A stretch of DNA of 58,846 bases, from positions 1 to 58,846 of IMG/VR virus record IMGVR_UViG_3300047547_000066. The stretch is one strand, 5' to 3'. Below, piece by piece: positions 1 through 58,846 of this stretch. This DNA is from a virus. Its lineage: Duplodnaviria > Caudoviricetes. A program made the translations under genes and the position numbers. How positions within the stretch are numbered: position 1 is the stretch's first letter; the number at the start of each line of letters is the position of its first letter. The notes beneath the pieces were generated by a model, which saw nothing but the letters and a program-made list of their open reading frames with translations, did no database searches and had not been told where the DNA came from.

Positions 1-84
1 TGCTAGTACCTTGCTATTACATAACGTTAAACTACGTGCAAAACGTGTTTAAAGTACCTTCCTGACACATTGTTAAACCGATAT

Positions 85-109
85 AAAAAAGGCGAGAATG
101 AATCTCGCC
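85..109 (-). terminator. Rho-independent terminator candidate
   Basis: GGCGAGA-loop-TCTCGCC hairpin followed by a T-run on the minus strand, downstream of ORF 145..549. Confidence 0.6.
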
Positions 110-144
110 AAGGGGTGGTGGCACAACACCAATAAAACTATACG

Positions 145-549
145 TTATGCAAGCGCACGAATGCGGTCAGCAATCTCATCTGCACTCAGAGCTTCAAGTT
201 CCTGATCCTGTTTGCGAGACAGAATAGAAATCAACTTTTCACGTTCAGCCGATTTATTGGCCTTGTCACGAGCATCCTGATTCTCTTGTTTCTTGATGGC
301 GATAACAGTCTTGACAATCTCCAACATCAGTTCAAATTTTTGTTTGGCTGGATTGGTACCAACATCAACAAAACTTTCTTCCGTAATGCTTTTCAGAACA
401 CCATTAACAGTCTTGGCAATCGTATCCAAGTCAAATTGATTTTTAGATTGCAGAGGAAGATCAAACAGTTGTTCAACCGTCAACTCTCCACGAACGGATT
501 CAAAACGCAATTTCTGTTTTGCTGCCTCGAAGAAGATAGAAGTATTCAT
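145..549 (-). CDS. Conserved phage hypothetical protein (helical/coiled-coil)
   Basis: 134-aa ORF with SD-like sequence, co-oriented directly after the 664-aa gene. Confidence 0.75.
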   Translation of the reverse strand: MNTSIFFEAAKQKLRFESVRGELTVEQLFDLPLQSKNQFDLDTIAKTVNGVLKSITEESFVDVGTNPAKQKFELMLEIVKTVIAIKKQENQDARDKANKSAEREKLISILSRKQDQELEALSADEIADRIRALA

Positions 550-566
550 GATAAATTTCCTTTCGG

Positions 567-2561
567 TTAAAAAACGATATTATACAACATTGTTGCTTTT
601 CCTACAAGCACTTTTGCAACAATATTTTCACTATTTGTTGATGAGAAACCAATTCCGCTTAGTTGTTCATCTACACTCTGACACTTGGTCTTATCACCAA
701 GAATCTCAAACACCTTTCGATGTTTTTCCAGAGAAGGGTTCAAGAACTCATTGTAGATTCCCCGAGTTGAGTCTGGATTCTTGCAGCCTTCCAACATAAA
801 GAACCAATGCTTGTTCCCAACTGCATTGTCATCCCAATAGTTGGGCGAATACATCATTGTATTGACTCGAACAAATTCCTCTGTCTTCAGTCCCCATACG
901 TCCTGAGAAATAGAAGTTGACTTGATCCCATCAACAATATCAATTTCAGTGATTTTCTTACCCTTGACCTTGATGGTGCATACCTGAACTTGTCCTGAAA
1001 CAGACCTGTCATATGATAGATTAGTCAATGTACCTTGGTTTTCAACCTCAATCATGAAGCCAACATTGGATGATTCGCGTTTTGAGAACTGGTTAACATA
1101 TACTTGGTACTTCCCATCTAGTAGATTAGAAGAAATCCATGAAACGTTTTCAACTGGTTCACGAGTCTTACCATAACCAGCATTCATGTCAACATCAAGA
1201 CATCCAAATTTGTTGGCATAGTAGATATGATTTCCTTTTGGGTCTTTGATATGGATATCCAGATCGTCATGATTGAACCATGCCAGAGAAACTCGCATAG
1301 CAGCATTGGTGACATTACCACCAGCTTTCTTGACTTTTTCCTTGATAGAATCGGTAATGTTACCATTGTATGACCATGCAAAATCATTGTCCCACTTGAA
1401 TAGGGATTTAGAATCTGTATGCACAGGAGCAGTCAGACTCATTAGATTCTTCTGTTGTGAACCAGACAACAATAGTTCAATGGATGTTGCTTTCGGGAGA
1501 ATATCAGACATGAAAGAATCAATACTGATATCTTTTGTTTTCTTTGGGTCAACATCAACCTTTTTGGTTGCTGCATCAATCAGAATAGATTCAACACCAT
1601 CGCGCATCTTTCCCTTCACTGAGTTATCAACCCAGAGAACGTTGTTGACTGATACATCGGAAATCTTAGCAAATCGACGCTCAAGAGCACTTTCCAGACC
1701 AAGTTCAGTGATAGTCTTCATTGCATCCTGAACCATTCGAGGCGTAATGAGTGCAGTTGGTCGTTTATAGTTGGTTGGAGCAACTTTTGCTTCAAAAGAA
1801 CGCACTGACTTTTCCAGTTCAACACCTTCGGAGATATCCTGAATGAGAGTACCAATGACAGTGTTGCGGAAACGAGCACCAGTAGAGAATGCATTCCCTG
1901 AAATGAAGATGGAACGTTCCATATCAGTTTTCAGAGAATTGTATTTCTTCAGTAGGACATTGAATGAGTTGATTGCTGGCAGATGTTCCTCTCCACGATA
2001 CAGAGACTTGGATTGAATCAGATCAATCACATCATCAATGGCACCAACAGAGAGTTCTTTCAGGCCACGAGAAAACACCTGAATCGCAGAGTTGTAATCA
2101 CCAATAACAGTACCAACAGATTTGGTGTAATGTTTGGCATCAACAATGCCATAGAAATGGTTCCAATTGATTACGGTGGTACCAACCAATTGAGAAGTTT
2201 TCTGAGAACCATATTGCTTTTCAGACACTCGGAAAAGTGAAGTGATCGGTGTCGATACAACCAGATCATTGAGTTCTTTGGCAACGATGTTGAATGGGTA
2301 TTCCAGATCAGCGATATCCCAGATGGAATGAAGTTTACCATCAACAATGGCTACAACAGGACCAATATTGCGAATGAAATTCTTGCAGCAAGAACAATCG
2401 TATTCTGTACGAGTCTTATAGATATTGTTGGTGCCTTCTGGGAATGATTTGAGATATGTATCCCATAGAGCATCACCCGATACAGTAACAAACAATTCCC
2501 CCTTGGAGAGTTGCATGAAACGTTCGTTTACTTTTTTGGCAAATGGTGCAAAGTCAGTCAT
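567..2561 (-). CDS. Large phage protein with C-terminal YfaP/DUF2135-like domain
   Basis: 664-aa ORF; motif VSLAWFNHDDLDIHIKDPKGNHIYY...LDVDMNAG...PVENV resembles YfaP/DUF2135; N-terminal CSCC. Confidence 0.6.
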   Translation of the reverse strand: MTDFAPFAKKVNERFMQLSKGELFVTVSGDALWDTYLKSFPEGTNNIYKTRTEYDCSCCKNFIRNIGPVVAIVDGKLHSIWDIADLEYPFNIVAKELNDLVVSTPITSLFRVSEKQYGSQKTSQLVGTTVINWNHFYGIVDAKHYTKSVGTVIGDYNSAIQVFSRGLKELSVGAIDDVIDLIQSKSLYRGEEHLPAINSFNVLLKKYNSLKTDMERSIFISGNAFSTGARFRNTVIGTLIQDISEGVELEKSVRSFEAKVAPTNYKRPTALITPRMVQDAMKTITELGLESALERRFAKISDVSVNNVLWVDNSVKGKMRDGVESILIDAATKKVDVDPKKTKDISIDSFMSDILPKATSIELLLSGSQQKNLMSLTAPVHTDSKSLFKWDNDFAWSYNGNITDSIKEKVKKAGGNVTNAAMRVSLAWFNHDDLDIHIKDPKGNHIYYANKFGCLDVDMNAGYGKTREPVENVSWISSNLLDGKYQVYVNQFSKRESSNVGFMIEVENQGTLTNLSYDRSVSGQVQVCTIKVKGKKITEIDIVDGIKSTSISQDVWGLKTEEFVRVNTMMYSPNYWDDNAVGNKHWFFMLEGCKNPDSTRGIYNEFLNPSLEKHRKVFEILGDKTKCQSVDEQLSGIGFSSTNSENIVAKVLVGKATMLYNIVF

Positions 2562-2587
2562 GATATAAAATCCTTTAAAGAAACCAC

Positions 2588-2616
2588 ATTGTATATGTTA
2601 TTACATCAGATGTCAA
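2588..2616 (-). promoter_or_regulatory. sigma70-like early promoter
   Basis: TTGACA-17nt-TACAAT upstream of the 664-aa gene. Confidence 0.7.
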
Positions 2617-3436
2617 CAACTTTGTTCAAGTCAAATCCGTCTGATAGTTCATACCCATCATATCCACGAGGGTTGCATACAATCCTTGTCGAACCAATAT
2701 AATAATCATTTGCATGATGTATATGACCATGAGTCCATAGAGCAATTTTTGGATTGTCCAGAATCAATTCACTTAGATCACTTGCATATGCGCCATTCAT
2801 AATGAAATCATCCACATAGACAGGATGAATTGACTTATATGATGGGGCATGATGCGTCACAACGACAACCTTTTCAGCATCAGTATCACGAATAGTATTT
2901 TTGATATACTTTACTGTGTCAACATGGCGACGATATGTTGTGATTGGTGCCAGTTTGGAATATCCCTTAATCTCATCACGAATAACCTTATAGTCATTCA
3001 TCGAATCTCTGATAAGGGATAGAGTGATGGGGTCAGACTTGTTCATATCAGTCCACATAGTACCACCAACGAAAAGAACATCCTTGATTTTTACAGAGCT
3101 TCTTTCAAGGAAATGGATACCAAACTCGGATGTCTCATCTGTAAGGATATCAATCGTCTTTGACCATTTTCCATGATAGTGTTCATGATTCCCAGCAACA
3201 TACACAACATGTTCAAATTCGGATGCAACGTTCTTAAAGAAAGAACGATACATGTATGCACTTTCCTGACGTTTTCCAAGGTTGACTATTGGTGGAGTTT
3301 CTGTATGTGGATGATCGTATAGGTCTGATGCAACACAGATATCACCAGATAGAACTAATACATCCGCACCAGTTGCATTCTTGATTTCAATGCCGCCAAA
3401 TTCTAGATGAAGGTCACTTACAATTTGTATTTTCAT
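2606..3436 (-). CDS. Calcineurin-like metallophosphoesterase
   Basis: SDLH, GDI, GNHE, VTHHAP and HGHIH motifs; start refined to MKIQIVSD. Confidence 0.9.
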   Translation of the reverse strand: MKIQIVSDLHLEFGGIEIKNATGADVLVLSGDICVASDLYDHPHTETPPIVNLGKRQESAYMYRSFFKNVASEFEHVVYVAGNHEHYHGKWSKTIDILTDETSEFGIHFLERSSVKIKDVLFVGGTMWTDMNKSDPITLSLIRDSMNDYKVIRDEIKGYSKLAPITTYRRHVDTVKYIKNTIRDTDAEKVVVVTHHAPSYKSIHPVYVDDFIMNGAYASDLSELILDNPKIALWTHGHIHHANDYYIGSTRIVCNPRGYDGYELSDGFDLNKVVDI

Positions 3437-3441
3437 TTTTT

Positions 3442-3678
3442 TCATGCAATGTTTAGTTGAACACTTAGACCTTCCCAAGTACCAGCGATACCACAAGCAC
3501 ATTGATCTGCAACACCTGTACCACTTTTTGTGAATTCAAGAGCATCAAGTGCCTTTTGTACAGCAGCATTACATTTATAAAAGTCACCAACACCATTTCG
3601 AATACTTTTTGCAGTTGCATAGAAGCATGTAGAGTCAACAATTACGCGAAATTTAGTAGTTTGTTTGAAGCGGTACAT
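3442..3678 (-). CDS. Hypothetical protein
   Basis: Likely start MYRFKQ with SD (AAGGA); the longer upstream extension overlaps a structured RNA-like region. Confidence 0.6.
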   Translation of the reverse strand: MYRFKQTTKFRVIVDSTCFYATAKSIRNGVGDFYKCNAAVQKALDALEFTKSGTGVADQCACGIAGTWEGLSVQLNIA

Positions 3679-3735
3679 AATATTGTTTCCTTGTGTGGTT
3701 ATTGTAACCCACGCTAGAATGAATGTCAATACATT

Positions 3736-3883
3736 CATTGTTAAACATGCTGTCCCAGACTCAACCCTACATCTGGCGTTCTCCCATATGGTCTGAAGCG
3801 TACCACTGGTTGCGGAGACATCTTGTTCCAATCTACCCATCTGCTTCTACGGATAGTGGGATGCAACAGCATGCTTAATAATG
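3736..3883 (-). ncRNA. Putative multi-branch structured RNA
   Basis: Long closing stem (CATTATTAA-GCATGCTGT / ACAGCATG-TTTAACAATG) with three internal hairpins. Confidence 0.5.
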
Positions 3884-3995
3884 ATGACTGGCTGGAGGTG
3901 CCCTACTCCGTGGATAGTTTAACATGTTAGCTAGACATTTTCACTATCGGTTTATTGTTCTACTCCGCCGAGTATACTCAACCCACTACGTTCTT

Positions 3996-4199
3996 TTAAT
4001 CGCCAGTCATCAAACTCTTTATATCAAATATCCATTGATCGACGGTAAGACTAGAAATCTTCCTTACCATTATTGATGTATTGTACATCAACTCTGAATC
4101 TTTACCAACAACATAGAAGTAACCATTCCCTCTGACGAGTTCTAGGTTGATAGAAAGCTCCATCAACCTTTTGTTTACTTGTTTCAGTGTTGTCGCCAT
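3996..4199 (-). CDS. Hypothetical protein
   Basis: 67-aa ORF directly downstream of a sigma70 promoter. Confidence 0.6.
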   Translation of the reverse strand: MATTLKQVNKRLMELSINLELVRGNGYFYVVGKDSELMYNTSIMVRKISSLTVDQWIFDIKSLMTGD

Positions 4200-4206
4200 G
4201 ATTGGT

Positions 4207-4234
4207 ATTATACACTGAGCAGATTATTTGTCAA
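4207..4234 (-). promoter_or_regulatory. sigma70-like early promoter
   Basis: TTGACA-16nt-TATAAT. Confidence 0.65.
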
Positions 4235-4244
4235 CTCTTTTTGA

Positions 4245-4354
4245 TTTGTGTTCCGGAGTTGCACCGGTCTTTCTTCATGCTGTTCCCAGACTATTGCGGA
4301 ATCGAACCGCCTTTCGACATCAACGGCACGTGCTACTGTTACACTAAACACAAA
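4245..4354 (-). ncRNA. tRNA-like RNA with expanded anticodon arm containing a second T-loop hairpin
   Basis: TTTGTGTT/AACACAAA acceptor-like stem, D arm TAGTGTAACAGTAGCAC, T arm CCGG-TGCAACT-CCGG, internal GCGG-TTCGATT-CCGC. Confidence 0.6.
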
Positions 4355-4357
4355 AGC

Positions 4358-4432
4358 TGGCGGGTGAGGTAGGATTCGAACCCACAACTTGTCCTTGGCA
4401 ATGATATGTGTTACCACTAGCACCACACCCGC
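4358..4432 (-). tRNA. Degenerate/pseudo tRNA-Gly (GCC)
   Basis: GCGGGTG/CACCCGC acceptor, D arm, TTGCCAA loop, GTGGG-TTCGAAT-CCTAC T arm; mismatched anticodon stem and 2 extra nt before the acceptor 3' strand. Confidence 0.6.
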
Positions 4433-4459
4433 ATAACTGTATATATCTAGATTCTTTAC

Positions 4460-4606
4460 CATAATTCAGTACACTCCCAGTTGGCTGTCAATTCAACTGT
4501 AGGTATTAGTGTGTTACCCCGAGCATTACCTTGCAAGACTATTCTCGTTCTGGCACACCTGTCGTGGAACCTGAAACCCCGTAAGACAGAAATGTACTGA
4601 ATTATG
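4460..4606 (-). ncRNA. Stem-bracketed RNA unit A
   Basis: Perfect 14-bp inverted repeat CATAATTCAGTACA/TGTACTGAATTATG enclosing several hairpins. Confidence 0.6.
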
Positions 4607-4608
4607 TC

Positions 4609-4737
4609 GACCCATTGTGGTCTAGGATTCGAACCTAGAATCTCTTGCGCTCTACCATTAAGCTACCGGCCTTTACAGACCGGATGGGATTCGAACCCAT
4701 ATCTCTTGCGTCCTCCCGCTTGAACGACTCACGGGTC
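4609..4737 (-). ncRNA. Anticodon-less double tRNA-elbow RNA (D-T-stemloop-D-T)
   Basis: Two D arms and two GGTTCGAATCC T arms, each D joined to T by GCAAGAGAT; central hairpin CCGGTC-TGTAAA-GGCCGG; ends GACCC/GGGTC pair. Confidence 0.75.
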
Positions 4738-4781
4738 ATCGGGTTAATTACTCCCGATTATAGCAACTGATGATCAGTCAA

Positions 4782-4886
4782 TTACCATATTGAAGAACAC
4801 TACGGTCAGCTGCTCCCGTAAGACCTATAGGCAATACTCCTGGGTGTTAACCCCGCAGGTATAGGATTTATTCTTCAATATGGTAA
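4782..4886 (-). ncRNA. Stem-bracketed RNA unit B
   Basis: Perfect 16-bp inverted repeat TTACCATATTGAAGAA/TTCTTCAATATGGTAA. Confidence 0.6.
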
Positions 4887-4971
4887 CTTGCCACTCCACC
4901 TTAGGAAGCCGACCCATTGATACTATCGCCGAGCCAGCGAGGGATCGAACCTCCTGGACTTATTTCATTAC

Positions 4972-5066
4972 CATATTTGAGAACACTCCCTTACCCCGAT
5001 GATGTTATCGTTGGACAGCAAGTATCTCTCCTGCTTTTCTATGATGGATGAGTGTTCTCAAATATG
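4972..5066 (-). ncRNA. Stem-bracketed RNA unit C
   Basis: Perfect 17-bp inverted repeat CATATTTGAGAACACTC/GAGTGTTCTCAAATATG. Confidence 0.6.
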
Positions 5067-5191
5067 CTCACTGTGATAACTCTATTTCATCAAAAAGCAC
5101 AGTGAAACATGTCTCAACTGCATTACCAACTGCCCCATGCTCGGCAAATAAAAGTTGGCTTTCTGTTGATGATTTGATGTTATGATTGCAA

Positions 5192-5267
5192 CCATATTGA
5201 AGTACATTTGGCCGTCACATTGTTAGGGGCTAGTCCAAAGAATACCCGCAAATGTACTTCAATATGG
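5192..5267 (-). ncRNA. Stem-bracketed RNA unit D
   Basis: Perfect 19-bp inverted repeat CCATATTGAAGTACATTTG/CAAATGTACTTCAATATGG. Confidence 0.6.
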
Positions 5268-5332
5268 CACCCAACTCCCTAAAGCTGGGTTCCACAGTCT
5301 TTGAATCTCGGCATAAAATAAATTTATGTTGT

Positions 5333-5478
5333 TCCGGTGAACTTGGACGACGATCCTCATGCTAGAAATCCGTAGGTAACGGCGCAACTCGTTACTCTAT
5401 TTTAACCAACCGCTGTTAGTGCGGTTCACCGAAGTGTGCTGCTGGCTCCATAGGGATATAGAGTAACAAGCATGGCGG
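5333..5478 (-). ncRNA. Putative pseudoknotted RNA at the 5' end of the RNA array
   Basis: Stems CTTGTTACTCTAT/ATAGAGTAACGAG and CATGCT/AGCATG plus a crossing CGGTGAAC/GTTCACCG pairing. Confidence 0.5.
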
Positions 5479-5488
5479 GACAAACTCT

Positions 5489-5515
5489 ATTATACACTAA
5501 AACTTACTATGTCAA
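5489..5515 (-). promoter_or_regulatory. sigma70-like promoter upstream of the RNA array
   Basis: TTGACA-15nt-TATAAT (short spacer). Confidence 0.55.
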
Positions 5516-5662
5516 CTCTTTTTCTATGGTTTGTGAGCTTTCCACTCACTCGCTGGTTTGCCAACACCGTTCAGTTGTCTAACAATTAAGCAGATTTTAC
5601 TGCACTCTTACGAGCAAAGGTTGCCACAGACTATTATACCACACAATCTACAAGTTTCTTTC

Positions 5663-5935
5663 TCACTCATTAAATTTTTTCTTGAACATCTCAATCAACT
5701 TAATAACTTCTGCCTTTGCACCAACCCTCATGGCAACAGACCTAGCACTCTCATTAGGTTCAGTCTGAACGCCATTCAAATTATACCATTCTTTCTTCAA
5801 CAAGTTGATAGATTCTTGAATGAATAATTCTGCAAATAGATTCTTATCAAATTCATAAGAAACCGAATCCCAGTCACGTTCATGGTGCCTTTCTACGGTA
5901 GCCTTTTCGATAAGATTTTTAACCAGATCATTCAT
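5663..5935 (-). CDS. Small early protein, MNER/FAELI paralog family (divergent)
   Basis: MNDLVKNLIEKA...LFAELFIQE. Confidence 0.7.
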   Translation of the reverse strand: MNDLVKNLIEKATVERHHERDWDSVSYEFDKNLFAELFIQESINLLKKEWYNLNGVQTEPNESARSVAMRVGAKAEVIKLIEMFKKKFNE

Positions 5936-6532
5936 TTCGTTTTCAACTCTTTAACCAGTTCGTAGTATCCATTGCTTTCCAGTGCCATTTCATAGCTGCC
6001 ATCCTGACACTTTTTCCAACCATAACACTTTTGTTCAATCTGAGACATCTTTGCCAAGATTTCTTCACGAGTACGTTCAGTTACAGCGTTCATGGTTGGG
6101 TTCCTTGTTGATGGATAGAATTATAACATAAGGTTTAATCTTTTCTACCAACATAGTAACCAAATTTACTAGGAATTTTGTGATATTCTATTTTTCTCAT
6201 GATGTAGCATGCCTCTTTTACCTTTACTGAACCCCAATCAATACATACAACAACGTAAAACAATGGAACAACAAACAAAAATGCAAGTATGTGAAACACA
6301 TTGTCTTTTACATCTTCAATGTTAATTTTTTTAAACATCATGTGGTTCAACGGTCCTTGTCGATTGAGTCAACCTCAGAGATAGCGTAAGAAATATCATC
6401 CCATGCCTCTTTACAGTAAAGCAGAAGCTGAATTGGGTATGATGCAATGATCAGCACCTTCAACAAAAATCCCAGATGATGTTTAATCATCCATAGACAC
6501 CAAGGTCTCATTTTTATTTCCTAAAAATTGTA

Positions 6533-6739
6533 TTACTGATATGTGATAGATATGATTTTAAAATTCTTGTAAAACTTAGACAGAACTTTGGAACAATACT
6601 TCTCTATCTTCGCATGAGCATCCTTGCAATTGCTGTATAGAGTTTCTTCAAGCTGACGGTAGACCCCTTCTTCATTTTCGTACCAGAATTGTACAACGTA
6701 AGATTCGGACATACCATATGGCGACTCAGAAACTTTCAT
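6533..6739 (-). CDS. Hypothetical protein
   Basis: 68-aa ORF in the co-oriented early array. Confidence 0.6.
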   Translation of the reverse strand: MKVSESPYGMSESYVVQFWYENEEGVYRQLEETLYSNCKDAHAKIEKYCSKVLSKFYKNFKIISITYQ

Positions 6740-6893
6740 ACAACCAACACAACTTGCATGTTAGCACTATTAGCATGTTCTTCCAATGATCGATTTACAC
6801 AAAGACCACCATCATAAACCATTGGTTGACCAATCCATGTTAGCCATTCAATGACTTTATTTTCGTCTTTATATGCGAGCGTAAATTGTTGAC

Positions 6894-7169
6894 TCATGAT
6901 TGTTCCTTTGATAGCTCATCTAATTTGTGCCAGATATGAACACCATCTTTACATTGCCAGTTATTTTCTGCTAGATTCTGTTCGTCTGTTATGATCAGTA
7001 AACATGCAGTAATTGCAGCTTCGAATCCTTCTTGGAACGTCTGCCAATGGTCTTCCAGAAGTGGGTTGATGTACTCTCCGCTAGAGTTTCGAGGAAATGT
7101 TAATTCATGTCCAAAAGATGGCGCAGATACCTTTTCAAACAGTTCCCGAACAGTTTTATTTTGTTTCAT
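6894..7169 (-). CDS. Hypothetical protein
   Basis: ORF with likely start MKQNK preceded by AGAGGA. Confidence 0.6.
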   Translation of the reverse strand: MKQNKTVRELFEKVSAPSFGHELTFPRNSSGEYINPLLEDHWQTFQEGFEAAITACLLIITDEQNLAENNWQCKDGVHIWHKLDELSKEQS

Positions 7170-7435
7170 GTTACAAATTCCTCTGGAAAAGACGATATGT
7201 AGAAGAACCATTAGACGGAACGCGATCTACACGATAACCTCTACGAACAAGAGCAGGAACAACACTGCTCCCATCCCGGTGTATTTTCCGACCATAAAAG
7301 TCACGCTATCATATCCATATTTCACTGTATGTTCCAGAGTAGCAATTAAACGTTCAGTATTGGTCATTTCCGAATTCCTTTGCGAGTGCCTGAATTATAC
7401 ATGAATTTTGTAACTTTTTTTAGAGACTCACAAAA

Positions 7436-7765
7436 TTATTTCAATTCATCTGGTACATCAACTACATCACCGAATTTGGATGCAACGTAGCAGCGCATGG
7501 CTGCGATCAGGGGTGTTGGGCCGTAGGAAACCGACGGTTCGTCGTATTCGTCCAAGTTGACCAAGATGCGAGCCGACCAGTACCCTTTGTACGAAGCCTG
7601 CACGCTGATGATCTCCCGCTCAATGATCGGGCCACCTTGTGCCCAGTCGGTGGAGGGGGAATAATTACCCCAATGAATGTCGGAAAGGCTAACGTGCTTA
7701 TCGGCGTAGGAGGCCACAGCCCAATCAAGTGCTGCGCGGGTCAATTCAGAGGATTTTATTTTCAT
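7436..7765 (-). CDS. DUF2591/NinX-like phage protein
   Basis: YSPSTDWAQGGPIIERE and GPTPLIAAMRCYVAS motifs typical of this family. Confidence 0.75.
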   Translation of the reverse strand: MKIKSSELTRAALDWAVASYADKHVSLSDIHWGNYSPSTDWAQGGPIIEREIISVQASYKGYWSARILVNLDEYDEPSVSYGPTPLIAAMRCYVASKFGDVVDVPDELK

Positions 7766-7818
7766 TTCGTTTTCCTTTGTAAGTGACTGAATTATACACA
7801 ATATTCAGACAAACACAA

Positions 7819-8184
7819 TCAAGTAAAGAAAATAATTCCTTTTTTGTCTTTTACATATAGATGTACTTTGTCTGCTGAGTGAATCGGTGTTTTACATCCA
7901 CTCTTAACAAAAGTGTTGTATTTGTAAGGGTTGTATGTCGCTATCTCGCCGGATGGCTCAGAGTAGTCAAGAGTTACCAGATCACCAACAACAAATGCAT
8001 GAACATTCTTTCGTTTCTCTAGAAGAACCCGATTCCTGCCAGCCTGACTTACTTTAAAGGTACAATTGGTTAGTTCAACATAGTCTGAATGGTAGATGTC
8101 CAATCCTTTTAGTTGTCCAGTAAGTGCCTTTACGCTGAAAACCTTCTTGTGGAGGTTGAAGTAGACTGCTACTTTGATAGTCAT
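7819..8184 (-). CDS. Conserved phage hypothetical protein
   Basis: VYFNLHKK...KRKNVHAFVVG...YNPYK. Confidence 0.7.
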   Translation of the reverse strand: MTIKVAVYFNLHKKVFSVKALTGQLKGLDIYHSDYVELTNCTFKVSQAGRNRVLLEKRKNVHAFVVGDLVTLDYSEPSGEIATYNPYKYNTFVKSGCKTPIHSADKVHLYVKDKKGIIFFT

Positions 8185-8185
8185 G

Positions 8186-8464
8186 TCAACTAAACCGAAT
8201 TTCTGACTCAATTTGAGAGTATACATAACCGGGAGTTGATGATATTTTGTCTACTATAAGTTGAATCAACTCAGCAGCAGCCATACCATCAAGAGAAAAA
8301 GAAAAGTCGAATTTCACTGTAACACAATTGTGTGCGTCATCATCCACCTGAGAATATTCATTCATGACGAATTCGTCGTAATGACTCTCAATGAATTTCT
8401 TCAGCGAGAATCCAGAATTCTTGGAAGTTTTAAATGTACCGTAGCACCTGCTCCATATTGACAT
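8186..8464 (-). CDS. Hypothetical protein
   Basis: ORF with likely start MSIWSRC and SD. Confidence 0.55.
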   Translation of the reverse strand: MSIWSRCYGTFKTSKNSGFSLKKFIESHYDEFVMNEYSQVDDDAHNCVTVKFDFSFSLDGMAAAELIQLIVDKISSTPGYVYSQIESEIRFS

Positions 8465-8554
8465 GATATAACATCCTTTGTTGATAATATCGATTGTATG
8501 GTATTTCAAACAACATGTCAAATCCTTTCAATATATATTACTTTGAAGGATTCT

Positions 8555-8836
8555 TCACGCATTGATGCCATGTGCGGCAAATACCTTGCGAACGTGCTTT
8601 TCAAGGGAGCAAGGCGCAGTATCCATGTCAACGTACCACGACCATCCCGAAATTTCCTCGATGATGGTTTCGGTCTGCTCATCCGTCAGCGGCTTATGTT
8701 GCAAAGCCTCGCGCTCTTTCGCTGCAACAAGGGTGGCGAAGCGTTCGAGTTCATGCACCATCAGCAGATGTGGTGTTTCAATCGCCTGCTTGATGTTTGC
8801 CTCCCGCGCCATTTCAATGATTTCTTCGCGGGTCAT
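8555..8836 (-). CDS. Small early protein related to the MNER/FAELI family
   Basis: MTREEIIEMAREA...LERFATLVAAKERE; GC-richer than its surroundings. Confidence 0.65.
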   Translation of the reverse strand: MTREEIIEMAREANIKQAIETPHLLMVHELERFATLVAAKEREALQHKPLTDEQTETIIEEISGWSWYVDMDTAPCSLEKHVRKVFAAHGINA

Positions 8837-9051
8837 GTTGCATCCCTTGCTGCCAGCATTGCGTCTGCATATTCATAAGCCTCTGCTGCGGCATCTCTTG
8901 GGTGTCGATTGTGTACAAGTGCTGTCAAAGCCTTCGCAGCAAAGTAGTCCCGCATGGTAATACCATCAAACTGTAGTGCAGAAGATAATTGCCCAAGTCG
9001 ATCAAATCTCGCATGAGCCGGAAAAGCTGGTTGGTTAACTATAGTGCTCAT
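8833..9051 (-). CDS. Conserved small phage protein (PAFP...GxxxRDYFAAKA...AYEYADAML type)
   Basis: Recognisable motif string common in phage hypothetical proteins. Confidence 0.75.
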   Translation of the reverse strand: MSTIVNQPAFPAHARFDRLGQLSSALQFDGITMRDYFAAKALTALVHNRHPRDAAAEAYEYADAMLAARDAT

Positions 9052-9090
9052 TTCAAACTCCTGTTGATGTCTACATTCATGATTTATCCA

Positions 9091-9288
9091 TTATACCACA
9101 TTACCAGCATCATGAAGTATCTGAGCAACGTTCTTCAGTGCAGTTGTTTTACCTTGTTGACGAGGGCAAGACAACCCAACAGTTCTGAACTCACTTAGGT
9201 AAGCTACCTTGCTCAGATACTCGAAATTGAGGGCATGAGCATCGGTTATCGTATCTAATAGACTGAATAGCATGCCCTCATTAATCAT
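9091..9288 (-). CDS. Short ORF with Walker A-like motif (possible truncated P-loop protein)
   Basis: PRQQGKTT near the C-terminus of a 65-aa ORF. Confidence 0.45.
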   Translation of the reverse strand: MINEGMLFSLLDTITDAHALNFEYLSKVAYLSEFRTVGLSCPRQQGKTTALKNVAQILHDAGNVV

Positions 9289-10088
9289 TTACCAGTGCCG
9301 CCAAACATAGTCATGCCATGAGGAATTAGAATGGTGTTGACCTTACCTTCCTTTGCAGCTTCGGCAAGCATCAGTTGAGCCTGTGCATTCATATAAGCAA
9401 TGCTCTGAGAAGAATTCTGCGCCAATGCAGCCATACGCTCGGATTCTTTCTTGGCAATCTGAACTTCGTTCTCTTTGATCTTGAGTTCATTTTGCGACCG
9501 AACATATGCGGTTGCAGCGTTCATGATGTCTGCATTGGGTGCAATGTTACGAATCTGAACCACACTAACATTGATGGCGGCATCCAGTTTTTCTTCTTTC
9601 AACTGTTGTTCTACTGTTGCTTTGATTTCAGCCTCAATCTTGGCTCGATTATCGGCGACTTCAAGTGCTTTATAACCACGTACAGCCTTGTAAGAAGCAT
9701 TGTTGACCAGTGTACTCACATAGGTATACATCAGCAACATATCACCATCTAGCTCAAGAGCATGGAAACTCTTGGATTTAGTAGTGTACAACTCTGCAAC
9801 ACTGGATGGATTGATTCCATACACCAGAGTAATATCAAAGTCTGCAAGAGCAGAATTATCGGAAGTAAGCGGAGTTTTGTTTTCCAGCCCAACCACAATG
9901 TCTTTGACAGGGAATGTCAGAACGTCACCGACGAGTGTCTGGTTCCAGCTACCAGCAGGTAGTTCATTCCCTTGAATCTGGCGAGACATATCAACACGGA
10001 CACCAACAGTACCAGACTCAATCCGAGTACAACCAACTGCTGCTACCGCAACAATACTAACCAAAGCAATTTTCAAAAATTTAATCAC
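9285..10088 (-). CDS. SPFH/band 7/prohibitin-domain membrane lipoprotein
   Basis: Signal/lipobox AVGC, TRIESGTVGV, coiled-coil C-terminus. Confidence 0.85.
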   Translation of the reverse strand: MIKFLKIALVSIVAVAAVGCTRIESGTVGVRVDMSRQIQGNELPAGSWNQTLVGDVLTFPVKDIVVGLENKTPLTSDNSALADFDITLVYGINPSSVAELYTTKSKSFHALELDGDMLLMYTYVSTLVNNASYKAVRGYKALEVADNRAKIEAEIKATVEQQLKEEKLDAAINVSVVQIRNIAPNADIMNAATAYVRSQNELKIKENEVQIAKKESERMAALAQNSSQSIAYMNAQAQLMLAEAAKEGKVNTILIPHGMTMFGGTGK

Positions 10089-10100
10089 AGTTCTAACCTT

Positions 10101-10289
10101 TCAAAACAAAAGAACAAATAAACCAATCAATCCAGAAACAACACAGCTTGTTAGCAATGTTATAGCTGACCATTTTACCACAAACTTTCGCTGCTTGGTT
10201 GATAAATCCAAGAACAGAGAACCTATCGTTATCAGTATTGTAACCAATACAACAAATAATACAACTAACTTAATCATTATTTTCCTCAA
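10101..10289 (-). CDS. Small two-TM membrane protein
   Basis: Two hydrophobic segments; adjacent to the SPFH gene. Confidence 0.6.
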   Translation of the reverse strand: MRKIMIKLVVLFVVLVTILITIGSLFLDLSTKQRKFVVKWSAITLLTSCVVSGLIGLFVLLF

Positions 10290-10728
10290 AAAGAACTTCT
10301 CGAAGTCTACTGATTGCTTCGTCCCTACCTTGAATCTGCTGTGGATGTTTTACTGCACTGTTTTCTAGTGCATCCAATGCAACACGCATTATTTTACGTA
10401 ATTTTTCGTTTTCGGCTTCAAGTTTCTCTATGCGTCGAAGTCTATCACCAGCCATCTTGTATTGCCACTCATGTGCTTCGCTTAGACGCTGTACTTCAAG
10501 TTGTTCTTTTCTCAGTTGTTGAATATGATCTTCATTCTCATCGCGTAATTGATTCCACTCATTACCACACTCATCAGCAGTTCCTAAATGTCCAAAAACA
10601 GACTTCCATTGGTTCAATTCGGAATACAATCTACGAAGTTCTGTAGCGGCTTGCTTGTCATATGCATTATGGAATTGTTCCAATGCATCAGCCAGACTAA
10701 GCGCCAGCGGTTTTACTGTATTGTTCAT
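10270..10728 (-). CDS. Coiled-coil hypothetical protein
   Basis: KPLALSLADALE...AATELRRL, N-terminal paralog of 22445..22675. Confidence 0.65.
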   Translation of the reverse strand: MNNTVKPLALSLADALEQFHNAYDKQAATELRRLYSELNQWKSVFGHLGTADECGNEWNQLRDENEDHIQQLRKEQLEVQRLSEAHEWQYKMAGDRLRRIEKLEAENEKLRKIMRVALDALENSAVKHPQQIQGRDEAISRLREVLFEENND

Positions 10729-10743
10729 ATCATTCCTATCAAA

Positions 10744-11166
10744 TCAATCGTATGTCCAACCAAGAACTCGCATCATCTTGGTCTTGACAAGAACATTTGG
10801 TGTACGCTTAGTTCTTTCAGTATGTGTGAACCCCATCATAACACCAACCTCAGCAACAGCACCACTTCTGCATAGTCCTGCATGGCAATGGACAATCACA
10901 TTTCTATTCTCATCCAATGCCTGTCTCAGAACACCAACCAACTCTGCTGCCTGTTCATCTGTTATTGCAAACTCCATCAGATTCTTATCTGGTTCAGTAT
11001 CTTCTAAGTCGAGAAACTCAAACTGATGAACCCTTGCAAACTTCTTGTTCGGAACAGGGAAGTATGAAGCAGGATCAACGATCTGAATGAGAACAGCATC
11101 TTCTCCCATATCAGAATGAGAACCAGAAAAAACAGCAGACTTGCTTACGTTTTCTATAAATGACAT
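10744..11166 (-). CDS. Dual-specificity/tyrosine phosphatase-like protein
   Basis: VIVHCHAGLCRSGA (HCx5R) active-site loop. Confidence 0.85.
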   Translation of the reverse strand: MSFIENVSKSAVFSGSHSDMGEDAVLIQIVDPASYFPVPNKKFARVHQFEFLDLEDTEPDKNLMEFAITDEQAAELVGVLRQALDENRNVIVHCHAGLCRSGAVAEVGVMMGFTHTERTKRTPNVLVKTKMMRVLGWTYD

Positions 11167-11517
11167 TTATAATCCAAGCACATCTCGTTCTTCTCGTGTC
11201 AGTTTTGCTAGTGCTGCTACTCGAATCGCATACTTACGTTTTTCCTCGCTCTGACGGTGTTCTTCATCAAATACTCTCATTTCCAAATCACCCAGAGCCT
11301 CTAACGAATCTTCAGAATATGTAGGCGAGACTCGAATATCGTTTATGTGACTTTCGTAGTCGGAAATGACAAACATGGAGTCCTTGACGGAAATATCAAA
11401 CCCCACTTTAGTAGCACGTTCCAGAACATTGATCAGCCGTACTGGGTACGCAGTACGGTCATTTTCTTCACGTGCTACATTAAGATAGACCCATTCTAGA
11501 TTCCCAATCTTATCCAT
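11167..11517 (-). CDS. Hypothetical protein
   Basis: 116-aa ORF ending ALAKLTREERDVLGL. Confidence 0.65.
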   Translation of the reverse strand: MDKIGNLEWVYLNVAREENDRTAYPVRLINVLERATKVGFDISVKDSMFVISDYESHINDIRVSPTYSEDSLEALGDLEMRVFDEEHRQSEEKRKYAIRVAALAKLTREERDVLGL

Positions 11518-11601
11518 TGTTCATTCTTTCAAAAATATAGGTGTCTTGATCGTCTACTTTCACCAACAACGACGGACGACCTGCTATACCAAGCATTGCT
11601 C

Positions 11602-11805
11602 TCATTTTGCCCTCACACAACGAAAGTTCTCTACCTTCAACCCAAGCTCACGACCAGCGTCTTCGCACATCTGCTTTGCCGATTTTGAATCAACACTGGT
11701 ATGGAACTCGCCAACAGGTCGCCAATCCATTACTTTGTTTTGATAGTAACGGTCGCCGGTCACTGCTACAGTAGTCCAAACCATCAGAATGTAAATCATT
11801 TCCAC
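11602..11805 (-). CDS. Hypothetical protein
   Basis: 67-aa ORF; C-terminus LGLKVENFRCVRAK is duplicated at ~18.2 kb. Confidence 0.6.
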   Translation of the reverse strand: MEMIYILMVWTTVAVTGDRYYQNKVMDWRPVGEFHTSVDSKSAKQMCEDAGRELGLKVENFRCVRAK

Positions 11806-11846
11806 TCCCAGTAATATTCATTTATTGGATTATACACAACAATTGT

Positions 11847-12131
11847 TCACTCGTAAAGAGGAATCGCACCATCATCAGTAGGCGAACAATCAATCCATCC
11901 GAATGGTTCTGGTTTAAAATAACCATATGGTTCACGGTTCTTCAACATTTCGGTCCATTGCTTATCTCGTTCTGCTACTATCTCTGATGCGAAGTGCCAT
12001 AGATACTCATCGGCAATAGATATCTGCTGTCCACGAATACTGTTTTTGTGCCTAGTATGTCTTATTTTAGCAACACGTTCAGCTTCGTAAAGCTGTTCTT
12101 CTGTAAGAGTTGGTGGAATTTTACTCATCAT
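11847..12131 (-). CDS. Hypothetical protein
   Basis: 94-aa ORF in the early array. Confidence 0.6.
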   Translation of the reverse strand: MMSKIPPTLTEEQLYEAERVAKIRHTRHKNSIRGQQISIADEYLWHFASEIVAERDKQWTEMLKNREPYGYFKPEPFGWIDCSPTDDGAIPLYE

Positions 12132-12340
12132 TATAAACCTTTACTCATTCCAGACTCAGGAAACCTGAACATCTGAACTAGAAATACAATCAAACAAAGA
12201 ACAGATAAAACAACGTAGTCATTGAATCCAAAGTAAAGAAAACCGAATAGAGATAACGGAAAACTCAGCATATCAATCAGACAGAACAATTTTGTTAAAT
12301 GCGTCATAATTTTTATCCAAATTAGAATGTCTAGCAATTT

Positions 12341-12547
12341 TTAGTTGTTAGAGTGTTGTCTCGTTTGAACAATTTCTTGCATCTTACAAAGCAAACCTGC
12401 ATTAAATGGGTTGCCTCCACACAAACCCCATACTTGGAGGAATTTTTCCTCAGTTAAATTAGGGTTGATTGCCAACATAAGTTCTCTGGCAATTTCTTGG
12501 TTCATGATGTCTGCAACATCAGTTTCTACATTGAAAGATTTGTTCAT
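12341..12547 (-). CDS. Hypothetical protein
   Basis: 68-aa ORF overlapping its neighbour at stop/start. Confidence 0.55.
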   Translation of the reverse strand: MNKSFNVETDVADIMNQEIARELMLAINPNLTEEKFLQVWGLCGGNPFNAGLLCKMQEIVQTRQHSNN

Positions 12548-12735
12548 CGTTTAACTCTGAAATTAACCAATTCAAGTTCAAAATACCAACAAACAGGTGG
12601 TTTCTTGCCTGATTTTTCGTATCTCTTATCCATTACATTGCAAGCCTTCAATTTTGCTTGGTCCTCGTCGATTGCTCTGACAGTGACAGTTGCTGTCTTC
12701 GAATCGACATAGCTGAATGTATATTTGTTTATCAT
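12544..12735 (-). CDS. Hypothetical protein
   Basis: 63-aa ORF, ATGA-coupled. Confidence 0.55.
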   Translation of the reverse strand: MINKYTFSYVDSKTATVTVRAIDEDQAKLKACNVMDKRYEKSGKKPPVCWYFELELVNFRVKR

Positions 12736-12998
12736 TTAATTTCAAAATGTCGTTTAAATGTTGTTTGCCAATGGTTCAACAACATAATGGATTCCGTAGG
12801 TCTTTCGCTAGGATCGAAACAATGATATGCATCATCTTCCGACTGTTCCATCAACCTACACATTTCTAGAACAATCAATTCAGCGAACTTTTCTTGATCT
12901 ACCTCGTATCCATCGAACTCGGGAGAACCATTAAATGGATTGTTACTCCAAACTTCTTTACGAGATTGTGTTAGTAGTTCTTCAATCCGTTTGTTCAT
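12732..12998 (-). CDS. MNER/FAELI paralog family protein
   Basis: MNKRIEELL...EKFAELIVLE...RHFEIK. Confidence 0.75.
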   Translation of the reverse strand: MNKRIEELLTQSRKEVWSNNPFNGSPEFDGYEVDQEKFAELIVLEMCRLMEQSEDDAYHCFDPSERPTESIMLLNHWQTTFKRHFEIK

Positions 12999-13375
12999 TC
13001 CATTCCTTTACCAATTTTAGCAGCAGCACGTACGATTGCACGGCGAATGTTTGCGTGAAAATCGTCTAGACAAGGTTCTTGTACGGAACAAATTTCCACT
13101 CCATTTGTATCGTAGACACGGACGGAAACAAGCATATTTCCATATTCTTCAAAACAGTTGGCTTGAAAAACAATATCCAACCGCAACGCCAGCCGCAACG
13201 CATCACCATCATCAGTTAGTGGATCCCAAACATATGGAACATACAACCAAGGTTCAGGTTTGCTTACATCCGCGTTTAGTAATGGCTGACCGTTTGCTGA
13301 AAAACCTCGCCATGGATAACCAGCAGCTTTAGCAGCCAGTTCAAGTAGTTCATTATCATTCATATCTTCACTCAT
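12995..13375 (-). CDS. Hypothetical protein (paralog of 18309..18698)
   Basis: ELLELAAKAAG...WDPLTDDGDALRLA...RRAIVRAAA. Confidence 0.7.
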   Translation of the reverse strand: MSEDMNDNELLELAAKAAGYPWRGFSANGQPLLNADVSKPEPWLYVPYVWDPLTDDGDALRLALRLDIVFQANCFEEYGNMLVSVRVYDTNGVEICSVQEPCLDDFHANIRRAIVRAAAKIGKGME

Positions 13376-13572
13376 TTCTTGGTCCCAATCATTTCAGCAA
13401 TTCGACGTTTAAGTTCTTGACGATACTCATTGTGCCACCCGAGTTCAAATGCAGGATTGCGCAGAGCAAACTGGTTAGCACGAGCCAAATGTTTCTGAAG
13501 TTCAGATATGCTCTTGCCTTCAAAGTGTTTGGGGTCTGTTGGACTCCAATGTTTTAGCTTAGATGTATCCAT
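13372..13572 (-). CDS. Hypothetical protein
   Basis: 66-aa ORF with AGGAG SD directly after a promoter. Confidence 0.65.
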   Translation of the reverse strand: MDTSKLKHWSPTDPKHFEGKSISELQKHLARANQFALRNPAFELGWHNEYRQELKRRIAEMIGTKK

Positions 13573-13591
13573 GTTTTGCTCCTGAGTCGGT

Positions 13592-13621
13592 ATTATAGCT
13601 GGTTTGTACTAACTATGTCAA
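13592..13621 (-). promoter_or_regulatory. sigma70-like early promoter
   Basis: TTGACA-18nt-TATAAT. Confidence 0.65.
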
Positions 13622-13726
13622 CTATTTTTAAACATGAGCAAATTTAATGCATTCGACCATACTCAACCCCAATGGAGAATACGATAAAAGAATACACCAA
13701 CAAAATCACTAAGTTGTACCACATAT

Positions 13727-13942
13727 TCAAAGCCCAAAGTATGATTTTAGCACTTTGTTATACAATGCCCTCTCATGTGGTGGAAGGTCTGTCCTACAAA
13801 CAATTGCAAACATACATTCCCGCACAATCAACTCAGCAAACTTATCAACAAAATCTTTGTTGTATTCAATGGTCACTGGATATCCATCAGGACTCTGGTG
13901 ACTTGCTATTTCAGCAAGTTCGTGTATTCGTTTATTCATCAT
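13727..13942 (-). CDS. MNER/FAELI paralog family protein
   Basis: MNKRIHELAE...DKFAELIVREC...SYFGL. Confidence 0.75.
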   Translation of the reverse strand: MMNKRIHELAEIASHQSPDGYPVTIEYNKDFVDKFAELIVRECMFAIVCRTDLPPHERALYNKVLKSYFGL

Positions 13943-14104
13943 GTTACATATCCCTGTCACCGAGACTAAACTGAAAACGTTTGTGGGTGGGACAATAATT
14001 CAACTTTCCGTGAAATCGCCATCCTAGCTTATAACCATCTCGTTGATTACCGTTCCAAACAGCATCACATCTGACGCAATGATACGGAGCATGGTGGTGC
14101 CTCA

Positions 14105-14332
14105 TTACTCGATCCTGTAAAAATGCTCTGATATCTTCTCATCAACGGAAATCAAAGGACCACCGAGTTCCAGAGGCGCGTCTCTATATTCGTCCTCAAT
14201 GATCCGTCTAGCATCTTCGATGATTCTAACAGCGAAATTCTCTATGTTTTTTACTGTATTGAGTTCGCTCAAGTTTCCATCAGTTGTGACAATAAAACAT
14301 TCGTTGATTAACTGGTTCATTCGTTCATTCAT
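14105..14332 (-). CDS. MNER/FAELI paralog family protein (divergent)
   Basis: MNERMNQLI...ENFAVRII...EHFY. Confidence 0.65.
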   Translation of the reverse strand: MNERMNQLINECFIVTTDGNLSELNTVKNIENFAVRIIEDARRIIEDEYRDAPLELGGPLISVDEKISEHFYRIE

Positions 14333-14597
14333 ATTTCAACCATCCTATAAGAGTCCATTGAGTCACGGAATACTGTTGACTCATAACATAATGATTACAC
14401 GATTCTATCAGAAATGGGTTGTTCGGATCATCAAACCGCACACCATGTTCAACACAAAATTCTCTAAATTGTTCTTCACTGTCGAATACCTTGGAAGGTT
14501 CGCTGATTCCATTCCAGACAAAGATTTTTCTCCAGCGACCAATGTCTCTGGGTGTGAATCTTAGTTTTGTTTTTGCTGCCAAAGTTTCAATAGTCAT
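14325..14597 (-). CDS. Hypothetical protein
   Basis: 90-aa ORF inserted among family members. Confidence 0.6.
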   Translation of the reverse strand: MTIETLAAKTKLRFTPRDIGRWRKIFVWNGISEPSKVFDSEEQFREFCVEHGVRFDDPNNPFLIESCNHYVMSQQYSVTQWTLIGWLKYE

Positions 14598-14600
14598 TGA

Positions 14601-14873
14601 TCACGACATCGAAAAGTATTGTTCTATTTCTTTCCCGATATCGGCTCGATAGTGATACAGAGTTCTTCCAAACCGATCTTTTTCATTCCCATCACTGAAA
14701 TGTTCTGCAATAGCAATACATTCCCTAACAATCAACTCGGCGAACTTTTTATCGTGGATTTCTCCAATTTCGTCAAGAGACAATGTTCTATTATGAACAC
14801 GGCTGAGATGTATAGCTTCAGCAATTGCAAAGGATTTAGCAAAAGCGGAGAGAACTCGAATTCGTTCATTCAT
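14601..14873 (-). CDS. MNER/FAELI paralog family protein
   Basis: MNERIRVL...KKFAELIVREC...QYF. Confidence 0.75.
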   Translation of the reverse strand: MNERIRVLSAFAKSFAIAEAIHLSRVHNRTLSLDEIGEIHDKKFAELIVRECIAIAEHFSDGNEKDRFGRTLYHYRADIGKEIEQYFSMS

Positions 14874-15138
14874 TTTTCATCTCTGCTAATTTACCAATAC
14901 TGAATTCTAATTCAACCCAACGTCGATCTAAAGAATCACTCCACGCACGGTCCCCGCTGTAGTATGCTCTTTCACTAACTTCGTCGAGTACTGCCTCAAC
15001 AATTAACTCAGCGAATTTTTCTAGGAACTTCTTTGGGATAACACCATAGATCGGTTCAGGAAGCATATCAGCACCTATAGTAGTTTTTCTGTAGTGCGTT
15101 CCAGCTTGATTAGCAAGTTCTTCAATCCGTTCATTCAT
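14866..15138 (-). CDS. MNER/FAELI paralog family protein
   Basis: MNERIEELANQA...EKFAELIVE. Confidence 0.75.
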   Translation of the reverse strand: MNERIEELANQAGTHYRKTTIGADMLPEPIYGVIPKKFLEKFAELIVEAVLDEVSERAYYSGDRAWSDSLDRRWVELEFSIGKLAEMKNE

Positions 15139-15154
15139 AAAGTTCTTTCAGTAA

Positions 15155-15367
15155 TTAACGCACAGGGGTCATGAAACCATCATCCCACTCAGAAGCCATT
15201 CCAGAGTATTTTTTGATTGCTTCTGTTTCTTCAACATTTCTAAGACACTCACGATATCCACACTCGTAGACTCGTTCCATAAGAGGTCGAAATAACTCTG
15301 CATGAGCGAACCCACCATCCTTCAAACCTTGGATTGCACTTGCAACCACGTCATCTTTGTAGTTCAT
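15155..15367 (-). CDS. Hypothetical protein
   Basis: 70-aa ORF. Confidence 0.55.
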   Translation of the reverse strand: MNYKDDVVASAIQGLKDGGFAHAELFRPLMERVYECGYRECLRNVEETEAIKKYSGMASEWDDGFMTPVR

Positions 15368-15621
15368 TGTGTTACCTTATCAACCAAATTTTCAGCAATT
15401 TCGACAGCAAACTGTCTAGCCATTTCGTCTATCTCGTCCTTCTTACCTCGTACATTATTAACAAACATCCAGAGGTCTGCATTTTTCTCGCAATGTCTGA
15501 TGAACCAATCCCATGTAAAATTAGAAGCACGGTACTTCGGATTGGTGAACATAGCAAATTCTCCTGCTACATTGGCGTAGCAGATGTTGGCAATCTGTAG
15601 TCGTTTCTTTTCGCTGATCAT
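15364..15621 (-). CDS. Hypothetical protein
   Basis: 85-aa ORF. Confidence 0.55.
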   Translation of the reverse strand: MISEKKRLQIANICYANVAGEFAMFTNPKYRASNFTWDWFIRHCEKNADLWMFVNNVRGKKDEIDEMARQFAVEIAENLVDKVTQ

Positions 15622-15627
15622 AGTATT

Positions 15628-15822
15628 TCACATTATATCAAAGGTTTCACGGATTCTGTCAGAAATTTGCTTTGGTGTTGCATCATACCAACACTCAGCA
15701 ATACAATCATGCACAACTCGTTTTGTAAATCTTTCTAGGAATACTTCAAATTCTTCGTTTGTATTCCATCGCTCGGAACCTAGACCAGATTCTACTGCAA
15801 GTTCTTTGATTCGTTCATTCAT
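15628..15822 (-). CDS. MNER/FAELI paralog family protein
   Basis: MNERIKELAVES...ERFTKRVVHDC. Confidence 0.7.
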   Translation of the reverse strand: MNERIKELAVESGLGSERWNTNEEFEVFLERFTKRVVHDCIAECWYDATPKQISDRIRETFDIM

Positions 15823-16037
15823 TTTGATCCATCCTCTGTCCAGAATTTTTTGCAATCAGGACAGGTAAATTCTGTCCAGTAGTAGTTAGACGAAGGGTCG
15901 TAGTTACCAGTATTTGCTCTATGCTTCTTTTGAACATTTGGGTGCCCACAGGAGTATTGAAGCTCTTTCAGTTGTTGGTTGTACTTTTGTAGGGCGGATT
16001 CTATTCGCTCTCGCTTTTTGGAGATTGCATTCATCAC
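15819..16037 (-). CDS. Small Cys/His zinc-binding-like protein (copy 1)
   Basis: CxHP...CPDC; near-identical to 21792..22007. Confidence 0.7.
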   Translation of the reverse strand: MMNAISKKRERIESALQKYNQQLKELQYSCGHPNVQKKHRANTGNYDPSSNYYWTEFTCPDCKKFWTEDGSK

Positions 16038-16071
16038 TTAACCCCATCTATTTCTTTGATTCGTTCGTTCA

Positions 16072-16326
16072 TCATTCAACTCCGAAATGTTTTTGAACAT
16101 TCTTTTTGGTCACATCAACAAAATGTGACATTCGTTTAGCATCATCTAAACTAACAAAAGGACTGTTCTTTGCTTGTTCAACCTGTTCCAGACATTCCCG
16201 AACAATCAGTTCAGCAAACTTCTCATCTATTAGTTCTACCCTGTCTGCTTCTTCAGGGAGATATTCGTAATCATGCTCTACCAGATTACGTGCTTGTTCA
16301 GCAAGTTCTTTGATTCGTTTGTTCAC
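16072..16326 (-). CDS. MNER/FAELI paralog family protein
   Basis: MNKRIKELAEQA...EKFAELIVREC...KHFGVE. Confidence 0.8.
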   Translation of the reverse strand: MNKRIKELAEQARNLVEHDYEYLPEEADRVELIDEKFAELIVRECLEQVEQAKNSPFVSLDDAKRMSHFVDVTKKNVQKHFGVE

Positions 16327-16492
16327 TTATTCCACCCAAAAAATGTTGATACTACTGTTGCAATTTTAGCCACGACTAGGACAGGGATTAGAAGCGGATA
16401 GTCGTACCACTTTTCTTTTCGATACTTGTATCCCATCGTGCTAAGGAAGAACCAAAAACTGATTATAGTCCAAGCAACAAGAACAATCAACA

Positions 16493-16831
16493 TCATTCAA
16501 TCTCTCCAGTGATCCAACCACAATCAGGAGTGCCACAACTTGTTCCAGACCATTCATCATTGCATTTTGGACAGTATTCAATTTCGTTATCGAACTCAAC
16601 TCCGAAATGTTCAGCAATTCTATCAACTGCTTGCTCAACATAATATACACCGTCTTCTGGTGTACTCATATAGTCTGGACTGGCAACTTTCATACATTCC
16701 TTGACAATCAACTCGGCGAACTTTTCTAAATTTTTAGCGGACATATAAACTTCTTCGGTATCTCGTGGGAAGTAATCTTGACTAGATGACTGCTTATAAA
16801 GTTCTTTAATTCGTTCGTTCATTTCATTCAC
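16493..16831 (-). CDS. MNER/FAELI paralog with C-terminal zinc-ribbon extension
   Basis: MNERIKEL...EKFAELIVKEC...EHFGVE followed by CPKC...CGTPDC. Confidence 0.75.
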   Translation of the reverse strand: MNEMNERIKELYKQSSSQDYFPRDTEEVYMSAKNLEKFAELIVKECMKVASPDYMSTPEDGVYYVEQAVDRIAEHFGVEFDNEIEYCPKCNDEWSGTSCGTPDCGWITGEIE

Positions 16832-17074
16832 CTACTTTCTCGCAAGATTTTTCAACATCATCTATATGGTCGCGGATATTCTGAAGTTCTGAACGAATTT
16901 CATTTAGTATCATCAGAAAGTCTTCAGGAGTCTTTGGATTCGACATTTGGTGATTGTTAATTTTGTCCATGGATTGCGGTAAGATTTTTTCTTACTGCCA
17001 TGCTTCCCCACAATTCCAACGCAGTGCTTCCTTTAGCAAGAACACTGCCATTATATACAACTTGTTTACTCATT

Positions 17075-17320
17075 TTAAAAAACACCAAAATGTTGTTTCA
17101 CTGCCTCTGCAAATCTCTCGCTAGGTTTATAGTTTAGATTACTAGGATCACGTTGAGACAAGCAAACCTGTACGCATTCTTTCACAATCAACTCAGCAAA
17201 CTTTTCAAATAATTCTAAGTCCTGAAATCCTACCGCTGGATGGCCGCTCGCAATGCCCATTGGACCCGGCATATATGCACCAGCCTGTTTAGCAAGTTGG
17301 TTAATTCGTTCGTTCATCAT
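17075..17320 (-). CDS. MNER/FAELI paralog family protein
   Basis: MNERINQLAKQA...EKFAELIVKEC...QHFGVF. Confidence 0.8.
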   Translation of the reverse strand: MMNERINQLAKQAGAYMPGPMGIASGHPAVGFQDLELFEKFAELIVKECVQVCLSQRDPSNLNYKPSERFAEAVKQHFGVF

Positions 17321-17594
17321 TCAACTCCATATCCTTGTAATCAACATCTTCTAGCAACTTGGCTATTGTTGATAAATTGTGTGCCCAGACACCGCCTTCT
17401 ATTGTTATCCAGTGCTCATCTAGCTCAATACTGTCACCAACAATCACTTCATATTTGATGTTATCAGCACCGGGCAACCCAGCCTCCATAAATGCAGCAA
17501 TGAATTTAGCGCATTGTTGGTTGTCGTAGAACCTGAATTGTAAATCCCAAGTGCAGATACTGGCTCTGCCGCGAATAGTTGGCCCATATGTCAT
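17301..17594 (-). CDS. Hypothetical protein
   Basis: 97-aa ORF between two family members. Confidence 0.6.
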   Translation of the reverse strand: MTYGPTIRGRASICTWDLQFRFYDNQQCAKFIAAFMEAGLPGADNIKYEVIVGDSIELDEHWITIEGGVWAHNLSTIAKLLEDVDYKDMELNDERTN

Positions 17595-17842
17595 TCTTTA
17601 ACTCCAAAATGTTTTTTCAATACGCCCTTAAACAGTTCTGTATCATTAGCAGAAATGTTATTTGATGCTTTATACCCAACTTCGTCAATCTTGGCAAGAA
17701 CTTCATTGAGCAGTAGTTCTCCAAACTTTCTTGCATTAACAACACTTTCATGATCGGGTGTGATTGCGCCTGAAGGTAATTTATCCCAACCGATTAAATC
17801 TGCCTTCTTTGCAAGTTCAAAAATTTTATCGTTAACCATCAT
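17591..17842 (-). CDS. MNER/FAELI paralog family protein
   Basis: VNDKIFELAKKA...RKFGELLLNE...KHFGVKE. Confidence 0.75.
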   Translation of the reverse strand: MMVNDKIFELAKKADLIGWDKLPSGAITPDHESVVNARKFGELLLNEVLAKIDEVGYKASNNISANDTELFKGVLKKHFGVKE

Positions 17843-17860
17843 TCAACCCCGAAGTGTTCG

Positions 17861-18181
17861 TTAAAAAGCAATATCATCGTCCCAACAATCAGGAGCAACA
17901 AATTGTTTTGTCTCAGGTGCTACATAATCAGGATTGGAAAAATTATTAAAAACATCTTGATAGTCTCCACGCAACCGGTCTTGGTTCTGTGTGAGTATAC
18001 TGTAGCGTGTTAGGTCAGAAAAGTGACCTGTAGGAGCACCATACACAGTAATGTACCCATTCTGGAATTTACCATTCCATGCCCCATTAATGACATAGAA
18101 GTTAAAGCTGTCTTGATTATCCAGATTGTCTACTTTCACCAACAACGACGGACGACCTTCTATACCAAGCATTGCCCTCAT
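17861..18181 (-). CDS. Hypothetical protein with acidic C-terminal tail
   Basis: Likely start MRAMLG; ends WDDDIAF. Confidence 0.6.
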   Translation of the reverse strand: MRAMLGIEGRPSLLVKVDNLDNQDSFNFYVINGAWNGKFQNGYITVYGAPTGHFSDLTRYSILTQNQDRLRGDYQDVFNNFSNPDYVAPETKQFVAPDCWDDDIAF

Positions 18182-18312
18182 TTTGCCCTCACACAACGGA
18201 AGTTCTCTACTTTCAAACCAAGCGCGGCGGTCAGCCACTCATCGCGCTCTGCCTCTTGCTTTGCAAGGATGGCGTCTTTTTGTGCTTTCAAAAACTCATA
18301 AGTGTCAGTCAT
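18178..18312 (-). CDS. 44-aa chimeric small ORF
   Basis: MTDTYEFLKAQKDAILAKQEAERDEWLTAALGLKVENFRCVRAK, ATGA-coupled on both sides; C-terminus shared with 11602..11805. Confidence 0.5.
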   Translation of the reverse strand: MTDTYEFLKAQKDAILAKQEAERDEWLTAALGLKVENFRCVRAK

Positions 18313-18698
18313 TTCATTCTCTTTCCAATACATGCTGCTGCACGGACGATTGCGCGGCGAGTGACCATGAAACGGTCTTCACCGGGTTTGTACCACTCGA
18401 CATAGATAGGATCGTCGTCTGTTTCGCGCCAGATTTCGACCATACCGAGTGTAGGATGTTCTCCATCAAGACCATCACTATCGGTTGGGGCAAAATCGTT
18501 TACCCAAAACCGCAGACTCACAGCCAGCCGAAACGCATCTCCGTCGTCACCTAACGGATTCCAGATAATGTGAGTATTGCTGTCTTGATGCTTCCAGTAA
18601 TCCGGTGCAATAAACTCACATCCATCTGGTATTTCAATCCCAGCAGCTTTTGCAGCCAGTTCAAGTAGTTCACGATCAGTCATGTTTGGTGTTAGCAT
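18309..18698 (-). CDS. Hypothetical protein (paralog of 12995..13375)
   Basis: DRELLELAAKAAG...WNPLGDDGDAFRLA...RRAIVRAAA. Confidence 0.7.
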   Translation of the reverse strand: MLTPNMTDRELLELAAKAAGIEIPDGCEFIAPDYWKHQDSNTHIIWNPLGDDGDAFRLAVSLRFWVNDFAPTDSDGLDGEHPTLGMVEIWRETDDDPIYVEWYKPGEDRFMVTRRAIVRAAACIGKRMK

Positions 18699-18723
18699 GT
18701 TATTTCTTCATTAATAATCGCAG

Positions 18724-18752
18724 ATTATACAAGCATAAGTCGGAAATGTCAA
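18724..18752 (-). promoter_or_regulatory. sigma70-like early promoter
   Basis: TTGACA-17nt-TATAAT. Confidence 0.75.
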
Positions 18753-18946
18753 CAAAAGAATAATGTTTGATTTTTGATTGGTAGCCAAAATTCACCATAA
18801 AATCTCTGGGTTTGTTGATAGGTTTCTAACCAGACAACATATTCCACATTATCGTTGTCTGTTGTCGTAACAGGAAACCAAGCAAACTTCCGTTTGTAAC
18901 GAATATCTCCAATAGCAGCTTCATCCTTTGTTTTGCGCCACCTCAC
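18749..18946 (-). CDS. Hypothetical protein
   Basis: 65-aa ORF with KRKFAWFPV...VWLETY. Confidence 0.6.
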   Translation of the reverse strand: MRWRKTKDEAAIGDIRYKRKFAWFPVTTTDNDNVEYVVWLETYQQTQRFYGEFWLPIKNQTLFFC

Positions 18947-19173
18947 AATTTAACTCCAAAATGTTCTTCAACTGCATCAGCAATCATATTAGATTCCAGT
19001 TCAATATCTTCAAGAATTCCGACACGGTTGATTCGACGGACACATTCCTTAATCAACAAATGAGTAAATGCTCTGAATTCTGGCTCATCCCAATGCCCAA
19101 CACCAAACATATCCGGTTCATAACCAGCCTGTTGAGCAAGTTCTTTGATCAGATTGTAGTGGTGCGAATTCAT
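18943..19173 (-). CDS. MNER/FAELI paralog family protein
   Basis: LIKELAQQA...RAFTHLLIKEC...EHFGVK. Confidence 0.75.
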   Translation of the reverse strand: MNSHHYNLIKELAQQAGYEPDMFGVGHWDEPEFRAFTHLLIKECVRRINRVGILEDIELESNMIADAVEEHFGVKL

Positions 19174-19433
19174 TTTCCGGTTGCTTTAGCTATGGCTGCG
19201 CTGGCATTTTCAGCAAGAGAACGCTTGTGCGGTGGCAACTGATCCCATGCCAATCCACGAAAGATTTCTTTCAGTGCCTCTAGCAACTCTGGTGCTGCTG
19301 CAATCAACTTAGCATCTTCATCTGAAGGCTCATCGAGAAAAGTTGCTACAACTTCACCTGCACTGCTGATTAGTTCGCCACAATAGCCTTCAACAAATTC
19401 ATATCTCCATGTACCTTGCGTATAGTTACTCAT
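19170..19433 (-). CDS. Conserved small phage protein (DAKLIAAAPELLEAL type)
   Basis: YTQGTW...AKLIAAAPELLEALK...AAIAKATG; start refined to MSNY. Confidence 0.75.
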   Translation of the reverse strand: MSNYTQGTWRYEFVEGYCGELISSAGEVVATFLDEPSDEDAKLIAAAPELLEALKEIFRGLAWDQLPPHKRSLAENASAAIAKATGK

Positions 19434-19710
19434 TGTTTTTCCTTTCTTGGATGCGCCTTGCTCGGATGTCGGCTGCTGCGTTGCGGAGCGTTTCTGTCCC
19501 TTCATCGTCATACCACTCCACAATGCGAACATCGCGCTCCCAGTCATCGCGCCAACTGAGGACGCCTCTAACTGGCGCACTCGACCCCCAAGGCCCAAGC
19601 GGGATGCCTGCACTTTCTAATTGCCGCCGGACGGCGAACTGAAACATGGCTTCGGATCTTGTTGTGGCGACCAGATGGTGTATATCAAGTTCAACGCGGA
19701 TCATACACAC
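19426..19710 (-). CDS. Hypothetical protein
   Basis: 94-aa GC-rich ORF. Confidence 0.55.
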   Translation of the reverse strand: MCMIRVELDIHHLVATTRSEAMFQFAVRRQLESAGIPLGPWGSSAPVRGVLSWRDDWERDVRIVEWYDDEGTETLRNAAADIRARRIQERKNNE

Positions 19711-19719
19711 CTCACTTGG

Positions 19720-20091
19720 CTAGAGCGCAAACCCAGATTTGGCGCAGTCGGTGTAGTAGTCCGTTATGGCTCGATCACGAGGGTCAAAGCCACCGTCGCT
19801 CATAATGTCTGTATAGATCATCTTATCGGCTTGAGCTGCGCTCCTTGCTCGGATGGCGGCGGCGATGGCCTCGGCGTGGACGTTGTATCCAATCCATCGG
19901 GCCTGTTTCTCCGCATCGACAGCGCAAGCCTCCCGCTCGGCTGCTGCAATCTGTCTAGCAAATTCCAAAATGTTATGAAGTTCATCCACCTCAGGGTCGG
20001 TAAGAGCATCTTGGTTTTTGTAATGACGAAGCAGAACTGCACTTCGCAATCCTACATCTGCTGCTATTTTAAATACTTCTTCAGTTTTCAT
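19720..20091 (-). CDS. Hypothetical protein (AAAEREACA...IAAAIRAR type)
   Basis: LEFARQIAAAEREACA motif related to the central block of the paralog family. Confidence 0.6.
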   Translation of the reverse strand: MKTEEVFKIAADVGLRSAVLLRHYKNQDALTDPEVDELHNILEFARQIAAAEREACAVDAEKQARWIGYNVHAEAIAAAIRARSAAQADKMIYTDIMSDGGFDPRDRAITDYYTDCAKSGFAL

Positions 20092-20284
20092 ATGTGACCT
20101 TGTTGCTATCAACCCAGACAAACCCTAACAGAAGGTGACACATTACTCGGTGCAACCAAATTGGTTTATTTTTAAACCAAATTTGCAATCCATTATCGCC
20201 ACCAATCTGGTAGCCTCCTGCAAATACTGGGTTAGCAATTCTGGTAGAAATGTTTTCAGTATTAGTTTCTTTAACAAGCATCAC
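20081..20284 (-). CDS. Hypothetical protein
   Basis: 67-aa ORF starting MMLVK. Confidence 0.6.
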   Translation of the reverse strand: MMLVKETNTENISTRIANPVFAGGYQIGGDNGLQIWFKNKPIWLHRVMCHLLLGFVWVDSNKVTYEN

Positions 20285-20529
20285 TTAACTCCGAAATGTT
20301 CTTTGATTGCAATCCTTCGTTGATTATATTCGCAACACGATCAAGGTTTTCGTATTTTGTAATACCTTCTGGTACAGGTACATAGAATTTCTCACCATCT
20401 TTCATGAATATAATAGTATCTGTGTTGGTGCTTACCACCAAAACCTTTGAGACTTCTTCTGGTGTGATACATAAATTATTACTTACTTTAACAAGCATTA
20501 CTTAACTCCGAAATGTTCTTTGATTGCAA
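20269..20529. repeat. 44-bp direct repeats (20269-20312 and 20486-20529) flanking an inserted gene
   Basis: CTTTAACAAGCAT(C/T)ACTTAACTCCGAAATGTTCTTTGATTGCAA, one mismatch. Confidence 0.9.
20271..20498 (-). CDS. Hypothetical protein bracketed by direct repeats
   Basis: 75-aa ORF starting MLVK inside the repeat. Confidence 0.65.
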   Translation of the reverse strand: MLVKVSNNLCITPEEVSKVLVVSTNTDTIIFMKDGEKFYVPVPEGITKYENLDRVANIINEGLQSKNISELSDAC

Positions 20530-20752
20530 GACCCACTGAAAAACTACCCTCTGCTTGACTGGTGTAACCAGCTGCATTGAATTGGTTTTCATCAATCTGA
20601 GCAAGTATCAGACATTCTTTCACAATCAACTCTGCAAACTTTGACAGTTCATCTTCCCAGCACTCAACAAATGATCTCATTGGAGTTTCTGTAGGATCAT
20701 ATGTAAACTCTATGCCCACTTGTGCAGCAAGTTCTTTAATTCGTTTTTTCAT
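20498..20752 (-). CDS. MNER/FAELI paralog family protein
   Basis: MKKRIKELAAQ...SKFAELIVKEC...EHFGVK. Confidence 0.8.
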   Translation of the reverse strand: MKKRIKELAAQVGIEFTYDPTETPMRSFVECWEDELSKFAELIVKECLILAQIDENQFNAAGYTSQAEGSFSVGLAIKEHFGVK

Positions 20753-20914
20753 TTGTAATCTACCTTTTCTAACATACGGATTGGTGATGCATGACCATCG
20801 GATGACATAACACAGAGCCAGAACCCACTGTGGTAGAGACTCATACCACTGGGAATGTAGCGAACAACAAAACGATCCATCATCTTATTCACCTTTGTTT
20901 CAACCTATGAGTCA

Positions 20915-20943
20915 ATTATAGTTGGTCACTGAATGAATGTCAA
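20915..20943 (-). promoter_or_regulatory. sigma70-like early promoter
   Basis: TTGACA-17nt-TATAAT. Confidence 0.75.
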
Positions 20944-21409
20944 CCAAATCTTCAGATTATTTCTCTGGCTTTGTATGCGGCTGGGGTGCGGTGTAGACCG
21001 GTAAGATGCTGATGGCTGTGTCTGGATAGATGCCAGCAAGCTCTTTGCTGAACTGCCATTCATACGGGCCTTTGACTGTGTGCTGCGACACCCGTGTTGC
21101 AAGGGCTTCTTTTATGGCGATGACTGCCGCTCTCTTTTTAGATGCTGCTCCGCGTTTAATGTACTTGTGCTTCTCAACGCATCTAGCGCCAGCTTCAGCG
21201 TGTCGATGTTATTCTCCGTAGAAGTACAGGCCGTTCTTGATGTGGAGTCGAATCCAGTAGGTAAAGTGACGATTGCCAAACTTGTGACGATACTTCCGCA
21301 TCAGATGATCAGCCATCTTGAATTCGTTGTAATTGATAGCTTCCACTACGCGGTCGACTGCTGTTTTGACTTTCATCATCTACTCCTGTGTGTTGCTGTC
21401 TATGTGTAG

Positions 21410-21438
21410 ATTATATGACCTTTTGACTAATTAGTCAA
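21410..21438 (-). promoter_or_regulatory. sigma70-like early promoter
   Basis: TTGACT-17nt-TATAAT. Confidence 0.7.
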
Positions 21439-21525
21439 CCAGTTGGGTTATCACTCAGAACACCATTGCACCAATGATAGCCACTACGAAACCTGTTAGC
21501 GTAGCTAAAGCCCATTCTGGATTCA

Positions 21526-21795
21526 TCACTCAACTCCGAAATGTTCTAAGATAGCGTCACAGCATTCCATCGATGCAATAGATCCTTCAGACATATCTTT
21601 ATAATTGCGGCTGTATATTCGTTCACATACATCTGAACACTCCCGCACAATCAACTCGGCGAACTTTTCTATATTTCCTTCACCGTAACCCAATCGGTCA
21701 ATTGTACAACCAGCTTGTTCAGCAAGTCGTTTAATCGGCTCGTTTACTTGAATCTGTTCAAGAAATTTTTCAATTCGGGCGAGTCGTTCATTCAT
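21526..21795 (-). CDS. MNER/FAELI paralog family protein
   Basis: MNERLAR...IKRLAEQA...EKFAELIVREC...EHFGVE. Confidence 0.8.
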   Translation of the reverse strand: MNERLARIEKFLEQIQVNEPIKRLAEQAGCTIDRLGYGEGNIEKFAELIVRECSDVCERIYSRNYKDMSEGSIASMECCDAILEHFGVE

Positions 21796-22007
21796 TTTGA
21801 TCCATCCTCTCTCCAGAATTTTTTGCAATCAGGACAGGTAAACTCCGTCCAGTAGCAGTCTGCTGAAGGGTCGTAGTTGCCTGTGCTTGCTCTATGCTTC
21901 TTGTGAACGTTTGGGTGTTCACAAGAGTCCTGCAACTCTTTCAGTTGTTGGTTGTACTTTCGTAGAGCAGATTCTATTCGCTCTCGCTTTTTGGCTACTT
22001 TATTCAT
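21792..22007 (-). CDS. Small Cys/His zinc-binding-like protein (copy 2)
   Basis: CxHP...CPDC; near-identical to 15819..16037. Confidence 0.7.
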   Translation of the reverse strand: MNKVAKKRERIESALRKYNQQLKELQDSCEHPNVHKKHRASTGNYDPSADCYWTEFTCPDCKKFWREDGSK

Positions 22008-22254
22008 CCCGTACCCCTAGCTGCTGCTTCATCAGTTGTTCCTGTTTATTGCTGTCTATGCGTGTATTATCAGTCGTTTTGGGCATCCTGCAAGTGTGAT
22101 ACGTCTTCATGGTCTGCACATACTTGCCACCGGCCTGCTCACAACGTTCCTTCTCAGAGGTCAAGCTAGGATTGCTGGTAATGCCCACGAAGACCAGGAT
22201 CAGGAACACTACCAAACCGGGCCAACCGAGTACGACGTCATACACTTTGTTCAT
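22000..22254 (-). CDS. Membrane-anchored small protein
   Basis: N-terminal TM followed by CEQAGGKY...C. Confidence 0.6.
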   Translation of the reverse strand: MNKVYDVVLGWPGLVVFLILVFVGITSNPSLTSEKERCEQAGGKYVQTMKTYHTCRMPKTTDNTRIDSNKQEQLMKQQLGVRDE

Positions 22255-22444
22255 GTCTTTTCTCCTGCCCGTGCGATGTCAGCCTTGGTTGTCTGCCTCA
22301 CAGCGATTGCGTTGCCCTTCCATACAGCCCATGCGTCACGCAAGCGAATACGCCAGTAGAGCGGTGGATATGACAGTGCAGGCTCCCAGTGCTTGCCATC
22401 TGGCGATGACTGATTTGGGTTTTGCAGTAAGTCTTTGATGGTCA

Positions 22445-22675
22445 TCATGTCTTTTCTCCTGTCCGTGCGATGGCGGCTCGGGCAATGTCGCAGCACTGTC
22501 GTGCATCTGGGCCAGTATTGGCTATTAAATCTAGCGCTTCGCGCAGCGCCTCGTTCTCAACATGAAGCCTGCGGAGTTCTGTGGCGGCTTTCATGTGTTG
22601 CTCGCCGTAGAACTTCCATGACCGTTCAAGCCAGTCAGCCGACGCAATCGCTAGCGGTTTTTCAGTCTTATTCAT
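22445..22675 (-). CDS. Hypothetical protein (N-terminal paralog of 10270..10728)
   Basis: KPLAIASADWLE...AATELRRLH. Confidence 0.6.
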   Translation of the reverse strand: MNKTEKPLAIASADWLERSWKFYGEQHMKAATELRRLHVENEALREALDLIANTGPDARQCCDIARAAIARTGEKT

Positions 22676-22717
22676 GTCATACCTTCTTTCTTTCGTTTAT
22701 TCCTGAGTTCTTCATTG

Positions 22718-22924
22718 TCAAACAAAATCGTAGGAAGTTTCGGACTGACCAGCCTTACCGAAGATAATTCCGAGGCTCTGGTTGTTGACTGCTAGCGCAT
22801 TGTATACCTTGACAGCAATCTCGCTATCTTCGGTTTCCAAAAACATAGTTCCGTTGAAGAAGTAAGCCCTCTTGTTGGTAACGCTCTTAACGATTTCCAA
22901 ACAACGCTGTTCAAAGCCCATCAT
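22718..22924 (-). CDS. Hypothetical protein
   Basis: ORF with AAAGGA SD directly after a promoter. Confidence 0.6.
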   Translation of the reverse strand: MMGFEQRCLEIVKSVTNKRAYFFNGTMFLETEDSEIAVKVYNALAVNNQSLGIIFGKAGQSETSYDFV

Positions 22925-22951
22925 AATATATCCTTTGTGTATGATGACTGA

Positions 22952-22979
22952 ATTATACAGAGACAATTCAAAAAGTCAA
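22952..22979 (-). promoter_or_regulatory. sigma70-like early promoter
   Basis: TTGACT-16nt-TATAAT. Confidence 0.6.
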
Positions 22980-23010
22980 CAGATACAGAAAGAAAATTTA
23001 AAACATTGAA

Positions 23011-23085
23011 TGGTGGGATCGATCAGAGTCGAACTGATATCTGCGCCATTATGAGTAGCGAGTCTTGCCTTTAGACGACAATCCC
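23011..23085 (-). tRNA. tRNA-Met/Ile2 (CAT)
   Basis: Cloverleaf with GGGATTG/CGATCCC acceptor, CTCATAA loop, TTCGACT T loop and encoded CCA. Confidence 0.85.
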
Positions 23086-23093
23086 TAATAATT

Positions 23094-23168
23094 TGGTCCG
23101 GGATGAGAGAATCGAACTCCCATTAAGGGCTTAGAAGACCCCTGTATTATCCATTATACGAATCCCGG
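23094..23168 (-). tRNA. tRNA-Arg (TCT)
   Basis: Cloverleaf, CTTCTAA loop, encoded CCA. Confidence 0.9.
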
Positions 23169-23370
23169 TAATTTTATTTCTAAACTAAATGATTGCCTAC
23201 TTCGATTGCATTCTTTCGGCACAGTAAGAGATTGTCGCATACAGAATCTATGCACTCTTTTTAAACACTACGGAAATCGAATCCGTACATATAAGGAATA
23301 AGAACTTCGAATGGATTCAGCACTCTGTATTCAACCCCATGGTACCAACCTGTTTGACTGTTTTTAATCA

Positions 23371-23565
23371 TCAATTATAACAGTCTTTCATTTTCAAATT
23401 CTTTGCACTCAACTCAAATTTTTGAGTAGTCAAATCTTCACGCACACATTTAATTTTTCCAGTTTTCACATTTTTGCCAACTATCAACACATTTATGCCA
23501 TTTGCCCATTTGTGTTTGAAATTTTGTATTACGTAGCTTTTGACGTTGGTAGTTTCTGTGTTCAT
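23371..23565 (-). CDS. Hypothetical protein within the tRNA cluster
   Basis: 64-aa ORF. Confidence 0.5.
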   Translation of the reverse strand: MNTETTNVKSYVIQNFKHKWANGINVLIVGKNVKTGKIKCVREDLTTQKFELSAKNLKMKDCYN

Positions 23566-23618
23566 GTATCAATTATAACATGATATACATCAATTGTCTA
23601 CACAGTTTAAGATTTTTT

Positions 23619-23693
23619 TGCTCCCCGACTTGGATTTACACCAAGATCTACAGTTTATCAGGTCTGTTGCTCTACTAACTGAGCTATCGAGGA
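23619..23693 (-). pseudogene. Degenerate tRNA-Asn paralog with GAT-containing enlarged anticodon loop
   Basis: Acceptor and D arm nearly identical to the adjacent tRNA-Asn; altered anticodon arm, T loop GGTGTAAATCC, no CCA. Confidence 0.65.
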
Positions 23694-23705
23694 ATATCAT
23701 AAAAT

Positions 23706-23781
23706 TGGCTCCTCGACCTGGGCTCGAACCAGGGACCTACGGATTAACAGTCCGTTGCTCTACCAACTGAGCTATCGAGGA
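23706..23781 (-). tRNA. tRNA-Asn (GTT)
   Basis: Canonical cloverleaf, CTGTTAA loop, encoded CCA. Confidence 0.95.
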
Positions 23782-23784
23782 ATA

Positions 23785-23857
23785 TGCTACTTGTAGGATT
23801 TGAACCCACGACCTACGCATTACAAGTGCGTTGCTCCGCCATCTGAGCTAAAGTAGC
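23785..23857 (-). tRNA. tRNA-Thr (TGT)
   Basis: Canonical cloverleaf, CTTGTAA loop; CCA not encoded. Confidence 0.9.
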
Positions 23858-23871
23858 GTTTCTTGTGTATA

Positions 23872-24222
23872 TTATACCATAGTTTTCTTGGAAGAACTGA
23901 TATTGGTAAAATATTTTAAAACATCATGCCAAAAACCAGACCCTGCTGATACCAACAATCCAACAATAACAGGTGACAAAAAAGCATTGAAGTTTGCATC
24001 AATTAACTCAATGTGATTTGAGTTGTTAATGCTGTACATTATAGCACCTGTTACCATTGCTAGAACTTGGTATACAAATTTGCGCTTAGATGCGTCTGGT
24101 AGTTTATCATCTAATTGAAATCCATTTATGATGATTTCATTAGAACGTTCAACTGCAACAGAAATAATACCAATGACAGTAGCTAAATGAATAATGCTTG
24201 ATAAATCCATCTCAGATTCCAA
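23872..24222 (-). CDS. Membrane protein, possible holin
   Basis: Three hydrophobic segments, GLLVSAGSGFWHD motif, basic C-terminus. Confidence 0.55.
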   Translation of the reverse strand: MESEMDLSSIIHLATVIGIISVAVERSNEIIINGFQLDDKLPDASKRKFVYQVLAMVTGAIMYSINNSNHIELIDANFNAFLSPVIVGLLVSAGSGFWHDVLKYFTNISSSKKTMV

Positions 24223-24622
24223 AATATTGTTTAAGTGTTCGTGTCATTGATTTAGCCATATAATGTTCTATATCTGAAATATGTATCCATTTATATCTAT
24301 CAATTTCGGGTAAAAGAATTCCATTTTTATAGTATGTTGAAGAACAGCTGCACAAACGCATATCAATAGTATCAACACACCATTTGTATAGATGCAATGA
24401 TTTCACAACATTGTATTCAAACATCCCCAAATCAATTAACTCTGATCTAGGTACATCTATATTGAATTCTTCCGATGTTTCCCTGATTGCACATTCTATA
24501 TGACTTTCATTGTGTTCAACTGTACCCTTTGGTATATCCCAATGAGTATTACCACTTGAATGTCCTATCAAAATATTATGGTTAGAATCAACAATCAAAA
24601 TCCCACATGACACAGTTTTCAT
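24212..24622 (-). CDS. nudE: NUDIX hydrolase (T4 NudE-like)
   Basis: Nudix box PKGTVEHNESHIECAIRETSEE. Confidence 0.85.
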   Translation of the reverse strand: MKTVSCGILIVDSNHNILIGHSSGNTHWDIPKGTVEHNESHIECAIRETSEEFNIDVPRSELIDLGMFEYNVVKSLHLYKWCVDTIDMRLCSCSSTYYKNGILLPEIDRYKWIHISDIEHYMAKSMTRTLKQYFGI

Positions 24623-24957
24623 ATTTTATATGTTTTAGCATACAATGCTTCAACCAACTGCTGGTTTACATTGTTATTTTCTACAAATATTTCAGCTAAC
24701 CATCGACCATATTTATCCGGTCTATAAGTTTTCAATGTAACATTTTTATTTAGCACCATGGATTGTAGCTGAGTTTTCGATAGGTTAGCAGCAACTCTTT
24801 CTTCAGCAACAACTGACCGCAATTCTGGAGTATCTATACCATACAACCTGAACCTGATCTTGCTTTGAATGTTAAAACCAAGATCAACAAGAGCATCAAT
24901 GGTGTCACCATCAACTACATTTGTTATTACTGCGTTGTATCTGTACAGAGGATTCAT
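24619..24957 (-). CDS. Staphylococcal nuclease (SNase)-like protein
   Basis: VVDGDT, RLYGIDTPE and DKYGRWLA motifs. Confidence 0.9.
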   Translation of the reverse strand: MNPLYRYNAVITNVVDGDTIDALVDLGFNIQSKIRFRLYGIDTPELRSVVAEERVAANLSKTQLQSMVLNKNVTLKTYRPDKYGRWLAEIFVENNNVNQQLVEALYAKTYKI

Positions 24958-25263
24958 TTAAATTGCGCCTGAGCTCTTTGTGATGTATCCATTGCCGGAA
25001 GCAAGGACACATCCTACATTGTTTTCTGAATCAATTCCAATCAATGTCCATGTTTGTGTCTTATGATTAGCAAACATAACATATGATAGTTTCAATTTTA
25101 CGTTTTGACCAATAACGATTGGTGTCTCTGAATATTGGGACAGACCCTTTCGGATTGAACTAATATCCAAGCATTCAACTTCTATATTGACTGTTTCGGC
25201 ATTTGTAATGCTTGGAATACATGCACTAATAGCCAAAACACCTGCAATAATACCACGTTTCAT
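24958..25263 (-). CDS. Secreted/periplasmic hypothetical protein
   Basis: N-terminal signal peptide; TWTL...CVLASG. Confidence 0.65.
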   Translation of the reverse strand: MKRGIIAGVLAISACIPSITNAETVNIEVECLDISSIRKGLSQYSETPIVIGQNVKLKLSYVMFANHKTQTWTLIGIDSENNVGCVLASGNGYITKSSGAI

Positions 25264-25297
25264 ATCATTCTCCAGTTATAAACACCAGTATACGATA

Positions 25298-27388
25298 TCA
25301 CATAATAGAAGTCAAGTACCTATTGAAAGAATCATCTTGGTTTTTGACAGATTGTCGAACAGGCATTATATTTTGCGCGTTGTTATTGGTTATATTGTTA
25401 ATAACAGGTGCAATCTTTTGCTGCGTTTGTTGTTTTTGGGTTACAGTCTGTTTAGATTCTAAACTTGCTAACTTATTGTCTAGATACTTTGTCTCAGTTG
25501 AAATCCTAGCATTTCTGGATTCATTTACTAGATTGTCAAACCCTAGAAAACTACCTACCTTCTCAATTCCTCGAGGAATTGCGGATTCTACCTTTTCTAT
25601 CGTGGATGCGCGCTCCCAATTCTTATCATCCTGTTCTTCATTTACTACATTCTTACCAACACCAAAGCTACCAATAGCAGTGTCTACACCCATACCAACA
25701 GCAGCTGCAATAAGAGCTGGTGCTGATGCTTTTGCAATTTTACCAACTTTAGACCATAACCCACTACTCTTTACAGGCGGAGTAGTTGGTTTTGGTGTAC
25801 TACCTTGAGGAGTAGGTACATCACTGGGTGCTTTATTGGGCACTGAAACATCAACAGGTTTAGTTGTCTTATTAGGTACTGACCCATCGCTAGGTGTCTT
25901 ATTGGGAACTGAGACATCAACAGGTTTAGTTGTCTTATTAGGTGATGTACTAACAGTAGTTGGTTTTGGTGTACTACCTTGAGGAGTAGGTACATCAATT
26001 GTTGGTATGCTACCAGCTGACTTCTTACCAAAAATCAATTTCCCAGCTGCAGCAGCTGCACCAGCCACTGCTGTTAATGCTTTGCCTACTGGTATCTTTT
26101 TAATCAAAGACATAAGTGCAACAACTGCGCTTCCTAGAGCTGGAAAGATGCGCAATAATGGAGAAGCAACACCCATAACCTTTTTGAAAACGTTTGTGAG
26201 GGAACTCAAAACATTTTTAAACCCAAGTATATTGGCATCTTTATCAAACAGCTTATCAATAAATGATGGTCTATCACCCTTTGGTGATTTTACATTTGGT
26301 TGAATATCGCTTATCCTCTTTGGATTCTGTAAACTTTCAAGTGTTTCTTCTTGTGTTGAAATCTTTTCCGGTTTCAACATCTGCTTAATGTTTTTGTTTG
26401 TATCCGCTAATACTGACAGTATATTGGATAACAAGGACTCAACAGGTGATACTTTCTTAGGTCCTATTTGTTTCACTGTAGATTCAGGCGCACGAAATTT
26501 ACTAGCACTTGTGCTTTCTGATTTCTGTGCTGGAGTTATATCTGCCTTATCAATAAGGATGCTTGCTGTAGGTGGTGTAGGTGCAGACGTAGTGTCAGCA
26601 TACCCTGATGTGTATTTGGAAAATGTAGACGCAGTTTCTGGCTTACTGAATGAATTTTCAATAGCAGACTTAATATCATCCAATTTGTTTATTTGGATGG
26701 TAGAATCAATATGATCTAACTTTCTGTTATTTTTGATATCTAATCGAAGAAGTGTTAATAATTCTTCACTGGAGTTGTTTGCAGCTTTACCAATACCAAT
26801 AACAGTTTCCAATAGCTGCTGGTGTTTTTCTAATTGTTGAACAACGAGATTTGGTGCAGCATCTCTATTGGTCTCAATACCAATGATAGTTTCCAACAGC
26901 TGTTGGTGTTTTTCCAATTGTTGAACAACTGGTTTGGTAATCGATTCTGCGTTTGTGCTGCTATCCTTAGCGATAGCTTCAAGAAGTGTGTATTGCTTTT
27001 CCAGTTGCTCAATAACAAGCATAGGCGAGTCACTGCCTTGAACTCGGAGAGGTTCAGCTTTAGCAATAACTTCAAGAAGCGCATATTGTTTCTTAAGCTG
27101 TTCAACAACTGGATCAGACATTTCCTTTTCAGGACTCTTGAACAATGACTCAAAAGAACCCAGCAATGAATCTGTCAACTGAGTCATACCACGAGTAACA
27201 AAGTTGTTACCGAAAGCATTAAATGCAGACATCTGCACATTCGAACGCATGTTTGTAACATTGTTCAGCCGAGATTCTATACCTGCAAGTATCTCAGCAA
27301 TTTTTTGATTTTGATTCTGTTGCTTTTGTACAGTCAATGGGTCAACGCCCGATTGCTGTGGTGCCATTGTAGTGTTAGGTAATGCCAT
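25298..27388 (-). CDS. Putative baseplate hub/tail-length (gp29-like) protein with internal repeats
   Basis: Position after gp26-gp51; helical low-complexity sequence; C-terminal PVINNITNNN; internal repeats. Confidence 0.5.
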   Translation of the reverse strand: MALPNTTMAPQQSGVDPLTVQKQQNQNQKIAEILAGIESRLNNVTNMRSNVQMSAFNAFGNNFVTRGMTQLTDSLLGSFESLFKSPEKEMSDPVVEQLKKQYALLEVIAKAEPLRVQGSDSPMLVIEQLEKQYTLLEAIAKDSSTNAESITKPVVQQLEKHQQLLETIIGIETNRDAAPNLVVQQLEKHQQLLETVIGIGKAANNSSEELLTLLRLDIKNNRKLDHIDSTIQINKLDDIKSAIENSFSKPETASTFSKYTSGYADTTSAPTPPTASILIDKADITPAQKSESTSASKFRAPESTVKQIGPKKVSPVESLLSNILSVLADTNKNIKQMLKPEKISTQEETLESLQNPKRISDIQPNVKSPKGDRPSFIDKLFDKDANILGFKNVLSSLTNVFKKVMGVASPLLRIFPALGSAVVALMSLIKKIPVGKALTAVAGAAAAAGKLIFGKKSAGSIPTIDVPTPQGSTPKPTTVSTSPNKTTKPVDVSVPNKTPSDGSVPNKTTKPVDVSVPNKAPSDVPTPQGSTPKPTTPPVKSSGLWSKVGKIAKASAPALIAAAVGMGVDTAIGSFGVGKNVVNEEQDDKNWERASTIEKVESAIPRGIEKVGSFLGFDNLVNESRNARISTETKYLDNKLASLESKQTVTQKQQTQQKIAPVINNITNNNAQNIMPVRQSVKNQDDSFNRYLTSIM

Positions 27389-27551
27389 CGTTATTCTTCT
27401 TTTTCTCTACACTTTCAACTATTAATGCGAAATATACTTCTCGTTCAAATGGCATCATATCCTCAATAACATCAAGTGACATATTAAACTCAGACATAAG
27501 TTTATAGTTAAGTCTGTAATATGACTCTAGTGATTCATGAACTAGCGCCAA
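27375..27551 (-). CDS. gp51: Baseplate hub assembly protein gp51
   Basis: HESLESYYRLNYKLM...DMMPFEREVY; probable TTG start overlapping the end of gp26. Confidence 0.8.
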   Translation of the reverse strand: MALVHESLESYYRLNYKLMSEFNMSLDVIEDMMPFEREVYFALIVESVEKKKNNDGIT

Positions 27552-28254
27552 ATCGAAAAAAGTTATGCAGGCCCTCCAATGTCCTGCTTTGTTCATGTCC
27601 ACAATTACTACATGTAAATTTTAAAGTATGTGATAGTTCAGGTATACTGTCAACAAATTCCTTTATTGCAGATACTTGTACTTCATTCATGTTCTCAATC
27701 CACGCAACAAATTCTTCTTCAGTATAGTCAGACTTCTCATATACAGAATCAGCATCATATACACTTTCAATTAATGTATACAACATCTTTGTTGATCGAT
27801 CATCACTGTCCGACAAATCAAACACATCAGTAACAGTTGGTAATCTAAAAATAATACCAACATCATTTGTGATCTTAACGTTTGTCTTGATATCAGTTGT
27901 ATCAATTGATACATCACTAAGTGACATACTAAGCACTAGTTCGTTTTCACATTTCTCACAAACATCTTGAAACTTAACTTCTGGTCCAACTGATGCAATA
28001 CGAATCTGTACAAAGAAGTATGCTAGGTCAGCAGTTGGAATTTTACTAAAGTCCAATGTTCCACTGGTACAAGATTCTAGAACACTCTTAATCGTTTCAA
28101 GCACAGTATCTGCGTCTTTAGATTCTTGTGCAAGCAATAATGCTTTTTGTTCCTTGATAACAAATGGTCTATACTTGACCTTTATCTTGCTGATAGGTAG
28201 TTCAACAACAAGAGTTGGTGCAGATATTGTAGGTAATGTTTTCTTCATATTCAC
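27535..28254 (-). CDS. gp26: Baseplate hub subunit gp26
   Basis: KVKYRPFVIKEQKALLLAQES, IRIASVG, CEKC, CSNC...LEGLHNFF. Confidence 0.9.
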   Translation of the reverse strand: MNMKKTLPTISAPTLVVELPISKIKVKYRPFVIKEQKALLLAQESKDADTVLETIKSVLESCTSGTLDFSKIPTADLAYFFVQIRIASVGPEVKFQDVCEKCENELVLSMSLSDVSIDTTDIKTNVKITNDVGIIFRLPTVTDVFDLSDSDDRSTKMLYTLIESVYDADSVYEKSDYTEEEFVAWIENMNEVQVSAIKEFVDSIPELSHTLKFTCSNCGHEQSRTLEGLHNFFRFGASS

Positions 28255-28700
28255 TTCAAATTCAAATTACTGAGCATGGTTTGTAGGTCAGTTGTTGTAC
28301 CCACAAACACTGTATTATTGTTTACGACACCATTATTTATGGGTTGTTGATCATTTTGATTTAATGCAACACTTTTTTGTATCTTTGCTTTCCGTTCATG
28401 AACATCCAACAGTTTGATAGCAATATCGGAAAGATTACCTAGCATACCATTTAGAACTTCAAATGATCTAGGAGATTCTTCTGCTACTGCAATTCGTTTC
28501 AAATCTTCAAATGCATCTTCACCATGCTTTAACAGTTTATACAATGTATCACGAACTGCATCCGCATCTGCTTCAACGCTTGACTCCATAGGTTGTTCAG
28601 TAATCTCAACAATCTCAGTAGGTCTTCTCGATGTATCAACAACGTCTTCAACATCAAATGTTGATGCCAATGACGTAAATGTTTTATTTGTTTCTGTCAC
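28251..28700 (-). CDS. gp16: Terminase small subunit gp16
   Basis: ESPRSFEV and NNNTVFVGTTTDLQ motifs of T4-like gp16. Confidence 0.8.
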   Translation of the reverse strand: MTETNKTFTSLASTFDVEDVVDTSRRPTEIVEITEQPMESSVEADADAVRDTLYKLLKHGEDAFEDLKRIAVAEESPRSFEVLNGMLGNLSDIAIKLLDVHERKAKIQKSVALNQNDQQPINNGVVNNNTVFVGTTTDLQTMLSNLNLK

Positions 28701-29482
28701 AGAATAATGCCTTTAAGTTTACCTATCACACTACCAACACCACTAGAACCAATTACACCATCAATGGTTTGTGTAACAGCTTTATCAATACCAGTCTTAC
28801 CAATAATATCAAACACTTTCTTGGTACCAGCATTCAAGATCATGGACTTGATTGCATCTTTACCTGCACCTGAACGTATTAACTGAATCATATCCCATGC
28901 GTTCTTAAAGTTCTTTAGAGGATCACCAGGTATTACAATGTTTGGATCGACTTGTGGGATTTGATATGATTCCCATGACTCATATGTAAAACTAACTCTA
29001 AATGTTACAGGCATTCTTGAATCAACAGATAGTTGAACATCATCAACAATTTTAGGATATACATTGTTGAGTATTGTTACATATGTAACATTCTTGGCAT
29101 TATCCACGTTGTATATCGCCATCTGATCTGCTGTATATGAAATAGGATACCTAAACATGCCACCTTTACTGAGAACTGGTGCCATTGTCCAGTCATCAAA
29201 AAACTTCTTAATAGTCATGTTTGAGTCACTATACATAGTCATTGTAACTGACCCATACATCTTATCATATACAGCTTCACGATTGAGACCTGCGTCCTTT
29301 ACCATCTGTGTTGCTAATGCAAACTCAGGTATTGAAACACTTTCAATATAGAATGGTATTGTCTCCAACACACTGGTTGATTGTGCTAGGTATACTGGAG
29401 GTATAACATTGCAGAAGAAATGCGACGACTTGGCAACACCATTGCGTTTTATGGTTGAAACAAACTGGTTAAATTGTGTCAT
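28697..29482 (-). CDS. gp54: Baseplate/tail tube initiator (gp54-like, tail-tube fold)
   Basis: FVSTIKRNGVAKSSHF...FFDDW...VYPK...VSFTYESW. Confidence 0.65.
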   Translation of the reverse strand: MTQFNQFVSTIKRNGVAKSSHFFCNVIPPVYLAQSTSVLETIPFYIESVSIPEFALATQMVKDAGLNREAVYDKMYGSVTMTMYSDSNMTIKKFFDDWTMAPVLSKGGMFRYPISYTADQMAIYNVDNAKNVTYVTILNNVYPKIVDDVQLSVDSRMPVTFRVSFTYESWESYQIPQVDPNIVIPGDPLKNFKNAWDMIQLIRSGAGKDAIKSMILNAGTKKVFDIIGKTGIDKAVTQTIDGVIGSSGVGSVIGKLKGIIL

Positions 29483-30078
29483 AAGTATTTGCTTGTATCT
29501 GACCAAACAACTTGTTTATTGATGTAAGACATTCCTGTACCTGTGTTGAAACGTTCAACTGGTAATAGAACTGCATTGAACCACTGTGTTGCTGGTATAA
29601 AAAGGAATTGTGACTGTACGTGATCTTTACGATATCGTTTGACAGCAGCATCAACTCCACGATATCTGCTGATTCCACTAATATATTGCCATTGTAGAGT
29701 TAATCGTGTTTTCTCATTGACTTTTGTGTTTGTAGAGAAATCCATTAGGCTGTTCAACAACGTTACTCTAACCTTAGGTGGCAAGTAATGGAAATTCAAT
29801 CCAGTGAATGTTTCTGCGTCTTGTGAAAAAGGAATAACCAATGGAAACGTATCATAGTATGGTAAGTCTTCTATACCCTTTGGGTGGTAGAAGTATAGGT
29901 ACATTTGACCTGGAATAAAGTAATCCTGCCGTCTAGCAGTATTAGACATTATTGAGTTGGGTGATACTGCATCACCCAAATACTTTATTTGATCAGCGAA
30001 CCATTGCTGACTCTTCCTAACAGAGTCTCGTCCATAGGTTCTTCGTTTTGCTAATTGGTCTAAATTTATACGTGCCAT
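29479..30078 (-). CDS. gp2: DNA end protector protein gp2
   Basis: PGQMYLYFYHPK...LPYYDTFPLV...GLNFHYLPP. Confidence 0.9.
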   Translation of the reverse strand: MARINLDQLAKRRTYGRDSVRKSQQWFADQIKYLGDAVSPNSIMSNTARRQDYFIPGQMYLYFYHPKGIEDLPYYDTFPLVIPFSQDAETFTGLNFHYLPPKVRVTLLNSLMDFSTNTKVNEKTRLTLQWQYISGISRYRGVDAAVKRYRKDHVQSQFLFIPATQWFNAVLLPVERFNTGTGMSYINKQVVWSDTSKYL

Positions 30079-30095
30079 AATACTATTTAGTACAA

Positions 30096-33056
30096 TTAAT
30101 CAAAATCTAATGTCACTTTTTCTTCTGCATCCCAACCTATAGATTCCAAAATACCATTCAATGGTTTAAGGAATGCTTTTTCAAATTGAGTTTTGTAATC
30201 AATGTATTGGTGTAGGTTAAACTCATCTGGTAGTTTGTTAACATATGCTATAACGTTCTCGTGGATTGTATTAGGCATCTTGAGTGCAACAAACTTTACC
30301 TTGTCGCCATCGTTAATGAGTTGGTATTTGTTATCTAGACCTAGACGTTTCACTGTATGGTTATACAACAATGATCCACGAACATGAATAGGACATCCTT
30401 TAACATAGATGGATGCACTATTACTGTATGTAGTCATACCATTTACACCACGGGGAAATGATACCTCTGTATAGTCACATGCAAAGAATGACTTCTTGAT
30501 GTCTTTCACTTTTCTTTGCAGCTCAACTTCTGTACTGGACAGACATAGCTTCAGTGAATCCTTTAGAAAGTCTTTAACAACAGATGGAGTTGAAGATCGA
30601 ACAATCTCAATACCCATTACTTTCATTTTGGGTTCTTCATATCGTACACCTTCAGTATACAAAATATCAAATGCATAGCGTTTCTTTGCAACGAAAATAA
30701 TGGATGGACCAATACACTCGAGCTTAAAGAATATTTTGCATTTGTCTACACCTAGCGTATTAGCAAACGTTGTTAGCTTCTTATTCAGTGGAGGTGATAG
30801 AACATCAACTACAAACTTTTCTAGTTTATTAACAATCTGATGTTGATCTAGTCCTTTACATTGAGTATCAACAAATGATTGTACTGTAAAATATTGTGAG
30901 TTGTGTACTAGGATATCGTTAGCAAAGAAGTTATGGTTATCATCAACTTCAATGTCATATACATCAATCTCCTGGATACCAAGGTCAACAATTGTATAAG
31001 TTGATGTTCTAGGTATCAACTGCATATCAATGCTTATAACAACATCATCATTCAACATGTTAGCTGGACTAGCTGACAAGTATTCTGTTCCACGCTTAAC
31101 AATCACTGAATGATCTTCGGTGACAATAACAGATTTTCCACCTACAGTAATTTCATACATTCGCTTAGTCACGCGATGTTTCATTACATATTTGATTTGC
31201 TTCTGTTCAATACGTTCAGTCGTTGTATTGAATGATTTTGTTAGTATATTATCAACTGGCTTTACAAAGTTTCGAGTATTGACATCTTCATGAACACAAT
31301 CTGTAGTTATTGAGTCATACAGATCTGAGATTCTCATAAGTTGATCATTAACATACACTAATGTGTCGCCTACAACACTATCAGTATCCATATAGATAAC
31401 AGAATCACCTGTGCTTACCTTACTAAGCATTACATTCATTATGTCTGCTGTACGCTTAATGAACACCTGTCCAGTAGAAGTAATTGCTTCTGCCAATCTA
31501 AAGTCATAATATTTGAAGTGGCTAAGACCAGTAACACCAAAGAAAGAGTTTGCTGCTGTCTTATATGCTTGCTGAGCAATGTCCAAAGCACGGTACTGAT
31601 CTTCCGGTGCATGTAGACGCTTTAATTCAAGCATCTTGTTCTTTGTTTCCTTACGTAAATTGAACATGCGTTCAACTAAGATTGGAATAAACCCTTTGAT
31701 ATCAGTCCGTGTCAACAATCCATTTGCTGACAGAATATGCCCCTCTGGTACATGACCAATGTGTTTACCGTCCAGTATATCCTGGATGTTGAAATCTAAC
31801 ATATCAACAACACACTCTGGGGATATGTTATTTTGCATCATGATGCTAGGATACAGAGACGTTGCATCAATACTCACTGTCCACCCATACTTTCCAGGTA
31901 CTGGATCATGAACGTAAGCACCAACAATCTTATGCTTTTCATTACGTTCTTTATCCAATTCCTCAACAATGTCATTGTCAAGAAAGTAGTTATAGATGAT
32001 GCTTTCCCATAGACGCATTGCCGACAATACATCATCAAATTGACACTTAGCAATGAACCCTAATTGCATTGCTAACCGTACGTGCAACATCTTCAACTCC
32101 AATTTATGGAGTAGCATTGTATCAATTGCATTGTAAAAAACAAAAGTTTCCCAATGGTTCGTATAACTATCTTTGAATGAATCACCTGGTAGTTCAACCT
32201 TACGCTCACCTAGTTCATAATCAGCAATGAAATCTAGCTTGAATGATTCTTTGCTACCAGGGTTGAACTTTTTATAGATGTCCAGTGAGTCAAGGTGAGT
32301 GATCCCCAGAATATCATATGTGTGCTTTACATCATCTTCCATCTGTATGGTACGAGGCTTAACAACTCGCCAAGGTGATAGGAATTTGACTGCGGCTTCA
32401 CCTAACACATTTTTTATACGATTAACAATGTATGGGATATCGAATGTTTCACTGTTCCAGCCACTGATAATATCAATTCGCTCAGTTGCAAAGAACATAA
32501 GGAAATCTTTGAGCATTAACTTTTCAGTCTCAAATACTCGAACTTCAACATTAGGAATGTCGGTATAGATCTTGTTATCTTTTGATATAGGTTTTTGTGA
32601 CCAAACAACCATACGTTTGGTGTTGTGTTCCATCATTGTAATCAATAGGATTTCTTCCAATGCATGATCGGGAGATGGAAACCCTGTACTATTCTCACCT
32701 ACTCGAGTCTCAATATCAAAGAACCATATTTTTGTAATATAGTAGTCCCAATCAATATCACCTTTGAATGTATTGCCTGTAAATTGTCTTGTGATGTCTT
32801 TACAACCATAGATATCAAACCCATGAAGATCTTTGTGATCTTCAACGAAAGTCTTCATGGATTCAATAGAGTCAAACTCACGCTTCTTTACAGGAACATT
32901 GGATTTAAAGACATGATACTTTGCATCTTGTTCTTGAGATTTGACAAACAGATGTGGTCTATATGGAATTTTTTCTTGTACAGGAATTCCTTTATCGTAT
33001 CCACGATAAAGTACATAGTTTCCTCGAGTCTCAATGTTTGTATAGAATTTGCTCAT
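30096..33056 (-). CDS. gp43: Family B DNA polymerase gp43, intein-containing
   Basis: Exo FFDIET, GWNSETFDIPY, DATSLYPS, KTAANSFFG, YMDTD/S and KKRYA motifs. Confidence 0.97.
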   Translation of the reverse strand: MSKFYTNIETRGNYVLYRGYDKGIPVQEKIPYRPHLFVKSQEQDAKYHVFKSNVPVKKREFDSIESMKTFVEDHKDLHGFDIYGCKDITRQFTGNTFKGDIDWDYYITKIWFFDIETRVGENSTGFPSPDHALEEILLITMMEHNTKRMVVWSQKPISKDNKIYTDIPNVEVRVFETEKLMLKDFLMFFATERIDIISGWNSETFDIPYIVNRIKNVLGEAAVKFLSPWRVVKPRTIQMEDDVKHTYDILGITHLDSLDIYKKFNPGSKESFKLDFIADYELGERKVELPGDSFKDSYTNHWETFVFYNAIDTMLLHKLELKMLHVRLAMQLGFIAKCQFDDVLSAMRLWESIIYNYFLDNDIVEELDKERNEKHKIVGAYVHDPVPGKYGWTVSIDATSLYPSIMMQNNISPECVVDMLDFNIQDILDGKHIGHVPEGHILSANGLLTRTDIKGFIPILVERMFNLRKETKNKMLELKRLHAPEDQYRALDIAQQAYKTAANSFFGVTGLSHFKYYDFRLAEAITSTGQVFIKRTADIMNVMLSKVSTGDSVIYMDTDSVVGDTLVYVNDQLMRISDLYDSITTDCVHEDVNTRNFVKPVDNILTKSFNTTTERIEQKQIKYVMKHRVTKRMYEITVGGKSVIVTEDHSVIVKRGTEYLSASPANMLNDDVVISIDMQLIPRTSTYTIVDLGIQEIDVYDIEVDDNHNFFANDILVHNSQYFTVQSFVDTQCKGLDQHQIVNKLEKFVVDVLSPPLNKKLTTFANTLGVDKCKIFFKLECIGPSIIFVAKKRYAFDILYTEGVRYEEPKMKVMGIEIVRSSTPSVVKDFLKDSLKLCLSSTEVELQRKVKDIKKSFFACDYTEVSFPRGVNGMTTYSNSASIYVKGCPIHVRGSLLYNHTVKRLGLDNKYQLINDGDKVKFVALKMPNTIHENVIAYVNKLPDEFNLHQYIDYKTQFEKAFLKPLNGILESIGWDAEEKVTLDFD
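30900..31379 (-). mobile_element. Mini-intein (160 aa, no homing endonuclease) in the gp43 motif C
   Basis: Interrupts YMDTD|S; starts SVVGDT, block B VTEDHS, ends VYDIEV...FFANDILVHN, +1 Ser. Confidence 0.92.
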
Positions 33057-33499
33057 CAGTAAAATATATGATTATCAATAACAATCTTGGGTGATTTTTT
33101 CCAACCAGGATCAACTGTTTTGTTGTGGAAGCTCAGTGCTCCCCTTGTTGGATCTGTTGTCTTTCCCATTATAACATCATATGCCAGTACCTTTATCTTT
33201 TTATACAAAGATACATTTGATATAACAGGTGGATTCTGAGTCCATGAAAATTGATTGCGTTGGTACACTACACCGCATAGCGATGATGAGTACCTACCAG
33301 AGTCAACTCGATTGAGTGTAACGTGTGCAACAGCAAGTTGACCACGTAGAGATTCGCTACGTGCTTCATGGTATATGTTTTTTGCAAGACACTCAACCTT
33401 ATGTTTTAGTTCTTTCTCATGTACATATGGAACATCGTCTGCACCAAGTGAAGTAGATTGAGTATAACAAAATATTAACAATAGAAGAAGAATACGCAT
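33056..33499 (-). CDS. Cell wall hydrolase (SleB/Hydrolase_2)
   Basis: CLAKNIYHEARSE...AVAHVTLNRV...QFSW...NHIFY. Confidence 0.9.
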   Translation of the reverse strand: MRILLLLLIFCYTQSTSLGADDVPYVHEKELKHKVECLAKNIYHEARSESLRGQLAVAHVTLNRVDSGRYSSSLCGVVYQRNQFSWTQNPPVISNVSLYKKIKVLAYDVIMGKTTDPTRGALSFHNKTVDPGWKKSPKIVIDNHIFY

Positions 33500-33513
33500 A
33501 GAAGTTTCCTAAG

Positions 33514-33538
33514 AAAAAGGGGCACCGTAGTGCCCCTT
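33514..33538 (-). terminator. Rho-independent terminator
   Basis: AAGGGGCAC-loop-GTGCCCCTT plus T-run on the minus strand after hsp20. Confidence 0.75.
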
Positions 33539-33561
33539 GCAGCTACAGATTATGATTACGA

Positions 33562-33975
33562 TTACGTAATTGCAATCGATAGCGGTTTATGCGCTTCTGG
33601 AATAATTTCGTCTAGTGTAATTGTTAATAGACCGTCAGAAACGCTAGCAGATCGAACATTGACATTTTCCCGTAAGGTAAAAGTCCGTTTAAACGACCTG
33701 TTACTGATACCATTGTAAACGTATACTGATGTATCACTAAGTTTATCAGGTTTGTTACCTACAATGATTAACTTATTGCCATCTAGTGATATTTCAATAT
33801 CATTTCGTGTAAACCCAGCAACTGCTAGGATAATTTGATATTGATTATCTTTGACCTTTACAATGTCATGTGGTGGATATTTAGATTGAGAAAGGGCTTT
33901 CTCAATATCACCGAAAGTTTTATCAAAACCAACCCAGAATTGGTTAGCATCTATCATAGAATGTAGTTTAGTCAT
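33562..33975 (-). CDS. Small heat shock protein (Hsp20/IbpA-like)
   Basis: KYPPHDI, LAVAGF, GISNRSFKRTFTL, DGLLTI; start MTKLHS with AAGGAG SD. Confidence 0.92.
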   Translation of the reverse strand: MTKLHSMIDANQFWVGFDKTFGDIEKALSQSKYPPHDIVKVKDNQYQIILAVAGFTRNDIEISLDGNKLIIVGNKPDKLSDTSVYVYNGISNRSFKRTFTLRENVNVRSASVSDGLLTITLDEIIPEAHKPLSIAIT

Positions 33976-34050
33976 ATAGTTACTCCTTAAAAAGCAAGTA
34001 GCGGTAGAACTTGAGGCGTCTACCAAACCATGCGCCCAAACGGCACGCAT
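33973..34050 (-). promoter_or_regulatory. ROSE-like RNA thermometer in the hsp20 5' UTR
   Basis: Two upstream hairpins, then TACTTGCT-TTTTA-AGGAGTA: the U(U/C)GCU motif opposite the SD. Confidence 0.7.
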
Positions 34051-34063
34051 CTCTTACTAGGGA

Positions 34064-35293
34064 TTACCCTACTAATGTTTTCGAATCCCCATCCAAGTAT
34101 ATACCAGGCTTTGCATGATACATAACATCTTTATGAGGAGCAAAGTGTGTCTTTGCCCAGGTATCAACAACATTCTTGAATGTATCAGAGTGTTGACCGT
34201 ATATTTTACTACCAGGAACTAAAATTTTATGCTCAGGTGCAGCATTTTTATCTTTCCAGTGCTCAGGTTCTATACCATCAACTGACGGATCAGAAGAATG
34301 GTGGGATAGTTCATCGGATAAACCTTGGTGTATCGATTTAATAGCTTTAAACGACTTTGGTTTATTTAGATGTATGTGTACAACTGCATAATCACTTGAA
34401 TTGTGATGATCGGTTACAGTAGCATGATGGAACGATTCATTACTAGGTATTGCATCACTATCCATAGCATATGCTATGTGCTGCTCAAATGCATCATTAT
34501 CAGAATCTTCATCATACAGTTTTTGCTCTACAGCATTCTTATAAACTCTATCCCGTTTATTAACAGTGAATTTGTATGATGAATATTTTGGTTCGTTATT
34601 GCTTCCTTCATCGTCGTTTGTAGAATATGGTCGCAATGAAATTCTTGATATGGGTTCTTTAGCTTCGTTGTCACCTTTATGGGTCAACCAAGCAATATGA
34701 GTACCATGTTTTAGTTCATATGGTATATGTGTTTCATGTTGGTACGTATCAAACCGCATACATGACTGAGTTGGTATATCAGCGCCAAGATGCTTTTCAT
34801 GTGCACGAATACCCCATTCCGTTCCTTGACTCATACCAATAACATCATGTGGATGTTTGCTAATAACTACTTGTAGACTGTGAGTATCCATTTTAGCTTC
34901 ATCTGGATACGTTTTCCGGTGTTCTGCGTAGTTATCAATCAATTCCTTAGTAGCACCTGTCTTAGCAAGCGTTTTACCGATGCTAACGATTCTGCTGTGT
35001 TTATCAATAGCCATACCATTAAGGTAATCAATATGATTGTACCCATGTGAATTTAAGTGTGATTCAACAGCAGTTTTAGTTGGGTGTTCATAGTCACTAA
35101 GAGGAATTACAATTCTATCGTGATCACCAAATACATGACCAGATATAGAATTTGCTTCAGTTTTGTGTTCAGCAATATGGTTAGAAAACTTATCGTCAAC
35201 CATATTGACTTCACGCCGAGTCATCTCATGCTCATTCAACAGAACTTTGTTAATAGCTTCTAGCAAAGGTTTAGTGACATTGAAAACATTCAT
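34064..35293 (-). CDS. His-rich protein, paralog of 49317..51626; putative internal head protein
   Basis: VVIS...GMS.GT.W...SCM...HGTH.A.L...PI.RI.L.P shared with the 775-aa ORF. Confidence 0.7.
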   Translation of the reverse strand: MNVFNVTKPLLEAINKVLLNEHEMTRREVNMVDDKFSNHIAEHKTEANSISGHVFGDHDRIVIPLSDYEHPTKTAVESHLNSHGYNHIDYLNGMAIDKHSRIVSIGKTLAKTGATKELIDNYAEHRKTYPDEAKMDTHSLQVVISKHPHDVIGMSQGTEWGIRAHEKHLGADIPTQSCMRFDTYQHETHIPYELKHGTHIAWLTHKGDNEAKEPISRISLRPYSTNDDEGSNNEPKYSSYKFTVNKRDRVYKNAVEQKLYDEDSDNDAFEQHIAYAMDSDAIPSNESFHHATVTDHHNSSDYAVVHIHLNKPKSFKAIKSIHQGLSDELSHHSSDPSVDGIEPEHWKDKNAAPEHKILVPGSKIYGQHSDTFKNVVDTWAKTHFAPHKDVMYHAKPGIYLDGDSKTLVG

Positions 35294-35303
35294 TTTTATT
35301 TTA

Positions 35304-36125
35304 TTACCTTAACTCTCTTACAGAAAACTTATTAGACAATAACTCTTTATTGTATGTAGCCTTCCATACATACACAGGATCATCATAATGTTGAACTAAT
35401 GTTGGTCTAGGATTCAACTCAAACTTATGATTTGGTCCCAATAATACTTCTTCTTCATGAGATGCACCAGAATGTCCTACCATGGATGCAGCATTGGGTA
35501 TTTCACCATGAAAATTTAACTCTAAAACATGTCTTGCATGCGGCAACACAATTCCATGATGATCCGATTCATGATGCACTGATTCTGAATCTATATGCGT
35601 GAAACTAGAAGCAACATCAAAGTTTGTGCTCGTAGATGTAAACGATGGTAGATGTAGATGCTTAATTGGTCTTGATGAATTCCATTCAAACCCCGCAGTA
35701 GTAACTGGAGATTGTCTAATACCAGTGAATAACCTAATATGGTCAATGTTAGTAGAAGGAATAAGCGCAGATTTTATATTGTTTATGTGAGATTTAATAT
35801 GCTCAGGTATAGCAGAACCATTAACATGGTTCTCCCACATATGATGATTTATGTCAACTGAACCAGAACCACAATAATGATCAATAGAGTGGCTGATTCT
35901 GTTGTGTTGTTTATGTATTTTTAACAGATTGTGTATCTTACCAGCATCTGTGTCTGATATATCATAATCAGATGAGTTACCAGAAAATACTTCGTTAATG
36001 CTACCTAGTCTATGAAGACCAGCAATCAACACAAGAGGTCGAATATCAAAGTCTCGTCGCCAACTATTAGAAGCAACTTTATCTATTGCTTCTAATAATG
36101 GTTTAGGGACATTGAAAACGTTCAT
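35304..36125 (-). CDS. Putative ADP-ribosyltransferase (Alt/Mod/VIP2-like)
   Basis: IRLFTG, PSFTSTS and HEEEVLL; S-T-S and ExE motifs of the R-S-E clade. Confidence 0.75.
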   Translation of the reverse strand: MNVFNVPKPLLEAIDKVASNSWRRDFDIRPLVLIAGLHRLGSINEVFSGNSSDYDISDTDAGKIHNLLKIHKQHNRISHSIDHYCGSGSVDINHHMWENHVNGSAIPEHIKSHINNIKSALIPSTNIDHIRLFTGIRQSPVTTAGFEWNSSRPIKHLHLPSFTSTSTNFDVASSFTHIDSESVHHESDHHGIVLPHARHVLELNFHGEIPNAASMVGHSGASHEEEVLLGPNHKFELNPRPTLVQHYDDPVYVWKATYNKELLSNKFSVRELR

Positions 36126-36538
36126 TGTTTCTTACCGAGTTTATACTTCTCAATGAGATCCCATTCGTGTTTCTCTTTGTATGGGACAACCTTGATAGAA
36201 CTCATTGATGCTTGATTTGCAATTGAAAGAGGAGACACAACTGTACAGAGTTTCCAGTCTTCAAGCAAAGAGATGATACGGTTACGTCTTGCAACATCTT
36301 CAAGGGTAATATCAGACTTCTTTCCATCCAATAGAAATGCTTCTTTGAAAGAAATAATGTAATATTTTCCTCGCTTATGCAAAATATGAGCACTTTGATA
36401 CAACATCTTTTGCTTTTTACTAGCAATTCCTATACGTGTCAAAGTTTCTTTTATTTTTAAAAAATCATCTGGTTGACTGAGAACAATTTCAACCATCTTC
36501 TCAGGAGTCCAGTCATATAGGATATCGCCATCAATCAT
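36122..36538 (-). CDS. regA: Translational repressor RegA
   Basis: PDDFLKIKETLTRIGIAS...LYQSAHILHKRGKYYI. Confidence 0.95.
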   Translation of the reverse strand: MIDGDILYDWTPEKMVEIVLSQPDDFLKIKETLTRIGIASKKQKMLYQSAHILHKRGKYYIISFKEAFLLDGKKSDITLEDVARRNRIISLLEDWKLCTVVSPLSIANQASMSSIKVVPYKEKHEWDLIEKYKLGKKQ

Positions 36539-36909
36539 CTTCTTCCACCTTTATTCAATATGGTTCGCAGTTCTAATAGTTGTTTATCATTGAATAGAGG
36601 TAGGACAGTAAGAGCTTTTGCATCGGAGTACCCATATGCTTCTTTGATCAATTCAATATCTTCTGGCATTGAATCTTTCTTAACCCACTTTCCCCACCTC
36701 TTTTTCTTTTCAACACTATTTAACCATAGATGGTATTGTTGTTGTTTTGGAATCTCGGGGTATTTGCTTAACTCATGCGCAATGAATACACAATCAACAT
36801 TGAATGATAATGCTTTGTTGATAACAAATGGCGTATAGTCTTTCTCATTTCCTTCAAAAATATCTTCTTTTGTTTCAGATATAGATTTAACAAAGTCAAA
36901 AGGTGTCAT
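36535..36909 (-). CDS. gp62: Clamp loader small subunit gp62
   Basis: MTPFDFVKSI...YTPFVINKALS...KKKRWGKW...YGYS. Confidence 0.9.
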   Translation of the reverse strand: MTPFDFVKSISETKEDIFEGNEKDYTPFVINKALSFNVDCVFIAHELSKYPEIPKQQQYHLWLNSVEKKKRWGKWVKKDSMPEDIELIKEAYGYSDAKALTVLPLFNDKQLLELRTILNKGGRR

Positions 36910-36910
36910 T

Positions 36911-37405
36911 TTAAAAGCACTCAAAACTGAATACACCATTGTGTACACATGGAAATAATTTAAGATCTAATGCAATTCGATATGTCCAGTCACATTCAAG
37001 CAATGAATCAAACAGTTTCAGCTCAGGTGGTAAACTAATCAATGATGCATCAAAACAGTTAATGATGTTTTTCATCATATTTGAATGTTGATCCATAGTC
37101 AATGGCAAGTCTTCTTCAACATCCAGAAACTTAGGCGTTGTTGCAACTATACTATAAACATCAGTTTTTGTTTCATCGAACGTTGCATCATCCATGATAT
37201 CAACATCAAATGCAAGATCTATGCGGATAAGATTTGGAAGGTAGCACAGATTAATATCATGATTTTCTATCCATCCTCTAGTAGCTAGAATGCTAGCATA
37301 GTTTATCGCTACTATATCTTTGTCATTCTCATAATCTATACATGCTGCACTCTTTTGAATGATAAGTGGAACAAACAAAGAATCAGTAAATGACTTTACT
37401 TCCAT
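36911..37405 (-). CDS. Hypothetical protein inserted between gp44 and gp62
   Basis: 164-aa ORF that fills the gap exactly. Confidence 0.6.
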   Translation of the reverse strand: MEVKSFTDSLFVPLIIQKSAACIDYENDKDIVAINYASILATRGWIENHDINLCYLPNLIRIDLAFDVDIMDDATFDETKTDVYSIVATTPKFLDVEEDLPLTMDQHSNMMKNIINCFDASLISLPPELKLFDSLLECDWTYRIALDLKLFPCVHNGVFSFECF

Positions 37406-38337
37406 TGAGCAACACTCATTAGTTCAACCATACATGCAATGTTATTGATTTCTTGATCAACGACACTTGATGCATAGTGTTGATATTGAGCAAGCACTAG
37501 TATAACATTCGGGATTGTTTTGCCCTCAAACAATGTTGTTGCATTGTCATAGAAATAACGAAACAGTTGCTCTGCATCAATATCTGAGTTTCTTGCAATC
37601 CATTTACGAACATCTGCAAATTTCTTATCCTTCATACCCTGAACTAAATCGTCATACGATGTTGCTTCGGTTACTAGGATCCCAGAATCAATCTTTCCGT
37701 ATGTAGAGTACCGTTGCAACTCATTAAGTGTTTTACGGAAATCAGGAAAGTGCTTTTGTACAAGCGCAACAATTGCTTTTGGATCAAACTCAATGTTTTC
37801 AGATTTCAGAATAGAAACGCACCGTTTCATCATCTGCGCCATGAGATCTTTCTTCTCGGCATCTGGAATCTTATAGTCAATGAATGTACACCGAGAATGA
37901 ATCGGGTCAATGATTCGATTCTTGAAGTTACAGGTCAAGATAAACCGAGTTGTCTTATGGAACTCCTCCATAATCCCACGAAGGGATGCTTGTGCATTAG
38001 GTGTCAAGTAATCTGACTCATCACCAATGATGATTTTGAGGTTGCCTTCAAATGATGCAGTAGATGCAAATTGTACAATCTTGTTTCGAATGGTATCAAC
38101 ACCGTTATCATTCGAAAAGTTCATGAATAACAAATCAGCACCAACTTCATTTGCAATAGCTCGGCCAAGCGTAGTTTTACCAGTACCAGCACCACCTGAA
38201 AGCAACAGATGTGGTACTTGACCAGATGCCACAAATTCCGTTACTTGTTTCTTGATTTCAGCTGGTAGAATACAGTCGCTGATTGTTTTAGGGCGAAAAC
38301 GCTCCACCCAAATGAATGCATCACTTTGTTTTTCCAT
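37396..38337 (-). CDS. gp44: Clamp loader large subunit gp44
   Basis: WVERFRP, GGAGTGKTT, DESD, SRC motifs. Confidence 0.95.
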   Translation of the reverse strand: MEKQSDAFIWVERFRPKTISDCILPAEIKKQVTEFVASGQVPHLLLSGGAGTGKTTLGRAIANEVGADLLFMNFSNDNGVDTIRNKIVQFASTASFEGNLKIIIGDESDYLTPNAQASLRGIMEEFHKTTRFILTCNFKNRIIDPIHSRCTFIDYKIPDAEKKDLMAQMMKRCVSILKSENIEFDPKAIVALVQKHFPDFRKTLNELQRYSTYGKIDSGILVTEATSYDDLVQGMKDKKFADVRKWIARNSDIDAEQLFRYFYDNATTLFEGKTIPNVILVLAQYQHYASSVVDQEINNIACMVELMSVAQWK

Positions 38338-38353
38338 AATTTAATCTCAATAT

Positions 38354-38383
38354 AGTACAACACACGTTGATTGTGTGTTGTAC
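38354..38383. other. Intergenic hairpin between gp45 and gp44
   Basis: AGTACAACACA...TGTGTTGTACT inverted repeat. Confidence 0.5.
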
Positions 38384-38397
38384 TTAGTTACAAACAA

Positions 38398-39060
38398 TCA
38401 ACCAGCAGTGCTATCAGTTTCACACGTTACTAGATAGTTTTTCTTGTCACCAACAAATTTTAGGATTTTGTTGAAGCTAACAAGAACTTTGTATGTTTCT
38501 GGTAGCATCTTGAGTGAATCTACTTTGACATGCATATCAAACTTTTCACTGGTCTCGGACTCAACATCAATCACAAACTGATTGCTATTAGGATTGGTTT
38601 TGTCATGAACCATAACAACAATTTTCTTGCCATCACCCTTGAATGTAACAACAGGTACTTTCAATACACTAGCAGCTTTAATGATTTGAGTTAGATGTTG
38701 AGAGCTCAACTCAAATTCAGCTTCAGGTGAATCAGAGAACTTTGGTTCCTTTTTAGGGAAGATGAGCACATCAGCATCTGCTGGCATATAACGAATTCGG
38801 TTCTTACCTTCACTGATTACCAATGACTTTTCACTGAACTCAAGATCAGGGTCGTTGAAAATGCTAATCACCCCCAATAGTTCATTTAGATCATAGATAC
38901 CAAATGTAGTATCAAATGATTCTTCTACTTCAACTGAAGCAAACGAAGTTTTGTTTGCTGCTACAGTCATTAGCTTATTACCAGGAGTAATATACAAATT
39001 GGTATTAATGCTCGCGAGATTGCGGAGAATATTCACAGTTGCTTTGCTTAGTTTCATCAC
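38398..39060 (-). CDS. gp45: Sliding clamp gp45
   Basis: MKLSKATVNILRNLASIN...FGIYDLNELL; position next to gp44. Confidence 0.92.
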   Translation of the reverse strand: MMKLSKATVNILRNLASINTNLYITPGNKLMTVAANKTSFASVEVEESFDTTFGIYDLNELLGVISIFNDPDLEFSEKSLVISEGKNRIRYMPADADVLIFPKKEPKFSDSPEAEFELSSQHLTQIIKAASVLKVPVVTFKGDGKKIVVMVHDKTNPNSNQFVIDVESETSEKFDMHVKVDSLKMLPETYKVLVSFNKILKFVGDKKNYLVTCETDSTAG

Positions 39061-39101
39061 AGACCTTTCATTGTTAATAGTGATTATGTATTATACCACA
39101 G

Positions 39102-39752
39102 TTATGCATTGGATGCATAAATTGTTTTCAACTCATTGTATACCGTATCAAAAGTTGTTGGTTGGTTAATTGACTCAATCAACAGCTCAAGAACTTTGTT
39201 ATCTTCAAGCAGCTCTCCAGTATTCCATGCCCACATTTTACGGTAGGTGCCTTCTTTGTATCCATTGTCTTGTCGAAACTTATTGAGTGCATTTTTTCCA
39301 ATATAGTATTTCAACAGAGATTCAATACTCACATCCAGTACCAACATTACTTGGAAGAAGGATGACTGAATTGGGCTGTGATCTAGACATGAAGCCACAA
39401 ATTCTTCAACTTGTGCTAGTTTCCGTTCTTTGGTTGGTGCATAAACATGCTTCGTTGCCCACTCGTATGAGTAGTACATGTCTTCAGGTGTTCGACTTCC
39501 AATAATAGATTCTGAAAGCATGAAATGGAAGATATCAACCACTTCAAGTAGTGCTTGATGTTTATCGTATGTAGCATCTACATTCTTCCACCACTTGTAA
39601 CCTAGATGGTCACATAACTCAGCAGCCTCTACCCACATTGCTCGACGCCAATTGTAATTGGCTTTTTTCCAGTCTGGGTTAACTACGGAATTGAATGTAC
39701 CTTGCATTCGCATACATTCATCAAACAATTTAACAAGTTCTTGTTTATTCAT
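39102..39752 (-). CDS. Dimeric all-alpha dUTPase/dCTPase
   Basis: WVEAAE...KWWK, LEVVDIFHF, KNALNKFRQDNGYKEG. Confidence 0.88.
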   Translation of the reverse strand: MNKQELVKLFDECMRMQGTFNSVVNPDWKKANYNWRRAMWVEAAELCDHLGYKWWKNVDATYDKHQALLEVVDIFHFMLSESIIGSRTPEDMYYSYEWATKHVYAPTKERKLAQVEEFVASCLDHSPIQSSFFQVMLVLDVSIESLLKYYIGKNALNKFRQDNGYKEGTYRKMWAWNTGELLEDNKVLELLIESINQPTTFDTVYNELKTIYASNA

Positions 39753-39759
39753 ACTTTAC

Positions 39760-40200
39760 TCACGCTCCTGCTTGAAATTTAATCCACTCAATTGTATTAC
39801 GAATTTGCCAGTTCCTCTCTCGAAGAGCTTTTAAAACTTCTTCACAATACTCAAAACAAAACTTATAGTAGCTCTGCTTATCAAGAATTGTTAGAAGGTA
39901 ATCGTCAGTTTGTAACAAACGCTCCAACTCTGTTTTGAGTGGAGTTTTGTATTGGTATTGGTCCCAACCATACTCTTCGAGTTCAGCTTTTGTAAGCTGA
40001 CCTAGATAATACTTAGACCTAAGACCCTTCATAGTCAGATAGTCTTTATCCAACTTGAATATTTTTAGTTTGTAATCTGTCAGAATGTCTAGATACTTCT
40101 GGTGAAGATTCGCTGTGCGAATACTAGACTCATCCAACTTGTTACTATCAATTACACAATCAGCTGCCCATGCAGCCTTTAAATCATCAAGTTTAACCAT
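39760..40200 (-). CDS. uvsY: Recombination mediator UvsY
   Basis: W..DC.ID...LHQKYL...YYLG...RNWQIRNTIEWIKFQAG. Confidence 0.92.
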   Translation of the reverse strand: MVKLDDLKAAWAADCVIDSNKLDESSIRTANLHQKYLDILTDYKLKIFKLDKDYLTMKGLRSKYYLGQLTKAELEEYGWDQYQYKTPLKTELERLLQTDDYLLTILDKQSYYKFCFEYCEEVLKALRERNWQIRNTIEWIKFQAGA

Positions 40201-40217
40201 TGAAATTACATAGTGTG

Positions 40218-40709
40218 TTATTCAACAACTAGCATTGGGCCACGTAGAAATGGTGCGCTAGACAATGGATGTATTCCAACATCTTTTACAGTCTTTCCAG
40301 CTTTTGTTGCAAGTCGAGATGCAATCTCTTTGTACTTCTCATACTGATGAGATCCTTCAATACTTTGAAGTGCAATTGGATTACCCTTTTCTAACTCAGT
40401 TGATGCATCGTGATGGATCAACTTCACTGCACTCATGAAACCAAGTTTACTTTCGTTTGTCGATTTGGTTCCAGGAAACACTGAATTGCTATGGATATGG
40501 TATTCAATATGACCATTGTTGTTTTTGAACTTCAAAATCCGAAGATCATTTTTGTCCATATGGTCATTGTACATACTCATTACAGTTGGATGTGATGTTT
40601 CAGGTAACATCAATTTCGCCAACATTTCAAGTGGATGATCTCGATGAACTTTACCAACATCCATATTCAATGATTCATTGATGGATGCAAATTCTTTATA
40701 CGTTAGCAT
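40218..40709 (-). CDS. Hypothetical protein with CTS-like N-terminus
   Basis: Start MLTYKEFASINE resembles the T4 internal-protein targeting sequence. Confidence 0.6.
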   Translation of the reverse strand: MLTYKEFASINESLNMDVGKVHRDHPLEMLAKLMLPETSHPTVMSMYNDHMDKNDLRILKFKNNNGHIEYHIHSNSVFPGTKSTNESKLGFMSAVKLIHHDASTELEKGNPIALQSIEGSHQYEKYKEIASRLATKAGKTVKDVGIHPLSSAPFLRGPMLVVE

Positions 40710-40915
40710 TAACCTTCCCATCCAGCATAATCATCCTCGTCGTCTTCTGTTTGGTGTTTCCACGATTGGTACTTTTCTCGTCGCTTATAATTCTGAACAC
40801 TTTGTTCAACAGAATCATAATCTTTCCTGTATTGATCGCTCTTGTTTTTGCGATGATAAGTCTGGCGAGACTCTTTTTGATTGAGTTCCATCGTGAAGGA
40901 TGAACGTTTGTCCAC
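40709..40915 (-). CDS. Small charged hypothetical protein
   Basis: 68-aa ORF with acidic tail, stop/start coupled to the next gene. Confidence 0.5.
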   Translation of the reverse strand: MDKRSSFTMELNQKESRQTYHRKNKSDQYRKDYDSVEQSVQNYKRREKYQSWKHQTEDDEDDYAGWEG

Positions 40916-40956
40916 AGTAAAATAACTCCAAAGTTGAAAAGTTTAGTATACAAGAT

Positions 40957-41406
40957 TTAGTTGAGTTTGTCAACCGTTTTAAGATGAGTTCTATGAACTT
41001 TTACTGATATCCAGCCATTGTACCATTTATCTGGATTTAGCAGGACATCATAATCAAATTGAAACTTTGCTTCAAAGTAACTCATCTCACCCTTACTATA
41101 ACACAATTTTAAAATTTGTCGAGTAAAATTATCTTTAGTGTATAAGCCAATGTCCTTTTGAACTTCATCTGAAGAACCATAATAGTCACGCCAGTCTGAT
41201 TCTTTTGTGACCTTTATCTTTTTCTTCTTTTTAACACCAGTTGTTTTTAATGTAACTGTTCTAATTTTAGATTGTGTTGAGTAAAAGGATTTCTTACCAA
41301 TATATTGCTTACCAGTTACAGTATTTGTTACAATATACACAAAACCAATTGCAGTTTCGTTTTCGGGTATTGAATCAAATGTAGTGTTATTGAATGTCCA
41401 TTTCAT
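40957..41406 (-). CDS. GIY-YIG endonuclease (EndoII/DenA-like)
   Basis: GFVYIVTN...YIGKK, ESDWRDYYGSS, SYFEAK, WYNGWI. Confidence 0.8.
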   Translation of the reverse strand: MKWTFNNTTFDSIPENETAIGFVYIVTNTVTGKQYIGKKSFYSTQSKIRTVTLKTTGVKKKKKIKVTKESDWRDYYGSSDEVQKDIGLYTKDNFTRQILKLCYSKGEMSYFEAKFQFDYDVLLNPDKWYNGWISVKVHRTHLKTVDKLN

Positions 41407-41413
41407 TCAATAT

Positions 41414-41941
41414 TTACGTTAATGAATTGGCCCAATTTTCCTTAACATGTTCATTGTGGGTAGTAGTGCACGTTAAAAACAAGCCACTGTTTTTCAATTG
41501 TTTTTCAATGTCTGCTTTTGCAATATGACATTGTGCAAGCGGACAGTTATAAATCAATGTCGCATGTGGTGAGTATTCATCATATGAGTGCTTGCACCCA
41601 ATGCGTATCAAGTGGTTGTGTATATCTGTTAGTATAGGTGACTCAACTTTGAGCACAATACACCCTAGTGCTTCATCTCGTACTTCATTTTCAGCTGGGT
41701 TATCAAAAACATCAACGCCTATAACTGGTATGACAACCCCATTCAATTTCCTCCGACTTAAGACATAATCAATGTAAGAGAAAGGAACATTGGTATCTTT
41801 TGAATACATCAATGTGATATGTGGCTTTGTATTGATATTGCCTGGCAGCGTACTGACAAAGTTAGTTGGTAAGCCAGTAACATCAACTGAAACATAGTTT
41901 CCTGGGTTTGATGCCTTTACCCATTCTGTATAGTTTTGCAT
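41414..41941 (-). CDS. acb1: 2H phosphodiesterase, Acb1/T4 57B-like anti-CBASS protein
   Basis: Two HxT motifs, PHITLMYSK and YSPHATLIY, in a T4-like context. Confidence 0.78.
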   Translation of the reverse strand: MQNYTEWVKASNPGNYVSVDVTGLPTNFVSTLPGNINTKPHITLMYSKDTNVPFSYIDYVLSRRKLNGVVIPVIGVDVFDNPAENEVRDEALGCIVLKVESPILTDIHNHLIRIGCKHSYDEYSPHATLIYNCPLAQCHIAKADIEKQLKNSGLFLTCTTTHNEHVKENWANSLT

Positions 41942-42159
41942 ATTTCTTTCAATCGTTTATCTACAACGTGACTTCTATATAGTTCATTTCCCATATAGTC
42001 AACTACAATAAGAGTAGGTACATAATTTATATGGTACTTTGCAGCAGTAAGAGGGGTTACATCAACATCTATAGAAATAATGTCAGCTGTAAATTTTAAT
42101 TCGTCTGTTACCTTTTGGCAATAGACGCATTCTTTACTGTAAAAGTTAAACAGCCTCAT
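41917..42159 (-). CDS. Thioredoxin-like protein
   Basis: CVYC and VPTL. Confidence 0.75.
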   Translation of the reverse strand: MRLFNFYSKECVYCQKVTDELKFTADIISIDVDVTPLTAAKYHINYVPTLIVVDYMGNELYRSHVVDKRLKEICKTIQNG

Positions 42160-42406
42160 TCTGTTTAATGTACTCGCGAAGTTCTACAAATCCACCAATA
42201 TGTGTATCGTTATAGAAAATTTGAGGTACTGTCTTTGCAGAAGGTACTTTGTCCTTTAGCTCTTGTACGGGAACATAGACTGAGTTAGGATCTTTTTCTT
42301 GACCAACATCAATGATACGTTCATTGTATGACAAGTTCTTGCTTGTTAGTAGTTGCTTTGCTTGTACACAAAATGTACAGTTTGGTTTGGAGTAAACAGT
42401 AAACAT
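42146..42406 (-). CDS. nrdC: Glutaredoxin
   Basis: CTFC, TVPQI, HIGGF. Confidence 0.9.
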   Translation of the reverse strand: MFTVYSKPNCTFCVQAKQLLTSKNLSYNERIIDVGQEKDPNSVYVPVQELKDKVPSAKTVPQIFYNDTHIGGFVELREYIKQNEAV

Positions 42407-42415
42407 TCTTAATCC

Positions 42416-43516
42416 TTAAAAATCAGCATCAAACTTTACACTATCATCATCCCTGACAATGATATTGACTTTGTATGCATTGTTATCTTGTTCTTGTGGT
42501 GCTGCTTGTGTCTTACCAATGTTTATCCAATCCTCAACATGAGGCATAGGATTGGTCTTTGGAAACTTGTGATCTGTTTCTACATTCAACAGATCATATA
42601 CGGGCTTAGCACAGTATAACACAAACTGTTTGGTATATTGTGGAGTAGCACCAGTTAACTCACGTCCTTCTGAAAACAAGTAATCAATCCACTTAAACTC
42701 TGTCTGAACAACCGAATCTAAAATTTCCTTGATCTGTGGAGTCAATCTATTGAATGCACTCTTACCACGTTCAGTTAACAGCTCAACACGAAGGACTTCT
42801 TTATCTAGTTCTGCATGAACTTCCAACTCATCCTGCGCAATCTTTTGTACTGCTTTACCAATGGGTTGGAATTGGTTAGTTGAACAGATTGTGAATGTAA
42901 TACTAAACGATGCCATGAATTGAATTCGTTCCAATGCAAGCAATGCAACAACCAATAAGAATACCTTATCATATGCTTCATCTGCTGTCATTTGACCAAC
43001 AGCATATTTGTGAGAAGCATCTACTGCATCACTGAAAACTTTGGATACTGCATCCAATCGTACCAAACTTTCCTTGACTGCTAGAATATCTTTCAAAACA
43101 TCTTCGGGGTTATCAAAAGACATTCTTACAATTTCAGAATACGTTGCTGCGTGAACAACTTCATTGTCTGATACACGTTGCCATGCTGCCCACAAAGAAC
43201 TATCACTGATGAATGGTGCCAGAATAGGAGCAATGGAACGAGATGCAATAGAGTCTGCTTCCCATTGCCATGCCAAAGTCCTAATCATCATATCATAGAC
43301 TGATTTTGGACAGTTTTTGAAGTCAATATTACATTGGGAGTAATCAAACTCATTTTCATCCCAGTCCAAAGATTTCATTGTTTTATACAATTCCCAAATC
43401 TTTGGATAGTGCTTGTTAACGGTATCGAATAGACCAGGCTCTTTACCAAAAAAGAGAGGGGGTTTTTCTTTGTACTCAATTGGAGTTTTAGAGGTGTTAA
43501 AAACAGTAGTTTGCAT
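42416..43516 (-). CDS. nrdB: Class Ia ribonucleotide reductase beta subunit
   Basis: EVVHAATY, LERIQFMASF, DELEVH, APQE. Confidence 0.93.
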   Translation of the reverse strand: MQTTVFNTSKTPIEYKEKPPLFFGKEPGLFDTVNKHYPKIWELYKTMKSLDWDENEFDYSQCNIDFKNCPKSVYDMMIRTLAWQWEADSIASRSIAPILAPFISDSSLWAAWQRVSDNEVVHAATYSEIVRMSFDNPEDVLKDILAVKESLVRLDAVSKVFSDAVDASHKYAVGQMTADEAYDKVFLLVVALLALERIQFMASFSITFTICSTNQFQPIGKAVQKIAQDELEVHAELDKEVLRVELLTERGKSAFNRLTPQIKEILDSVVQTEFKWIDYLFSEGRELTGATPQYTKQFVLYCAKPVYDLLNVETDHKFPKTNPMPHVEDWINIGKTQAAPQEQDNNAYKVNIIVRDDDSVKFDADF

Positions 43517-43528
43517 ATCGATAATTTG

Positions 43529-45805
43529 TTATAGAGAACAACTTTCACAGATCCCACTTTCGGGAATATCTTCTTCTGATTGTTCCTCAGCAACTGTATC
43601 AATGGATACACCAGAGGAAGTTAAACTATTTACATAGTAGCGAGTCTTTACGCCATACTTTACAATGTTTAGATAGTCTTGAATGATCAATGAACTAGAG
43701 ACTTTGTCGGCACCTTTTATACTAACATATAAGTCAGCACTGATAGCTTGGTCAGTCCACTTCTGCATAACTGCATATACTTTGATCATATCAGTAGTAG
43801 AGATGTCCCATGCTCGCTGATACTTGTTCTTTAGCTTGGTACCATCGGGTGCTGCCCAGTGATTTACCAATGTGTCATTGGTTTTCATGATATACAATTC
43901 ACGGATAGGGTATACACCGTTTGTTGTACCAGCACCAATAGTAGAAGATTCGCCTGGCATATGTGCAGCTACTACTGAGTTCCTGATACCTCCATTGTCA
44001 ATGATCTGTTGACGAAGTGTTTCCCAATCACGCTTATTGGGTACAGTAACCAGTTCATCAACTTTCTTCTCATAAGTATCAATCGGTAGCCATCCAGATG
44101 GCCATTCAGTTTTACCAATCCATGGTGCATTGCCTAGTTCCTTACCTAAGCGTAGACTTGCATTGATAAGATGCCAAGCATGAGTTTCTGACAGCTCATG
44201 GATAAAGTTTAATCCATCCTGTGTGTCATACTTCTTGTTGTTCTTTGCCATTAGGTGTGCTAACCCAATGATACCAACACCAGCTGATAAACGAGATTGT
44301 GCAGTGTGTTTCAGTGAAGGAAACACATAATCTGATTTATGAATACATACATCAATCATCTTCAGAGCCATGTATGCAACATCTGCATACTGTTCATCAG
44401 ATTCAATGTTGGATACAATAACACCAGCCAGACTACACAATCCAATCTCACCATCACCTTCCTCATATTGAGGTTTATACAGGTCAGCTACAGATTTATA
44501 AGGACTGGTTGGAATAGTTACCTCAGCACACAAATTCGACGAATAGATGGTATCATTAAATGGAGTATGTTGGTTAATACTATCCGTTTGGTGTTGGTAG
44601 TGTACGCCAGTTTCGTACGCTTGCGTTAAAGCGCTCAATGCAACATCACGTGCATTGACTTTAGATTCTTCACTAACAGTCTTCTCGTATTCAGCATATA
44701 GAGATTCAAATTTACTTTGATCCTTTGCATATTGTGCCTCATACAACTCAGATTGATCATAATATGAAAACATTGCAAATTGCTCATTCTTTGCAACTTT
44801 ACGAGCAAATGCCTTATTGGAACCAAAGTTATAATGACACCCAGCAATGCGTTTAGATGCAGGAGTCATTGGATGACGTAGTTTTTGAATTACACTGACC
44901 TCTGGGTCATACGCTGTGTAATATACAGTGGATGCACCACCTCTACCATTTTGAAGATTGGCACCAATTGCACCTACCATTGCACGGTAATATGGTAACT
45001 TTCCTTGGTGTTGGATTACACCGCTGCGAACAGGATCACCCAGTGAACGGGTCTTGATGTGAGTCCCAATACCTGCGCTCATGCACGTCATCATGTATGC
45101 AATATGGTCACCTGCTGCTAAAGATGTAGCTGTGTCATCTGTTGTGTATAAACAACAAGATGCATATCCATTTAGACGAGTACCAAGATTGACAAAGTTG
45201 GGCGTTGGTGCATTAAGGCGGTTATGACTGAAATGGTTGTACCAAGAACGAATCAAGCTAATACGAGACTCTTTGGGTTCATTCTCTGCCAATGCCATTG
45301 CCATGCGCATATAGACAAACTGTGGTGTCTCATACTCCTGTTTTGTAATTTTGTTACGAAGCGCATACTTATACCGAAGCTGATTCAATTGATAATGTGG
45401 GTATTTTAGATCTTGATTGTGATTAATGATTGATTCAACCTCGGCATACTCATCGTCAGAGTAGCGTAGTTGTACCATTAGACCATGCTCAAACATTCGC
45501 TGGTGCAGCTTTTGAACAGTTGGTTTACCATCAGGATAGATCTCACGATTCATTAGAGCTGAATACAAACGTCCAGCCATTCGATTGTATTCCCAACTCT
45601 TGCGACTAAGAGTTACATCAATCAATGTTTTTTGTAAGTGAAGGCTGGTACATACCTTTGGACACTTACTCACTGCTTCAATTACAATTGATCCCCAATC
45701 AACACCAGTACCTAGTGTTTTTGCTGCCCAATGACCCCATCCATTCAACTTTGATGGGGAAAATTCTTCAAGAGTACCGTTGCGTTTTTCAATGTGTGTG
45801 ATCAT
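43529..45805 (-). CDS. nrdA: Class Ia ribonucleotide reductase alpha subunit
   Basis: ATP cone-like N-terminus, PTP, SCC, SNLCAE, DQAISAD, KTRYY, C-terminal CESC. Confidence 0.95.
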   Translation of the reverse strand: MITHIEKRNGTLEEFSPSKLNGWGHWAAKTLGTGVDWGSIVIEAVSKCPKVCTSLHLQKTLIDVTLSRKSWEYNRMAGRLYSALMNREIYPDGKPTVQKLHQRMFEHGLMVQLRYSDDEYAEVESIINHNQDLKYPHYQLNQLRYKYALRNKITKQEYETPQFVYMRMAMALAENEPKESRISLIRSWYNHFSHNRLNAPTPNFVNLGTRLNGYASCCLYTTDDTATSLAAGDHIAYMMTCMSAGIGTHIKTRSLGDPVRSGVIQHQGKLPYYRAMVGAIGANLQNGRGGASTVYYTAYDPEVSVIQKLRHPMTPASKRIAGCHYNFGSNKAFARKVAKNEQFAMFSYYDQSELYEAQYAKDQSKFESLYAEYEKTVSEESKVNARDVALSALTQAYETGVHYQHQTDSINQHTPFNDTIYSSNLCAEVTIPTSPYKSVADLYKPQYEEGDGEIGLCSLAGVIVSNIESDEQYADVAYMALKMIDVCIHKSDYVFPSLKHTAQSRLSAGVGIIGLAHLMAKNNKKYDTQDGLNFIHELSETHAWHLINASLRLGKELGNAPWIGKTEWPSGWLPIDTYEKKVDELVTVPNKRDWETLRQQIIDNGGIRNSVVAAHMPGESSTIGAGTTNGVYPIRELYIMKTNDTLVNHWAAPDGTKLKNKYQRAWDISTTDMIKVYAVMQKWTDQAISADLYVSIKGADKVSSSLIIQDYLNIVKYGVKTRYYVNSLTSSGVSIDTVAEEQSEEDIPESGICESCSL

Positions 45806-45957
45806 AGTTTGTTTGAGTTATTAGCCATTCAGAAGAGGGTGTTTTAGTATATTCAATATGTATGTTAACAATATCAACGACAAATATGAACTTGTCTATT
45901 GACAACATATACATTATACAGTATATCAATGATGAAATTATCTCCATGGGACAGTAT

Positions 45958-46974
45958 TTAATATACAGAACTTACTTTGGACCACTGACTAAATTTCATT
46001 TTAGCTGCAATTCCAGATACTGTACTTTGGTCAATTAGTTCAATGACATCATCAACTGCATGCCCATTCAATACCATTTGGTTTATATCCTTACCCCAAT
46101 CTTTATTCCATAAACATACAGGCAGTCCAGAGTCAACCATACGTTTGATTGACTTAACGACTTCTGCATTGCGTGGTTGATTGTCAGGCACTAATACTAC
46201 TTTGGAAAAGTCTCGAAGCTCTGGAACAAGCAAAGAAGCAGAACCAACTGCAATGGCATTATCAAAAAATAGAGAGTCCAGAGGACCTTCGAGAACATAG
46301 ACAGGTTTTTTGGGGTCGACTGTGTCGAGACCGAATACGCGCGATGCATCATCTTTAACTTTCATGAAAATGTATTTGGGTTGTTCATTACCAAAGGCTC
46401 TAGCAGATATCCTAATGATATTGCCTTTGTTATCAAAGAATGGAATAATCAACCTAGGATGTTCAACGATATTAGGTGACAACTTTTCTTTACGAAACTC
46501 TGCTTCCCATTTCTTGAACCGTAATACAAAGTACAACCTATCCCAATGTGTTGGATCTATACAACGTTTAACCAGATATTTTACTGCTGGGTGGTCCATA
46601 TCCAGATCTGATATACGCTCTAGATCGCCCAATTGTAACTTCTGCTTTGTGGGTTCTACAACAGGCGCGGGTTGTACTGGCGCATGGAAGTCTTGCTTAG
46701 CTTTGTATCGTTCAACGCTGAACTCATTGAATAGGTATGGGTCCTGTAACTTCAAAAAGTTTGCAAATGACATACTTGCACCGCAGTTGAAGCATCCCAT
46801 TGTGTAAGACGATGCCTTTGCATGAAGGTATATGCCACCACGAGTCTTGTATGCGTTCTTCTTGGAGTCGCCACATATAGGACAACGGAAGCCCCATTGG
46901 TTGTGTTTAACCCTATGGAACAGCTTGAGCCTAGGACTCAGGAGATTAATGTACTTTTCTTCTAACCAGATCAT
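45958..46974 (-). CDS. gp61: DNA primase gp61
   Basis: FRCPICGDS...CFNCG zinc finger, RLIIPF, EGPLDSLF, DNQPRN, KDINQM. Confidence 0.95.
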   Translation of the reverse strand: MIWLEEKYINLLSPRLKLFHRVKHNQWGFRCPICGDSKKNAYKTRGGIYLHAKASSYTMGCFNCGASMSFANFLKLQDPYLFNEFSVERYKAKQDFHAPVQPAPVVEPTKQKLQLGDLERISDLDMDHPAVKYLVKRCIDPTHWDRLYFVLRFKKWEAEFRKEKLSPNIVEHPRLIIPFFDNKGNIIRISARAFGNEQPKYIFMKVKDDASRVFGLDTVDPKKPVYVLEGPLDSLFFDNAIAVGSASLLVPELRDFSKVVLVPDNQPRNAEVVKSIKRMVDSGLPVCLWNKDWGKDINQMVLNGHAVDDVIELIDQSTVSGIAAKMKFSQWSKVSSVY

Positions 46975-47032
46975 AGTCACAGTATAACATAAAAACAACC
47001 AAAAATATTTTAAAAATATTTTCAAAAAGGGG

Positions 47033-47061
47033 TTGACAGATCACGAAAAATATGCTACACT
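47033..47061 (+). promoter_or_regulatory. sigma70-like promoter pointing into a non-coding AT-rich region
   Basis: TTGACA-17nt-TACACT. Confidence 0.6.
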
Positions 47062-47370
47062 AAAGTTAAGATAAGACAACACCCTTATCTAGTATTAATA
47101 TAATATTATTGATTCTATAAAATACTTATAATCTCTATAGATACCTACGAGTGAAACGAGTGTGCCGAAGGCACTAAAAGGTACTTATTGATACTCTATA
47201 AGTGTACTCTAAAAGTATACTGAAATTTCTTGGCGTCAAAAAATTTGTTGTGGGTTAACAACAATTCCTGAGTCACTTCGTGACAAGAGGGCTTGCGCCC
47301 TCTTTGTACTCTAGAACTTACGAGATCGCTTTATAACACGTTTTTACTAGTAACTAGTACCAAGGTATCA
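47062..47370. other. Candidate replication origin / structured non-coding region
   Basis: AT-rich stretch, recurring (C)TCTATA motifs, small hairpins GTGCCGAAGGCAC and GTCACTTCGTGAC, no ORF. Confidence 0.4.
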
Positions 47371-47372
47371 AC

Positions 47373-47735
47373 TTAGTGTAAAAACGTTGTTGTAGACGGT
47401 TCTGCTACACTCTCACTTAATGTCTGTACTGATAACATCATCACAAAATCTCGAAACTCATCTGTACTGTCTGTCATAACAGCTTCAAAGAACTGATCAC
47501 ATACATCTATCGATGGTCGTTTAATGAACACACAATTGTATAGTCCCACTTCAAATCGTCTGTCAAATGAATATTCACAGTAAGAAGTCAGTACATTGTC
47601 TAGTTCATATGGAAAGTATAAAGAAATTCCCATTTCAGTTCTATTGATTACAAGACCCACTAATAACTCACCAGATGTTAGCTTAACAATGTATACAGAT
47701 TGATACAATCTATTCTTAACAAGTTCATCTAACAT
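47373..47735 (-). CDS. Hypothetical protein (Sm-like fold candidate) downstream of uvsW
   Basis: IVKLTSGELLVG motif; C-terminal xxLH. Confidence 0.6.
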   Translation of the reverse strand: MLDELVKNRLYQSVYIVKLTSGELLVGLVINRTEMGISLYFPYELDNVLTSYCEYSFDRRFEVGLYNCVFIKRPSIDVCDQFFEAVMTDSTDEFRDFVMMLSVQTLSESVAEPSTTTFLH

Positions 47736-47744
47736 ATTTCATCC

Positions 47745-49271
47745 TTAATTAAACGGTATCTCCTTGATACCAATATCAAACTTCTCACGTCTATATATGG
47801 ACAGTCTTTCTACACCATGATCATATGAATAGTTAGTAGACTTTTTATACCGTAGATCATCTATTACATCCCATAAAACCATATGTGTTTTATTTGTGTG
47901 TAATCTCAATCCTCGACCAATTGATTGAAGTACAGTAATAGAACTCTTAGATGGACATCCAAAAATTACATGTCTGATGTTAGGTAAATTTACACCTGTT
48001 GAAAATGAAGCAAATGTAGCAACAATAATACAGTCTTCTTTGTTAGCTACTTGTCTAATACGTTCACGTTCATCAGGGTCTACTGTACCTGCAACATAAT
48101 ATACAGGTCTACTTGATACTTTAGTTAGTGCATCAAACAACTTTTTGGCATGACTCTCACGATTCTTTACCAACAACAATGTTGTACCATCAGTCGCTAA
48201 AGCTACTTTCATTAGGAATGCATTGCGTTTGTTATTTTCAACCAACCACTTTATTTCTTCTTGATACTCTGCTTTTTTAAGCAACTCAGCTTCTTCTGTG
48301 CTGTACTTTAATACCAATGTTTTGATTTTCAAACCAGATACTTGATTTGTATCAATTAACTCTTTGGTTGTAATAACTTTATACAATGGTCCAAGAGATC
48401 CTTCTATTTGCAATGTATTTATTTTTGCATTTGTACTTGTATCAATTGTTCCAGTGGTTCCAATTCTATAAGATGCATATGCACACTTTTCTAGAATGGA
48501 TTGCATCTCTTTACCCTTGGCTCCATGGGCCTCATCTGCAATAACTGCTTTATACAGACTGAGGATTTTTGGACCTTGAACCCTATCTGATGCTATCTTT
48601 GTAAAGGATTGCCACGTTGTAACTAGAACACGTTTAGATAGTTCTTTTGTTTGACCACTATACAGTCGTTGACAGTGTTTATCAACATCCCAACCATTCT
48701 GTTGGGAGTAATCCTTGAAGTCACCTATCATCTGGTTTACTAACGTTACATTAGGTACCAATAACAGTATCCGTGCATCTGGATCATCTTCAAGTAACCA
48801 TCGAATTATGCAATAAATAATAAGACTTTTTCCAGATGATGTAGGTGAAATAAGTGTTACTCTACGCTTATGGATTGCTTGGTGTATTGCCTCTACTTGG
48901 TAATCTCTTGCTGTAATTGGACCATTCTTACTCCAAATGTTCAAGTCCATAACAAACTCAGAGACATCTAATACGTCTAGGTCGTTATTGATTGATACAG
49001 CAGAGAATCTATCACATTCTTTGAATATAATCTCGATGTTATTGTCACGACAGAAATCTTGTAATCTAGGATATAGACCAATTGGTAAAAACTTTGTCTT
49101 TACGTTATAAAGAGAAATGTTTCCATCCCACAACCTAGCACGATACTTGGGTGAGAATTGATATCCAGGTGATTTGAATGTGAAGTAATCTTTTATCTCA
49201 CTTTCAATGTTAAAGTCTGAATAAACTTTAACAAACGATTCATTTACTTTAGTTACTTCTACTTGAGTCAT
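47745..49271 (-). CDS. uvsW: SF2 helicase UvsW
   Basis: WDGNISLY, RDYQ, SPTSSGKS, DEAH, GTTGT, QSIGRGLR. Confidence 0.95.
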   Translation of the reverse strand: MTQVEVTKVNESFVKVYSDFNIESEIKDYFTFKSPGYQFSPKYRARLWDGNISLYNVKTKFLPIGLYPRLQDFCRDNNIEIIFKECDRFSAVSINNDLDVLDVSEFVMDLNIWSKNGPITARDYQVEAIHQAIHKRRVTLISPTSSGKSLIIYCIIRWLLEDDPDARILLLVPNVTLVNQMIGDFKDYSQQNGWDVDKHCQRLYSGQTKELSKRVLVTTWQSFTKIASDRVQGPKILSLYKAVIADEAHGAKGKEMQSILEKCAYASYRIGTTGTIDTSTNAKINTLQIEGSLGPLYKVITTKELIDTNQVSGLKIKTLVLKYSTEEAELLKKAEYQEEIKWLVENNKRNAFLMKVALATDGTTLLLVKNRESHAKKLFDALTKVSSRPVYYVAGTVDPDERERIRQVANKEDCIIVATFASFSTGVNLPNIRHVIFGCPSKSSITVLQSIGRGLRLHTNKTHMVLWDVIDDLRYKKSTNYSYDHGVERLSIYRREKFDIGIKEIPFN

Positions 49272-49299
49272 ACATATAAAAATAGAGGGAATTACCCTC

Positions 49300-49307
49300 T
49301 ATTTATA
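49300..49307 (-). promoter_or_regulatory. T4-type late promoter TATAAATA overlapping a terminator hairpin
   Basis: TATTTATA on the plus strand, upstream of uvsW; hairpin AATAGAGGG/CCCTCTATT. Confidence 0.6.
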
Positions 49308-49316
49308 CAGTTGAAA

Positions 49317-51626
49317 TCAGTAACCACCATCGTAGTTTTCAGAATCTGTTACTCTTCTATAAACTGGATCAAAATGTTCATCATAGTGCTCATGTTCATG
49401 ATACCTAGATGCTGTATTAGGTGTTTTATAATGCTCTAATGAATCTAATGTATGTATCCTAGTATGTAGTTTTTCAGATTCGTGCCAATCCTTTAGACTT
49501 ACTCTATCTTCATCTATTACATGCTCATCAATATGATTGTCTAAATTCATTGCATAATTTTCTAAATGTGAATATAACTGTTCTTTTTTAGCAGTTAGTT
49601 CGTGATCATCATCCTCGTCATATTCATCATCTGCTGCATTCTTTGTATTAATGTGTTCAGTAATACCACTATCTAATTTAAATGCTCTGTTTTCAGCTGC
49701 ATCCAAGAATTTATTGCTGTGCTTTTCAGAACCAAAAGACATTCTATAGTTATGTTCTGCTAACTTACTATAGTCTTCATGAGTAAAATGTTCAGTTAGA
49801 CTTTCAGGTAGAGCATTTTTAGTTTTAAAACCAAATACGTGTGATCCATACCGTGTACTTCTTGTGTCTGGATCGCCACCGATTGCATTGTTTATAAACT
49901 CGTGTGCTAGCTTTTTATGTTCACTTTTAGGAATATGTTCATTATGCATCAATCTAGTATACATATCATCTGATGGAAAATGCTCGGCGTCTTCCATTGT
50001 TGCATGTCTAGAGTTGCTCATTAATGCAGAATGTGATACTGATTTCAATGCGTCATTTGTAGTTCCTAGAATGGTTTTAAGAGCATGGTCATGATGTTCT
50101 CTAGTAAACGTTGGTAACGTAGAAAGTGTTGGTACCATTCCACCTAATGTATTTTCACTGTCTACTAGCTTGTGTATATGGTCACTATTCAATTTTGATT
50201 TCAAATGATTGAATGTTCTGGAATAAACTCCAGTGAATAGATGATCCTTAGTTGTAGCAGTGTTAACTAACTTATCAATATGTGAATCTTTAATCTTGGA
50301 TAGACGCACATGCATATAGTCATGTGGTAAAACTTTGTCTAAATGTTCATCCGATAACTTTGGATTCATCATCATTGATTTTGTGGGGTAATCATATACA
50401 CCCATGTTCATATAATGATTATTGATTGCTGATGATGTTTTATCACCGTGAGTGAATGCCAATGCTTCAACAACTTTGTTTTTGCTTTCAATTGGTACAC
50501 TGGTTTCAGGTAATGCCATTGTATGGTTGTACACCTTTGCAATGTGTTCACTGGTTAAATTAGGTATCTTGGCAATGTTCCTCAATGAGAGTTTATGCCA
50601 TGCATGTTTACCTTCTTTTTCTTTATCAGTATCAGTCTCAGTTGGTGTGCAATAAGTCTTTGCAAAATTGATTGCGTGTGAGATGTTATGATGGTCTATT
50701 GCACCATCATCAAACCTATCCCCATTAATTATCTTCTTTTCAACATCTTCTTTAGACATGTGATAATACTCATCATTACCTGAGTCATCATATACATCTC
50801 TATTTTTAATGTAATGTTGGCCTTCAATTGCAGGGTAATTTGTATTAGCCCAGTGACTTACTGCGGTGTGAAAATTTGAACTTGCATTACCATATGATTT
50901 AGTTTCAGGTCTGAAAATTGTGTCTTTTTCACCGCTTATTTTTGTATGAAATGGTTTTAGTGCAATTCTAGCAATTGGATTGGATGGTTCACCGTGCGCA
51001 AAAGCAGTTTTATCGTTACCGTGTACTAAGAATGCTACATGCGTACCATGCATAGAATCATCTGCTAACTTGTGGTTCATTGAACCACCTTGCATGTTCA
51101 TGCAACTTTGATCACGCCAATGTGTACCTGTTGACATACCAGCAATTGCTAGAGGTGTTGTTGATATAACAACATGCTGATCATCGCTTGATTTCAATGA
51201 CCTAGCAGGGTCGTTCATAAACGATGATTTGACTTCAGATGATGCATTTGTACGTTCTAAGATCGAGCCAATCTTTTCATCGACTGTTTTTACACGGTGT
51301 GGAATACCTTTACTGGGGTCACCAACAACCTTTTTAGTTGATGCAATGCCAGCACGATAATCCTTTACTTCATAACCATGTTTTGTTAGATGGTCAACAA
51401 CATCTGCATCTGCATCTGCAATTGAATTTAATGGAAAGTGAGTAAATGAACCATGTGGTAATGCTTTGCGCATCTTATCATATGTTTCTTCCGATACGTG
51501 TGAATGATGATCCCATGATTCAGGAATATGATGCAATTCTTCTGGTACAGTTGTCTCAACAAGTTGTTGTGTTGGTTCAACTTTGTTTTTTAGAATTGAT
51601 AGATATGCGTCTTTAATATTTTTCAT
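49317..51626 (-). CDS. Large His-rich protein, paralog of 34064..35293, with helical-repeat C-terminus
   Basis: Shared domain motifs; repeated LxxEHIxKL-type helices; acidic tail. Confidence 0.7.
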   Translation of the reverse strand: MKNIKDAYLSILKNKVEPTQQLVETTVPEELHHIPESWDHHSHVSEETYDKMRKALPHGSFTHFPLNSIADADADVVDHLTKHGYEVKDYRAGIASTKKVVGDPSKGIPHRVKTVDEKIGSILERTNASSEVKSSFMNDPARSLKSSDDQHVVISTTPLAIAGMSTGTHWRDQSCMNMQGGSMNHKLADDSMHGTHVAFLVHGNDKTAFAHGEPSNPIARIALKPFHTKISGEKDTIFRPETKSYGNASSNFHTAVSHWANTNYPAIEGQHYIKNRDVYDDSGNDEYYHMSKEDVEKKIINGDRFDDGAIDHHNISHAINFAKTYCTPTETDTDKEKEGKHAWHKLSLRNIAKIPNLTSEHIAKVYNHTMALPETSVPIESKNKVVEALAFTHGDKTSSAINNHYMNMGVYDYPTKSMMMNPKLSDEHLDKVLPHDYMHVRLSKIKDSHIDKLVNTATTKDHLFTGVYSRTFNHLKSKLNSDHIHKLVDSENTLGGMVPTLSTLPTFTREHHDHALKTILGTTNDALKSVSHSALMSNSRHATMEDAEHFPSDDMYTRLMHNEHIPKSEHKKLAHEFINNAIGGDPDTRSTRYGSHVFGFKTKNALPESLTEHFTHEDYSKLAEHNYRMSFGSEKHSNKFLDAAENRAFKLDSGITEHINTKNAADDEYDEDDDHELTAKKEQLYSHLENYAMNLDNHIDEHVIDEDRVSLKDWHESEKLHTRIHTLDSLEHYKTPNTASRYHEHEHYDEHFDPVYRRVTDSENYDGGY

Positions 51627-51627
51627 T

Positions 51628-52137
51628 TTAGTTTGTGAATTCAAAACGAGTATATGCCATTGTTACAGTTGCTTTTACGTATGACGTTCCAGCATCTTGG
51701 GTTGTATATGAAATGCTACTCAAGTTAACTGGAATTGCGTCATAGAATGTAATAGTTTTAATTGGGTTGCCTTTATTGCTTAAGATAATAACCTTTGCAT
51801 CCTGTTCACCCAATGTTTGATGTGGTGCTTCCTTGTTGGAATAATTTACGTAATCTTCGTAACTACCAGAGAACCCAATGTTGTTTATCCAGTCCAATAT
51901 TTCTGTGTAATTGTTCATGCCTTCATCAACAAGGAAACTAAACACCAAAGGTTGAAAAATAGGCTTGTCACCTGCAACTGGCATGTCACTGAATGGGGTT
52001 GCAACTGTTGCACTGGGTAAGGAGACTTGTGGTAAAACAAAATCTGTGTTAAAATACTGCGCCACAGGAAACCTTGGCAACACAAGCTGGTAGCCGTTGT
52101 TCTGCATAGGGTTGATTTGTATTCCACAGATCTGCAT
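51628..52137 (-). CDS. gp3: Tail completion/sheath stabiliser gp3
   Basis: NPMQNNGYQL.LPRFP..QYF...GDK..F.PL...FLVDE...Y.EI.DW. Confidence 0.85.
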   Translation of the reverse strand: MQICGIQINPMQNNGYQLVLPRFPVAQYFNTDFVLPQVSLPSATVATPFSDMPVAGDKPIFQPLVFSFLVDEGMNNYTEILDWINNIGFSGSYEDYVNYSNKEAPHQTLGEQDAKVIILSNKGNPIKTITFYDAIPVNLSSISYTTQDAGTSYVKATVTMAYTRFEFTN

Positions 52138-52169
52138 CAAAATTCCTCGAAGTTTCAACTATTTAGTAG

Positions 52170-52198
52170 TTGACATACAACACCTGACCTGTTATCAT
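52170..52198 (+). promoter_or_regulatory. sigma70-like promoter for the plus-strand dda operon
   Basis: TTGACA-17nt-TATCAT. Confidence 0.7.
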
Positions 52199-52222
52199 AC
52201 ACAAAACTAAGAAAGGTATGTT

Positions 52223-52465
52223 ATGGATGTGTCTTGGGTAAAGGTTGATAAGGATGTGTTTGTTGAATTGAATACATCCAGTGATTCCAGTAAGCTATAC
52301 TGGGTATACACAAAAAGCAAAAAAATCTATATTGCAAAACATGAATGGCGCCAAGGATGGTATCCTGATATATTTCAGTCTATTGATGGTATAACAATTG
52401 CCGGCAATGAAGTTGTTGCAATTGCTGATTTTAAAACTCCTACCCCACCTATTTTTGAACAATGA
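52223..52465 (+). CDS. Hypothetical protein
   Basis: 80-aa ORF with SD, coupled to dda. Confidence 0.6.
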   Translation: MDVSWVKVDKDVFVELNTSSDSSKLYWVYTKSKKIYIAKHEWRQGWYPDIFQSIDGITIAGNEVVAIADFKTPTPPIFEQ

Positions 52466-53691
52466 AACTAAACAACGACCAAGCTAGACTACTAAAATCT
52501 TTGATGGATTGGTGGGAAGACCCTGACCAAAAGTTCTTTGTATTGAGTGGACAAGCAGGTGTAGGTAAAACTACATGCATGAAATACCTGAATAAACTCT
52601 TGCGAAAGCAAGATAGCAGTATCAAGATATGCATGTCTGCACCAACAAACAAAGCTGTTGCAGTGTTGTCTGACTCTGTAAGTGACTCATCGGTTGTCTT
52701 TAAAACTACATACTCAATATTGGGTCTGCGTATGCAAGCCAATGGTGAAGTCAAGGAGTTAACGGATTCCGGCGATGAAAAGATAACAGACTTTGATATT
52801 GTTATCATTGATGAAGGTTCAATGATTAATACAACATTGATCAAGTACCTATTGAAGAAAACTGCGCTATCTGACACAAAGATAGTTTTCATTGGTGACA
52901 AGGAACAACTGCCACCAGTAGGTGAAGCATCTAGTCCAATCTGGACTCATTTTGAGCTTGATTATGAACTCACTGAAGTAATGCGACATCAGAACTCTAT
53001 TTTGGATTTTGTCCAGAGCATCCGTGCCAACCCATATCCTAAGTTTACATCTCCTGGTAAGCAAGTCTTTATTGAGTCTGAGACATCATTTGTTTCAAAT
53101 ATTGTTGAGATGGCAAATCAAGGGTACTTTCATGAAGGAAAAGCAAAAGCAATTGCTTGGAGGAATGTAACAGTTGATTTCTTGAATACATTGATTCGCA
53201 GTAACAATTCGAAAACGAAATCACCTGAGAAGTATGTCCCAGGTGATCGAGTGGTATTTCGTGAACCCGTAACTGTAGGTGATCGTGTAGTTGCATCTAC
53301 AGATGAAGAAGGTAGCGTTGAAAGTGTTGTGGTTTCACATCATACGCTGTACCCAATTTTGAAGTCATGGAAAGTTGGAGTTAGGATGGATTGGACTCAA
53401 CAATATGTTGAAGCACATATTATCCATGATTCATCGCTTGAACATCTGCAAGGATTTCTAGATGAATACAAAACTGCTAAGCGATGGGACCTTTTTTGGA
53501 AACTGAAAGAATCATTCCATAACATGTCCTATTCATATGCACTTACTGCACACCGTTCACAAGGTTCAACATTTGATTATGTGTTTGTCGATGCAGGAGA
53601 TATCATGTTGAATAGAAATGTAGATGAACGTACAAAGTGTCTCTATGTTGGATGTTCACGTGCATCAAAAGAACTTAGAGTGTTTCCATGA
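52462..53691 (+). CDS. dda: SF1B helicase Dda
   Basis: GQAGVGKT, APTNKA, DEGSM, GDKEQLPPV, YALTAHRSQGST, LYVGCSRA. Confidence 0.92.
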   Translation: MKLNNDQARLLKSLMDWWEDPDQKFFVLSGQAGVGKTTCMKYLNKLLRKQDSSIKICMSAPTNKAVAVLSDSVSDSSVVFKTTYSILGLRMQANGEVKELTDSGDEKITDFDIVIIDEGSMINTTLIKYLLKKTALSDTKIVFIGDKEQLPPVGEASSPIWTHFELDYELTEVMRHQNSILDFVQSIRANPYPKFTSPGKQVFIESETSFVSNIVEMANQGYFHEGKAKAIAWRNVTVDFLNTLIRSNNSKTKSPEKYVPGDRVVFREPVTVGDRVVASTDEEGSVESVVVSHHTLYPILKSWKVGVRMDWTQQYVEAHIIHDSSLEHLQGFLDEYKTAKRWDLFWKLKESFHNMSYSYALTAHRSQGSTFDYVFVDAGDIMLNRNVDERTKCLYVGCSRASKELRVFP

Positions 53692-53882
53692 AAAGCGAAT
53701 TAGATGATATAATCCTGTCAATTACCATGGCACTTAGAGTGATTGGTAACACCGAGGTCAATCCCAATGACCACAAGTTCAGTGAAAGTTTTAATTTGGC
53801 AATCAGTGAGCGCCGTGCAACATTGACTATGTTAACAAAGAGTAAACGTAAACTTAAAAGGATTCAAAATGAACAGATATGA
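53688..53882 (+). CDS. Hypothetical protein
   Basis: 64-aa ORF coupled between dda and thg1. Confidence 0.55.
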   Translation: MKSELDDIILSITMALRVIGNTEVNPNDHKFSESFNLAISERRATLTMLTKSKRKLKRIQNEQI

Positions 53883-54651
53883 TTTTGAAAGTTTGGGTGA
53901 TAAACATAAGCGATTTGAAGAAACCAATACTATGCAACGTGTCATGGATGATATTCCATTCATTGTACGTTTAGATGGTCGATCATTCCATACATTTACT
54001 CGTGGTCTTGAAAGGCCATATGATGTAAGAATGTGTGATGCAATGATCAATACCATGACTGCATTGGTTAAGGAATTCAATCCAGATATTGGCTATACAC
54101 AATCTGATGAGATTACATTAGTGTTCTTAAATGAAACAATGCCATTGTTTGATGGTAGAATTGCCAAACTTGGTACTATTCTAGCAGCAAAATGTTCTGT
54201 GTTGTTTAATCGCGAGATACTTAAACGATTGCCGGAAAAAACAGACATGCTTCCTGTGTTTGATGCTCGTGTTTGGTCTGTTCCAAACAAATATATTGCT
54301 GCAGAGAATCTTCTGTGGCGACAAGCTGATGCATCACGCAATTCACTTACAATGGCAGCACATGCACATTTTTCTACACGTGAATTGCATGGAGCGGGTT
54401 ATGCCAAGAAGCATAATATGCTCAATAGCGTAGGTATAAACTGGGACGATTATCCAACCCACTTCAAACGTGGTACATTTGCAAAGAAGTTTAAAGTTCT
54501 TCGTGCATTACCAGATGAAGTATTGGCACAAATACCAGCAATTCAACGACCAAAAGGTCCAGTTGAGCGTCTTGAAGTCCAAACATTTGATCCAGGTGTT
54601 TTGACTGAACACCTGGATCAGCTAGAAGTTAAGTTGTTTGGTAATGGTTAA
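53869..54651 (+). CDS. thg1: tRNA-His guanylyltransferase-like (Thg1/TLP) 3'-5' nucleotidyltransferase
   Basis: VRLDGRSFHTFT, YTQSDEIT, FDARV, WRQADA.RNS, FKRGT. Confidence 0.93.
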   Translation: MNRYDFESLGDKHKRFEETNTMQRVMDDIPFIVRLDGRSFHTFTRGLERPYDVRMCDAMINTMTALVKEFNPDIGYTQSDEITLVFLNETMPLFDGRIAKLGTILAAKCSVLFNREILKRLPEKTDMLPVFDARVWSVPNKYIAAENLLWRQADASRNSLTMAAHAHFSTRELHGAGYAKKHNMLNSVGINWDDYPTHFKRGTFAKKFKVLRALPDEVLAQIPAIQRPKGPVERLEVQTFDPGVLTEHLDQLEVKLFGNG

Positions 54652-55342
54652 TTAACATATCACGTCTATCTTTAATTGTTTGAGCATGGGCTTCTAACCC
54701 ATGCTTTTTCATGATAGAATCAATTGTATCGTCTGTCAATGTGTGTAACTTAGCTGCTGCATTCTTCAATGTAGAGCGATCTAATTTTGAAAACACTCGA
54801 CCAGATGGATATGCTTCATTTTGAAATGAATGTACATCGGCTATATTGGATTTAAACTCTTTGGGCCCACCCATTGCTCTAAAGTGCATTGACCCACCTT
54901 GGTCGGCAGATATTAATTCACCAGTTGTTTTGTGTTTCATTACATTGTTATAATCCAACCCAACGATATCTCGATTACCTGTAATAATTGCACCATGGTG
55001 CATTAATGCAAGATGATCGGCATGTACTGGATCCTGCATTGCGGAATGATACTCTTTAGGTGAAGTTAGACTCTTTGCATCATCTTGCCATTTAGTAACA
55101 ACGGCAGTTTTTCCATCAACATGTTTAACAACTGGTGACAATGTTTTAATGCCCATTGACTTATAGATGTCAGCTGTTGCAACTTCAACTCTTGCTTGTT
55201 CTTCATTATCAGGAAATTTTACATAATATTTTTGGTTTGATGGTTTGTGAGTGTAAACTCCACCATCGTTTGACCCATATTGTGTTCCTTGATGTGGAAT
55301 AAATTCTTCGGCAAGTTGAGCGTACTCTTTAAACGTTGTCAT
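54629..55342 (-). CDS. Atypical kinase-like protein (HipA/PI3K-like fold) with CTS-like N-terminus
   Basis: Gly loop GTQYGSNDGG, YVKF, EVA, NRD....N, DQGG; starts MTTFKEYAQLAE. Confidence 0.6.
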   Translation of the reverse strand: MTTFKEYAQLAEEFIPHQGTQYGSNDGGVYTHKPSNQKYYVKFPDNEEQARVEVATADIYKSMGIKTLSPVVKHVDGKTAVVTKWQDDAKSLTSPKEYHSAMQDPVHADHLALMHHGAIITGNRDIVGLDYNNVMKHKTTGELISADQGGSMHFRAMGGPKEFKSNIADVHSFQNEAYPSGRVFSKLDRSTLKNAAAKLHTLTDDTIDSIMKKHGLEAHAQTIKDRRDMLINHYQTT

Positions 55343-55347
55343 ATTTG

Positions 55348-55605
55348 TTAGATGTAACTTGAATTATTTTTTAGTTGACTACCGGGGGTTCGTTCGTGTA
55401 TATTACGCAAAACATCCCTAAATGCATTATCTGGTTTTTGTAGTCCTAAACGCATTGGATCGCCTAGACTTGGAGCACCCTTAACTGTTCTATCTGACAT
55501 TGTTTGACACTTAGGACACTCTTGAGGATCTAAATAATTGGCCATGCGAACAGTTTTTTCAAAGTCTGTATCACATGCTGGGCACTTGTAATCATAAATT
55601 GGCAT
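55348..55605 (-). CDS. FmdB-family zinc-ribbon protein
   Basis: MPIYDYKCPAC...CPKC. Confidence 0.88.
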   Translation of the reverse strand: MPIYDYKCPACDTDFEKTVRMANYLDPQECPKCQTMSDRTVKGAPSLGDPMRLGLQKPDNAFRDVLRNIHERTPGSQLKNNSSYI

Positions 55606-55624
55606 AATATCTCCTAGAGGTCTA

Positions 55625-56122
55625 ATGGAACGAAATCACAAAACAATTATTGCTTATTATTTAGGACGTAAAAGCGAAAATGAAAACGCTACTTTACTTG
55701 ACCAGATGATTTGTTTCTTTACAAAATCAAGATTTTCACATGTAGAGTTAGTGTATGACTATTCACCATACAGTCAAATTGGATTAACTTGGTCATCTTC
55801 ATCTAGAGATGGTGGAGTGAGACCACAAAGAATTGATTTCAATGATATGCGATGGGAACTATACGAAGTTCCAACGACTATAACTAAGGGTAAAATTATA
55901 GAATGGTTCAATGAGACGCGAATGGGAGCTGAATACGATTGGTTAGGTGCATTAGGTGCATACATACCAGCATTCAAAGGAAGTAAGAAGCGTTGGTTTT
56001 GCTCAGAGATCGTTGCTACATGTCTAAAGGTTCCTGATGCTGATAAACTAACACCACAAGAGTTATTTGATTATTTTAAAAATGTGCATAAAAAAGTTGA
56101 ATTAAAAGATTTAAATGCTTGA
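55625..56122 (+). CDS. Permuted papain-like (YaeF/YiiX, C92-type) amidase
   Basis: FSHVEL...YDWLG...WFCSEIV...TPQEL (His before Cys). Confidence 0.8.
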   Translation: MERNHKTIIAYYLGRKSENENATLLDQMICFFTKSRFSHVELVYDYSPYSQIGLTWSSSSRDGGVRPQRIDFNDMRWELYEVPTTITKGKIIEWFNETRMGAEYDWLGALGAYIPAFKGSKKRWFCSEIVATCLKVPDADKLTPQELFDYFKNVHKKVELKDLNA

Positions 56123-56147
56123 CAATGGTGTTCACACCAGTTACAAT
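56119..56147 (+). promoter_or_regulatory. sigma70-like promoter
   Basis: TTGACA-17nt-TACAAT. Confidence 0.7.
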
Positions 56148-56153
56148 AACTAC

Positions 56154-56639
56154 ATGAACAACGCAACACACATCCTCCAAACCATTTCCGAACTCAATGC
56201 TCCTACGCTTGCTCGTATGATTACTCGTACTGAAGTCAAGATGAATAAAAAGGACGTCGAGACTAAAACTACACCTAACCCATTTGGTACTGTGTATAAA
56301 ATCACAACTCAAATCGTGGAACTTGCACCTAAGTATGAATCGGCTGTAAACGATCAACTTAGCACAGAAGGCAAAGAAGCCTCTTTTGAGGCAAGTGAGC
56401 GTAAGTGGGGCACTAACAAAGGCAACGGCATTGTTGAAAACAATGGTAAAACTTATGTTTCATTCATTGCTAAAGAACATGTTTTGACATCATACATCCA
56501 CAACGATGTTGTAATTGATAAAAAAGAATTCGTGGCTTTTGTTCCTGTTAAAAAGCCATCTGCGACTCAAGGAACAGATAAAGAAGTTGTTTTCCGTAGC
56601 GTTTCTCTGGAAAACATCATGAGCGTGGAGATTATCTAA
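56154..56639 (+). CDS. Hypothetical protein (possibly leaderless)
   Basis: ATG a few nt after the -10 box; YESAVN...RKWG. Confidence 0.65.
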   Translation: MNNATHILQTISELNAPTLARMITRTEVKMNKKDVETKTTPNPFGTVYKITTQIVELAPKYESAVNDQLSTEGKEASFEASERKWGTNKGNGIVENNGKTYVSFIAKEHVLTSYIHNDVVIDKKEFVAFVPVKKPSATQGTDKEVVFRSVSLENIMSVEII

Positions 56640-57004
56640 TGTGGGTATGTCTTAATAATGGGTTTGTATCGATTGTTGAAGATCGATACAATGATACTCT
56701 TGTCTTTGTACGCAGTCGTCGTCTGTCAGATTTGAAGAATTTTCTTGATAAAAATCGTGCAGATATTAAACACACACCTAGCGCAGATTATCAATATCGA
56801 GCTCATATTTCAAAAGCTGAACTTGCTGATTGTCTAATTCAAGCATCTACTAAAATTACATATGACAATTTCAAATCATCTGTGAAGGATGTAGATCTTT
56901 CACATTTCTACAATGATGTGTGGGTATCTGGAATTAACAATTTAGATTTCAACTGGTACAAACGTCACAACGTAAGTCATACGGTTGGTGTAACAAAGGC
57001 TTGA
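56639..57004 (+). CDS. Conserved hypothetical protein
   Basis: MWVCLNNGFVSIV...VRSR...DYQYRA...YDNFK. Confidence 0.7.
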   Translation: MWVCLNNGFVSIVEDRYNDTLVFVRSRRLSDLKNFLDKNRADIKHTPSADYQYRAHISKAELADCLIQASTKITYDNFKSSVKDVDLSHFYNDVWVSGINNLDFNWYKRHNVSHTVGVTKA

Positions 57005-57300
57005 CCTTGCAAGACAAGTATTTGATCTGCTAGTGGTGGATCAATAAACACTGAATACACCAACGTATTTGATGGCAATGATTGAGTTTGTGCAGCAGAC
57101 ATTGTTAACTGCACAACTCCATTTGCTGCATTGACAACTGTACCATCGAATGTATACTTGACAGTGGATTCAAAGTGTTTTGCAAGAACAATTTTGACAG
57201 TGAATCCGCTTAGGTTAAGCGCTACACCATTTGATTGCAATACCGTAATTTCTTTGGTATATGGTGTATTCTTTGTAATGAATAAGTTTTCGTATCTCAT
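56977..57300 (-). CDS. Virion structural protein (BppU N-terminal-like)
   Basis: LNLSGFT...NGVVQLTMSAAQT...YSV...LQGQAFVTP. Confidence 0.65.
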   Translation of the reverse strand: MRYENLFITKNTPYTKEITVLQSNGVALNLSGFTVKIVLAKHFESTVKYTFDGTVVNAANGVVQLTMSAAQTQSLPSNTLVYSVFIDPPLADQILVLQGQAFVTPTV

Positions 57301-58846
57301 ATAACTACTGTAGTCCTCTTTGGTTGTCTAATTTTAGTATTGTTTCTAACGGCTGACGGTATAGAGGCACTACTTCGGGTTGTAGTGCTTAGATTGGTAA
57401 TGGAATTAACTGATGGTAGTTTTCCAGTAGATGGCTGATTTGGCCAATCTTTAAGTTTCAATCCATAGTAATCAATAGATATCGCAATTGAAGACGCGCT
57501 AATAGTACCAGTTGTTATACTCAATGCCATGAGTATTGCATCCATTGTAGCGCTACCATTACTGCTACCAGATGATGCAACCAACAATACACATTCTGTA
57601 ATAGCATCACTTGTACTATTTGATTCACCTGTAACTGATGCAATTCCCGTAACCAATGATTGAGCATCACTGATTGATTCTACTGTACCTGTAGCTATTG
57701 CGATACCGTTGATTGTAGCAACTGCGCTTGAATTGCTATCAGCGGTACCTGTTGTTGGTGTTGCAACAATCCCATAATCACCAACTGCATTTGACGTAGC
57801 AAATGATTGACCAACAATATTAGCAATACATTCTAATTGTGTATTTGTCGATGCAGTTGCAGTAATATTGCCTGTTGTAATTGCATATAGCGTAGCATTG
57901 CTTATAGCAGTTGCATTTGCTGTAGCTATACCTACTACATTACCAGTTGCAGTTATTGAGCTGGTTGCACTTGATGTATTTTGTACTGTACCAGTATATC
58001 TAGCAGTTGCAATTTGTGTTGCAGTTACAGTTGAGTTACCTAACGATGACCCAGTCTGTCCTGATATTGCTGCAACTGTAGCAGATGTAGTTGAGGTAGC
58101 ACTAACAGTACCAGCAGCTCTATCAGTACCAGCAAGAGTAGCAGTCGCAGTTGATGTCGCAGTTGAAGTACCAGCGAATCTACCAGTTGCAGTTTGTGTC
58201 GATGTTGCAGTAGCTGACCCTGAGGATGCTCCAGTGAACTGACCGGAAGCAATAGTAATGCCAGTTGCAATAACGTTAGCATTATTGGTAGATGTACCAG
58301 TTGTTGGAAGTCTTCCAGTTATACCAGCAGTAGCAGTGGATGTACTTGATGATGTGCCAGACAATGCACCAGTTGCAACCATTGTTGCAGTTGCAGTGCT
58401 AGTACCACTAGAAGATGCAGCTACACCATTTATTGAAACTGCACCGGAAGCAGTTGATGTGCTATTTGATATACCAACAAAGCTAGCAGAACCAACCAAA
58501 GAACTTGTAGCAGTTGATGTAGCAACCGATGCACCTGTGGATATTACATACCCAATCAATAAACTGCTAGCAGATGATATGCTAGACGATGTACCTGATG
58601 TAGCTGCTACTGATGCTTGAGTTGCTGTTGCTGTTGCAGCACCAGATGTTGTACCTACAGCAGGAACAAACGCATTAGTTAGAGCAGTAGCGGTAGCAAC
58701 TGCGCTGACTGCACCTGTGGCTCTATCAGTACCAGCAAGAGTAGCAGTCGCAGTTGATGTCGCAGTTGAAGTACCAGCGAATCTACCAGTTGCAGTTTGT
58801 GTCGATGTTGCAGTAGCTGACCCTGAGGATGCTCCAGTGAACTGAC
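57297..58846 (-). CDS. Ala/Thr/Ser/Gly-rich repetitive virion fibre/surface protein (5' end beyond the window)
   Basis: Low-complexity A/T/S/G sequence whose repeats continue to the window edge. Confidence 0.7.
   Translation of the reverse strand, partial: QFTGASSGSATATSTQTATGRFAGTSTATSTATATLAGTDRATGAVSAVATATALTNAFVPAVGTTSGAATATATQASVAATSGTSSSISSASSLLIGYVISTGASVATSTATSSLVGSASFVGISNSTSTASGAVSINGVAASSSGTSTATATMVATGALSGTSSSTSTATAGITGRLPTTGTSTNNANVIATGITIASGQFTGASSGSATATSTQTATGRFAGTSTATSTATATLAGTDRAAGTVSATSTTSATVAAISGQTGSSLGNSTVTATQIATARYTGTVQNTSSATSSITATGNVVGIATANATAISNATLYAITTGNITATASTNTQLECIANIVGQSFATSNAVGDYGIVATPTTGTADSNSSAVATINGIAIATGTVESISDAQSLVTGIASVTGESNSTSDAITECVLLVASSGSSNGSATMDAILMALSITTGTISASSIAISIDYYGLKLKDWPNQPSTGKLPSVNSITNLSTTTRSSASIPSAVRNNTKIRQPKRTTVVI
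58117..58846. repeat. 127-bp exact direct repeat (58117-58243 and 58720-58846, may extend past the window)
   Basis: Identical sequence 603 bp (201 codons) apart. Confidence 0.9.

What the first reader, a model, noticed from the sequence alone, without database searches (positions are those of the whole stretch)
3690..5515. Dense array of diverse structured non-coding RNAs and tRNA mimics
Seen: ~1.8 kb with only one small credible ORF. It holds a pseudoknot-capable RNA, four stem-bracketed units, several T-loop (GGTTCGA) elements, a double-elbow RNA, a degenerate tRNA-Gly and a tRNA mimic, all co-oriented downstream of TTGACA/TATAAT at 5489-5515. It is separate from the real tRNA cluster at 23 kb. 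Known: T4-like phages encode stable RNAs of unknown function near tRNAs, and anticodon nucleases and RNA-sensing defences target tRNA. Inference: a polycistronic RNA operon processed into decoy or sponge RNAs, possibly an undescribed RNA-based counter-defence or host-takeover module.
Basis: partly seen in the sequence, partly recalled or inferred. Interest (0 to 1): 0.88.

Follow-up and report, generated by a model that had tools for sequence, protein, structure and literature searches.

The report
Phage array of tRNA-linked small RNAs
A freshwater T4-like phage carries about 1.3 kb without genes that is packed with conserved tRNA-like RNAs and long-stem hairpin RNAs of a widespread, apparently undescribed phage family, whose function is still unknown.

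Summary
On the minus strand, between a perfect TTGACA/TATAAT promoter (5515-5489) and a second one (4234-4207), lie four perfect-stem hairpin units, a two-elbow tRNA-like RNA, a degenerate tRNA-Gly, three further T-arm or minihelix elements, and no credible ORF. These are not orphans. The four hairpins belong to a family found here in 142 unique copies on uncultured T4-like phage contigs. Its roughly 18-bp helix starts at the encoded CCA of the tRNA directly upstream and closes on ...AUAUGG. The arms covary, and interiors fall into more than 100 types. Units B and D, the two-elbow RNA and the leader RNA each have orthologues in other phages, with compensatory changes. Rfam 15 matches only tRNA (marginally) and part of YrlA (below threshold). 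No Ro/TROVE gene was found in 11 records.

Best reading (about 0.5): a remodelled tRNA-operon module. Small stable RNAs are cut out of a polycistronic early transcript by tRNA-processing enzymes, and perhaps RNase III. The tRNA-like parts survive as processing handles, not decoders.

An anticodon-nuclease decoy is disfavoured because the anticodon arms are the parts that are lost. No RNA data exist. Interest 0.68.

The parts
5489..5515 (-). Promoter P1 (TTGACA-N15-TATAAT) with a 14-nt upstream box identical to that of P2. A small stem-loop lies just upstream.
   Evidence: (D9, D14)
5268..5482 (-). Leader RNA S0. It ends in a 7-bp minihelix (5290-5269) followed by G and then the CCA that opens unit A.
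   Evidence: Homologues in L162 (nhmmer E 2.7e-11) and L189. Of 32 predicted pairs, 14 carry compensatory changes among 3 sequences. The 5' part folds at z -2.6.
5192..5267 (-). Hairpin unit A: 19-bp perfect helix, 38-nt interior.
   Evidence: z -4.8. No orthologue of the interior found.
5067..5191 (-). Spacer element S1. It ends in an 8-bp hairpin followed by G, directly before unit B.
   Evidence: Read from the sequence. Fold z -0.27. No homologue.
4972..5066 (-). Hairpin unit B: 17-bp perfect helix, 61-nt interior.
   Evidence: z -5.7. Orthologue at L128 3453-3549: the interior differs at 1 position, the arms differ in a compensatory way.
4887..4971 (-). Element S2, with a T-arm-like hairpin (T-loop motif at 4951-4941).
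   Evidence: Fold z -0.34. No homologue.
4782..4886 (-). Hairpin unit C: 16-bp perfect helix, 73-nt interior. The CCA is at 4883-4881.
   Evidence: z -4.2. No orthologue of the interior found.
4738..4781 (-). Two small hairpins ahead of the tRNA-like RNA. The second (4758-4738) has a conserved 9-nt loop.
   Evidence: Conserved with compensatory stem changes in L175, L084 and L060 (two copies).
4609..4737 (-). Two-elbow tRNA-like RNA. It comprises a closing stem with a 3-nt AAU bulge, D-arm 1, T-arm 1, an acceptor-like hairpin, D-arm 2 and T-arm 2. Neither half has an anticodon arm.
   Evidence: Rfam YrlA 34.2 bits (4703-4649) and tRNA 30.4 bits (4667-4618). Fold z -3.1. Family of 5 sequences with 25 pairs, 13 of them compensatory. 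nhmmer also aligns it to a real tRNA-Leu/tRNA-Met tandem.
4460..4606 (-). Hairpin unit D: 14-bp perfect helix (20 pairs if one mismatch is allowed), 119-nt interior.
   Evidence: (z -2.9). Orthologue at L122 4098-4249, where it lies between tRNA-Arg and a real tRNA-Gly.
4360..4432 (-). Degenerate tRNA-Gly (GCC-type loop). The anticodon stem keeps 3 of 5 pairs, 2 extra nt precede the 3' acceptor strand, and no CCA is encoded.
4240..4359 (-). Element S4b, with a T-arm (motif at 4308-4298) and a small stem-loop just ahead of P2.
   Evidence: No tRNA-model match at E of 10 or less. Fold z +0.5. No homologue.
4207..4234 (-). Promoter P2 (12 of 12 consensus positions), driving the 67-aa ORF.
3996..4199 (-). 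67-aa ORF, a real gene of unknown function.
   Evidence: phrog_9154, E 5.2e-17
3735..3884 (-). Long-range stem-closed element of a different arm type. It lies just upstream of promoter P3 (3729-3701).
   Evidence: Inverted repeat I3: 19 nt, 89% complementary. Fold z -2.2. No homologue.

Best explanation
The stretch 5515-4240 (minus strand) is a remodelled copy of the accessory-RNA part of the tRNA operons carried by this clade of freshwater T4-like phages.

Proposed steps:
1. Host sigma-70 RNA polymerase transcribes the stretch early, from P1, as one precursor.
2. The precursor alternates between two kinds of element. One is a tRNA-shaped or minihelix element (S0 end, S1 end, the two-elbow RNA, the degenerate tRNA-Gly). 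The other is a 'clamped' small RNA, whose 5' and 3' ends are held in a conserved helix of about 18 bp. That helix begins at the CCA that follows the upstream tRNA-like helix.
3. The tRNA-like elements act as punctuation. They keep the acceptor/T/D features recognised by RNase P and by the 3'-end machinery, and they have lost the anticodon arms needed for decoding.
4. Cleavage at these handles releases the clamped RNAs as exonuclease-resistant species. Host RNase III cutting within the helix may contribute.
5. The conserved interiors, which are GC-rich for this genome, are the working parts. Their target, protein or RNA, is unknown.
6. The shared arms also serve as portable homology, through which modules are swapped between phages.

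Shown: the anatomy, the family membership, the covariation, the conservation of interiors and the module shuffling. Inferred: transcription, the processing enzymes, the stability of the products and any action in trans.
For: Family:
- 142 unique hairpin units were collected from 200 phage loci plus the window. They share an 18-bp helix in which positions 7, 8, 11, 12, 14-16 and 18 covary.
- In the 116 of 142 units that are in register, 84.2% of cells at positions 7-20 are paired. With partners shuffled the figure is 68.6% (maximum 71% in 1000 shuffles).
- G.U cells number 153 and A.C cells 57, of which 38 are at one position. This points to an RNA read on the tRNA strand.

Link to tRNA ends:
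- 92 of 142 units start within -2 to +4 nt of the end of an ARAGORN-called tRNA, so the CCA is shared.
- 55 of the 126 units that have a downstream tRNA end 12 nt or less before it.

Same alternating layout with real tRNAs in relatives:
- L060: tRNA-Gln, unit, tRNA-like, unit, tRNA-like, unit, an unclassified element, unit, tRNA-Ser.
- L122: tRNA-Arg, unit D orthologue, tRNA-Gly.
- L175: tRNA-Leu, unit, two-elbow RNA, unit.

Interiors are conserved, so they are not filler:
- Unit B against L128: 1 difference in the interior, while the arms differ in a compensatory way.
- Unit D against L122.
- Over 40 orthologous pairs, interiors are 85% identical and arms 70%.

tRNA-like parts keep the elbow and lose the anticodon arm. 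The degenerate tRNA-Gly descends from a real one.

Promoters: 5 exact consensus sites against 0.17 expected, all on the minus strand.

Module shuffling at the arms, seen in other metagenomes: a contig joins 4783 to 5191 with 12 shared letters, and another contig holds the same modules in a different order.

The family is phage-specific in the data searched. Of 106 tRNA+motif sites in bacterial and archaeal genomes, 0 have a long-interior hairpin; the 10 hairpins found are short and terminator-like. All 4 complete carrier genomes encode Gp23.
Against: - There is no expression or end-mapping data. No RNA run holds the stretch, which is a blank and not evidence either way.
- No processing enzyme is encoded by the phages examined: RNase III 0 of 5 records, CCA-adding enzyme 0 of 5. 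Every processing step therefore rests on assumed host enzymes.
- Units A and C, and elements S1, S2 and S4b, have no detected orthologue. S1, S2 and S4b fold no better than shuffles.
- The four window interiors are not more stable than shuffles (z of -0.14 or higher). They may be unstructured loops, or they may be filler.
- Compensatory arm differences between orthologues could come from interior swapping by double crossover, not from stepwise compensation.
- The 120 loci L081-L200 were fished with a T-loop+CCATAT pattern. This inflates the share of units that follow a tRNA.
- The relatedness of the sequences inflates the shuffle statistics.
Confidence: 0.5

Rival explanations
1. Punctuation and recombination scaffold only. 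The hairpins are RNase III-type processing stems and portable homology (PeSL-like) between tRNA-type genes. Their interiors have no function of their own.
For: - Helices of 17-21 pairs dominate the family.
- Units exactly fill inter-tRNA spacers in 55 of 126 cases.
- Joints between module orders fall in the arms.
- There are 104 interior types among 136 units, 83 of them singletons.
- Interiors are barely more structured than shuffles (mean z -0.52).
- PeSL motifs are known to mediate shuffling in T4-like phages (abstract of PMC4122927).
Against: - Orthologous interiors are better conserved than their arms (85% against 70%). Unit B has 1 change in about 65 nt, although its flanks are unalignable.
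- A tetraloop would be enough for a processing stem.
- Only a minority of tRNAs are followed by a unit (83 units after 1406 tRNAs in L081-L200), so the units are not general punctuation.
Confidence: 0.2
2. First reader's idea. The released RNAs and tRNA mimics are decoys or sponges that blunt tRNA-targeting or RNA-sensing host defences, or that soak up host small RNAs.
For: - Very high interior diversity on a constant frame, as expected in an arms race.
- Interiors have 49% GC in a genome of about 40% GC.
- Units preferentially follow tRNA-Gln, Glu and Lys. From recall, these are the classic targets of anticodon nucleases.
- From recall, tRNA-spacer RNAs act as sRNA sponges in E. coli. Only a search listing was seen.
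Against: - No defence or target link was found.
- The tRNA mimics lack, or have broken, the anticodon arms that anticodon nucleases cut.
- There is no antisense match beyond chance to the 58.8-kb window.
- No neighbouring protein is conserved with the units, apart from a metallophosphoesterase found in 6 of the 120 loci L081-L200.
Confidence: 0.12
3. Y-RNA-like ribonucleoprotein. The conserved helix binds a ring- or clamp-type protein (a host Ro60/Rsr or an unknown phage protein), and the interior or tRNA-like domain tethers an effector, as YrlA does.
For: - Partial YrlA match (34.2 bits, E 4.7e-5).
- A long conserved terminal helix with a variable or tRNA-like interior. 24 of 142 interiors contain a T-loop motif.
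- Passages of PMC4201824 describe Y RNAs as a long stem plus a large loop, with a tRNA-like domain.
Against: - The score is far below the gathering threshold of 69.
- No TROVE gene was found in the window or in 10 related records, 5 of which are complete genomes. YrlA is defined by its adjacency to Ro60.
- The YrlA-like piece is not the part that carries the conserved CCAUAU helix.
Confidence: 0.06
4. Decaying remnant. The stretch is a tRNA cluster that is eroding after duplication or relocation, with no present function.
For: - Degenerate tRNA-Gly.
- ARAGORN finds no tRNA in the region.
- Several elements have no homologue and no fold signal.
Against: - Four helices are perfectly paired over 14-19 bp.
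- Consensus promoters are intact.
- Interiors match distant phages at 85-98% identity.
- Near-identical copies persist in several freshwater metagenomes.
Confidence: 0.08

Closest known systems
Phage T4 stable RNAs rnaC and rnaD (species 1 and 2 RNAs) in the T4 tRNA region
   Same: They are small RNAs of unknown function, encoded within or next to the tRNA cluster of a T4-type phage and on the same strand as the tRNAs (annotation of NC_000866). rnaC carries a T-arm near its 3' end.
   Different: nhmmer finds no similarity at E of 1 or less between rnaC or rnaD and the window or the 200 loci. Neither has the CCAUAU...AUAUGG terminal helix. In this window the array lies 18 kb away from the real tRNAs.
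YrlA / bacterial Y RNAs (Rfam RF02553)
   Same: A tRNA-like module in which a T-arm, an acceptor-like hairpin and a D-arm follow one another. The Rfam match covers model positions 28-81 of 114. The general logic is also shared: a long terminal stem plus a variable or tRNA-like domain (passages of PMC4201824).
   Different: The score is 34.2 bits against a gathering score of 69. There is no Ro60/TROVE gene nearby or anywhere in 11 records. The phage RNA has two elbows, a conserved AAU bulge and two upstream hairpins that YrlA is not described as having.
PeSL promoter/stem-loop cassettes of T4-like phages
   Same: They are short conserved motifs, repeated in hyperplastic regions, at which unrelated modules are exchanged by homologous recombination (abstract of PMC4122927). 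Here the hairpin arms and the 14-nt promoter box are repeated, and contigs from other metagenomes join modules at the arms.
   Different: PeSLs flank protein-coding ORFs and are terminator-plus-promoter composites. The arms here form an 18-bp RNA helix around a 38-119-nt non-coding interior and are fused to a tRNA CCA end.
RNase III processing stems (rRNA operon stems, T7 early mRNA sites), recalled and not tested
   Same: Long helices formed by sequences that flank a functional RNA inside a polycistronic transcript. Several related copies occur in one phage genome.
   Different: No cleavage data exist. The helix sequence is conserved across many phages, and its first three bases are a tRNA's CCA. 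The phages examined encode no RNase III (0 of 5).
tRNA-linked non-coding RNAs released by tRNA processing (E. coli tRNA-spacer sponges; herpesvirus tRNA-hairpin chimeras), recalled; only a search listing was seen
   Same: A small RNA that lies directly 3' of a tRNA or tRNA-like structure and depends on tRNA-processing enzymes for its ends.
   Different: Different organisms and no sequence relation. Here there is a constant helix with more than 100 interior types.

Membership tests
tRNA (RF00005) | Score above the curated threshold, and detection by a tRNA finder | tested here: inconclusive
   4667-4618 scores 30.4 bits and 4430-4361 scores 29.7 bits, against a gathering score of 29. ARAGORN calls neither.
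tRNA (RF00005) | Intact anticodon arm and a 7-bp acceptor stem that ends in discriminator plus CCA | tested here: not met
   In the Rfam alignment, 4667-4618 lacks the anticodon arm and has a 3-bp acceptor stem. 4430-4361 has non-standard pairs in the anticodon stem. Read from the sequence, it has 2 extra nt before the 3' acceptor strand and no CCA.
YrlA / Y RNA (RF02553) | Covariance-model score at or above the gathering score | tested here: not met
   34.2 bits against 69. Only model positions 28-81 of 114 are matched.
YrlA / Y RNA (RF02553) | Encoded next to a Ro60 (TROVE) gene | tested here: not met
   PF05731 finds nothing in the window record or in 10 related phage records, 5 of them complete. 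The control genomes give hits. The window record is only about 33% complete.
YrlA / Y RNA (RF02553) | Ro60-binding helix formed by the 5' and 3' ends | not testable with these tools
   A closing stem with an AAU bulge exists and covaries. Whether it binds any protein is unknown.
T4 rnaC / rnaD | Sequence or profile similarity to the T4 RNAs | tested here: not met
   nhmmer finds no hit at E of 1 or less in the window or the 200 loci.
CCAUAU-clamp hairpin family (defined here) | A helix of about 18 bp with the family consensus, starting with CCA after a purine and closing on AUAUGG | tested here: met
   Units A and C meet it fully. B and D start with CAUAU/CAUAA, so they lack the first C. Family matrix.
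CCAUAU-clamp hairpin family (defined here) | Placed directly 3' of a tRNA or tRNA-like helix, on the tRNA strand | tested here: met
   In the window each unit follows a helix plus 1-2 nt: the S0 minihelix, the S1 hairpin, and the closing stem of the two-elbow RNA. No such helix was seen before unit C. Family-wide, 92 of 142 units follow a tRNA.
PeSL cassettes | Early promoter plus stem-loop composite that flanks swapped ORFs | tested here: inconclusive
   P1 and P2 share a 14-nt box and an 11-nt -10 box, and each has a small stem-loop upstream (read). They flank RNA modules and one small ORF. No alignment to published PeSLs was made.
Known self-cleaving ribozymes, riboswitches and large ornate RNAs in Rfam 15 | Any match at E of 10 or less | tested here: not met
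   The scan of 3300-5900 lists only YrlA, tRNA twice, and two chance-level rows (E 2.2 and 7.7).

The most novel reading that the evidence does not exclude
The CCAUAU-clamp RNAs are a phage-specific platform for small RNAs.
- A constant 18-bp helix, fused to a tRNA's CCA end, lets host tRNA-processing enzymes excise and stabilise the RNA.
- It carries a large, fast-turning-over repertoire of interior sequences: 104 types among 136 units sampled.
- T4-like phages swap these interiors by recombination at the arms.
- They would use them in trans to manipulate the host, whether for take-over, sponging or counter-defence.

On this reading the window's array is a four-cassette example in which the flanking tRNAs have been reduced to bare processing handles.
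Probability: 0.3. Interest if true: 0.85.

Novelty: new variant of a known kind. Interest (0 to 1): 0.68.

Why it matters
Since the 1970s, T4-type phages have been known to make small stable RNAs beside their tRNAs, and no function has been assigned to them.

This window, read together with its relatives, shows that one large clade of uncultured freshwater T4-like phages holds a whole system of such RNAs:
- a constant helix tied to tRNA 3' ends;
- more than 100 different interiors;
- tRNA-like RNAs with one or two elbows;
- evidence of cassette-like exchange.

None of this is in Rfam 15. That turns a vague old puzzle into a defined, testable family with clear sequence handles. If the interiors act in trans, it would be a new layer of phage-host interaction carried by tRNA operons. 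If they do not, the helix is still a new and widespread signal for processing or recombination of phage tRNA clusters.

Tried and rejected
- Close relatives among 50,697 named phage records. Searches with the region found no match (megablast, blastn). A related array matched only through its tRNA-Gln. A single hairpin unit gave only chance-level rows. BLAST's low-complexity filter may hide the AT-rich arms.
- Expression. No RNA holder is listed for the stretch.
- Ro60/TROVE: 0 of 11 records. Phage RNase III and CCA-adding enzyme: 0 of 5 records each.
- Antisense targets of the four interiors within the window: the longest matches are 10-12 nt, no better than shuffles.
- Conserved protein neighbours. 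tblastn with nine window proteins against the 200 loci recovered only the metallophosphoesterase, in 80 of the 80 loci fished with it and in 6 of the other 120.
- Pfam and NCBIfam gave nothing for the 664-aa, 77-aa and 67-aa proteins.
- T4 rnaC and rnaD: no similarity.
- Intrinsic-terminator reading of the hairpins: rejected. The 10 hairpins found after tRNAs in cellular genomes are short (41-56 nt) and terminator-like. The phage units have 38-220-nt interiors and often lie 12 nt or less before the next tRNA.
- New ribozyme reading: rejected, because no interior core is conserved across the family.
- Literature. Searches turned up no description of this hairpin family. Fremin et al. 2023 (PMC10690425, passages read) predicted 8,495 structured RNAs from IMG/VR. 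Their supplementary models could not be opened, so the family may already be listed there without a name.
- The 'pseudoknot-capable RNA' was not tested.
Full report
**Setting.** The window is one IMG/VR virus record of 58.8 kb, judged about 33% complete. It encodes UvsW-type helicase, a T4-type DNA polymerase and NrdA. Its best named relatives are T4-like phages of Pelagibacter, Synechococcus and Methylophilales, at about 40% protein identity. Runs that hold the DNA are labelled freshwater metagenomes. Genes around the finding are on the minus strand.

**What is there.** Reading the minus strand from 5700 down to 3600, the elements come in this order:
- A small stem-loop, then promoter P1 (5515-5489), which is an exact TTGACA-N15-TATAAT.
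- A 215-nt leader RNA, S0. It ends in a 7-bp minihelix followed by G and CCA.
- Hairpin unit A (5267-5192).
- Element S1.
- Unit B (5066-4972).
- Element S2, which has a T-arm.
- Unit C (4886-4782).
- Two small hairpins.
- A two-elbow tRNA-like RNA (4737-4609).
- Unit D (4606-4460).
- A degenerate tRNA-Gly (4432-4360).
- A T-arm element, S4b.
- Promoter P2 (4234-4207).
- A 67-aa ORF that is a real gene (phrog_9154).
- A further stem-closed element (3884-3735).
- Promoter P3 and the next ORF.

**Is it more than chance?**
- Exact consensus promoters occur 5 times in the window, all on the minus strand, against 0.17 expected.
- The looser scan shows no enrichment: 11 sites against 10.8 expected.
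- The four units are perfect inverted repeats of 19, 17, 16 and 14 nt, with fold z-scores of -4.8, -5.7, -4.2 and -2.9.
- The T-loop motif GGTTCGAWYCC occurs 5 times, all here, against 0.01 expected.
- ARAGORN finds tRNAs only at 23.0-23.9 kb.
- Rfam gives two marginal tRNA matches in the region (30.4 and 29.7 bits, threshold 29) and a partial YrlA match (34.2 bits, threshold 69).
- S1, S2 and S4b fold no better than shuffles.

**The hairpins are a family.** Loci fished with the neighbouring metallophosphoesterase showed the same kind of hairpin inside tRNA clusters. The 5' arm begins with the CCA that directly follows the discriminator base of a tRNA.

Of the 123 testable sites, 62 closed into a helix of 14 pairs or more ending in ...ATATGG.

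Pooling all loci gave 142 unique units:
- The helix is about 18 bp long. Positions 1-6, 9, 10, 13 and 17 are nearly constant. Positions 7, 8, 11, 12, 14-16 and 18 covary.
- In the 116 units that are in register, 84.2% of cells at positions 7-20 pair. With 3' arms dealt out at random the figure is 68.6% (maximum 71% in 1000 shuffles). At position 7 the figures are 97% against 46%.
- G.U cells outnumber A.C cells 153 to 57, and 38 of the A.C cells sit at position 8. This favours an RNA helix read on the tRNA strand.
- These sequences are related, so the shuffle figures overstate significance.

**Where the family occurs.**
- All 4 complete carrier genomes examined encode the T4 capsid protein family Gp23.
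- In bacterial and archaeal genomes, 106 tRNA+motif sites exist. Only 10 form hairpins, all of them short and terminator-like, and none has a long interior.
- Named phage records gave no match.
- Rfam on 12 carrier loci listed only tRNA, one tmRNA and two group I introns among the 150 rows shown. A further 29 lower-scoring rows were not shown.

**Interiors.** The 136 interiors of 25 nt or more fall into 104 clusters, of which 83 are singletons. Yet where orthologues exist they are well kept:
- Unit B and L128 3453-3549 differ at one interior position, while their arms differ at several positions in a compensatory way.
- Unit D matches L122 4098-4249. There it lies between tRNA-Arg and a real tRNA-Gly, the same neighbour order as in the window.
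- Over 40 such pairs, interiors are 85% identical and arms 70%.

Interiors have about 49% GC in a genome of about 40% GC. They are only slightly more foldable than shuffles (mean z -0.52). The four window interiors are not more foldable at all. No antisense target appears in the window.

**tRNA-like RNAs.** The two-elbow RNA has a full-length orthologue in L175 and single-elbow relatives in L084 and L060 (two copies). Shared features are:
- two upstream hairpins with a conserved 9-nt loop;
- a closing stem with an AAU bulge;
- 13 of 25 predicted pairs showing compensatory change.

nhmmer also aligns it to an ordinary tRNA-Leu/tRNA-Met tandem. This suggests descent from a tRNA dimer that lost both anticodon arms.

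The degenerate tRNA-Gly is 81% identical to a real tRNA-Gly. It has a broken anticodon stem and no CCA.

S0 has homologues in L162 and L189, with a covarying terminal minihelix.

**Population data.** Contigs from other freshwater metagenomes match parts of the array at 80-99% identity. They carry the modules in other orders. One contig joins 4783 directly to 5191 through 12 letters shared by two arms.

**Reading.** The simplest account is a tRNA-operon-type precursor in which tRNA-shaped handles punctuate clamped small RNAs. The parts needed for recognition by processing enzymes are kept, and the parts needed for decoding are lost.
- Host RNase P, a 3'-end activity and perhaps RNase III would do the cutting. 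The phages examined encode neither RNase III nor a CCA-adding enzyme.
- Conservation of interiors argues that they do something.
- Their diversity, and the shuffling at the arms, recall the PeSL cassettes of T4-like phages (abstract).
- The decoy/sponge idea remains possible but has no direct support. An anticodon-nuclease decoy fits poorly.
- Membership in YrlA fails on score and on the absence of Ro60.
- T4 rnaC and rnaD are analogous by position only.

**Limits.**
- There are no RNA data.
- The fishing pattern biases the tRNA-adjacency counts.
- Supplements of the one large IMG/VR RNA survey could not be read.

Noticed in passing
L001-L200: Hairpin units follow tRNA-Gln, tRNA-Glu and tRNA-Lys far more often than other tRNAs. 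In the loci fished without any RNA pattern, 8 of 8 tRNA-Gln genes are followed by a unit, and 9 of the 9 tRNA-preceded units follow Gln or Glu. In L081-L200, 59 of the 83 tRNA-preceded units follow Lys, Glu or Gln, which make up 204 of 1406 tRNAs. From recall, these three tRNAs share the modified wobble uridine and are classic targets of anticodon nucleases. The cause could be conserved gene order or function.
   Followed up: partly
window 2606-3448 (-), and L076 about 4311-4850: A calcineurin-type metallophosphoesterase (phrog_1649; Pfam Metallophos, E 8e-9) lies just downstream of the RNA array. In many relatives it lies beside tRNA clusters. From reading, L076 appears to carry a second, different phosphoesterase-like ORF inside its tRNA cluster; this was not checked with a family search. 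A role in healing RNA ends is possible but untested.
   Followed up: partly
window 23621-23693 (-): Rfam calls a fifth tRNA here (50.4 bits) that ARAGORN misses. It closely resembles the neighbouring tRNA-Asn but has an 8-nt anticodon loop and an altered T-loop in the Rfam alignment. It may be a frameshift-type or decaying paralogue.
   Followed up: no
L178 10381-10779 (-): A carrier phage encodes a tmRNA (permuted-tmRNA model 120.7 bits; betaproteobacterial tmRNA model 107 bits), directly after a tRNA and a hairpin unit. This hints at betaproteobacterial hosts for part of the clade.
   Followed up: no
L081 926-1123 and L162 13185-13378: Group I introns (56.9 and 53.4 bits) lie inside the tRNA arrays of two carrier phages.
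   Followed up: no
window 567-2561 (-): A 664-aa protein matches phrog_1735 over its full length (E 5e-242). It has no Pfam or NCBIfam family and no known function, and it lies two genes downstream of the array.
   Followed up: no
L023 17-2302: In a relative, the real tRNA-Gly lies between a 2OG-Fe(II) oxygenase gene, which itself follows a DUF2828/DUF7788 protein gene, and an RNase H-like (PF04308) gene.
   Followed up: no
hairpin family, helix position 8: An A.C mismatch is kept in 38 of 142 units, in the arm pair CCAUAUAAAAAC / GUUUCUAUAUGG. The G.U intermediate is rare at that position (5 units).
   Followed up: no
window 4270-4290 and 3745-3760 (-): A 15-16-nt box, GUCUGGGA(A)CAGCAUG, recurs about 30-40 nt upstream of the -35 elements of promoters P2 and P3 (D16).
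   Followed up: no

Follow-up and report, generated by a model that had tools for sequence, protein, structure and literature searches.

A non-coding phage region holds four stem-closed units

The window, by which we mean the whole stretch of 58,846 nucleotides analysed here (IMG/VR record IMGVR_UViG_3300047547_000066), represents part of the genome of an uncultured, T4-like freshwater phage. Four units, A to D, lie on its minus strand in an ORF-less stretch of 1.25 kb between two promoters (Table 1), in a region syntenic with the tRNA arrays that relatives carry upstream of the phosphoesterase gene. An inverted-repeat search of the window recovered exactly the repeats of these four units, with arms of 14–19 nt that are 100% complementary; the left arms form one direct-repeat family (D1, 76–100% identity), and the interiors do not align to each other. 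The first-pass annotation had described just this, four perfect inverted repeats of 14–19 bp with related arms and unrelated interiors. Allowing up to three mismatches, the arm motif CCATATTGAAGNACA matches the window 20 times against 9.6 expected, a count reached in none of 100 shuffles (the largest gave 16), and eight of the 20 matches are the eight arms of units A–D. Unit C carries the variant arm CAUAUUUGAGAACACUC, and unit A is the most divergent of the four. Folding gives each unit a long terminal stem with z-scores of −2.9 to −5.8, and since the stems are perfectly Watson–Crick, the units fold equally on either strand.

Table 1. Features of the non-coding region, listed from the upstream promoter-like site along the minus strand
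Feature	Position	Strand	Description
Early-type promoter-like site	5487..5514	minus	TTGACA, 15 nt, TATAAT, AAAGAG before; heads the ORF-less unit
Upstream non-coding RNA segment	5268..5480	minus	Ends ...GGGUG, then CCA of unit D
Unit D	5192..5267	minus	Arms 5192-5210/5249-5267; 19-bp perfect stem, 38-nt loop
Unit C	4972..5066	minus	Arms 4972-4988/5050-5066; 17-bp perfect stem, 61-nt loop
Segment between units C and B	4887..4971	minus	T-arm-like hairpin (GGAGGUUCGAUCCCUC)
Unit B	4782..4886	minus	Arms 4782-4797/4871-4886; 16-bp perfect stem (UUACCAUAUUGAAGAA), 73-nt loop
X RNA, between units B and A	4607..4781	minus	Conserved tRNA-like RNA
Unit A	4460..4606	minus	Arms 4460-4473/4593-4606; 14-bp perfect stem (CAUAAUUCAGUACA), 119-nt loop
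tRNA-Gly(GCC)-like gene	4361..4430	minus	Rfam tRNA 29.7 bits; 29 nt downstream of unit A
Second consensus promoter	4207..4234	minus	12/12 matches; non-coding unit ends, downstream ORFs start

Units D and B have CCA at their start and UGG at their end, the CCA of unit D lying immediately 3' of the upstream RNA, whereas unit C begins with GCA and unit A with ACA. No tRNA called by ARAGORN directly abuts any of the four, and the boundaries of the window units are atypical for the family described below. The interiors share a short motif, CGGGG, to which the first-pass annotation had drawn attention. It is real for this phage: CGGGGT occurs four times in the interiors (twice in A, once each in B and C) against 0.06 expected, a count found in 0 of 5000 shuffles, and only six times on the entire minus strand of the window. 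It is not, however, a feature of the family, where CGGGG is present in four of 122 interior types and CGGGGT in one.

The units alternate with other candidate RNAs. The upstream promoter-like site shares repeat D3/D9 with the second promoter and was absent from the promoter scan because of its short spacer. The segment that follows it contains a 13-bp hairpin (5388-5400/5458-5470) and is kept in related contigs (L135, 83% over 233 nt; L136; L064, 74% over 132 nt), and the segment between units C and B is 75% identical over 112 nt to positions 2819-2928 of contig L067. The X RNA, 79% identical to the same contig over 212 nt, combines two D-arm/T-arm modules with a closed acceptor-like hairpin and lacks an anticodon arm; its T-stems are compensated in alignment A1, and its Rfam matches, both below threshold, are to YrlA (34.2 bits) and tRNA (30.4 bits). 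The tRNA-Gly(GCC)-like gene was not called by ARAGORN, and it is 80–88% identical to regions overlapping tRNA-Gly(GCC) genes in three contigs (L055, L063, L028). Neither ARAGORN nor Rfam called a tmRNA gene in the window, and units A–D do not lie inside a permuted tmRNA. Against Rfam 15, the window units gave only chance matches to microRNA models (17–20 bits), and canonical units from three other loci (L009, L062, L097) gave no match. No intrinsic terminator-like site was found on the minus strand between 3800 and 6200.

The units belong to a family in phage tRNA arrays

Searching phage genomes for the arms as a bracket, a check that the first-pass annotation had proposed, located CCATATTGAAG-N50-80-CTTCAATATGG in 73 other viral contigs, nearly always within tRNA arrays: tRNA genes were called in 56 of the 60 bracket loci scanned, and most of these are arrays. 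A relaxed scan raised the collection to 211 units from 90 sources, and some arrays hold seven to ten cassettes together with other tRNA-like RNAs. Bacterial and archaeal genomes contained no match to the bracket. A blastn search of 50,697 cultured-phage records with the window region and a canonical unit returned nothing useful, 17-nt arms giving poor sensitivity, and in T4, S-CRM01, DSL-LC03 and S-BM3 the arm motif gave unpaired matches only, at control level. The family is confined to the tRNA/tmRNA arrays of uncultured aquatic T4-like phages. Within five whole records, paired motif matches fall in one or two array regions only, and single matches elsewhere stay at the level of a reversed-pattern control; the dispersed copies by which the first-pass annotation would have recognised a MITE are not there.

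The boundaries of the units coincide with the ends of tRNAs. Of 195 units that could be oriented, 93 have a stem whose start falls precisely on the CCA encoded at the end of the preceding tRNA; at the other side the stem often ends at U-1/G1/G2 of the next tRNA, 35 of the 195 units ending two bases inside it. A test that made no use of the motif gave the same picture, with a hairpin of at least 12 bp starting from C74 in 84 of 815 tRNAs against 67 of 4075 at control offsets. Hairpins of 18–22 bp with other sequences likewise begin at the CCA, and most tRNAs of the same arrays are spaced by 1–10 nt and have no hairpin. A different arrangement, in which the arms would pair mainly across tRNAs, was rejected: leader–trailer pairing of at least 9 bp was found in only about 12 of 846 tRNAs, against one in a permuted control.

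The stems covary as RNA helices do. In a covariation alignment (A2, with unit D as its first row), 97.8% of 1581 cells are paired, against 89.9% after shuffling and 23–51% with the partner slid; in 14 of the 17 stem pairs both partners vary, and none of 500 shuffles reached the observed value by any measure. The earlier claim that differences between units are compensatory, leaving each stem perfect with its own partner, therefore holds in the window and across the family. The uninterrupted helix is 17–20 bp long in 104 of 154 units, the stems have 34% G+C, and the lower 10 bp are conserved in sequence, with C-G at stem positions 1 and 2 in 141 and 131 of the 154 units. The helix length lies in the range of uninterrupted bacterial RNase III substrates (about 15–22 bp; window stems, 14–19 bp). 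Wobble pairs show which strand is folded: read in the tRNA sense, the pair at position 16 is U.G in 102 of 154 units and C.A in two, position 11 is G.U 29 times and never A.C, and the mean helix, with one mismatch allowed, measures 19.0 bp in sense and 16.1 bp in antisense. Together with the covariation, the sense-strand wobble pairs mark the stem as an RNA helix and not a DNA palindrome or MITE, and along with boundaries at the tRNA 3' CCA and the 5' end of the next tRNA they uphold the first-pass supposition that the units act as RNA. The 3' arm contains a resemblance to a MotA box (TGCTTCA), which we dismissed because those positions covary freely.

Cassettes turn over at the arm sites. Three relatives that are 83–88% identical differ by whole cassettes, with breakpoints inside an 11-nt arm repeat. 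Sites that lack a unit have ordinary AU-rich spacers of 1–10 nt with no footprint, and the target-site duplications named in the first-pass annotation as a sign of MITEs were not seen there, in comparisons between tRNAs only 40–85% identical.

The same cassette occupies permuted tmRNA genes, and one of its loops sits in ribozymes

ARAGORN called permuted tmRNA genes in seven loci, one of which (L086) has a unit inside the gene, and the Rfam model tmRNA_permuted scored 98.9 bits on another contig, L108. For one interior, payload 0, ten of 26 distinct contexts are tmRNA intervening sequences. The cultured phages Melnitz and HTVC008M carry CCA...UGA-UGG hairpins at the same place in their tmRNA genes, of the form CCA-UAAACACUU...AAGUGUUUA-UGA-UGG and similar, and the hairpin that pairs CCA with U-1/G1/G2 has the same geometry in L037, L108, Melnitz and HTVC008M. 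The same type of cassette is the intervening sequence of the permuted tmRNA genes in these phages. This intervening sequence is missing from mature tmRNA, the transcript being cut by tRNA-processing enzymes, according to the accessible parts of two studies (PMC11915505, PMC9004378); those parts contain no description of the hairpin, of its conservation or of its spread into tRNA arrays. Payload 0 has a further setting in two contigs (L107, L127), where it closes stem III of type-I hammerheads. Neither the tRNA-array context nor the homology to the permuted-tmRNA intervening sequence appeared in the first-pass annotation.

The open literature, apart from subscription journals and supplements, yielded no description of these cassettes, and the listed matches to the arm sequence as a text string look unrelated by title. 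The family is large and apparently undescribed.

Loops differ between units and are conserved between phages

How variable is the cargo, and is it kept? The 154 distinct units form 122 interior clusters, so that one conserved helix of 17–20 bp encloses at least 122 unrelated loop types, which bears out the picture of a constant handle with variable cargo. Between phages with tRNAs of about 70% identity, a given loop type is nevertheless 88–100% identical. In 41 pairs of units with the same interior type, mean identity is 91% in the interior, 81% in the upper stem and 71% in the 80-nt flanks, values biased upward because the pairs were found through sequence similarity. Where different phages share a cargo, the cargo is conserved and the upper stem is not, its identity beside the conserved payload often being 43–57%; the first-pass annotation had not noticed this. 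Same-anticodon tRNAs, for comparison, show 65–75% identity in 15 of 17 locus pairs examined; the remaining pairs (80% and 91%) have only one or two tRNA types in common. Among tmRNAs with flanks of 70–72% identity, payload 0 shows 96%; the search fixed 20 of its 46 nt, and the remaining nucleotides are about 93% identical.

The window units show the same pattern. The loop of unit C recurs, with 61 of 61 nucleotides unchanged, in a viral contig (L134) that does not align elsewhere and in which the stem has a different sequence with compensatory changes, and that of unit B is 71/73 identical in L136 and about 92% in L135, contigs in which its whole region is 88% and 85% identical by BLAST. For the loops of units A, B and D, 20–21-mers gave no other match in IMG/VR. 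Across the family, identical or near-identical payloads adjoin different tRNAs in contigs that otherwise do not align, and the limits of conservation coincide with the limits of the units. This conservation may reflect recent transfer rather than constraint.

The loops reveal little of a common design. Their predicted structure does not differ from that of shuffles (mean z −0.27 in sense, −0.35 in antisense), column conservation does not extend past stem position 17 to either side, and a comparison of the interiors, each set in the direction of its tRNAs, gave 0 minus-strand links, none being present in both orientations. Of the 122 loop types, 17 contain the T-loop motif GTTCGA, against 1.9 expected. 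A loop can be dispensable, since in two contigs (L090, L094) the spacer between tRNA-Lys and tRNA-His holds a mini version whose loop is 3 nt. Small-peptide genes are not apparent: a Shine–Dalgarno sequence and ATG followed by at least eight codons occurs in none of the 122 unit types, against 4.6 expected in shuffles. The guide function raised in the first-pass annotation found no support, as complementarity was not above chance between the window interiors and the rest of the window, and family interiors scored 7.52 against tRNAs of the same locus, compared with 7.41 in shuffles. A 20-mer of the commonest payload, searched for bacterial targets, matched one phage-like 3-kb contig with a phage-type tmRNA and nothing else.

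Among the encoded proteins, those neighbouring the arrays are ordinary T4-type products or have no assigned function, with no recurrent transposase-like or RAYT-like gene among the neighbours examined. In five phage records we found no RNase III gene, no TROVE/Rsr domain (PF05731) and no Nop domain (PF01798); for the Nop search the five include the window, and divergent Tas proteins may escape the Pfam model. The window has no homologue of an RNaseH-like (PF04308) ORF.

Discussion

We lean towards reading the units as spacer RNAs that are excised at tRNA-processing boundaries and consist of a constant helix and a selected payload. The units would be co-transcribed on the minus strand with the tRNA-like RNAs from the early-type promoter; transcription and excision are suggested by homology, the boundaries and the promoter-like sites, and the cleavages, the release and any function in trans are likewise inferred. 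The helix of 17–20 bp spans two tRNA-processing sites, its 5' arm running from C74, in the CCA that the upstream tRNA or tRNA-like RNA encodes, and its 3' arm up to U-1/G1/G2 of the downstream one. Removal of the corresponding intervening sequence is required for a two-piece tmRNA. RNase P may cut the 3' boundary where a tRNA follows, and 3'-end maturation at the CCA may cut the 5' boundary, either through an endonuclease acting in the AU-rich CCA-UAUU stretch or through RNase III acting in the helix, followed by trimming. The product would be a stem-closed RNA of about 75–150 nt in which the helix, as the constant module, sets the ends and shields them from exonucleases, and the largely unstructured loop is a selected payload, probably acting in trans. 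At the DNA level the same helix could serve as the repeat for cassette gain and loss. RNase P and single-strand endonucleases favour unpaired substrates, and pairing of the CCA and of the leader should be an obstacle to the cleavages proposed here.

A bolder version, which we entertain only tentatively, is that the cassettes form an exchangeable library of small RNAs with one universal helix, released by host tRNA-processing enzymes or sometimes by a hammerhead, with payloads that act in trans. Such a library might comprise dozens to hundreds of different payload RNAs of 40–120 nt, each conserved more tightly than the phage's own tRNAs, and might be directed at the host or at rival phages, for example as decoy, sponge or antisense RNAs. 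Recombination in the handle would shuffle the cassettes among phages, tRNA spacers, tmRNA genes and ribozymes.

Could the hairpins instead be pure punctuation in cis, RNase III-type sites that cut the array into tRNA and tRNA-like products and carry functionless loops that are partly decayed tRNAs? The helix is perfect, AU-rich, narrow in length and of sufficient extent for bacterial RNase III, for which the accessible part of PMC1540722 gives a 34-nt hairpin as the minimal substrate, and this account fits the mini versions without a real loop, the 18–22 bp hairpins of other sequence at the CCA, the lack of loop structure, the GTTCGA enrichment, as of decayed tRNAs, and the alternation of window units with conserved tRNA-like RNAs. 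We still consider it unlikely: conservation of a given loop exceeds that of the upper stem, of the tRNAs beside it and of the body of the tmRNA, which is not expected of junk; one and the same loop is found in three different scaffolds, among them a ribozyme that cleaves itself and has no need of RNase III; most tRNAs of the same arrays do without a hairpin; and as the five phage records lack an RNase III gene, the enzyme would be the host's. Near-identical payloads in non-aligning contigs beside different tRNAs, conservation that stops at the unit limits, and close relatives that differ by entire cassettes with breakpoints in the 11-nt repeat would all be expected if the units were selfish or semi-selfish mobile cassettes, whose payloads, alone or together with their stems, spread from phage to phage and among tRNA spacers, tmRNA intervening sequences and ribozyme loops by arm recombination or by a hairpin-directed mechanism somewhat in the manner of REPINs, with their conservation due to recent spread; T4-type phages also recombine readily. 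Yet in whole records the units keep to the part with the tRNA array, copies in one genome have different interiors (the 154 distinct units comprise 122 types), the array neighbours examined include no recurrent transposase-like gene, and unit-less sites bear no target-site duplication or footprint, within the limits set by the divergence of the tRNAs compared. Transfer as a block would moreover have carried the upper stem along with its payload, and the strand-specific wobble pairs reflect selection on an RNA fold, leaving mobility as the main explanation quite improbable.

The remaining alternatives assign the units to known kinds of element, and all seem to us very improbable at best. As a scaffold resembling Y RNA, the helix would dock a ring-shaped or other RNA-binding protein, for example of the host Ro/Rsr type, and the variable module would recruit different partners, a role that has been proposed for bacterial YrlA. 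A terminal helix formed from both ends, a variable module with a T-arm in about 14% of types and the sub-threshold YrlA match beside the window units recall such RNAs, and the conserved lower 10 bp with U.G at position 16 suggest recognition beyond shape. The YrlA match lies in the X RNA and not in a unit, however, falls below the 69-bit cut-off and has counterparts (22–30 bits) wherever a T-arm precedes a D-arm; no TROVE/Rsr gene was found in the five records; and the helix is perfect, whereas Y RNAs have a bulged Ro-binding site. That the units are guide-RNA arrays, of the TIGR-Tas or another kind, with loop spacers that direct a protein to nucleic-acid targets, is more doubtful still and already weakly refuted: the tandem arrangement, common handle and differing loops agree with it, as does the occurrence of TIGR systems in phages (PMC12045711, in its accessible part), but no complementarity rises above chance in the window or against same-locus tRNAs, no conserved column beside the stem could represent box C/D motifs flanking spacers of 8–12 nt, the loops measure 38–119 nt instead of about 36 nt, the stems are conserved here and are variable palindromes in TIGR stem-loop arrays, and no Nop-domain protein was detected in the five records, subject to the reach of Pfam for divergent Tas proteins. 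Least credible, and largely refuted, are elements acting as DNA, such as palindromic protein-binding sites, invertible segments or cruciforms with an effect on replication, recombination or transcription. The arms are inverted repeats in DNA and serve as recombination breakpoints, and the window stems by themselves would fold on either strand, but the half-sites of the family differ strand-specifically (T versus C at position 16) in step with the tRNA strand, no interior is found in both orientations, the boundaries are RNA processing sites, and the hairpin is present within a tmRNA gene and within a ribozyme. Overall, the interpretation offered in the first-pass annotation is partly supported.

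Should the cassettes indeed be released and their payloads be selected, a large hidden repertoire of small RNAs would be encoded by aquatic T4-like phages, a group that ranks among the most abundant viruses of lakes. It is usual to treat a phage tRNA array as a list of tRNAs; here a tenth of the tRNAs precede a dedicated hairpin. The link to permuted tmRNA offers a handle on the processing and evolution of two-piece tmRNA genes, and the helix could serve as a natural portable module with which any chosen RNA is freed from a tRNA-type transcript. On the more modest reading, as processing spacers, the units still give phage annotation a recognisable and searchable RNA family; the library, if real, would add modular RNAs as a new class of non-coding RNA in phages and would put the tRNA array to a new use.

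Comparison with known systems

Several known systems place small RNAs or hairpins in comparable positions. Species 1 and 2 of T4 (rnaC, rnaD) are likewise non-tRNA small RNAs of a tRNA cluster, directly after a tRNA; species 1, which was reportedly cleaved by RNase III in work of the 1970s, folds with a closing stem and a 3' T-arm. They share neither sequence similarity nor a common handle with the cassettes, motif matches in T4 being unpaired and at control level. The RNase III hairpins of the T7 early transcript and the stems of rRNA operons punctuate polycistronic transcripts and resemble the units as conserved hairpins or long stems within such a transcript, but the cassette loops are long and conserved, and no RNase III gene was found in the five phage records. 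In the accessible accounts, the HDV-like theta ribozymes behind phage tRNAs separate off a small RNA that directly follows the tRNA, and plant tRNA–snoRNA dicistrons free theirs by RNase Z in the course of tRNA-end formation; the hammerheads that carry a payload in L107 and L127 add to this likeness. The units, unlike theta ribozymes, have no catalytic core, as only a perfect helix is conserved, and no Rfam ribozyme match.

REPINs and MITEs are present in many copies, form a hairpin when single-stranded, and have inverted arms that are conserved, with compensatory changes, around a centre that is less so. The units have such arms and compensation too, but they are not dispersed, their centres are unrelated, they are tied to tRNA ends, and no RAYT- or transposase-like neighbour was found. 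With TIGR-Tas arrays the cassettes share phage-borne tandem stem-loops with variable inner parts, and one TIGR type, as the accessible part of PMC12045711 describes it, consists of tandem stem-loops with a variable intervening sequence and CCA/UG box motifs. The cassettes differ in having conserved stems and no box motifs, and a Nop protein was not found in the five records. In the window, the units stand in tandem between separate tRNA-like RNAs and have a longer lower stem (CCAUAUUGAAG...) than the intervening sequence of permuted tmRNA. Both are hairpins, that of the tmRNA lying between an encoded CCA and G1 of the tRNA-like domain, and relatives of the window phage use the same type of cassette there, even with the same payloads.

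The four units and their surroundings

An inverted-repeat search of the window recovered, exactly and in place, the four perfect inverted repeats described in the first-pass annotation. All four fold with long terminal stems (4/4) and their left arms form a single repeat family; the arm motif matches 20 times in the window against 9.6 expected (reached in 0/100 shuffles), and eight of the 20 matches are the eight unit arms. The CGGGG-type interior motif noted in the same annotation holds for this phage, CGGGGT being present four times across the A, B and C interiors where 0.06 copies are expected (0/5000 shuffles), but across the interior types scanned it is no feature of the wider cassette family.

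No ORF longer than 45 codons occurs in the unit-bearing stretch (4430-5520), and at the same site in relatives, upstream of a phosphoesterase gene, there are ordinary tRNA arrays. The repeated motif AAAGAGTTGACA ... GTGTATAAT is promoter-like and probably represents the early promoters of the phage. X RNA, a conserved tRNA-like RNA of about 175 nt, comprises two D-arm/T-arm modules and a closed acceptor-like hairpin, with a closing stem GACCCGUG/CACAAUGGGUC and without an anticodon arm; its homologues in L067, L068, L097 (G004), L135 and L136 (viral loci with related cassettes) carry compensated changes in both T-stems. X RNA accounts for the YrlA (34 bits) and tRNA (30 bits) matches that fall below threshold. 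ARAGORN missed two window tRNA genes: the tRNA-Gly(GCC)-like gene (Rfam 29.7 bits), whose anticodon stem is weak and which shows 80-88% identity to regions overlapping tRNA-Gly(GCC) genes in other phages, and the fifth tRNA of the 23-kb cluster (50.4 bits).

The 58.8-kb IMG/VR record has an estimated completeness of about 33%, and freshwater metagenomes are the source of the DNA runs that contain the unit region. The large genes of the record are of T4 type: a family-B DNA polymerase, a ribonucleotide reductase and a UvsW-like helicase. With cyanomyovirus polymerases, the polymerase shares only about 36% identity. The best cultured matches to this polymerase align as two pieces.

Coordinates of features in the window and in related loci (L numbers); ordinals give the order along the unit-bearing stretch
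Feature	Locus	Position	Strand	Remarks
Promoter-like site	window	5514-5487	-	1st, 5' end
Conserved RNA, 210 nt	window		-	2nd, directly before D; ends ...GGGUG
Unit D	window	5192-5267	-	3rd; inverted repeat 19 bp
125-nt segment	window		-	4th, between D and C
Unit C	window	4972-5066	-	5th; inverted repeat 17 bp
85-nt segment	window		-	6th, between C and B; T-arm-like hairpin
Unit B	window	4782-4886	-	7th; inverted repeat 16 bp
X RNA	window	4607-4781	-	8th, between B and A
Unit A	window	4460-4606	-	9th; inverted repeat 14 bp
tRNA-Gly(GCC)-like gene	window	4361-4430	-	10th
Second putative promoter	window	4234-4207	-	11th, 3' end
Further copy of promoter-like motif	window	~5952-5940	-	
tRNA gene	window	23621-23693	-	23-kb cluster
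Family-B DNA polymerase	window	30096-33056	-	intein-splicing-domain match, residues 696-719
PF04308 ORF	L054	5178-5729		
tRNA, anticodon CTA	L083	535-609		array end
tmRNA IVS hairpin	L080	8553-8913		short frame, 10 codons
tmRNA IVS hairpin	L095	8063-8453		short frame, 27 codons, hydrophobic
tmRNA IVS hairpin	L139 (Melnitz)	~1560-1710		short frame, ~60 codons
Permuted tmRNA	L101	2036-2427		payload 0 in IVS hairpin
Type-I hammerhead	L107	11662-11765		inside tRNA array
Type-I hammerhead	L127	~1400-1530		inside tRNA array

A hairpin family of viral tRNA arrays

A search for the terminal bracket, as the first-pass annotation had suggested, shows that other viral genomes carry it, mostly in tRNA arrays. 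The exact bracket CCATATTGAAG-N50-80-CTTCAATATGG occurs in 73 viral contigs besides the window, with tRNA genes called in 56 of 60 scanned loci and arrays in most; none of 185,579 bacterial and archaeal species genomes contains it, nor do T4, S-CRM01, DSL-LC03 and S-BM3, and no Rfam 15 family matches the window or family units. A relaxed scan (arm with at most 3 mismatches and no fewer than 13 positions paired) yielded 211 units from 90 sources; for 195 the nearest tRNA gave an orientation, and distinct units number 154. In 93/195 the unit begins precisely at C74 of the CCA encoded by the upstream tRNA, and in 35/195 its two final G's double as nucleotides 1-2 of the tRNA that follows. In a motif-free test, hairpins of at least 12 bp start from C74 in 84/815 tRNAs versus 67/4075 at control offsets; 69 of these 84 fit the arm motif at up to 3 mismatches, and among the others are helices of 18-22 bp with a different sequence.

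Cassette-bearing contigs are T4-like (RegA, clamp and clamp loader, UvsX, gp43, Hsp20), with polymerases about 50% identical to the nearest cultured relatives. In five whole records paired motif matches are confined to the tRNA-array region, and density in whole records reaches about 10 units per 6 kb. An ORF of the RNaseH-like YkuK family (PF04308) lies in or beside the tRNA arrays of 17 loci, with no homologue in the genome part covered by the window. L083, a window relative, has an amber-reading tRNA called by ARAGORN.

Its base-pair substitutions show that the stem forms in RNA, on the strand of the tRNAs. In tRNA orientation, position 16 across the 154 units is U.G in 102, C-G in 23, U-A in 9 and C.A in 2, and at positions 11-14 G.U and U.G are in large excess over A.C and C.A; position 8 breaks this pattern, A.C occurring there in 13 of 154. 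Allowing one mismatch, the mean helix is 19.0 bp in the sense strand versus 16.1 bp in the other; it runs uninterrupted for 17-20 bp in 104/154 units, and pairing collapses beyond position 17-18. A covariation alignment took in 93 units, namely the four from the window and a single representative of each interior type. Of its cells, 97.8% are paired versus 89.9% in shuffles and 23-51% with the partner slid, and 14 of 17 pairs show two-sided changes, no measure being matched by any shuffle (0/500). Covariation at positions 11-15 is chiefly through transitions, and the lower ten pairs are near-invariant in sequence, a property that the search itself favoured. The end of the 3' arm (...AAUAU before G1) fits the tRNA leader consensus of these phages (U-1, A-2, U-3), which may account for part of the lower-stem conservation. 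Position 16 is U.G in 70/93 rows (A2 columns 16/134), and the recurrent A.C at position 8 (A2 columns 8/178) lies eight pairs away; these two conserved non-Watson-Crick features may be recognition marks.

Conserved payloads and cassette turnover

By interior, the 154 distinct units make up 122 types, none of them found in both orientations. Interiors are no more structured than shuffles (mean z -0.27), and the sole enriched motif across them is the T-loop GTTCGA (17/122 versus 1.9 expected). Versions with a 3-nt loop exist.

The payload of a given type is remarkably conserved between phages. Mean identity over 41 same-type unit pairs is 91% in the interior, 95% in the lower stem, 81% in the upper stem and 71% in the flanks; the pairs were selected through similarity, so identity is biased upward, a bias that leaves the contrast between interior and adjacent upper stem unaffected. 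In several pairs the upper stem is just 43-57% identical. Same-anticodon tRNAs were compared in 17 pairs of these loci: they share 65-75% identity in 15 pairs, and 80% and 91% in the other two, which have one or two shared tRNA types. The unit C payload is identical (61/61) in L134, where the stem differs with compensated changes and the other 6.9 kb cannot be aligned to the window; that of unit B matches at 71/73 positions (hand count) in L136, a relative whose region is 88% identical by BLAST. Probes from payloads A, B and D found no other match in IMG/VR.

Whole cassettes come and go. From the conserved upstream RNA to unit B, the window holds D, C and their two following segments, L136 nothing, and L135 a single unit of another kind, whose payload is a T-arm. 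Breakpoints fall in the 11-nt arm repeat.

The tmRNA connection

ARAGORN calls permuted tmRNA genes in seven loci, five of them window relatives; Rfam confirms one (98.9 bits), and in L086 a unit sits within the gene. These genes run from an acceptor piece (...CCA) through a hairpin to a coding piece (GGG...), an order by which the hairpin spans CCA to U-1/G1/G2, as between tRNAs. The hairpin is homologous to the units and of the same build (e.g. CCAUAAGCAUACU...AGUAUGCUUAUGA-UGG), and the arrangement recurs in cultured Melnitz and HTVC008M.

Payload 0, the commonest (46 nt), was traced to 32 viral contigs plus a phage-like one that had been binned with a bacterial genome. Its 26 distinct contexts are 10 tmRNA intervening sequences (IVS), 14 tRNA-array-type hairpins and 2 hammerheads, where it forms the loop of stem III. 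The hammerhead core reads as intact (CUGAUGA, GAAA, GUC); the Rfam scores, 30.3 and 24.6 bits, are both below threshold because of the long insertion. A second payload is common to a tRNA-array unit (L079) and the tmRNAs of L083 and L090. The bacterial bin is a Halanaerobiaceae MAG, and its 3-kb contig (L101), with a phage-type permuted tmRNA, is probably misplaced phage DNA.

Discussion

What are the units? We favor, as the probable reading, spacer RNAs of the tmRNA-intervening-sequence type. We infer that they are co-transcribed with their neighbors and that the two reactions that form tRNA ends also set theirs. The 3' boundary would be made by RNase P; at the 5' boundary, CCA-end maturation could begin with an endonuclease cutting the AU-rich CCA-UAUU stretch, or with RNase III cleaving the helix before the end is trimmed. 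The product would be a released, stem-closed hairpin displaying a single-stranded payload. That the payload acts in trans is a tentative proposal, somewhat less likely than the spacer reading itself. The data above establish the family itself, pairing at the RNA level, the unit boundaries, homology to tmRNA spacers, conservation of the payloads and turnover of cassettes.

Helix length and the loop-less versions would suit units serving as pure punctuation for RNase III, a reading that is nevertheless unlikely, as neither the conservation of payloads nor the hammerhead context fits it. Selfish spread of a cassette, to which identical payloads in unrelated contexts lend some appeal, seems to us slightly less probable still: upper stems differ, units are confined to arrays, and copies within one genome do not share interiors. 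Y-RNA-like scaffolds, which fail defining tests, are very improbable; the corresponding tests also went against TIGR-like guides, which are even less credible, and against elements acting at the DNA level, the least plausible of these readings.

Permuted tmRNA genes whose intervening sequence is cut out are already known. Two-piece tmRNA encoded by such phages is described in one publication (PMC9004378), and another (PMC11915505) reports that tRNA-processing enzymes cut the permuted transcript and that mature tmRNA lacks the intervening sequence. The two settings differ in coding content: some tmRNA IVS hairpins (L080, L095, Melnitz) carry a short frame with ATG and a strong Shine-Dalgarno, the ribosome-binding site lying in the hairpin 5' arm, whereas among tRNA-array units such frames occur in 0/122 interior types (4.6 expected). 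Rfam and the titles and abstracts of the literature searched contain no account of the hairpin, its spread through tRNA arrays or its conserved payloads; should the payloads turn out to act in trans as RNAs, this would constitute a new class.

Follow-up and report, generated by a model that had tools for sequence, protein, structure and literature searches.

A stretch of DNA in which D and T arms of tRNA follow one another without any anticodon arm raises the question of whether it is a gene in its own right and, if so, of what its RNA could do. Such a stretch lies at positions 4609-4737, on the minus strand, of a viral record of 58,846 bases from IMG/VR. The whole record was analysed and is called here the window; the element itself is referred to as the window copy or window twin. 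A sequence-only reading of this DNA had proposed an RNA in which two tRNA elbows, both deprived of their anticodon arm, are arranged around a hairpin in the order D-T-hairpin-D-T, one elbow being nested in the other.

The locus and the anatomy of the window copy

Among the proteins encoded by the record, which is estimated to be 33% complete, are an intein-containing family-B DNA polymerase, a helicase of UvsW type and a ribonucleotide reductase. Because the helicase has its closest match in the phage collection in a protein of Pelagibacter phage HTVC008M, with 41% identity, the source is judged to be a distant T4-like phage. Genes in the window are directed along the minus strand. From about 5480 to 4270 there is no long ORF, and this non-coding stretch of about 1.2 kb contains four long hairpins with perfect stems of 14-19 bp, at least three of them with a common stem word, as well as five T-loop-type motifs identified in the repeat and motif listing. 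The twin is located between the third and the fourth long hairpin. Degenerate tRNA-like pieces are also present in the locus. Compared by blastn with 50,697 phage records, the 1.9-kb locus gave no match, and PHROG and Pfam scans of the ORFs adjoining the twin returned only unknown PHROGs and a metallophosphoesterase, with no RNA-related partner. The 16 loci reached via this neighbouring metallophosphoesterase carry no twin, the model matches there being composed of the tail of one tRNA and the head of the next. The promoter and terminator scan assigned neither signal to the locus and found no terminator after the twin; its sole 12/12 promoter match is downstream of the locus. A promoter-like site can be read at about 5488-5516, which the scan did not report because of its 15-nt spacer.

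The minus-strand sequence and the D-T-hairpin-D-T order proposed earlier are confirmed. From 5′ to 3′, the RNA would consist of the outer 5′ strand, D1, a 9-nt linker, T1, the hairpin, a two-base spacer, D2, the same linker, T2 and the outer 3′ strand (Table 1). Counting five arms and an outer stem of 5 + 3 pairs with a 3-nt bulge, 32 of 32 pairs form, and 33 of 33 with an extra pair in T2. The inner hairpin is present as described, except that it comprises seven pairs and a 4-nt loop instead of six pairs. The earlier observation that one and the same 9-nt linker occupies both anticodon-arm places also holds, and both linkers lie in a 17-nt direct repeat (family D6 of the repeat finder). T1 and T2 have stems that differ in sequence and nevertheless both pair perfectly. 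D1 is the least canonical arm, and the two-base spacer that precedes it in the window departs from the family norm. The outer stem, with its 8-9 pairs and 3-nt bulge, is not a standard 7-bp acceptor.

Table 1. Elements of the twin and of its immediate surroundings in the window
Feature	Position	Strand	Evidence or remark
Whole twin tRNA-like RNA gene, 129 nt	4609..4737	-	Family model 129.2 bits, E 2e-31; L027-only model 44.1 bits; 13 homologues
Outer stem 5′ strand, in acceptor-stem place	4730..4737	-	Pairs with 4609-4613 and 4617-4619; all 8 pairs form
D1 arm, 4-bp stem, 8-nt loop with two adjacent G	4710..4725	-	100% of cells paired; 2/4 pairs change on both sides
Linker 1, 9 nt, purine-rich, in anticodon-arm place	4701..4709	-	Identical to linker 2; last base pairs with D2-loop position 15
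T1 arm, 5-bp stem, canonical 7-nt T loop	4684..4700	-	100% paired; 3/5 pairs change on both sides
Inner acceptor-like hairpin, 7 pairs, 4-nt loop	4666..4683	-	6/6 counted pairs change on both sides
Two-base spacer (tRNA positions 8-9) and D2 arm (4-bp stem, 7-nt loop)	4649..4665	-	D2 stem: 3/4 pairs change on both sides
Linker 2, 9 nt, same as linker 1	4640..4648	-	Sequence identity
T2 arm, 6 pairs, canonical 7-nt T loop in the window	4621..4639	-	4/6 pairs change on both sides
Outer stem 3′ strand, 3-nt bulge	4609..4620	-	Followed by one base, then by the next long hairpin
Conserved 5′ leader, two small hairpins (about 4764-4784, 7-nt loop; 4738-4758, 9-nt loop)	4738..4784	-	Nearly identical in L348
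Long upstream hairpin, 16-bp perfect terminal stem common to three others in the locus	4782..4886	-	Inverted repeat I4
Long downstream hairpin, 14-bp perfect terminal stem	4460..4606	-	Inverted repeat I5; homologous position in relatives

Standard tools recognize this structure only in part. ARAGORN does not call the twin in the window. The thermodynamic fold is weakly better than that of shuffled sequences (z -2.7, with 2 of 200 shuffles as good), and the minimum-energy fold of the window copy does not reproduce the arms. The sequence-only reading had suggested a search with tRNA and YrlA models: the Rfam tRNA model (RF00005) matches the second half at 30.4 bits, above its cut-off of 29, with the anticodon arm deleted in the alignment, whereas the YrlA score remains below threshold, as discussed further on. 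Throughout the family, an anticodon arm with a 7-nt loop is absent from both units, and linkers of 9-10 nt are found instead. A covariance model built solely from an unrelated phage twin, L027, finds the window copy over its full length (E 7e-9), and the family model finds it as the only copy in the window. Pairing between the two linkers was considered for the window clade and rejected, the longest runs being of 1-4 pairs, a length reached in 413-2000 of 2000 shuffles.

A conserved family and its nested tRNA-like cores

Using the two outer strands as a search pattern, we found homologues in 13 further viral contigs. They are 63-80% identical to the window copy, and the 14 members, which represent 13 distinct sequences, are 63-100% identical to each other. 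A model based on the window copy aligns all 14 over their full length, with scores of 58-170 bits. Alignments made with covariance models were used, since MAFFT misplaces D2 when applied to unrelated twins. In the family alignment, 97.1% of 453 cells are standard pairs and 19 of the 35 pairs change on both sides; as a control, sliding the partners by 1-3 columns makes pairing fall to 34-56%. None of 500 shuffles reached any of five covariation measures; this count overstates independence, as the members are related to one another and were aligned by fitting them to the model structure. No variation is seen in the outer stem of the 13 distinct homologues (13 of 13), which is no evidence of its conservation since the search pattern demanded these very strands.

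In the comparison with the closest relative, L348, nine pairs are changed on both sides and none is broken, while leader, linkers and loops are nearly unchanged. Across the family, the two-base spacer before D2 is identical in all 14 members, whereas the loop of the inner hairpin varies in sequence and length and a G-U pair in the same hairpin shifts its position from one member to another. The pair closing the T2 loop is kept only in the window copy and L348 (2 of 13 distinct sequences). In the other 11, T2 has five pairs and a 9-nt loop, and the outer elbow may be non-standard in these members for that reason. The sequence-only reading had taken the two different and yet perfectly paired T stems as a sign of selection on structure, and had named a decaying tandem of ordinary tRNAs, devoid of compensatory changes, as the outcome that would contradict it. 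In the homologues every arm is kept via compensatory changes, which favours a real RNA. As far as comparison of sequences can tell, the twin is shown to be a real and conserved RNA gene of large phages, selected for its structure.

How the arms are associated is revealed by a tertiary pair. In a tRNA, base 15 in the D loop is paired with base 48, where the variable loop ends. In the twin, the corresponding pair between D2 position 15 and the final base of linker 1 is possible in each of the 13 distinct sequences (C-G in eight, U-A in four and A-U in one), with five double changes. The alternative within the same unit, between D1 position 15 and linker 1, gives a pair in only 4 of 13, and the combination of D1 with linker 2 is an invariant A-U, uninformative either way. 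The covarying pair implies that T1, the inner hairpin and D2 fold together, and this comparison shows them to form a circularly permuted tRNA core, as predicted, in which the end of linker 1 takes the place of a variable loop. The second, outer core is given by connectivity: it consists of D1, T2 and the outer stem. The twin is thereby shown to be a tRNA-like frame that carries a permuted tRNA-like core where its anticodon arm would be, neither unit retaining an anticodon arm, and the two short purine-rich linkers are shown to cross-connect the cores. The earlier proposal of a YrlA-like permuted module nested in a second elbow is borne out by this arrangement.

In many ordinary tRNAs the 9-nt linker is found as the 3′ anticodon-stem strand and the variable loop that follows it, and for this reason the units of the twin appear clearly to descend from tRNA genes. 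Each of them looks like a tRNA gene from whose anticodon arm the loop and the 5′ strand have been lost. A tandem of two units of this kind, with similar acceptor stems, could have made the swapped pairing possible, and the stems would then have changed in concert.

tRNA islands, related designs and known tRNA mimics

Each of the 13 related loci is a tRNA island whose 2-26 tRNAs share the strand of the twin; tmRNA genes occur in 2-3 of these islands, away from the twin (L356, L362 and L348 are named). A conserved order surrounds the gene: a long hairpin with the common stem word and then two small hairpins come before the twin, and another long hairpin comes after it, separated by one base. The stem word of the upstream hairpin also flanks the twin in relatives, and the loop of the second leader hairpin has a motif that is met again upstream of the twin throughout the clade. 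Long hairpins are found in 11 of 14 loci, from none to six per locus, and vary in number and content. Among 21 long hairpins from six loci, five overlap the last four bases of a tRNA called by ARAGORN. After the twin, a hairpin starts 1 nt beyond the last pair in five of six loci, that is, in the same register as after the N73-CCA end of a tRNA. On the basis of this shared register, the twin is considered to occupy a tRNA slot, its outer stem standing in the place of an acceptor stem. Of the 14 members, three have N-CCA as the four bases that follow it and seven have N-C-U-A; the window has neither. The earlier statement that there is no CCA end thus applies to the window copy and fails for the three members with N-CCA.

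Is this design restricted to one clade? A strict descriptor, which asked for a T arm with a hairpin immediately next to it, two bases, a D arm, a short linker, a second T arm and paired ends, was run over 188 sources (1.77 Mb). It retrieved L005, L007, L027 and L050, together with two false matches whose 22-nt linkers are ordinary anticodon arms; reversed or complemented controls gave no match. A further nested twin, L317, was recognized by reading and not via the descriptor. We define a nested twin by the order D-linker-T-hairpin-D-linker-T, paired ends and two linkers too short for an anticodon arm. This definition holds for the window copy, its 13 homologues, L005, L007, L027 and L050, and by reading for L317. 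The five additional twins have no sequence in common with the window copy beyond tRNA-universal motifs; the family model nonetheless finds L050, L007, L005, L027 and L317 at 38-50 bits. In L005, L007 and L027 the swapped pairing is perfect and is the sole possibility, the own acceptor of each unit forming only 1-3 of 7 pairs. For the L027 twin, Rfam proposes a tRNA with a large insertion, at 42.5 bits. A further pattern search revealed no additional twin among the 80 listed of 118 stretches, and among the stretches listed by a metagenome scan for a linker plus T-loop pattern, only ordinary tRNAs were recognized by reading.

Linkers behave differently in these twins. L027, L005 and L007 have a run of five pairs at the same place in both linkers, which is only suggestive of linker-linker pairing, since shuffles reach it in 121-1050 of 2000 cases. 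In L050 and L317 the linkers are able to form 7-9 pairs with each other. A fixed geometry for the bivalent elbow mimic proposed earlier is doubtful in this light, because the connection varies from unpaired linkers of 9-10 nt to 5-9 linker-linker pairs.

Simpler relatives of the design are frequent. Single mini-tRNAs without anticodon arm and with their own acceptor stem of 6-7 bp were found in 21 of 35 phage loci (18 distinct), some of them followed by CCA. Like the twin, they carry a linker, here of 8-14 nt, in the anticodon-arm place between intact D and T arms; unlike it, they are single units with their own acceptor, whereas the twin combines two units with swapped acceptor strands. We found no publication on anticodon-arm-less mini-tRNAs of phage contigs. 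Single permuted modules (L008:696-799, L098/L183 and L089) and tRNA-like genes with 23-60 nt in the place of the anticodon loop (L027:11635-11723, L050:7738-7859 and L007:11715-11827) were also observed.

The permuted T arm, loop-closed acceptor-like stem and D arm echo the tRNA-like module of YrlA Y RNAs; this module is present in the twin and all its three helices covary. According to PMC4201824, tRNA modifications are present on YrlA tRNA-like domains, and the YrlA of M. smegmatis, whose acceptor-like stem has 7 bp, is cleaved by RNase P and provided with CCA. The same paper reports YrlA genes from phages and cautions that a T arm with a D arm after it can produce false YrlA matches. The middle of the window twin (T1, hairpin and D2) matches the Rfam YrlA model RF02553 at 34.2 bits (E 6e-5), for a gathering cut-off of 69. 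Only model positions 28-81 of 114 align, which correspond to the tRNA-like part and leave the Ro60-binding flanks unaligned. Among relatives, two of four loci gave a match in one scan (41.8 and 37.0 bits) and two of eight in another (40.6 and 32.9 bits), none reaching 69. In the window copy, read by eye, the Ro60-binding motif named in PMC4201824 is absent outside the T loops. A Ro60/TROVE or RtcB gene had been suggested as a partner to look for. A YrlA gene would be expected to lie within about 4 kb of a Ro60 (TROVE) gene. No TROVE gene was found in the 58.8-kb window, in the four contigs that carry other twins, of which two are 92-100% complete, or in the 13 clade contigs, which are all fragments, and no RtcB gene was found in the window. 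With scores below the cut-off, unaligned flanks and no TROVE gene in these 18 contigs, YrlA membership was rejected. The two RNAs nevertheless resemble each other in their permuted module with canonical T and D loops, their non-decoding nature, their size of about 100-130 nt and their occurrence in phages, for YrlA as stated in PMC4201824. They differ in that the module of the twin is closed by a second tRNA-like frame (D1, T2 and the acceptor-like stem) and not by a Ro60-binding stem, and in that the twin is found in tRNA islands and not beside rsr.

With ordinary tRNAs the twin shares a D arm, a T arm, the two-base spacer, the 15:48 pair and an acceptor-type closing stem, besides its position as a gene of tRNA clusters with the same flanking-hairpin register. 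It is distinguished from tRNAs and tandem tRNAs by the lack of anticodon arms, the bulged outer stem and the absence of an ARAGORN call, and from tandem tRNAs by the exchange of acceptor strands between units, one acceptor being loop-closed and the other formed from the ends. The tRNA-like domain of tmRNA is likewise a tRNA mimic without anticodon, and in permuted, two-piece tmRNA genes the 3′ acceptor strand precedes the 5′ strand, as here. In contrast to tmRNA, the twin has no coding part, no pseudoknots and no conserved G3:U70 at a fixed position, and neither a tmRNA call nor an Rfam tmRNA match was obtained at the twin. The T4 species 1 and 2 RNAs (rnaC and rnaD) are comparable as stable small RNAs at the end of a T4-type tRNA cluster, rnaC ending in a T arm, but they do not have the twin layout. 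Their assignment to the same family was rejected, since covariance model R1 matches only ordinary tRNAs in the T4 tRNA region.

Possible action of the twin and its significance

What could such an RNA do for the phage? We favour, with about an even chance of being right, a trans-acting, stable, non-decoding double tRNA mimic that would be matured together with the tRNAs. As the gene sits in a tRNA slot of a tRNA island, it is probably transcribed together with the island tRNAs. RNase P would then cut the 5′ end and the 3′ end would be trimmed, with CCA present in some relatives. A very stable RNA of about 130 nt would accumulate, offering two tRNA elbows and one acceptor-like end without any decoding capacity. 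Proteins that read the tRNA body could recognize it, so that it would act in trans during infection as a non-cleavable mimic. This view of its maturation and recognition draws on PMC4201824, where tRNA-like domains of YrlA are described as modified and the one of M. smegmatis as cut by RNase P and tailed with CCA. Recognition of the outer stem by RNase P and the CCA enzyme is uncertain, because this stem has 8-9 pairs and a 3-nt bulge in place of a 7-bp acceptor. The target would most likely be a host enzyme reading the tRNA body, and the twin could serve as a decoy or tether for a tRNA-directed enzyme of the host, whether a defence nuclease, a processing enzyme or a modification enzyme; the decoy function as such, like the earlier idea that the RNA could titrate elbow-binding proteins, is pure conjecture. 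A bolder proposal, tentative and on balance doubtful, is that the twins represent a hitherto undescribed ‘tRNA-within-a-tRNA’ class in large phages, next to the single mini-tRNAs and single permuted modules. Host tRNA machinery would mature them into stable, anticodon-free molecules with two elbows and an acceptor end, to be used for counter-defence or hijacking, either as a non-cleavable decoy against tRNA-directed immunity or as a charged adaptor outside decoding.

Other readings have to be weighed against the double mimic. The twin and its hairpins could punctuate the island transcript for RNase P or 3′-end processing, or block exonucleases, in cis and with no function in trans. The position of the twin between conserved long hairpins, of a kind that is also found after ordinary tRNAs and overlapping the 3′ ends of these, is consistent with such a module, as are the conserved leader hairpins and the 1.2-kb stretch without long ORF. 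Punctuation, however, needs only an acceptor/T minihelix, whereas here compensatory changes have preserved two complete cores along with both D arms and a tertiary pair, and the nested design also exists in phages without these hairpins (L005, L027 and L050); we regard this reading as unlikely. If twin, leader and long hairpins folded or assembled as one, the twin could instead be a domain of a larger ornate or multimeric RNA. The conserved order and spacing of hairpins and twin, the non-coding 1.2 kb or so and several loops in which 6-nt palindromes can be read would fit this idea, which we find very improbable given that the long hairpins vary from none to six per locus, occur in 11 of 14 loci and are absent from the other twins. 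Descent from tRNA, seen in the linker, and the degenerate tRNA-like pieces of the locus could also suggest a decaying tandem of tRNAs, or fragments left by recombination, without function. Double changes at 19 of 35 pairs and 97% pairing over 13 distinct sequences, nine double changes with no broken pair against L348, and a swapped acceptor pairing that is the sole option in L005, L007 and L027 (own acceptors 1-3 of 7) make this extremely improbable, and by these comparisons the pseudogene reading is refuted.

Two further alternatives would give the twin a defined partner. As a chargeable adaptor, it would present an outer stem with N73-CCA to an anticodon-blind synthetase and, once aminoacylated, deliver its amino acid in a tmRNA-like manner or through a transferase. 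The tRNA-slot register and the N-CCA encoded in 3 of 14 members speak in its favour, together with the mini-tRNAs with their own acceptor stems in 21 of 35 loci, some with CCA, and the tmRNA genes of related islands; against it stand the bulged outer stem of 8-9 pairs, 11 of 14 members without encoded CCA, the absence of an evident identity element, the shifting position of the G-U pair in the inner hairpin and the fact that no partner enzyme was found. On this evidence, charging seems improbable. A Y RNA of YrlA type, whose closing stem would bind the ring of a host or phage Ro60 (Rsr) and tether it to a nuclease, is quite improbable for the reasons already given: scores below 69, alignment restricted to positions 28-81, no motif seen by eye and no TROVE gene in 18 contigs, to which the authors' warning about T-then-D arms in PMC4201824 adds weight. 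The match of the middle part to the tRNA-like portion of the model, a size and a bulged closing stem reminiscent of Y RNAs, and the phage YrlA genes reported in that paper would be its arguments.

Mimicry of tRNA by non-coding RNA is known from YrlA, tmRNA and viral tRNA-like ends. What is new here, as far as the literature searched goes, is a conserved gene that nests a permuted tRNA core in another one, with both anticodons removed. No nested or twin anticodon-less tRNA-like RNA is described in the literature searched, whose coverage stopped short of the supplementary lists of PMC4201824 and PMC10690425 (10,006 candidate viral RNAs). Judging from its predicted fold, such a twin can look like a tRNA to enzymes and cannot read codons. 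Phage tRNA islands hold more than decoding tRNAs, and gene finders miss their anticodon-less tRNA-like genes, be they twins, single mini-tRNAs or single permuted modules. The family alignment and its covariance model make the idea of maturation and binding testable. If it is true that these RNAs are matured and bind tRNA-recognizing enzymes, they would provide a handle on the way phages counter tRNA-directed defence or take over tRNA processing.

Reduced, permuted and interrupted tRNA forms in phage contigs

Single mini-tRNAs are found in 21 of the 35 loci, 18 of them being distinct (L004, L006, L008, L009, L011, L015, L018, L019, L021-L025, L028, L030, L031, L033 and L034 among the viral loci concerned). 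In these genes both the D arm and the T arm are intact and each unit has an acceptor stem of its own (6-7 bp), but the anticodon arm is replaced by a linker of 8-14 nt; some are followed by CCA. In three contigs, L019 (about 5400-5530), L025 and L034, a small ORF immediately precedes the mini-tRNA and, as read from the frame, would end in a cysteine-rich peptide.

Permuted modules and tRNA-like genes with a replaced anticodon loop are also present (table). The modules of L008, L098/L183 and L089 are similar to YrlA, but they are single and located in phage contigs. The three loop-replaced genes retain acceptor, D, anticodon-stem and T helices, with 23-60 nt in place of the anticodon loop; the insert of the L050 gene includes a further T-loop hairpin.

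Some phage tRNA islands of the clade sharing twin homologues also contain tmRNA genes (L356:4076-4467, L362:2496-2854 and L348:8511-8657). The first two were called as permuted by ARAGORN, and in Rfam that of L362 matches the permuted model together with the betaproteobacterial one. The L348 gene reaches 43.8 bits on the permuted Rfam model, below the cut-off of 47. A cobalamin riboswitch (94 bits) is present in another phage contig of the clade (L366:2163-2280).

tRNA-like pieces and expression signals in the window

Among the tRNA-like pieces of the window, ARAGORN gave no call for the degenerate gene and missed the fifth tRNA. R3, the covariance model of the twin family, matches weakly over 4289-4422 of the minus strand (18.3 bits). 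At the start of the non-coding stretch, a by-eye reading gave a second pair of consensus hexamers with a 15-nt spacer (about 5488-5516), which is not among the sites reported by the promoter scan.

Features of the window and of compared viral loci
Feature	Location	Strand	Remarks
Sigma-70 consensus promoter	window 4207-4234	-	12/12 match; ahead of 67-aa ORF
Odd tRNA-like piece	window 4270-4360	-	next after degenerate gene; T arm and D-like arm without the two G
Degenerate tRNA-like gene	window 4361-4430	-	Rfam 29.7 bits; anticodon-stem mismatches
Long hairpin	window 4460-4606	-	perfect terminal stem (14-19 bp over the set of four)
Two small conserved hairpins	window 4738-4784	-	immediately 5' of twin
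Long hairpin	window 4782-4886	-	as above
Element with 8-pair T-loop hairpin	window 4887-4971	-	next long hairpin follows in tRNA-slot register
Long hairpin	window 4972-5066	-	as above
Long hairpin	window 5192-5267	-	as above
Fifth tRNA of window	window 23621-23693	-	Rfam 50.4 bits
Family-B DNA polymerase gene	window 30096-33056	-	intein splicing domain
Permuted module (T arm, 7-9-bp hairpin, D arm)	L008:696-799		stand-alone
Permuted module, same layout	L098:4747-4859		stand-alone; L183 the same
Permuted module, same layout	L089:936-1048		stand-alone
tRNA-like gene	L050:7738-7859		anticodon loop replaced
tRNA-like gene	L027:11635-11723		anticodon loop replaced
tRNA-like gene	L007:11715-11827		anticodon loop replaced

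Hairpins around the twin

Of the two leader hairpins, the first has 7 bp in its stem and 7 nt in its loop, the second 6 bp and 9 nt. A motif in the loop of the second occurs again upstream of twins of the clade, and downstream of the unrelated L007 twin. The twin body, devoid of two anticodon arms, adjoins two hairpins of anticodon-arm size.

The four long hairpins enclose 38-119 nt of unrelated sequence, and at least three of them have a stem word in common. The same long-hairpin family fills the spacers of related tRNA islands in 11 of the 14 loci, where the N73-CCA of the preceding tRNA often constitutes the first four bases of the hairpin. In their arrangement the long hairpins are reminiscent of processing stems or of recombination sites of the cassette type.
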